Positions 1 to 24,532 of a stretch of 24,532 nucleotides of DNA are shown piece by piece. The translations under genes were made by a program, and so were the position numbers. The first letter of the stretch is position 1. Every line of letters starts with the position of its first letter. Location: IMG/VR virus record IMGVR_UViG_3300031519_000209, positions 1 through 24,532 of that record. The stretch is one strand, 5' to 3'. This stretch comes from a virus (taxonomy: Duplodnaviria; Caudoviricetes). The notes beneath the pieces are model-generated. The model did not search any database, had not been told where the DNA came from, and saw only the letters and a program-made list of their open reading frames with translations.

Positions 1-19
1 TTGTTTTATATATTGCCAT
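1..19 (-). CDS. Start of next gene (MAIYKT...), running off the window; by crAss-like gene order possibly the tail tubular/ring protein
   Basis: ATG at 19 after an A-rich leader, 12 nt downstream of the 97-aa ORF stop; only 6 codons visible, product inferred from synteny alone. Confidence 0.3.
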
Positions 20-31
20 TTTAATTTATTT

Positions 32-325
32 TTAATCTATGTTCTCTATACCCGGTTCTAAAAATCCTCCAGTTTGATATTTATTAGCTTTTTTATAACC
101 CGGTCTTTTATTTTCAGGTCTTTCAGATTTTATATCAAACCCTTTATATGCTTCTTTTTTTTCTACTTTCTTTTTAGGAGCTGCTTTCTTTTTAGTTTTA
201 GCATAGTCAGTAGTATACTTTTTACCTCTAAAAGTAAATACTCCGCCATCACCTCCATGTTTTTTTCTTTCAGATGCAAATTTTTTATTAAATGCAATTC
301 TTGTTTCTGATTGTTTTTTAGCCAT
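32..325 (-). CDS. Small Lys-rich basic protein, possible DNA-binding or internal virion protein
   Basis: 97 aa, very Lys-rich; F..RK..G....FTFRGKKYTT motif and C-terminal KYQTGG; A-rich start context. Confidence 0.65.
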   Translation of the reverse strand: MAKKQSETRIAFNKKFASERKKHGGDGGVFTFRGKKYTTDYAKTKKKAAPKKKVEKKEAYKGFDIKSERPENKRPGYKKANKYQTGGFLEPGIENID

Positions 326-337
326 AATTAATATTTT

Positions 338-811
338 TTAATGTTTTTTAAATTTTAAATAAGCTAAATCATCTTCTTTTAAAAGATTTATTAGCTTTTC
401 TTTGTTTCCTTTAATACCTCTTGTAGCATCGAATCTATATACAGATTTATTTTTTACCTTACACTTACCTTTGTTCCAGTAATATTTACAATAAAAACTA
501 TCTGTATGATATATATGCCATTTAACACCCTTCCCAGTAATGTTATCGTATAAATCTTGATCTTCTTCTAGGAGCTCTTTTTTATATTTATTACTCTCTC
601 CCCAATCTATTCTAGGTGATCTTGGATCTCTTTCTCTTCGTATAATAGATAATGAAGATAAGTTGTTACCCATATTAAAATCTTTACCGTCTAAAATATA
701 ATCTAAAATTAACATATTAAATTCATGACATATAGCTGTAAATAAAGATTTATTAATCTCTTCGTAGTAATTTTCATATGAAGCATGTATGTCTTTAAAT
801 GTAAAATTCAT
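338..811 (-). CDS. crAss-type IHF/HU-like protein
   Basis: 157 aa; helix-helix followed by ILDGKDFNMGNNLSSLSI (IHF/HU-like strand pattern), then IDWGES...WHIYHT...YYWNK; position next to ring genes as in crAss-like phages. Confidence 0.7.
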   Translation of the reverse strand: MNFTFKDIHASYENYYEEINKSLFTAICHEFNMLILDYILDGKDFNMGNNLSSLSIIRRERDPRSPRIDWGESNKYKKELLEEDQDLYDNITGKGVKWHIYHTDSFYCKYYWNKGKCKVKNKSVYRFDATRGIKGNKEKLINLLKEDDLAYLKFKKH

Positions 812-816
812 AATTA

Positions 817-1503
817 TTATTTAGCTGGTGGAGCAGTGTTTCCATCCTGCATTCTATCGTTTTCAGTATCACTTGTAGTTCCTGCTAACATTTTTAATTC
901 TCCTGCTAAAATACCAGAATTAATTTGACTAAGCATGTCTAAGGGAATTGGAAATTCAGCAGTGTCATCATAACAACCTACACCTGCGCAATCTCCAAAT
1001 TTTGATACGTCTTCAGGATCTTCAAAAACTCCTCGTATATTTATATACTCTAATCCTTCTGCATTGTAAATGTACAAAAAATCTTCAATCATATAAGCTT
1101 TCATTTTCTTTTTAGTATATTTATCATAAGATAGAAATTTTAATGTATTAGAATTAATCATAGGTATTGTTCCAAATCCTGTTACATCTCCTACATGCGT
1201 AATAGCTTCTTGAAAATTAAATCTAACTGTTTTAGGAATAGGCTGCTGAGTTTTATATACTATACACTCTACAGGTAGATTGCAGCATTTACTTGCATCT
1301 ACAATTTCTAATTTTATACATCCTAGATCTTGTTCTATATGTCTACTAACAAATCCATTACGCGAATAATCTCTTCTAATAAACATAGCTCTGTAATGTT
1401 TAATATTAAATTTTAATTGATCTAAAGATATATGTTCATCGTGATTAGATCTTCCTCCCCTAACTAGGTTTAGTAAATTGTAAGCTATTTCGTGTAATGT
1501 CAT
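817..1503 (-). CDS. crAss-like tail ring (tube) structural protein
   Basis: 228 aa; MTLHEIAY..., QDLGCIKLEIVD, PIP, YLYIY-like, IRGVFEDPEDV and FPIP motifs recalled from crAss-like ring proteins. Confidence 0.65.
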   Translation of the reverse strand: MTLHEIAYNLLNLVRGGRSNHDEHISLDQLKFNIKHYRAMFIRRDYSRNGFVSRHIEQDLGCIKLEIVDASKCCNLPVECIVYKTQQPIPKTVRFNFQEAITHVGDVTGFGTIPMINSNTLKFLSYDKYTKKKMKAYMIEDFLYIYNAEGLEYINIRGVFEDPEDVSKFGDCAGVGCYDDTAEFPIPLDMLSQINSGILAGELKMLAGTTSDTENDRMQDGNTAPPAK

Positions 1504-1506
1504 TTT

Positions 1507-1899
1507 TTATTTTTTTACTTTTTCTAAGGATCTACCACCAAAGTAAGCACCTATTACAGTAATTAAAACTAATTGTAATAAGTCAACCCATGAAGATTTA
1601 ACCTCAAACTGGATAATTCCAGCATCTATAAATATTAATAAAACCGTAGATACAACTAAAAATATTAAAACTAATGGTCTTATATTTTTAGATAACCATG
1701 AATCAGATTGCATATCCATCTTCCAACGTTCAGTTACTTGTTTTTGCATTTCTGCTTCATACCCCATTACTAGGTCTTTAATTTTTGCTTCAGCTTCCAG
1801 CTTTTCTTCTTTTGATGTATGTAAATTATCTATAACTCCTCCTACACTTTTTACTAGTTTAGCTGCTCCTCCTGATAATAAATTTGTTAATATGCTCAT
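1507..1899 (-). CDS. Holin of the 3TM / gene-transfer-agent holin type
   Basis: 130 aa; TSKEEKL, RWKMDMQSDSWLSKNIRPL, two C-terminal hydrophobic segments and GAYFGGRSLEK ending. Confidence 0.85.
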   Translation of the reverse strand: MSILTNLLSGGAAKLVKSVGGVIDNLHTSKEEKLEAEAKIKDLVMGYEAEMQKQVTERWKMDMQSDSWLSKNIRPLVLIFLVVSTVLLIFIDAGIIQFEVKSSWVDLLQLVLITVIGAYFGGRSLEKVKK

Positions 1900-1914
1900 A
1901 ATTATTTGTTTTAG

Positions 1915-2364
1915 TTATCTGTATATATTTCCTAACTCTGAATCGTCATTTGTACTATTGTTTGATGTACCTGCAGTAGGATTAATATTAATTTTTTTTG
2001 AATTAGGCTCTCCTTTGGATTTTATTATTAAATCTACATTACTATCCGGATCACTTAATTTTACAGCTAAAGAATAGTTTATAGAATCATAAGAAGATAA
2101 ATCGTTCGAGTCTAAAGTTAAAGTATTTCCTTTTTCAATAGTTACATTTTTCATAAAGTAATAAACAGTTTTAACATATTGATCATCCCAATTATTAGGA
2201 TTATAAGTACTAGGTAACGAACTTTCCCAAAAATAAATATCTACATAAACAACATTTGTATCATGCTTATTTGCAATCACAATAGATTCTAAATTATTCA
2301 AAGTATCTTTATCTCTTAAAGTAGTCTCTTCATTTCCTGTTATATTTATATACTCTGTATTCAC
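1915..2364 (-). CDS. Hypothetical beta-rich protein, probably virion-associated
   Basis: 149 aa; GTG start overlapping the upstream TAG (TAGTG); SIVIANKH...VYVDIY...YYFMKNVTIEKGNTLTL suggests a small beta-sandwich. Confidence 0.55.
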   Translation of the reverse strand: MNTEYINITGNEETTLRDKDTLNNLESIVIANKHDTNVVYVDIYFWESSLPSTYNPNNWDDQYVKTVYYFMKNVTIEKGNTLTLDSNDLSSYDSINYSLAVKLSDPDSNVDLIIKSKGEPNSKKININPTAGTSNNSTNDDSELGNIYR

Positions 2365-2831
2365 TAGCTTAATGTTAACGATGTTGATTTAGTACCAAAG
2401 CCCTCAATGTCTTTATTAGTAACGTTAATTGTTAATGTATAAGTACCTCTACTACTAGTAACTGCTAGTGTTGCCCCATAACCTTCTGTTATTGCTAATG
2501 AACCATTTGCTCCTGCAGCTCCAGCTGCTCCACGTGCCCCAGCTGGTCCGCGTGCTCCAGTTGATCCAGTATCTCCAGTATCTCCAGTATCACCCTTCTG
2601 ACCATCAGTTCCAGATCCTCTATTTGTATTAGCTGATATAGCAGTTTTTAAAGTATCAATATCCAGATCATTATCGTTATGTTGGAAATCATCAACCTGT
2701 GCCCTTAGTGTTTGTAACGCACTAATAATTGGGTCATCAGATAAATCTGTATCATCTAGTACATCCTTACCAGGCGACTTGCCTGATTCTGCCATTTTAG
2801 CGGCCATTGTTTTTATTACTCTTCTTGCCAT
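2364..2831 (-). CDS. Collagen-like (Gly-X-Y) fibre protein
   Basis: 155 aa; short coiled coil, then about 13 G-X-Y triplets (GSGTDGQKGDTGDTGDTGSTGARGPAGARGAAGAAGANG), then a small beta C-terminus. Confidence 0.8.
   Translation of the reverse strand: MARRVIKTMAAKMAESGKSPGKDVLDDTDLSDDPIISALQTLRAQVDDFQHNDNDLDIDTLKTAISANTNRGSGTDGQKGDTGDTGDTGSTGARGPAGARGAAGAAGANGSLAITEGYGATLAVTSSRGTYTLTINVTNKDIEGFGTKSTSLTLS
2565..2591 (+). repeat. Perfect 9-bp tandem repeat x3 (tccagtatc) inside the collagen tract
   Basis: tccagtatc-tccagtatc-tccagtatc read directly; encodes DTG DTG DTG on the minus strand. Confidence 0.9.
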
Positions 2832-2832
2832 A

Positions 2833-3366
2833 TTATGCTGTTGTTCCTGTTAATGTAAAATTAAACCTTGGTTTTTGTCCGTTACCAGTATCTGTCTTAC
2901 CAAAACCTACTATTATTAAATCTCCTGCCGATGCAGCCGTTGATCCAGTTGCGTCAAGCGTAGTCATTCTACCGTTTATGGTTGATACTGTTGCTGAGGC
3001 TATTAGTGTTAGTGCTAAATTAGTTGTACTAACAGCTGTTGCTCTAGCCATTTTATACACTCGAACTTGCATCGTTCCATTAGCAGCGTTCATTCTAACT
3101 TGACTCTTTATTGAAATTTGAGAAACGTCAACCGGGCATATTATACCACAATGTTGATCATTTTGATTTAACACAGGTGCATCGACATCTACAAGGTTTG
3201 TTGCGTAATCCCTAGCATCATTCCAACCGTAGTTATTACTACCAATATACAACTTGTCAGTTCCATCATCTGCAAATTGAGCTGCTGTTCTATTTATATA
3301 TCCAGAAGAAGAACCTAAGTAAATAGGTACTCCTTGTATAGAACTTAGGTATCTTACTTTACTCAT
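2833..3366 (-). CDS. Putative fibre-tip / beta-sandwich virion protein
   Basis: 177 aa directly downstream of the long fibre; C-terminal GIICPVD...VRVYK...ASAGDLIIVGF...FTLT pattern typical of fibre head domains. Confidence 0.55.
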   Translation of the reverse strand: MSKVRYLSSIQGVPIYLGSSSGYINRTAAQFADDGTDKLYIGSNNYGWNDARDYATNLVDVDAPVLNQNDQHCGIICPVDVSQISIKSQVRMNAANGTMQVRVYKMARATAVSTTNLALTLIASATVSTINGRMTTLDATGSTAASAGDLIIVGFGKTDTGNGQKPRFNFTLTGTTA

Positions 3367-3369
3367 TTA

Positions 3370-6009
3370 TTAATCTACTTTAGTTACTAAAATTATAACG
3401 TCACCAGCCGAAGGAGCCACGTTAAATGTCACTACAACTCTAGCGGCTGTTGATCTAACCACTTGTGCCATAACCGTTTCATAAGAACTAGCGTCATACA
3501 TTTGAACATTAACATCTCTTGTGTTTAAACCGTGATCTACGTTAATTGATGTAGCACCTCCAATTGCAGCTCTATAACTTCTTGCAGCTAAACCAGCAGC
3601 TGTAACTGCTCTTGTAGTATCAGAACCAGCTAATGCTTCTGCTGTTGTTGCTAATTCTACAACACCTGGATTTGTAGCACTTGCAGTTTCAGCAGTTACT
3701 GTTACAGCGCCAACTCCAGAGTTATTTACATCTATACCGGCACCAGCAACTATTGAGGTTACTTTTGCAGCAGTCTTGCTTGTTCCTATTTCTGTTGCAT
3801 TCCATACACCAGTTCCAATCGTCCCAACCGAAGTTAAAGAAGAAGTTACAACTGTAGATTTAAGAGTGTTACCAGATAATGTTCCAGCAGCAGCAGTTAC
3901 AGTGATTGCCGATGTACCATCGAAACCAACACCGTTAATAGCTCTTTCTGTCGCTAAAGCAGTAGCTGTTGCAGCTAAACCAGTACATGATCCAGAAGAT
4001 CCTGACACTGTTGTTTGATCACCAGTGTTGTTTCCTGATATAGAAGCGTTTGATAAAGCAGCGCTTAATTGAGCAACAGTGAACGAACCTAATACTGTTC
4101 CTCTATTTGTAGATGTTATATGACCTGTTAAATTACCTATGCTTGTTACAGTACCAGCGGAACCAGACGTGTTACCAGTTACATTACCAGCTAAATTACC
4201 AGTAAACCCACCAACAGCTTTTATATTACCAGCTGTTATACCCGCTAAAGCATAACCAGTACCAGAAGTGTTAACCGTTGTACCAGGTTCAGCTTGTAAA
4301 CTATCAAAGAAAGTAAACGGATCACCAGTTGCACTTCCATCTCTAAATACACCAGCATATTTGTGAGTTCCACTAACACCATACTGACCGTAGAAACCAA
4401 AGTCTAAAGCATCAGCTGTATTTGCTTGATCTTTAGCTAGCTTTAACATACTATCAGCTATTGCAACTGTAGTAGAATCAATAGTTGTTGTTGTTCCATC
4501 AATATTTAAGTTACCTGAAACAGATAGGTTACCAGTAACCGTTGTAGCTCCTTCTAACTGAATATCAGTAGCAGCGTCTAAAGTAATTGTAGTAGCTGTA
4601 ACTTCTATGTCATTTAGGGTTGGAGAACCTATCATTGATGTCCCTTCAGGGTTGAATCTAAGCTCCTGGTTACCAAGAATCTGCACGTGTGTATTGAATG
4701 CTTTAGCACCACCAATTGTCTGTGTACCTGTTGTTTGAACGAAACCGCTTAGATTTGTATGACCAGTACCACCGTTACCCACAGCTAAAGTTCCTGTTAC
4801 ACCGGGTGAAACTGCAGCAGTTCCATTAAAGTTAACGGCAGATGTACTAGCAAGATTAGTTTGGATTGCCCTTGTAGTTGCTAACGCCGTAGCTGTTCCT
4901 GCTAGCCCAGATGTATTTTGATTTAAAGTTGGTATTGCTGCCCAAGTTAAACCACCTGTATTACCAGATTGTGCTGTTAAATAATACCCATTAGTTGGAG
5001 TGTTAGACACTTTAAGATTAGCTTCGTCTACAACATTACTAGCTATAGTTAAAGCACCACTTCCCGTTACTTCACCAGAGTGAGTAGCATTCGTACTTTT
5101 TGCAGTGTTCAAGACTACTGCATCGAATATACCAGTAGACATAACACCAGAGACAGATGTTGTTGCTACAGGTATAGTAGCGTTTGTTCCGTCTGAAGAT
5201 GCTATCACTCTAGAAGTAGTACTACTAGCAACAGATAGATTAGTTGCTACGTTTGTAACCTTTGCAGTGTTAGCATCTATCTCAGCTAATAATGTATTGG
5301 CTAATTTTGCTTCAGTAATTTGGTCATCACCTATGTATGCGGTTTTTATTGTTGTTCCTTGCCAGACTCCACTACTAATAGTTCCTACTTCTGTAATATC
5401 TAAAGCATTTATATCGGCTTTAGATTGATCGGAATTTGTAACTTTAGCGGTATTAGCATCTATCTCATCAAATAACGCAGGAGATAAAAGACCTGAAACA
5501 CTTGTTGTTGCTAAAGGTATAACAGCATTGTTACCGTCAGAAGATGTTATTGTCCTAGCAGCAGCAGAACCCGTAATACCTAGATTAGTAGTTACATTAG
5601 TATTCTTAGCAGTATTAGCTGCTATTGCAGAATTAATAGCATTAGCTAATTTGTCTGCTGTTACAGCATCATCTGCTAGTTGAGTTGTATCAACCCCACC
5701 AGCTGTAATTGCTATATCATTAGCGTTAGCAGTTATACCAGTTCCACCAATAACGTTTAGAGTTGCATCTCCACTTGATGCACCACCAGTCATACCAGCA
5801 CCTGCTACTACAGATTCTATATCACCTGCTCCTGTTGCTCCTAATCTAACCCAAGCTCCGTTCCATACGTTTAAATCATCTGTATCTGTATCGTAGTATA
5901 TTTGCCCTAACACCGGGTTGCTAGGTGCAGTACTTAAGTTTTGTATTCTAGCGTTGTTTAAAGCGTTTTTGTTAAGATCTATATCCGCTAAATATTTTAA
6001 TGTTGCCAT
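3370..6009 (-). CDS. Long tail fibre protein
   Basis: 879 aa, Ala/Gly/Thr/Ser-rich; [17 protein letters not shown] knob motif, [18 protein letters not shown] fibre motif, [14 protein letters not shown] motif, internal duplications, C-terminal HGLNTRDV domain. Confidence 0.85.
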
Positions 6010-6034
6010 ATTTTTTTATTTTTTATTTTTGTTA

Positions 6035-6280
6035 TTAATTAAAGTAAGCCTTACCTGCAAAACCACTTTGAAATGTTAAGGTTATTTGATTTAAACTGTT
6101 ATATGTTATTTGTCCTATAACTACAGTTCCAGCTGTATCCACAACAGCTGCCGAGCAATACTTATTAAGATTATGTGTTACTGTCCATGTAGATGAAGCT
6201 TGACCTTGATCATGTACAAAGTTTGCATCACCTGTGTAGACATTATTTACTGTTTGAGATGGTTTTAAAAATTTAGCCAT
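6035..6280 (-). CDS. Small fibre-associated beta protein (HNL domain)
   Basis: 81 aa; WTVTHNLNKYCSAAVVD...ITLTF...GKAYFN, resembling the C-terminus of the adjacent fibre; start overlaps the endolysin stop (TAATG). Confidence 0.7.
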   Translation of the reverse strand: MAKFLKPSQTVNNVYTGDANFVHDQGQASSTWTVTHNLNKYCSAAVVDTAGTVVIGQITYNSLNQITLTFQSGFAGKAYFN

Positions 6281-6738
6281 TATATTATTTTATACTTTGT
6301 TTTACCATCTTTTTTATATGCTTTTAAGCATCTATTTCTATTTTGTACAGAGTCTACAAAACTTACATGTACCCAATTAGGATTGTTATCATCACCAAAC
6401 TCCCAGATCATTTGATCAAAGTTTAAGTTTTCTTTTATCCACGCGTACATTTCTGCGTTAGTTTTTTTACAATTAGTATCGTCTATATCTATAGCCTGAC
6501 CTTTACAATGTTGAGATGTAGTTGATCCGCCTATTGCTTTATTTAATTCTGGAGATCTAAAAAAACTATTAATTCTAATAGGACCTCCAACCCATTCTCT
6601 TAAAGGTTCAAATATATCTCTTGCAATCTCATGCATAGATTTTCTTTGATCTTCGTTTGGAATGTTATCTATTCCTTTACGAGTAGCTGTGACACTATAT
6701 ACAGCTTCTCTGTTAGATATATGTTCGCTTATTTTCAT
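6280..6738 (-). CDS. Peptidase M15 (zinc D-Ala-D-Ala peptidase fold), putative endolysin
   Basis: 152 aa; SFFRSPELNKAIGG, SQHCKGQAID (SxHxxGxAxD) and WVHVS zinc-ligand motifs. Confidence 0.9.
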   Translation of the reverse strand: MKISEHISNREAVYSVTATRKGIDNIPNEDQRKSMHEIARDIFEPLREWVGGPIRINSFFRSPELNKAIGGSTTSQHCKGQAIDIDDTNCKKTNAEMYAWIKENLNFDQMIWEFGDDNNPNWVHVSFVDSVQNRNRCLKAYKKDGKTKYKII

Positions 6739-7101
6739 TTATCCTTTTTTCCAGTATGCATATTCTACATTACAAGTAGCTGTATCTGCTCTTAACTCTA
6801 ATCCTATTCCAGTGTGTACAGGAATAAAAACAGTTTCTCCTGCAGATAATTTACCCCATACTACACTTGCTGTAGTTTGAAGTATAACAAAGTTAGTCGG
6901 ATCTAAGTTTTTTACATAAACGTAAAAATCTCCAGATAAATCTGAATCTAATACTTCTTGGTTATCAGCAGTTGTAATAGCTACTCTTGTAAGACCTTGA
7001 TGAGGTATAGTAGTTATTAATGTATCTGATACAGATAGATTTAAATTATTGCTTGAAGAATTTGAACTTGTTAATGTTAATTTTTGTATTAATGTTGCCA
7101 T
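6739..7101 (-). CDS. Small beta-sandwich structural protein, paralogue of 7129..7971
   Basis: 120 aa; MATLxxKLTL start, YVYVKN, VFIP, VEY motifs shared with the neighbour. Confidence 0.65.
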   Translation of the reverse strand: MATLIQKLTLTSSNSSSNNLNLSVSDTLITTIPHQGLTRVAITTADNQEVLDSDLSGDFYVYVKNLDPTNFVILQTTASVVWGKLSAGETVFIPVHTGIGLELRADTATCNVEYAYWKKG

Positions 7102-7128
7102 TTTATTTAAGTTTATTTGTTATTATTT

Positions 7129-7971
7129 TTAAGATTCTGTACCTACTACCATAAATTCAACAACTGTACCAGAAGTGCTTGTATATGCTAATAAATTATT
7201 TTGAGGGTTTAAAGGTACATAAGCAAAATGGCTACCTCTTATTTCCATTATTTCTTCTGCTCCGTGATTATCGTAATATGCAAATATTCTATTGTTAGAA
7301 GCATGATAATCAGATGTATTTTTAATATAAACAAAAGCTGGTGATTCATATTCATTTTTATTAACTAAAGTTATATGATCTGAAGTACTGTTTGTAGACG
7401 CATGTAAATGACCGTAAGTAGAGTTAGCATTGTCTATTAAAAATGTAGCAGCTTCTCCTGCAACAGAATTAGTAAGAGTTGTAGATTGAACACCATCAGC
7501 TTCTGCAGCCACAGCTGAGCAAGTTATAGACCCATTATGACCATTAGCATGTGCAATAACAACTCTTAATTGTTCTAAAATATCTCTTTGCTGCTCTCCG
7601 TCTGCAATTTGAACGCATATACCTCCTATCAAATTTGAAGCAGGTGTAGATGTAGAACCAATATCAGTATTTGCAACTATTATAGTTCCGTCTGCTGCTC
7701 CGCTTGCTCCTGCGTCTGTAAATACATATCGTTTTTTTAAACCATGGTTGTCTGTAATATCTATGTATTGACCTTCCATAACTGTAACATCAGGCACATC
7801 TGCATCTCCATCTGTAATAAAAATTTGATTTGCTCTAGAAGTTGATGTTAATGTTTTTCTTTGTAAACCTGTAGTATTTGTAACTGTAGGAGTAGCTTGA
7901 ACTGAAAAACTTAAAGTATCACTAGTTAAAGCTGTGCTACTTAATGTTAATTTTGAAGTTAATGTTGCCAT
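7129..7971 (-). CDS. Structural protein, paralogue of 6739..7101 with a ~150-aa inserted domain
   Basis: 280 aa; N- and C-terminal parts align by eye with the 120-aa protein. Confidence 0.65.
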   Translation of the reverse strand: MATLTSKLTLSSTALTSDTLSFSVQATPTVTNTTGLQRKTLTSTSRANQIFITDGDADVPDVTVMEGQYIDITDNHGLKKRYVFTDAGASGAADGTIIVANTDIGSTSTPASNLIGGICVQIADGEQQRDILEQLRVVIAHANGHNGSITCSAVAAEADGVQSTTLTNSVAGEAATFLIDNANSTYGHLHASTNSTSDHITLVNKNEYESPAFVYIKNTSDYHASNNRIFAYYDNHGAEEIMEIRGSHFAYVPLNPQNNLLAYTSTSGTVVEFMVVGTES

Positions 7972-7977
7972 GTTATT

Positions 7978-10329
7978 TTATTTTTTTATTAATTTTTTTT
8001 CTACACTTCCATTATCGTATATATAAAATAGAAGTTTATTTTTTATTTTTTTTGAAGGTCTTCCTAATAAATCTGTTACATATAGTAATTTCTTTTCAGT
8101 TTTTGTTCTAGACAATAAAGGACCTACCCAGTTATTTGCACAATGATTATAAGTCAATTGACATATATCATCCCACTCGTTGTTACAACAATATTCATCT
8201 ACATCTATTACCCAAGCATAGCAAAGGTCATTCAACCAGTAAGGTGTACCGTCACCAGATATACAATTAGCGCTATATAAACAAGAAGAGCTGTCAGAAC
8301 TATTGACCAATCCTGAATAATTAAAGGCTGACGGATCCATACACCCTTCAACGATAGAAATACACGAACCATTATCAGTATTAGCAAGCGAATCATAGTT
8401 AAGAGCATCCATATCCATGCAACCGTAAATATAAGAAATACAACTAAAATCTTCTGTATTGGCAAAGGAATTATAATTAATAGAATTCGGATTGGTACAG
8501 CCAAAAATATAAGGCAAACAAGTAGTGTTATCAACATTAGCTAAAGAGTTATAATTAAACATTGTACTATCTGTACAGCCGTATAGTATTTCTATACAAC
8601 TACCATCATTAGTATTACAAGTATCACAATAATTAAATTGTGTTGGGTTTATGCATCCATATATAATATCTACACATGAGCCATTATCTACATTTGCGTT
8701 AGGATCCCAGTTAAAAGCTAAAGTATCAATACATCCATAAACTACCCCTATACAACTTCCATTATCTGTATTTGCTAATGAGTCGTAATTAAGTGCTAAT
8801 TGGCTCATACATCCATAGACTATAGCAATACAAGTATCTGGAGTGTTAGCATTAATATTATAGTTAAAAGCTAATGCTTGCATACACCCTTCAACAACAG
8901 CTATACATGAGTTAGGTAATTCTGTATTTGCTGAGTCTACATAGTTAAATGCAGTTGAGTCCATACATCCTATTACTACTAAAGTACTACAAGACCCATC
9001 ATCATAATCATAGTTTGAACTATATTCTAGGTATACTGGATTAGTACACCCCGGTGTATAGTAGCAACTAACATCATCTACGTTAGCTAAACTGTCATAA
9101 TTAATTGCTGTAGGATATGTACATCCAAATATTTTTTCTATACACGAATTACCACAATAAGGTACTGCATTATAACAAAATAAAGGCTGTATAAATGGTG
9201 CCGCTACCTCTATTATAACATCTCCTAATGGATTTGTTAATTTAAAACCACAGTGAGCAGTTGTTAATTGAGCTTGTTGTGTTATAAAAAACTTAAAACT
9301 AACCTGCTCTGGAGCATTTAAGTTTATAGTAAAGTCTTGGCTAAAGCCAGATGTAAGTATAAATATGTTTGTGTCTGCACCTTGTATAACTCTTAAGTAA
9401 GAACCAACCCAACCATCACCCATTAAATCATATAGAGTTAAAGTATAATCACAATTAGGTATAAGATCCATTCTATTAGCTAAATAATCATAATTATACA
9501 TCGTAGAATCAGTACAACCTATAACAACTAAATTTAAACAAGAACCAGTGTCTATATCTGCTATTGGGTTAAATTCAATATATGAAGTATCCATACACCC
9601 ATAAATAGGCGGGCAAGAGTCAGATACAAATGTATGTATTGTATCATTACCAAAGTTAGCTACATCACCAAAAACCACGGTGTCATTGCATTGTATTAAA
9701 TAGTATGATCCATCTTGTCCTCCCCATAAACTACCTGCCAATCCATCCCCATAAGAATCCATCATAGTAAACTCCATTGGACCAACAGGTAAACACATTG
9801 GTACACTGAATGATTGGTAGTTAACCATATAACTATAAGGACCACCTGATTCTATTATTGCTCCTGTTGAGTCTTTTATCTCCCAAGAAGTTTCTAAAGG
9901 AAATTGATCTAAGTTAATATGTAAGAGAGAAGGTATACATAACGGTGGAGGTGGGGGTGGGCAAGGATATATTGTTACAGTAGTATCTCTTTGAAAGAAT
10001 GATCCTATTACAGGACTCCAGTCTATTATATCCCCCTGACAAGTATTACCCATCTTAAAAGAAGCTGGTTGAGATGAAGTCCATCCATCACCATAACTAT
10101 CCCTTAAGCTTATAGTGTAGTTGCCACTGTTAATATCTAAAACAGTATCTAAGTATTCATATTGATTTGTAGGTTGAAAAAATATAGATGTATCACCATA
10201 TCCATCAGACACCATAAAGAAGTTAGACTCTTGTGGTGCGTAGAAATCAAATTGTACTTGAAATCTAACCCATGAGTTTTGAGCTGTTAAAAATACTGGA
10301 AATAATAAAAGTATTAATATATTACGCAC
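7978..10329 (-). CDS. Secreted Cys-repeat surface protein with T9SS-like C-terminal sorting domain
   Basis: Signal peptide MRNILILLLFPVFLTA-Q (likely GTG start at 10329; ORF track starts at 10347); three DxxGDG-containing domains; 13 GC(M/T)D..A.NY...AN.D.GSC repeats; C-terminal TDLLGR...LFYIYDNGSVEKKLIKK. Confidence 0.75.
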   Translation of the reverse strand: MRNILILLLFPVFLTAQNSWVRFQVQFDFYAPQESNFFMVSDGYGDTSIFFQPTNQYEYLDTVLDINSGNYTISLRDSYGDGWTSSQPASFKMGNTCQGDIIDWSPVIGSFFQRDTTVTIYPCPPPPPPLCIPSLLHINLDQFPLETSWEIKDSTGAIIESGGPYSYMVNYQSFSVPMCLPVGPMEFTMMDSYGDGLAGSLWGGQDGSYYLIQCNDTVVFGDVANFGNDTIHTFVSDSCPPIYGCMDTSYIEFNPIADIDTGSCLNLVVIGCTDSTMYNYDYLANRMDLIPNCDYTLTLYDLMGDGWVGSYLRVIQGADTNIFILTSGFSQDFTINLNAPEQVSFKFFITQQAQLTTAHCGFKLTNPLGDVIIEVAAPFIQPLFCYNAVPYCGNSCIEKIFGCTYPTAINYDSLANVDDVSCYYTPGCTNPVYLEYSSNYDYDDGSCSTLVVIGCMDSTAFNYVDSANTELPNSCIAVVEGCMQALAFNYNINANTPDTCIAIVYGCMSQLALNYDSLANTDNGSCIGVVYGCIDTLAFNWDPNANVDNGSCVDIIYGCINPTQFNYCDTCNTNDGSCIEILYGCTDSTMFNYNSLANVDNTTCLPYIFGCTNPNSINYNSFANTEDFSCISYIYGCMDMDALNYDSLANTDNGSCISIVEGCMDPSAFNYSGLVNSSDSSSCLYSANCISGDGTPYWLNDLCYAWVIDVDEYCCNNEWDDICQLTYNHCANNWVGPLLSRTKTEKKLLYVTDLLGRPSKKIKNKLLFYIYDNGSVEKKLIKK

Positions 10330-10414
10330 ATTTACATTTTTTATCATTACATAATCCTAAACATAGTTTACCAAAAGTAAGTTTACATATTAATTTACAT
10401 ATTTTCTTTTTCAT
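10322..10414 (-). CDS. 30-aa cationic six-cysteine peptide MKKKICKLICKLTFGKLCLGLCNDKKCKCA (below the ORF-track cutoff)
   Basis: Hand translation: ATG at 10414 after aaaaaaataat, TAA at 10322-10324; fills the otherwise unexplained gap and overlaps the next gene's GTG. Confidence 0.7.
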   Translation of the reverse strand: MKKKICKLICKLTFGKLCLGLCNDKKCKCA

Positions 10415-10424
10415 ATTATTTTTT

Positions 10425-10784
10425 TTAAAAATCACTCATTATTAATTCATCAATTACTGCTTGCATCTCTTTTCTTGTTGCTTTCATGCTAAACGATATA
10501 TTAGCTTGAAATCTTTTCATTTCTTCTCCATCTTTAAATATAACAACTGTAGGTACAATTATTATATTGTGTTTCTTTTGTATCTTAGGTGCTTTAGCTA
10601 TATCAACATAAACTATATCACAATCAGTTAACTTACCTATATAACTCACTTTGTTTGGATCATTCCAATCAGCATTAAAGTGTGTAACTACTATCTGACC
10701 GTAAGAAGCATTACTAAATAACATTAAAAATATTATTAATAAATACATAGTAAATAACTTCCAAGAGATGTCAGTGTTTTTCAT
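10425..10784 (-). CDS. Exported thioredoxin-fold protein lacking CxxC
   Basis: 119 aa; hydrophobic leader ending ASYG-Q; HFNADWNDPNK in place of DFxAxWCGPCK; cis-Pro loop IVPTVVIFKDGEE retained. Confidence 0.8.
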   Translation of the reverse strand: MKNTDISWKLFTMYLLIIFLMLFSNASYGQIVVTHFNADWNDPNKVSYIGKLTDCDIVYVDIAKAPKIQKKHNIIIVPTVVIFKDGEEMKRFQANISFSMKATRKEMQAVIDELIMSDF

Positions 10785-11059
10785 TATCTCAATTTGTCAA
10801 TTTTGTCTTCTAATCTTATCATTCTATCTTCCATTTTTTCTACCATCTTTTCTGTATTTTCAATAGAGAGTCTTACATTTTGATCTTTCATGTCAAACTC
10901 CATTTTAGATATTTCTGCTTTAGGTAACTCTTTAGCTTCTGCTATATCTGCTTGTAACATAAACCACATACTTACTAATGTAAAAATTAATGCTGCTATA
11001 CCTCCTAGTGTTTTTACACTTAAATTAAAAGTTGTGTCTTCGTTTAACTCTTTTGCCAT
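10784..11059 (-). CDS. Single-pass membrane protein with C-terminal coiled coil
   Basis: 91 aa; hydrophobic LGGIAALIFTLVSMWFML then heptads (IENTEKMVEKMEDRMIRLEDKIDKL); stop overlaps the thioredoxin-fold start. Confidence 0.75.
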   Translation of the reverse strand: MAKELNEDTTFNLSVKTLGGIAALIFTLVSMWFMLQADIAEAKELPKAEISKMEFDMKDQNVRLSIENTEKMVEKMEDRMIRLEDKIDKLR

Positions 11060-11068
11060 TTTCTTGTT

Positions 11069-12100
11069 TTAAAAAATTATATAATTTATGCCTACTTTAA
11101 AGTCGTACCATTCTCTGTTCCAGTACTTATTGTATTTTCCTTCTACAAAGGTCCCTAAATGTTTATTGTACTTGTACCCAAATATTAATCCTCCTGAATA
11201 ATCTAACCATTGTTTACCTTCGTACTTATGATAAGAGTAATCGTTACCATCATCATAATGATAAGGCATTAAGTTGCCCCAAGAGTGTACCCAAAAATCT
11301 TTTTTATAGTGATAGAAGTCAAATCCTAAAACTAAAGAATGTTGAAGAATCATATCTAAATTAGATCTTTCTTTTTCTGTGTATTCTCTTAAAATTGTAG
11401 GAACAACTACTGCTTTCCAAACTTCAGAGTTAGTAGCTACAATATTTCCATTAGGATCACTATATTCATTTGCATATACATCTACATTATATCCTTCCAT
11501 TATAGCTAAATACGTATAGTGTATATCACCGCTAGGTAAAAGCCATTGTTGTAAAGGATCATAACCATAAGGCTCTGATAATCTTTGAGCTAATCCTATA
11601 TTAAAAGAAATCTTTTTATTTATTTTATATCTATATCTTTCTGAAGTTTCAAAAAATCTTATATCTGCAAATCCATCTTCTAAATATTCTCCTTTTATTA
11701 CGTATGAATTATCTACGTATCTTATAAAATGATGTTGATCTAAATACTCTTCTCCTTCCTGTCTAGTATAATCTATTTCAAATAAATACTCTAAACCTTT
11801 TAATTTACCTACAGTAGCAGCATCACTATAATTAGATTCAGTTCCGTCGTAAAATGTTTGAGCTTTATTCTCATATCCAAACCTAGCTATCTTTCTAATA
11901 CCTAAAGCTATATTATAGTCATAAGGAGTTTGTATAGTATTTGTAGTCAATCCATCAGATATAGAATAAACATCTACATCAGAAACAGAAGTACCTCCAT
12001 TAACAGCTCCATAGAATGTAGCAAATTTAAAATACTTTTTTATCTGAGCATCAGCTGCAGTAGAAAAGCAAATTAATATAGTTAGTATTATATATTTCAT
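11069..12100 (-). CDS. Putative outer-membrane beta-barrel protein
   Basis: Likely start MKYIILTILICFSTAADA-Q at 12100; about 12 amphipathic aromatic-rich strands; ends FKVGINYIIF with terminal Phe. Confidence 0.65.
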   Translation of the reverse strand: MKYIILTILICFSTAADAQIKKYFKFATFYGAVNGGTSVSDVDVYSISDGLTTNTIQTPYDYNIALGIRKIARFGYENKAQTFYDGTESNYSDAATVGKLKGLEYLFEIDYTRQEGEEYLDQHHFIRYVDNSYVIKGEYLEDGFADIRFFETSERYRYKINKKISFNIGLAQRLSEPYGYDPLQQWLLPSGDIHYTYLAIMEGYNVDVYANEYSDPNGNIVATNSEVWKAVVVPTILREYTEKERSNLDMILQHSLVLGFDFYHYKKDFWVHSWGNLMPYHYDDGNDYSYHKYEGKQWLDYSGGLIFGYKYNKHLGTFVEGKYNKYWNREWYDFKVGINYIIF

Positions 12101-12101
12101 T

Positions 12102-13109
12102 TTAGTACTCATTATCTATGTTAGTTGATGTTGGTGAGTCAGTAGCTAATGCAATTCCATTACCATTATCTGCAGCATGGTGATTATTCCCACTAGAATC
12201 ACTTGTTCCTAATACTGCTGGTATTGTTACTGATCCTCTACAACAAACACTACTTCCTTCCCCCGCACCTGGCAGCTCTGCACAATTTTCATCGTACTCT
12301 ACAGATGATGAATCTATTATTACAGATTCACATTTACTTGCACTTGACACAATCTGATATACAGTACCTGAAGACGATGCTGTAGTTGTAATCGAGTCTT
12401 CACATTTTAACCAAAGTTTTAAATATGCTGCCCCATCATACACTCCAGAGTCCTCTGTAGGATCTACAGAAAATTCACCATCATTATACATTGCACTTAC
12501 TTCTGCTTGACTTAATTCATAATCTTTCCAAACACAAATATCTTTCATATGTCCATCAAAATCATAGTTAGAATTATCTAATCTATGTCCAATAGCAACT
12601 TTAGAACTAGTATTAGGCATTCCTTGATAAGATCCGCCTTGACCAAAAAGTGTACTAGAAAGTAGCCCATCTTTATATATTTTCATACCATTGTTACTCT
12701 CAGAACCATCATAAGTAGCTACTATGTGATACCATGTTTGATATGGATTATTAATAGTTTCTGCTGCACATGTAGTTCTGTGATAATGACTATCTGAATT
12801 ATCTACTATATCAAACATTAATTGGCCGTAGTGTAAAAATAACTTCCACTCTTTAGTACTAGTTGTAGTACCTTTACCTATTAAAAGACCATTAGCACTA
12901 CTACTTGTTCCACTTACATCTTGTTTTACCCACATTGATAAAGAAAAAGGTTTATCATTGTTAGAGCCATCAGTCATACTAAAATCATTATGATCATCAA
13001 TATTCATACCATCATCAGAACCCTGAAAATCTATTGACTTTCCGTTTGATGCGTAGTACTTCATTTTTCTAGCGCTGTCAGATAATATGTTAGTAGATAC
13101 ACCAATCAT
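12102..13109 (-). CDS. LamG / concanavalin A-like lectin domain protein
   Basis: FSLSMWVK, WYHIVATYDG, MKIYKDG, FDGHMKDICVW...LSQAEVSAMYNDG, DSSGNNHH motifs; true start likely the ATG at 13109 (TAATG coupling) rather than 13178. Confidence 0.85.
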   Translation of the reverse strand: MIGVSTNILSDSARKMKYYASNGKSIDFQGSDDGMNIDDHNDFSMTDGSNNDKPFSLSMWVKQDVSGTSSSANGLLIGKGTTTSTKEWKLFLHYGQLMFDIVDNSDSHYHRTTCAAETINNPYQTWYHIVATYDGSESNNGMKIYKDGLLSSTLFGQGGSYQGMPNTSSKVAIGHRLDNSNYDFDGHMKDICVWKDYELSQAEVSAMYNDGEFSVDPTEDSGVYDGAAYLKLWLKCEDSITTTASSSGTVYQIVSSASKCESVIIDSSSVEYDENCAELPGAGEGSSVCCRGSVTIPAVLGTSDSSGNNHHAADNGNGIALATDSPTSTNIDNEY

Positions 13110-13513
13110 TAGTATCCAAAATATGCTATCACTGCGTGTCCTGCTCCTACAGTTGTGTGTACAGTTAAGGAAGTCCATCGTCCATAAATCATTGTTCCAG
13201 AAGCAAATTTATTAGATGTATCCATAACTACACCTCCAGAACCTGAACCTGTTGTAGTAGTTCCAAAACTAGCTCCCCCAGTTGTGTGGTTTGTTGCGTT
13301 CTCCGCTATTAATGCAGCAAGTCTTGTATTACCGTGAAATTGTACAGCTATAATGACCATACCTGCTGGAGGAGTTATAGCTGAAGCATTAGTGTCTGTA
13401 GATGCTGAACCGTATTGTCCTAACTGCTGGTTACGAGTTGATTGTAGTTCACTTGAAATATTATCTATTAACTGATCTTGCTCTGTTCTTATTGTGCCTT
13501 TACCTATTGTCAT
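13109..13513 (-). CDS. Small virion decoration/fibre-like protein
   Basis: 134 aa; ITPPAGMVIIAVQF...GTMIYGRWT...VIAYFG pattern; coupled to neighbours on both sides. Confidence 0.55.
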   Translation of the reverse strand: MTIGKGTIRTEQDQLIDNISSELQSTRNQQLGQYGSASTDTNASAITPPAGMVIIAVQFHGNTRLAALIAENATNHTTGGASFGTTTTGSGSGGVVMDTSNKFASGTMIYGRWTSLTVHTTVGAGHAVIAYFGY

Positions 13514-13926
13514 TATTCTATTATTTTTATTAAACTATTAATTTGTATTGCTGATATTTCTTCAGGAAGTATATCTTCTGATAATGTATTTAACTCTACA
13601 GACATTTCTTCTGTCATCATATGAGTTACTATATCTAGCTGCTCTCTTCTTTTAGCTACTAAATCTTCATTTTCTTTTTCTAAATTATCAATTTGTTCTT
13701 TAGAGTCTTCAGATTCTGAATTTGCTATTACATTAACTTCTTCAGCTAATTTCATAAACTCTTCTGAAGGTTTTCCTACATCCTCCAATTCTTTTAATTC
13801 TTTTTTTAAAATTATAAGATTCTTGCTAACTGCAAGTCCAAATTTCTTACCTTTTAATTCTTGAACTGCAAATAATGCATTAATTAAATTTACTAGTTCT
13901 CCTTTTTTTGCTGTAATTGTTGTCAT
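13513..13926 (-). CDS. Acidic helical protein, possible fibre assembly chaperone
   Basis: 137 aa; KFGLAVSKNLIILKKEL then Glu-rich coiled coil; directly downstream of a fibre gene. Confidence 0.5.
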   Translation of the reverse strand: MTTITAKKGELVNLINALFAVQELKGKKFGLAVSKNLIILKKELKELEDVGKPSEEFMKLAEEVNVIANSESEDSKEQIDNLEKENEDLVAKRREQLDIVTHMMTEEMSVELNTLSEDILPEEISAIQINSLIKIIE

Positions 13927-13949
13927 CGTCTATTATGATTTGGTTAATT

Positions 13950-15377
13950 TTAACTATTATTTATCACTAAAAAGTGAATTTTACTTGCTGTTGTTGAGGT
14001 TGCCCCTGTAGAGGCTGCATTAAATATTGAAACTTTAAAACTACCTCCCACTACTGTATGTATTGCACAAGATAACTGTGCATTATTTACTGTATTTTCA
14101 TCTTGCATTGTTATAAGAATTACTGAGTCTGCTTGAACTGTACTATTAGTTACTGTAAACTCTGCGTTAGTTGCAGCTGCTAAAGCTACTGCTGCTAATT
14201 GAATTACCCCTGAAGTTGTATTCATAGTAACTCCAGTTGTATGATCTGTTGCTTGAGTAACTGTACCTGACCCAGAATGAATAATACCTTTTGATGCTTG
14301 AGTAATTACTAAGTTACCTGTATCAACACTCACGTTTTGCCCTTCTGATGAAACTGTTAGTCCAGCAGTAGCTGTTCCTCCTGTATAGGTTTTTAAACAT
14401 ACATAACCATCTGATGATCCACTAGTATCTCTACCTGCAGTTATATTTACAGTACCACCTGCTGCGTCTCCTGATGCAGTTCCTGCAGTTAAATTTAAAT
14501 TACCAGCAGCTCCAGAAGCACTTCCTCCACTCTCAATAGTTACTGCCATACCTACATTACTACCTGTTGTAGCAGTAGGTTTAATTGTTGGTGCAGAGTT
14601 ATTAGTAAATCTAATTCCTCCTTTTATATTTAATGTGTCTACAAAAGCTGCAGTAGGTGTATCTTCTCCTACAAAAACTTTACCATCAGAATTAATATTA
14701 ATACCTTCAGCAGTTCCATTACCACTTAACCATCCTGTCCCAAGATCAATTCCATAATTAGCCATATCTAAAACAGCTGACATTGTTGCTAAACTAGCTG
14801 CAATTGAAATAGATCCTGCAGTATTAGATATAGTTACGTTATCACCACCTGTAAGTGTAGCTAACGAAGGTATTCCAGTTGTAGCATTACCTATAAATAA
14901 TTGACCATTAGTTAATGCAGGGGTAGCTTTAATTGTATCTGTTTCACTTGCATAAAGAATAGCTCCTTTTGCAATAGTAGATAGCCCAGTACCTCCATTT
15001 ATCACAGAATTTTCTCCAGTAACAGTTGCTGTAAAGTCTACTCCTGAGTTAAATAGTGAGTTTGTATTATTACACAAGCTAAGATCTATACCAGATTCTA
15101 AAGGAGTTATTACTATATTATTAGAAGCAGTCGATACAGTTAGTAATCCTGCGTCTCCTGATTTAATACCTTTAAAATTTAGTTGATTTTTATTTGTAAT
15201 ATCAATATAAAAATTTTCACTGCCTGTACCTGTAGTACTAAGTGAAGGAAATATTGAAGATGCTAAAAGTTTACTGCTTCTTTTAGTTAGAGAGTTAGAT
15301 GTTTCTATATAATCATTATTATCTATACTTGTTTTAAGTACTGTTCCTAAATCATATATGTTTCTATTTAATGCCAT
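13950..15377 (-). CDS. Tail/head fibre protein
   Basis: 475 aa, Gly/Ala/Thr-rich; LNFKGI, NGGTGLST, GQLFIG, AGNLNLTAG / GGTVNITAG repeats; C-terminal FTVTNSTV...GSFKV...IHFLVI head domain. Confidence 0.75.
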   Translation of the reverse strand: MALNRNIYDLGTVLKTSIDNNDYIETSNSLTKRSSKLLASSIFPSLSTTGTGSENFYIDITNKNQLNFKGIKSGDAGLLTVSTASNNIVITPLESGIDLSLCNNTNSLFNSGVDFTATVTGENSVINGGTGLSTIAKGAILYASETDTIKATPALTNGQLFIGNATTGIPSLATLTGGDNVTISNTAGSISIAASLATMSAVLDMANYGIDLGTGWLSGNGTAEGININSDGKVFVGEDTPTAAFVDTLNIKGGIRFTNNSAPTIKPTATTGSNVGMAVTIESGGSASGAAGNLNLTAGTASGDAAGGTVNITAGRDTSGSSDGYVCLKTYTGGTATAGLTVSSEGQNVSVDTGNLVITQASKGIIHSGSGTVTQATDHTTGVTMNTTSGVIQLAAVALAAATNAEFTVTNSTVQADSVILITMQDENTVNNAQLSCAIHTVVGGSFKVSIFNAASTGATSTTASKIHFLVINNS

Positions 15378-15398
15378 TGTTTTATTTTTTTATTATTA

Positions 15399-18300
15399 TT
15401 ATGATAGTCCTTGATTTTTCCCTCTATAATCTATTATACTTATATTACAATCTTGGCAAAATGTATTTACAAAGTTAATAAATTTATCGTAATAATTAGT
15501 TGTTGTTGTAATACTTATTGTTCTGTAATCTAGACACTGAGTGTAATGATTAATTTTACTTATTTTACATCCAAAGTGAGCGCCTCCAGGATACCATTTT
15601 GTTAAAGTCCATATAGTTCCATTTAAAGAAGAAGCTAGTGGATGTCCAGTTGGTAAATCCCATTTAATTATATCCCCTACAAAACTAAAATTATTTGATG
15701 GGCTTAGTGTAGTGTCTTTACCAAACCATCCATTTGGATAATTGTCGTATCCTGTAGCTGTAGTTCCTTCCCCTATATTAACTATACTTGCAGCGGTATG
15801 ATTTATATCATGATTTAAACCTGTACTAGGACCTCCCGTTTTCCAAAGAGCATCACAATCTACAACGGATGTTGGATTAGGAGTTTGTATATCAGCACAG
15901 TTAAATAAGCAATCTATACCAGTTTCATCTTGACTTATTAAATAATCTATTAAAATTAATTTCCATTTATTCATTAAAGTACATTCATCAGCCATTCCTA
16001 CAGTATAATCTCTTAACCATTTTGACCCTTTTAGGCTTAAACATGCTTTTATTTTTACTTTGTCTTCTTCAATTGTTTTTGGCAAGCACGGACTAGGAGT
16101 TAACGGAGGATAATCACATTGACCTCCAGTGTTAGCATTAGGATTGTAGTTTGATGCTGTTGGATCTAAACATCCTGCTACTTGACAGCAACAATCACAA
16201 ACTGCTGCTGGATCATAATTATCTGCAGTAGGATCAGTACACCCAACGCTAGGAGAAGTACTACTTATTGTAAATGATTCCGTCCAAACACACCCTAAAT
16301 TATCTGTTATTTCTACAAAATAATTGCCAAGTGCTAATAAAGAATAGGTGTTAGTTGAAACTGAACCTGGATATGTTATAGGATCTGAATAAATAACTGT
16401 TGTCATAGTATTATCTAATATAGCAAAATTCCAACTTGTAGCAGAGCTATTTACATTTAAAGATGCTGTTACAGATCCGTCATTATTAAAAGTTGTACAT
16501 GTACTTGTACTATCTGTGCTTACTACAGTAACTATATTTGCAGGTAAACAAGGAAATATACAACAAGAATTGTCTGCTCCTACTATTTGTGAAGGAGCGT
16601 ATGTAATATTATTACAACAATTCATATATTGATTTGAAGCTGTAGGATCTGTACATGCAGTATAAGTACAACTTCCATCATCTACTGATGCTGATACATC
16701 ATAGTTAGTTGCACAAGAATCTGTACAACCTGGTGTCGGTGGAGGAATGCAATATGAGTTGCAGCATCCTGTACCAGTTAAACAGTTGTATGTACCTGGA
16801 GTATAACCTACAGTAGTACCTGCCCAAGGATCTACACAAATTCCAGTAATAGGTTCACAATCCCAACTTGGAAAAATACATAACCCAGGACAAACTGCAG
16901 AAACGTTATAATTATATGAAAGTGGATCCATACATCCTACTAAAAGGGGTGTAATTTGTATAGTTTGATCTAATACACAATACCCACTACCAAAACAAGT
17001 TGCTTCCACTTTATAATAACCTGCACCATTAGATGCTACAAAATTAGTTCCTGCTGAATTATTACCACTATACGCAAGAAGTGAAGACACACCTGAAACA
17101 GACCCTAAAGCATAAGTTCCTATACTTGTATAAGTAATACCATCGGAAGAATATAACCAGTCAACATTAACAAGCATACCTGTAGGTGTTGAGCTACAAT
17201 CTATTGAAGATTCTATATAAGTACCAGAACAAGGAACAGCAGGGTCTAAAAATGTTTCAATTATTGGATCTAAAACACAGCATTGAGAAACAACAGCACA
17301 AAGGTTTGAATTAACAGATCTTAATATAGGAACCGAAGGTATAGAGTGATAGCTAGTGTTTGTTGGATCATCACAAACTTCAGCTTGAACATAAGTTGAA
17401 AACTCTGTCCAACAATCTTCCATTGTAGAAGTAGAATTAGTATCTACATATGAAAATCTTAAAGTATAAAAACCATAATCTAATGCAGTATAACTATGTG
17501 CTGCTAAAGAAACAGTATCTAATGTTCCTGCATTTGTTGTAGATATTAGTGATGCTCCCGTAGCAGTTGATGCTTCGTTTTGATTAACAGTTTTATATAA
17601 TTTTATTTCAAACTTAGAATTAGCGTCAAAAGTTAAATATGGAATTATTGTTGCTATTGGAGTAGCACTTACATTTAAAATTCCATCACTGTTCCATGTA
17701 GGAGTAGCTGAATTATTTATAGTAGCAGCTGTAGAAGATTGTAGAAAACTATCAAAAAGAGCTGTTGAATTAGTTCCAGTAGAATCTTCTAAATGCCCAG
17801 TTGTTGTACTACATAGTAAGCAACTACCGTCATCATTTACTGCTGTTGAATCATAATTAACTGCATTGCTATCTGTACACCCAGTTGGAGGCGCAGAATT
17901 TTGTGCAATTGTAAAAGGAGTGGAAGTACTACATCCATCATCATCAGTACATTTTAAAGTATAATAAGGGTTAGAAACAGTTGTAGGAGCTAAAGATCCA
18001 AACTTACCTGAAACACCTGTAGCGAAAGTTAAAGATACATTAGTTCCTGCTACGGTAGCATTCACTGGTTGCCCTGTAGAACCTACTAAAGAAAAAGAAG
18101 TAACATTTGTACCAATAGTATTTAAGTTTGTTACACTTACAAAAGTATTAGAAGGAATACCCGTACCAGAAACTTGCATTCCTGGGAATATTCTATCACT
18201 TGCATTACATGATACTATATTAGCTGCACCCTGCGTTGTAAAAACGTCACATGTTGCATCAGTAAAATTATTTCCTCCTGTAGGCGGAGATACTCCAACT

Positions 18301-19868
18301 ACAGTATTAGATGCATCTGTAAGTACAACTGTATAGAAACTTCCTATTCCTCCAACTGCTGATCCAAAAGGCTCTCCTGTAGCAGCTCCAAATGAATCAA
18401 GATTACTCCATTCTATTATACCATTATCTAAACCATAAGAGGCATTGACAGTAGATCCAGTAGTAGCAATATCACAAGTTGTACAACACTCCCCAGAGTG
18501 GACAAATGTTATATTATTATAGTTAGATCCCCCAGGTAAATCTGCTGAGGGTATTGTATTACCTTGACAATCTAAAGAAGTTGTTAAATAATAAGAAGGG
18601 TTACCAAAAGTGTCACAAACAACATATGTTTTATTTGGTGGTGCAGCTGTACAAGAAGTAATATTTTCTGAATAATATATAGTAGATGTAAAATACTGAG
18701 CAAATTGATTATTTAAATTAATTGCACTTACAACGTCATTGTATGATGTTGTACTACTCATAGCATTTTGCTGTGAAACATCTATCCATGTGGATTGTGA
18801 TAGATTTTGATACTGAGTTTCAATATCAGATGGAGTCTGACCATTAATAGTATTTAAATAACTAGTATTATTACTTTGTGTAAGAACATCTATTCTTTTA
18901 AATACTTGTTTACCTGTTTGATTTTGATCTGGAGTTATTTTTCCATTGTCACCAAAAATATCTGTTAAAGGATCTCCCCAAGAATAATTTATTGGATTTA
19001 AAAGGTTAAGCGTATCGCCTGCATTATATTGCTCATAAAGACCATATTCACCTAAAGTACCTGATGGGTTAAATGCCTGGTCTTGTTCATATCTAGTTAA
19101 AATAGCATAATCATGAGTAGACTGATTTGGACTTTTTATATAATTTGCTCCTTTAGTATAAAATTCAGTGGTAGCTTTATTTTCACATTGTTTAACTATT
19201 TGTTCTTTTGATGATGTACTTGCTGCAAACATATTATACTCAAGATGTGCTGAGTAGTTAGCGCCAACAGGTACATCTATGTCAAAATATTCTACATGGC
19301 CTGATTGAAAATTAACTTGTACTGTGATTATAGTAATACCATTATTTTGTGGTATATTATACTGTCCACTAGCAGGATTAAAAGCATCGTTATTATATGT
19401 CATACCCATATGGGTAGATGTACTAAATGATGTCATACTACCTGCAGGGGATCCTCCACCAGATGTAGACCAATCTGAAGTGTTGTAATTAGTAGCATCA
19501 TCTACTCCTGTAACTTCATCCCATCCAGTTCCGTTGCTAGGTTTTCTGGTTACAGATATTATTAATCCAATTTCAGAATTAGCAGAATCTCCAATATCAT
19601 ATAAAGCTTGCTGATTATAAGCTTGTATTGAAATCCATCTTTTACCTGTAGTTGAAGACATTTGGGCAGAGTAGCCTAAAGTTTGTTGAACTAAAGCACT
19701 AGAATTTAAAGTAGAATTTGATTTAGCAATTAAAGGATTTTGCGGAGCAACAACTTTAACTTTTACTTGATCTCCTACAATTTCTTCTACTGTATCCTCG
19801 TTTCTAACTTCCTGTAAATATTCTTCGAATTTTTTTCTTTCTATATATTCTTGATCGTAATCAGCCAT
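15399..19868 (-). CDS. Giant Cys-rich modular protein with GCxD repeats and SprB-like repeats, probably virion appendage
   Basis: 1489 aa, no signal peptide; at least 5 GC(T/M/L)D repeats; YFVEITDNLGC...FTI and YTLKCTDDDGC...FTI motifs; helical Cys-containing C-terminus. Confidence 0.7.
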   Translation of the reverse strand: MADYDQEYIERKKFEEYLQEVRNEDTVEEIVGDQVKVKVVAPQNPLIAKSNSTLNSSALVQQTLGYSAQMSSTTGKRWISIQAYNQQALYDIGDSANSEIGLIISVTRKPSNGTGWDEVTGVDDATNYNTSDWSTSGGGSPAGSMTSFSTSTHMGMTYNNDAFNPASGQYNIPQNNGITIITVQVNFQSGHVEYFDIDVPVGANYSAHLEYNMFAASTSSKEQIVKQCENKATTEFYTKGANYIKSPNQSTHDYAILTRYEQDQAFNPSGTLGEYGLYEQYNAGDTLNLLNPINYSWGDPLTDIFGDNGKITPDQNQTGKQVFKRIDVLTQSNNTSYLNTINGQTPSDIETQYQNLSQSTWIDVSQQNAMSSTTSYNDVVSAINLNNQFAQYFTSTIYYSENITSCTAAPPNKTYVVCDTFGNPSYYLTTSLDCQGNTIPSADLPGGSNYNNITFVHSGECCTTCDIATTGSTVNASYGLDNGIIEWSNLDSFGAATGEPFGSAVGGIGSFYTVVLTDASNTVVGVSPPTGGNNFTDATCDVFTTQGAANIVSCNASDRIFPGMQVSGTGIPSNTFVSVTNLNTIGTNVTSFSLVGSTGQPVNATVAGTNVSLTFATGVSGKFGSLAPTTVSNPYYTLKCTDDDGCSTSTPFTIAQNSAPPTGCTDSNAVNYDSTAVNDDGSCLLCSTTTGHLEDSTGTNSTALFDSFLQSSTAATINNSATPTWNSDGILNVSATPIATIIPYLTFDANSKFEIKLYKTVNQNEASTATGASLISTTNAGTLDTVSLAAHSYTALDYGFYTLRFSYVDTNSTSTMEDCWTEFSTYVQAEVCDDPTNTSYHSIPSVPILRSVNSNLCAVVSQCCVLDPIIETFLDPAVPCSGTYIESSIDCSSTPTGMLVNVDWLYSSDGITYTSIGTYALGSVSGVSSLLAYSGNNSAGTNFVASNGAGYYKVEATCFGSGYCVLDQTIQITPLLVGCMDPLSYNYNVSAVCPGLCIFPSWDCEPITGICVDPWAGTTVGYTPGTYNCLTGTGCCNSYCIPPPTPGCTDSCATNYDVSASVDDGSCTYTACTDPTASNQYMNCCNNITYAPSQIVGADNSCCIFPCLPANIVTVVSTDSTSTCTTFNNDGSVTASLNVNSSATSWNFAILDNTMTTVIYSDPITYPGSVSTNTYSLLALGNYFVEITDNLGCVWTESFTISSTSPSVGCTDPTADNYDPAAVCDCCCQVAGCLDPTASNYNPNANTGGQCDYPPLTPSPCLPKTIEEDKVKIKACLSLKGSKWLRDYTVGMADECTLMNKWKLILIDYLISQDETGIDCLFNCADIQTPNPTSVVDCDALWKTGGPSTGLNHDINHTAASIVNIGEGTTATGYDNYPNGWFGKDTTLSPSNNFSFVGDIIKWDLPTGHPLASSLNGTIWTLTKWYPGGAHFGCKISKINHYTQCLDYRTISITTTTNYYDKFINFVNTFCQDCNISIIDYRGKNQGLS

Positions 19869-19880
19869 TTTATATATTTT

Positions 19881-20387
19881 TTAGCAATCGCATCCACAAC
19901 TGTTATCACAAATTTCTCTTGCCTTTTTATATTTTTTTAATATTTCTTGATAATAACTATGACTTTGCTCTTCTCCTGCTATTTCAATACTAGACATAGC
20001 ACTTTGTAATAGTAAAAATATTTTTTGTGCTTTAGCTAATGCTACTGAACATCTAGGACAGTCGCACGAACAGTCTAGTAATTCGTTTGTAAGTTTTGTT
20101 AAACAGCAATCTATATCACAATGTAGTAAAACAGGTTTGCAGGCATATTGAATACTATATTCCTCTAAACAAACCTTATAAAGTCCTTGAGAAGAAGTTA
20201 AAGTAGAAGTTGGTACATTAATTCTACCTCTTCCTGTACCTGCGTCAAAATTCATAACAACAGTATGAGTTACACCAGATTCTATATTAGTAAAAATTAC
20301 ATCTCCTGTTACTGAAGTTGGATCATATCTTTTTCCACTTATAGTTATAATTTTACAAGAGTTTGTTGCACTTACGTTGAATGCCAT
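19881..20387 (-). CDS. Cys-rich protein, putative tail hub / fibre-docking protein
   Basis: 168 aa; beta N-terminus with GLYKV, then CDIDCC...CSCDCPRC helical region and CDNSCGCDC end; position after auxiliary capsid genes as in crAss-like phages. Confidence 0.5.
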   Translation of the reverse strand: MAFNVSATNSCKIITISGKRYDPTSVTGDVIFTNIESGVTHTVVMNFDAGTGRGRINVPTSTLTSSQGLYKVCLEEYSIQYACKPVLLHCDIDCCLTKLTNELLDCSCDCPRCSVALAKAQKIFLLLQSAMSSIEIAGEEQSHSYYQEILKKYKKAREICDNSCGCDC

Positions 20388-20404
20388 AATATTTTTTTTG
20401 GTTT

Positions 20405-20447
20405 AAAAAAAAAGACCGATAGGGGGACAATGCCCCCTATAAGTCTT
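20405..20447 (-). terminator. Rho-independent terminator ending the capsid-gene transcript
   Basis: Inverted repeat ataggggg (20419-20426) / ccccctat (20433-20440), extended by aagac/gtctt, followed on the minus strand by a T run. Confidence 0.9.
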
Positions 20448-20462
20448 ATGTTAAAGTGAATA

Positions 20463-20840
20463 TTAATCTATTAAGTAATACTCAATAATAATATCCATTG
20501 CACCTGCAGTAAAAGCTTCTCCACCTACAATTACACCAATGTTTGCAGCTGATGATGTTACACCACCTGTTGCGTCAGTAACAACATTACCTGCAGCCAT
20601 AGCCGCTTGATTATGAGCTGCTGAAACGCTTATTCCACCTACTGTAATAACCGCTGTTTCACCGTTAGAACTAGAATTTGAAGCTACACTTGGTACTGTG
20701 ATACAAGCTGTTACAGTTGCTCCTACTGGAATACTCATAGTATCTCCAATAGCTTTTGCTCCTGTTCCACTAGCTGCATCTCTTGATTGAAGGAAACTAG
20801 CTGTTGCCGTCATTTTTTTGACTGATTTATTATTTGCCAT
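20463..20840 (-). CDS. Putative capsid decoration protein
   Basis: 125 aa, Ala/Gly/Thr-rich; IPVGATV...TAGAMDIIIEY jelly-roll-like pattern; last gene before the terminator of the capsid block. Confidence 0.55.
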   Translation of the reverse strand: MANNKSVKKMTATASFLQSRDAASGTGAKAIGDTMSIPVGATVTACITVPSVASNSSSNGETAVITVGGISVSAAHNQAAMAAGNVVTDATGGVTSSAANIGVIVGGEAFTAGAMDIIIEYYLID

Positions 20841-20867
20841 TTTGTTTTATTTTTTAAAGTTTAATAA

Positions 20868-21824
20868 TTACAGTATAACGGTAGGAAAAGCTCCTGCGAA
20901 ATATGCGTTTAATTTGTTTTCTACTACTAAGCTATCTGCATCTCCTGCTACTACTGCTAAATCAACTTCAATTAAATTATCTACTCCATTAATTTGAGAG
21001 TAAGAAGATCCATCTTTAGTTGCTGCAATTGCATACATATCGTATGTAGTACCAGTTACTGCTTGTGCAGCTGGAGTAATAGGTTGTGCTATTCTATTGT
21101 AGTATCCGTACTGGTTACCCATAAGAACTTCCTCTAAATATTTAACTGCAAATCCATCACCGTATCCTGGAGCTGCTGTTGTAGTTGGAGCTGTCATTGC
21201 GTTTAAAGCAAAAGTTTGAGTTACTACAGTCATTTCCTCGATAATTACATCAAAAATTACTGGACCTTCTTCCCATACATTTCCACTTTGTGCTACATCA
21301 CCTCTTAATGCTCCAGAGAATACAACTGTTGTACCTGCTGTTACATCAACCGCTGGATTTAACCAGTCTGGTTTTCTTGCTGCAAGATATGCTGCTTCAA
21401 TTACTAAATCTACAGCAGTATTTGCAACACCTGCTGCTACTTTTGTAGTAAAGCTAAAAATATCTACAGATGGTCCACCTTTTCTTACAAATTTAAGAGA
21501 AATAAAACTTCCTCCTGCTGGTACTGCACCTGAAGTACCTGTAGCAGTTAAAGTGTGAGAGTGTGCTGCCGGAGCTGCATACGATCTACCTGTATAGTTA
21601 ATTACATCTCTACCATAAAACCATGGAGATGCATTATTTTTTCCACCAGAACCTCCTGATAAAATTCTAATTTCTGGAGCAGTTGCCATTGTGTCTCCAA
21701 GAACCAATTCTGTTGGTCCACTTGCACTTCTTTTTTGGATAGATATTGCACCGTCATTAACTAAACCAGTGCTTCCTGTTAAGCCAAATGCTGTACCGTC
21801 TCCAATTATTAAATGTTTTGCCAT
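20868..21824 (-). CDS. crAss-like auxiliary capsid protein
   Basis: 318 aa; PGYGDG...LEE...GYYNR...P...TYDMY motif; third gene downstream of the MCP as in crAss-like phages. Confidence 0.6.
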   Translation of the reverse strand: MAKHLIIGDGTAFGLTGSTGLVNDGAISIQKRSASGPTELVLGDTMATAPEIRILSGGSGGKNNASPWFYGRDVINYTGRSYAAPAAHSHTLTATGTSGAVPAGGSFISLKFVRKGGPSVDIFSFTTKVAAGVANTAVDLVIEAAYLAARKPDWLNPAVDVTAGTTVVFSGALRGDVAQSGNVWEEGPVIFDVIIEEMTVVTQTFALNAMTAPTTTAAPGYGDGFAVKYLEEVLMGNQYGYYNRIAQPITPAAQAVTGTTYDMYAIAATKDGSSYSQINGVDNLIEVDLAVVAGDADSLVVENKLNAYFAGAFPTVIL

Positions 21825-21849
21825 TTTTTCTAATTTTTAAAATTATTAC

Positions 21850-23010
21850 TTATTCATTCTTACCCACTTCTATTTGATGAGTTTTGAATCGAGGATCACT
21901 AATGCCCTCTAAAATGCTGCTTACAGCCATATCCACAATCTCTTGATGAGTGTGTTCTGGAAGTTCACAACTTACCCCCAAAGATAATGAAATTTCTTTC
22001 GGTTTTCTTATGTAGGTAATTTTTACCTTATCTATTATAAATATATCATTCGTATAAACATCTATATACTCTCCTCGTATAGTTGTGAGAGGAGATGTTC
22101 TTTTTGTTGTATTAAAAGGATCGTCTAGTAATTTAAATATATCATCTTGTTGACTAAACTTATTAAAAGCATATTGTCTTTGAGATCCACTAGGAGGAAG
22201 TCTTTTAGCTCCTAACCCATTGAGAACATATTGACCATAAACTACTTTATTTGAATCATCGTCTGGACCTGTAGCCGTAGGCACTTGTGAAACTATACTA
22301 CTTATTAAATTGCTACCACTTGTAACATTTGTAAGTGAAGAGTCATAATTAAACCAAGGATACGTAGTGCTGTCAATAATAAATATTAAAGAGTTAGGAA
22401 AAGATAATTGACCATACTGTTCAAAGTATACTTCTACTCCTGATGCAAAGTTTGTAGGATTTATTAAAAAATCTTTATACGCTTGAACATCTGTTGGGTA
22501 TACAAAAACACCTGCATTTGCATGTAATACTTGATTACCCAAAGCAGGGTTTTCTGGATCTGCAAACATACTAAGATCGCTAATCATTGCTGATCCATTA
22601 TGTAAATGTTCTATAGGCATAACAAAATAAGAAGAAGGAGTATTATCATCTAAAGAATATACAATAGTCTTACAATTATCTATAAACAACTCAGATCTTT
22701 GATTAACTAAATAAAAATAATCAGAAGGGAGTCTAAATTGATCTACCCAGATATTATTATTATACTGCTCTTTAAAAACAACAGGAGCAGAATATTCTTT
22801 TACTAAAGACCTAAGATCGTCAATTCTTTTTTGAGATTGCTCAAATCCTTCTCTATATTTATTATTCTTACCATACTTAGTATTAATAAACCTCATTTGA
22901 GATTTATTTAATTCAATATCTATTTCTTCTGGTAAAAGCATATCAGCTTGGAGTGAATTAATTTTATCCACTCCTTGCTGGATTGCTATATGCATAAAGC
23001 CTACATTCAT
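21850..23010 (-). CDS. crAss-like ring/tail-tube protein with a large central insertion
   Basis: 386 aa; LPEEIDIELNKSQ, GFEQSQKRIDDLRSLV, LPSDY, LDDPFN, YIRKP, CELPEHTHQEIVDMAV motifs. Confidence 0.75.
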   Translation of the reverse strand: MNVGFMHIAIQQGVDKINSLQADMLLPEEIDIELNKSQMRFINTKYGKNNKYREGFEQSQKRIDDLRSLVKEYSAPVVFKEQYNNNIWVDQFRLPSDYFYLVNQRSELFIDNCKTIVYSLDDNTPSSYFVMPIEHLHNGSAMISDLSMFADPENPALGNQVLHANAGVFVYPTDVQAYKDFLINPTNFASGVEVYFEQYGQLSFPNSLIFIIDSTTYPWFNYDSSLTNVTSGSNLISSIVSQVPTATGPDDDSNKVVYGQYVLNGLGAKRLPPSGSQRQYAFNKFSQQDDIFKLLDDPFNTTKRTSPLTTIRGEYIDVYTNDIFIIDKVKITYIRKPKEISLSLGVSCELPEHTHQEIVDMAVSSILEGISDPRFKTHQIEVGKNE

Positions 23011-23011
23011 A

Positions 23012-23824
23012 TTATACTAGTGTTAATTCTTTAAGTTTAGCTCTTAATATTGTTAGTTTGCCAGAATTCTTTTTATCTTTTAAGTGAATGATTGTGTCAT
23101 CCTCTGTATCACCAAGAACTTCATCTATAAAAATTATTTGATTTCCAATTTTTCTTAAAACGCCTAAAGATACCATTTCTGCAATCTCAGCTTTTAATTC
23201 TAAATTTTTATCTGTTGCAATTCTAATAAACTTCTTAGCATCTGAATTCTTAATTTCATATAAAGCATTTTCTACTTGATCGTCAGTCATCCTATCAGGA
23301 TTTGTATTTGACATCAATCTTAAAATTCTCTTCATATTTGTTGTGTTAGATGTTACTTTAATAAATTCTTTATCTGCATCTTTTCTAACTTGAATTTCAT
23401 TATTTCTAACTTTGTCCTGTCTAGATAGATCCTGAATGTAAAATTTCTTAGTTACATCATTATTCATTTCTTCTTTTGTTAAAGCTACGTGAGGGTGTTT
23501 AAGAGCAAAATTATATTTGATATAATCCATAATACTAATTGGATTTTCATCTGCATCTTTCCCTATTTCTAATTCAACCCCTGTAAATCCTACAGGAATT
23601 GTCATGTCTGCCCAGAATGTTTTAGAATGCTTAGGCCAATCTCCGTGCTCTGGATTAACATCTAATATTCCGTTTAGATATTTTTTTTCATTTTCAGCAT
23701 TAAAGCCTTTTAAAGGTTGTCTATTTACATAAACACTACTTAATTTATAGGTTGCTTCTGCTCTAACTGCTTTAGGAAGGTGACCTCCTAGTTCTTCTCT
23801 TCTGATAAATACTTTTTTACTCAT
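23012..23824 (-). CDS. Conserved crAss-like protein immediately downstream of the MCP
   Basis: 270 aa; FW..., NP...DYIKY...HPHVA, FYI.D motifs followed by a helical domain; synteny. Confidence 0.65.
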   Translation of the reverse strand: MSKKVFIRREELGGHLPKAVRAEATYKLSSVYVNRQPLKGFNAENEKKYLNGILDVNPEHGDWPKHSKTFWADMTIPVGFTGVELEIGKDADENPISIMDYIKYNFALKHPHVALTKEEMNNDVTKKFYIQDLSRQDKVRNNEIQVRKDADKEFIKVTSNTTNMKRILRLMSNTNPDRMTDDQVENALYEIKNSDAKKFIRIATDKNLELKAEIAEMVSLGVLRKIGNQIIFIDEVLGDTEDDTIIHLKDKKNSGKLTILRAKLKELTLV

Positions 23825-23894
23825 AATATAGTTCTTTTAAAGTTTAAATTAGGTGGGTGTAAAGAATAACTCCCCGGGTATTCTATTAATTAAT

Positions 23895-23923
23895 TAAAGA
23901 AGTAGGGAGATTTCTCTCCCCAC
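23895..23923 (-). terminator. Intrinsic terminator/attenuator after the major capsid gene
   Basis: Minus strand gtggggaga-GAAA-tctccctac (9-bp stem with one G-U pair, GNRA loop) followed by ttcttt. Confidence 0.75.
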
Positions 23924-23967
23924 AACCTTAATCAAAAACCAATATATAGACGCAAATTAATGCCAAA

Positions 23968-24532
23968 TTATGCTACACATGTAATATCAAGCGAAGTATC
24001 AAATCTCTTAAGAGCAATACCTGCTGTTTTTAACATATGTACTGACGCACCATCAACATCAGACGCTCTAGAAGAACTTGAATCAAATCCTCTTGGAACT
24101 ACTGATCCTGCTACACACCATCTCATTGCTTCACGACCTTTCTTATTGATCATTTGCAAATTGTTTTGTCCATCGTAATTAGACTGATCAACAAAGACCA
24201 TTCTATAAGACTCAAGAGAGTATCCTGTAACAGGGTGCTTAGCACGAGCTTGAGCAACAGCACCATGATCAAATAATGGTAATTTTACCACATTGATCGT
24301 GTGTCCATCGATATGCTCGTACGACGTAAAGTAACCACTCATTCCTAATGATCTTCCAGATCCAGTGATGAAACGATTCTCTCCACCTACTTTCCAAGAT
24401 CCAACACCTGAGAAATGGTTTTTAAGAGCCTCATCAAATTCTCTAGCACCACCAGTACCAGTATAAAGAGTTACTTGTTTTTGAGCAGCATCAGTCATTC
24501 CGTAGAATAAGTCACCGATGATGTTCTTTAAT
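23968..24532 (-). CDS. Major capsid protein, C-terminal part (crAss-like; starts beyond the window)
   Basis: Frame is open to the window edge (LKNIIGDLFYGMTD...); LYTGTGGAREF, GYFTSYEHIDGHTI...LPLFD, HPVTGYSLESYRMVFVD motifs recalled from crAss-like MCPs. Confidence 0.85.
   Translation of the reverse strand, partial: LKNIIGDLFYGMTDAAQKQVTLYTGTGGAREFDEALKNHFSGVGSWKVGGENRFITGSGRSLGMSGYFTSYEHIDGHTINVVKLPLFDHGAVAQARAKHPVTGYSLESYRMVFVDQSNYDGQNNLQMINKKGREAMRWCVAGSVVPRGFDSSSSRASDVDGASVHMLKTAGIALKRFDTSLDITCVA

Follow-up and report, generated by a model that had tools for sequence, protein, structure and literature searches.

Does a 95-nt gap between two larger phage genes hold a gene of its own and, if so, what might so small a product do? 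The gap lies in a 24.5-kb virus record, itself a fragment, which at its whole length of 24,532 nucleotides is the window analysed here, and it interrupts a series of 27 genes, all in one orientation, in which just two other gaps exceed 30 nt (75 and 143 nt). The ORF within it (10322..10414, minus strand) is translated as MKKKICKLICKLTFGKLCLGLCNDKKCKCA*, a peptide of 30 aa with nine Lys, one Asp and six Cys and a net charge of +8. An earlier note on this DNA had described that composition, an A-rich start context like that of other genes and a stop overlapping the next GTG, and each of these observations is borne out. The ATG (10414) lies 10 nt past the stop of the upstream gene, across an A-rich spacer (10415..10424, minus strand) with no Shine-Dalgarno sequence, and the last 8 nt of the ORF overlap the GTG (10329-10327) of the downstream gene. 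The upstream gene (10425..10784, minus strand) encodes a thioredoxin-fold protein of 119 aa that begins with a hydrophobic stretch and lacks CxxC; its match to PF00085 (E 1.6e-4) falls below the cut-off. Downstream lies a gene (7978..10329, minus strand) for a Cys-repeat protein of about 780 aa with a signal-like N-terminus and a GTG start; in relatives L001-L003 it begins at the equivalent GTG, and the window copy has an alternative in-frame ATG at 10347. A 57-aa ORF on the plus strand (10272-10445) was treated as a shadow.

Two six-Cys ORFs were observed in the window against 0.035 in local shuffles, a test weaker than it appears because the second is a shadow frame in a fibre-like gene (3805). 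A scan of positions 7000-13500 for sigma-70 promoters and terminators gave nothing exceeding shuffles, and among contigs from four marine RNA runs (related strains) no listed piece spans the ORF, a result that weighs neither way on expression.

Relatives of the peptide were collected by degenerate DNA patterns rather than by a protein query. A first pattern, covering residues 11-22, gave 114 matches in viral contigs, 113 of which also share features left unconstrained by the pattern, namely Cys6, an ATG 4-8 codons ahead of it and hydrophobic residues at positions 5, 8 and 9; 112 are no longer than 32 aa. Two further viral scans were added, one of which covered half of the collection, and after filtering the viral-contig set comprised 107 distinct peptides, with an A at -3 in 84% of these 107 members. 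A strict pattern applied to metagenome contigs gave 120 matches from 15 of 64 parts, every one a family frame, and from these a metagenome total of about 580 is estimated. Three false matches (L141, L271 and L417) were removed before counting, as were an unrelated MSVCGGCPIYY family, stop-containing frames from loose patterns and one metagenome peptide cut by a contig end. The resulting family totals 182 distinct complete peptides from viral and metagenome contigs, 22-66 aa long (median 27), with identities to the window peptide of 37-83%. The earlier note had named loss of the frame in close relatives, together with a lack of evidence for translation, as the outcome that would undo its proposal; frame, start and a 22-residue core are kept in these 182 distinct peptides.

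Standard resources say little about this family. A profile search yielded 67 proteins, none informatively named; phmmer over 1.84 billion representatives returned one relative, the method being too insensitive at 30 aa; tblastn against INPHARED with two members, a weak test for such short queries, gave no match; and the best ESM Atlas score, 0.76, was too poor for use. No meaningful family match was obtained in Pfam, PHROGs, NCBIfam or PDB sequences, and weak profile matches to YccF, DUF2292, lant_leader_L1a (3 of 107 members) and three PHROGs (one member each) were rejected as chance. Among cellular genomes, the tight pattern had no match in 185,579 genomes, and the 121 matches of a loose pattern from 15 of 64 parts included no true member. 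Longer fused forms, represented by 16 proteins that are mostly single sequences, look like read-through or assembly joins; one of 168 aa recurs in a 30-member cluster and keeps the internal start. Full-text literature searches on the core motifs, on crAss-like Cys-rich small proteins and, among the entries listed, on phage metallothionein-like peptides found no description of the family, so that in the sources searched it is a large peptide family without a description. Fremin and colleagues reportedly catalogued small phage gene families in 2022, and the family may sit unnamed in that catalogue or in similar supplements.

Judged from the aligned sequences, the 30-codon ORF behaves as a conserved gene under selection. 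For 49 non-overlapping sequence pairs the pN/pS ratio is 0.20, and it reaches 0.32 in nine columns little constrained by the patterns; codon position 3 varies most, and the other five frames carry stops inside the core in 107, 96, 87, 32 and 85 of 107 members. What is conserved is a unit of 22 residues, M-K-K-x-h-C-x-h-h-x-K-h-(T/S)-F-G-K-h-C-h-G-(W/H/Y)-C (h, hydrophobic), corresponding to residues 1-22 of the window peptide, with the Cys pattern C-x11-C-x3-C and a predicted amphipathic helix followed by a T/S-F-G turn. The invariance of F14, G15, C18, G20 and C22 is partly built in, because the search patterns fix those columns; variants outside the patterns exist, and Cys18 is replaced in two database members (P0063 and P0067), and F14, G15 or G20 in a few members. 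Beyond the core, the tails are interchangeable and consist of nothing, a few lysines, CC/CxC clusters or histone-like Lys/Pro runs; one member stops at Cys22.

The cysteines do not bear out the earlier note's comparison with three-disulfide defensins. Members carry 3 (83 peptides), 4 (53), 5 (11), 6 (19), 7 (11), 8 (4) or 12 (1) cysteines. Six is thus the count in just 19 of the 182 members, and an odd count is found in 105; at the level of the family, the six-Cys defensin idea is wrong. Of the six cysteines in the window peptide, Cys6, Cys18 and Cys22 belong to the core, and Cys10, Cys27 and Cys29 are variable extras; Cys10 occurs in 21 members and is accompanied by two or three tail cysteines in every one; the six-Cys form is therefore a single variant in which the three extras occur as a set.

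The N-terminal half had also been read as an amphipathic helix, a suggestion that holds for the family profile and falls short for the single peptide. In the AlphaFold (AF2) model of the window peptide, the sole regular structure is a helix at residues 2-12 (mean pLDDT 76, pTM 0.35). The column-averaged hydrophobic moment of the family peaks at 100 degrees (p 0.0016); since the metagenome pattern favoured hydrophobic codons, the unbiased support comes from the hydrophobic residues at positions 5, 8 and 9 in 113 of the 114 unconstrained matches. Against its own shuffles, the helix moment of the window peptide gives p 0.11, and single-peptide moments exceeded shuffles in none of 107 members. Foldseek against BFVD and PDB gave no match, which is uninformative for a 30-residue model. 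Residues 2-12 are thus predicted to form an amphipathic helix. No member of the 182 has a lipobox, and the longest uncharged run is at most 8 residues in 139 of them; the peptide is therefore probably neither secreted nor transmembrane. Readings as a lipoprotein (no lipobox) and as a transmembrane peptide (no hydrophobic run) were accordingly set aside, as was a cysteine-sensing leader peptide, the amino-acid pattern being conserved whatever gene follows.

The window encodes a crAss-type tail ring protein (PF25702), a capsid protein (phrog_11589), an endolysin and a holin. Upstream of the thioredoxin-fold gene, on the same minus strand, lie genes for a 91-aa protein (10784..11059; phrog_1009, unknown function) with one predicted membrane helix and a coiled-coil-like tail, and for a 347-aa protein (11069..12112) with a signal-like N-terminus, a terminal Phe and no family match, which by eye reads as a probable outer-membrane barrel. 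The Peptidase M15 endolysin gene (6280..6738, minus strand; PF08291, phrog_894) lies 3.6 kb and the holin gene (1507..1899, minus strand; phrog_3427) 8.4 kb downstream of the peptide gene. From the crAss-type genes, the starts lacking Shine-Dalgarno sequences and a weak match of a repeat-protein relative in L461 to the T9SS C-terminal domain (PF18962, E 2.6e-4), we infer a Bacteroidota host.

The surroundings of the gene were compared in 50 carrier records, picked from the family loci mostly for distinct peptides and long contigs. A T4-type gp23 capsid is encoded in 10 of them, two being complete at 317 and 344 kb, and a crAss-type capsid in 17; in G028 a tape-measure gene lies near the peptide gene. 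The neighbours of the peptide gene fall into 23 upstream and 32 downstream clusters, and they share its orientation in 49 of 49 and 49 of 50 cases, the ORF picker having favoured the same strand. Among 38 records with the thioredoxin module, the peptide gene is present in 9 and absent from 29, and it follows the thioredoxin-fold gene directly in 5 of the 38 loci; among near-complete records with the module it is present in one of eight. In L004 and L029 the slot behind the thioredoxin-fold gene is occupied by a peptide of 22-24 aa with the motif C-x-C...C-D-G-S-H, which we take to be of the CDGSH kind. The gene is accessory and patchy and changes its neighbours freely. The suggestion that it might be a dedicated part of the thioredoxin/repeat module cannot be upheld, since the gene is also carried by T4-like and tape-measure phages, which lack these neighbours. 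In large phages, the motif TATTTAT, which may be a late promoter, precedes 8 of 16 peptide genes versus 77 of 466 other ORFs; it also precedes 14 of 22 genes that share a repeated N-terminal motif, presumably a capsid-targeting signal.

A lysis accessory was one of the roles proposed in the earlier note, together with the remark that no canonical spanin pair is visible in the window; we likewise found no lipobox ORF within the 24.5-kb fragment. According to one survey, Bacteroidetes phages use u-spanins where spanins occur (PMC12596118). M15, DUF5675 (counted as an endolysin from its position), Amidase_2 and holin phrog_3427 were located across the 50 carriers, 39 of which had a match. In 8 of these 39 records a holin or endolysin gene is found within 0.5 kb of the peptide gene (1.3 under random placement) and within 5 kb in 22 (8.3 under random placement), an enrichment that is not made of independent cases because the 8 close ones derive from about four phage groups. 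The peptide gene stands directly upstream of the M15 endolysin gene in 5 of 53 loci and adjoins it in G028 and G036, and in all 10 records where M15 was found it lies upstream on the same strand; in one group of small phages the order is a gene for a 69-aa membrane protein, the peptide gene, the M15 endolysin gene and then the holin gene. Paired distances to the lysis genes place the peptide nearer than DUF6321 in 7 of 12 comparisons, the thioredoxin-fold gene in 15 of 24, the transmembrane protein in 13 of 22 and the barrel gene in 21 of 24, so that it is only modestly closer to lysis genes than are neighbours from the same late region. In four gp23 jumbo records the peptide gene lies 14-171 kb from the Amidase_2 gene, and the T4-type holin match sought for a jumbo neighbour (L450:7902-8504) was not found. 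The part of the lysis proposal that stands is thus a conserved, cationic, late-region gene enriched near lysis genes, which makes a lysis helper plausible; an essential role in place of spanins is doubtful, because 7 of 8 near-complete relatives with the same module lack the gene and because, in jumbo phages, it lies far from the endolysin gene.

For a leaderless peptide of net charge +5 with a short amphipathic helix, encoded in late operons and enriched near lysis genes, membrane binding and help with lysis would be the simplest function. We tentatively favour a leaderless, non-essential late peptide that binds the host membrane and assists lysis, while rating its probability somewhat below even. 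The cationic peptide, probably expressed late in infection, would bind the anionic host membrane from the cytoplasm, with Ile5, Leu8, Ile9, Leu12 and Phe14 probably making the membrane contact and the lysines resting on the head groups. Its target would be something common to the hosts of all carriers rather than a virion protein, and lysis would be helped by the peptide without depending on it, as expected of a dispensable helper. Conjecturally, Cys6 and Cys22 might close a hairpin and leave Cys18 for an interchain link or Zn, the oligomer state might shift once holin action exposes the reducing cytoplasm to the oxidising periplasm, and the extra tail cysteines or lysines might be optional add-ons. 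Two features count against this reading: the helix of about 11 residues is too short to span a bilayer, and a simple membrane peptide would need neither three near-invariant cysteines nor metallothionein-like tails. A more elaborate version, to which we give a low probability, would make the family a thiol-gated lysis peptide of Bacteroidota phages, a 22-residue helix-turn-CxGxC module held reduced or Zn-bound in the cytoplasm, activated once the holin fires, through oxidation or loss of the metal, breaching the outer membrane and portable among crAss-like, T4-like jumbo and siphovirus-type phages.

Those same cysteines are better explained if the peptide is a metal- or thiol-binding microprotein, an account that we regard as unlikely on balance and yet place ahead of the other alternatives. 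In the reducing cytoplasm its three core cysteines would coordinate Zn, Cu or an Fe-S centre and serve metal buffering or delivery, with Cys10, His21, a tail Cys or a second chain as the fourth ligand and the helix as a docking surface. The odd and variable Cys counts (105 of 182 odd, range 3-12) and the CC and CxC tails, as in L600 with 12 Cys in 44 aa, fit such binding better than they fit membrane activity; further points on this side are the constant pairing of Cys10 with two or three tail cysteines (21 of 21), a His at position 21 in 19 of 182 members, the CDGSH-like peptide in the thioredoxin slot of L004 and L029, and the lack of an export signal, with which disulfides should not form before lysis. 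However, 70 of 182 members end within three residues of Cys22, which leaves too little for storage, Cys18 is replaced in P0063 and P0067, and the hydrophobic face goes unexplained. Neither a net charge of +5 nor a conserved hydrophobic face is characteristic of metallothioneins. Nor is any metalloenzyme constant among the 23 upstream and 32 downstream neighbour clusters of the 50 records.

Improbable, in our view, is a basic peptide packed with DNA in the capsid, of an internal-protein or protamine-like kind and disulfide-cross-linked after release. Many small Lys-rich genes, DUF6321 and DUF5872 among them, lie in the late region, the subfamily P0006-P0056 has histone-like Lys/Pro tails, and in large phages TATTTAT is common to peptide genes and genes with the putative capsid-targeting motif. 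The peptide is carried, however, by three unrelated virion types, which argues against a fixed capsid partner, and it has no shared capsid-targeting N-terminus; a long Lys-rich tail occurs in only 5 of 182 members, and DNA packing does not demand a conserved hydrophobic pattern. As the gene moves between podo-, myo- and siphovirus-type phages, a fit to one capsid protein is unlikely.

No better placed is an inhibitor or modulator of one conserved protein, either of the host envelope or secretion apparatus or a phage Zn endolysin or holin, which the peptide would engage through its hydrophobic face and a free cysteine. The tight conservation of the 22-residue core (37-83%) is more readily explained by a specific surface than by a generic membrane peptide, and a patchy, mobile distribution and the position next to M15 in G028 and G036 are consistent with it. 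On the other hand, no universal partner is encoded within 9 kb (barrel 26, transmembrane protein 25, thioredoxin-fold cluster 27 and holin 17 of 50), the endolysin types of the carriers differ (M15, DUF5675 and Amidase_2), and no member was found in the cellular genomes searched. Finally, an untranslated spacer or a translational-coupling ORF whose product has no function, to which the overlap of the last Cys codon with the next GTG in the window's clade might point, is scarcely credible given a pN/pS of 0.20, the excess of third-position changes, the same core in dozens of gene contexts and 120 of 120 metagenome matches in family frames.

Several known systems resemble the peptide in part. 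Taken alone, the window peptide recalls CS-alpha-beta defensins, with C-x3-C in its helix, a terminal C-x-C and a GXC-x4-C gamma-core (PMC7407236). Unlike them, the family has the gamma-core in only 64 of 182 members and Cys10 with a tail CxC in 12, lacks an even Cys framework with three or more disulfides, and is leaderless, the ORF being the whole peptide without signal peptide or secreted precursor; the model places no strand, and hence no antiparallel beta-sheet to which the helix could be stapled, an argument kept weak by a pTM of 0.35. The window peptide likewise has the C-x3-C-xn-C-x3-C motif of alpha-hairpinins, peptides cut from secreted plant precursors (PMC11591084), in the form C6-x3-C10-x7-C18-x3-C22. 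That motif is present in only 21 of 182 members, and the second segment contains Gly and stays non-helical in the model, which has one helix in place of a helix-loop-helix. Metallothioneins and small Zn-binding microproteins have a high Cys content in CC/CxC clusters and few hydrophobic residues. The family is like them in the CC/CxC tails of a minority, in a variable and often odd Cys number and in the lack of an export signal; it differs in its conserved hydrophobic, cationic helix, with eight hydrophobic core columns, in having only 3-4 Cys in most members and at least four tail Cys in 12 of 182, and in the absence of a Pfam match.

Among lysis proteins, spanin lipoproteins are recognised by the lipobox consensus [LVI][ASTVI][GAS]C after a hydrophobic signal (PMC6139136), and neither an o-spanin nor a u-spanin lipobox occurs in any of the 182 peptides. 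Lcc6 of LambdaSo, a 65-aa transmembrane accessory protein strictly required for lysis, is similar in being a small accessory phage protein at the membrane, here with a putative part in lysis; unlike Lcc6, the family is patchy and has no transmembrane stretch (10.1101/2024.01.23.576932).

Closest is the disruptin gp28 of phiKT, a cationic protein of 56 aa with a predicted amphipathic helix, encoded between endolysin and holin (10.1101/515445). The size and charge of disruptins (below 80 aa, net charge of +4 or more) are shared by the window peptide (30 aa, +8) and by 163 of 182 members, in a screen that is noisy by its authors' own count of 528 candidates in 91 genomes (10.1101/515445). Little is known of how Bacteroidota phages breach the outer membrane, and the sole characterised disruptin has almost no homologues; a large, sequence-defined and easily synthesised family of 182 variants, with a 22-residue minimal member, would make the disruptin question directly testable with the existing complementation assay, and its natural 3- to 12-Cys variants would allow membrane activity to be separated from metal binding. 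The family falls below the length cut-off of most gene callers and is common to unrelated aquatic phages. Even if it binds metal or targets the host instead, its function would be one that is widespread in ocean and lake phages and lacks an annotation; a thiol-gated mode of action, if true, would make it both the first widely homologous disruptin family and the first to carry a redox or metal switch. Like gp28 in the available part of its description, the family is small and cationic, with a predicted amphipathic helix and no export signal described, and some members stand between a membrane-protein gene and the endolysin gene with the holin gene next. That part of the description presents gp28 as mostly helical, with almost no homologues and no mention of cysteine (10.1101/515445); unlike gp28, the family described here has a 22-aa core with three cysteines, crosses phage lineages in a patchy manner and often lies far from lysis genes.

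The cassette that neighbours the peptide gene in the window (10425-12112 and 7978-10329) comprises genes for a barrel-like protein (barrel read by eye), a TM/coiled-coil protein, a CxxC-less thioredoxin and a Cys-repeat protein. Among 50 carrier records, which were selected mostly for distinct peptides and long contigs, these genes lie within 9 kb of the peptide gene in 26, 25, 27 and 19 records, respectively, with true thioredoxins accounting for three of the 27. Their order is shuffled between records, and many of the Trx-fold proteins retain a single Cys in a D/E-C motif.

Two adjacent, paralogous-looking genes of the window (6739-7101 and 7129-7971) encode proteins that both begin with MATL..KLTLTS/SS, and neither has a Pfam match. 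The cluster occurs as one to three tandem copies in 18 of the 50 carrier records, often immediately ahead of the endolysin gene. The sole other intergenic gaps longer than 30 nt in the window, 20388-20462 and 23825-23967, both contain GC-rich inverted repeats, as judged by eye; in the former, the repeat is followed by a T run and looks terminator-like.

The surroundings of the peptide gene differ in other carriers. On the 28-kb viral contig L052, it is flanked on one side by a 398-aa lipoprotein-like gene, itself preceded by a receptor-like C-terminus, and on the other by a stretch that appears tmRNA-like by eye. In a crAss-like group of ~110 kb (G037, G038, G040, G045, G047, G048, G049 and G011), the peptide gene comes after a pair of class I ribonucleotide reductase genes that lie on the other strand. 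An ATGA overlap often couples it to the gene for a basic peptide of 41-45 aa with Y-R/K-G-Q-G-R at its C-terminus. Nine large T4-like or related records (G009, G015, G016, G020, G024, G025, G029, G032 and G035) carry TATTTAT, a candidate late promoter, just upstream of many short genes; it precedes 14 of 22 genes sharing an N-terminal M-K-x-I-x-L-T-E-like motif, a candidate capsid-targeting signal.

Unusual family members include the P0080 cluster (30 members), in many contigs of which the core shares its reading frame with a protein of 140 aa without known family; a true fusion is possible, although a separate start is still present. The member on metagenome contig L600 has 12 Cys within 44 aa, and its CxC tail is metallothionein-like. 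In two related contigs (L004:4360-4430 and L029:4285-4359), the position immediately after the Trx-fold gene, which the peptide takes up in the window, is filled by another peptide of 22-24 aa. This one carries a C-x-C...C-D-G-S-H motif, which resembles a stand-alone CDGSH iron-sulfur motif.
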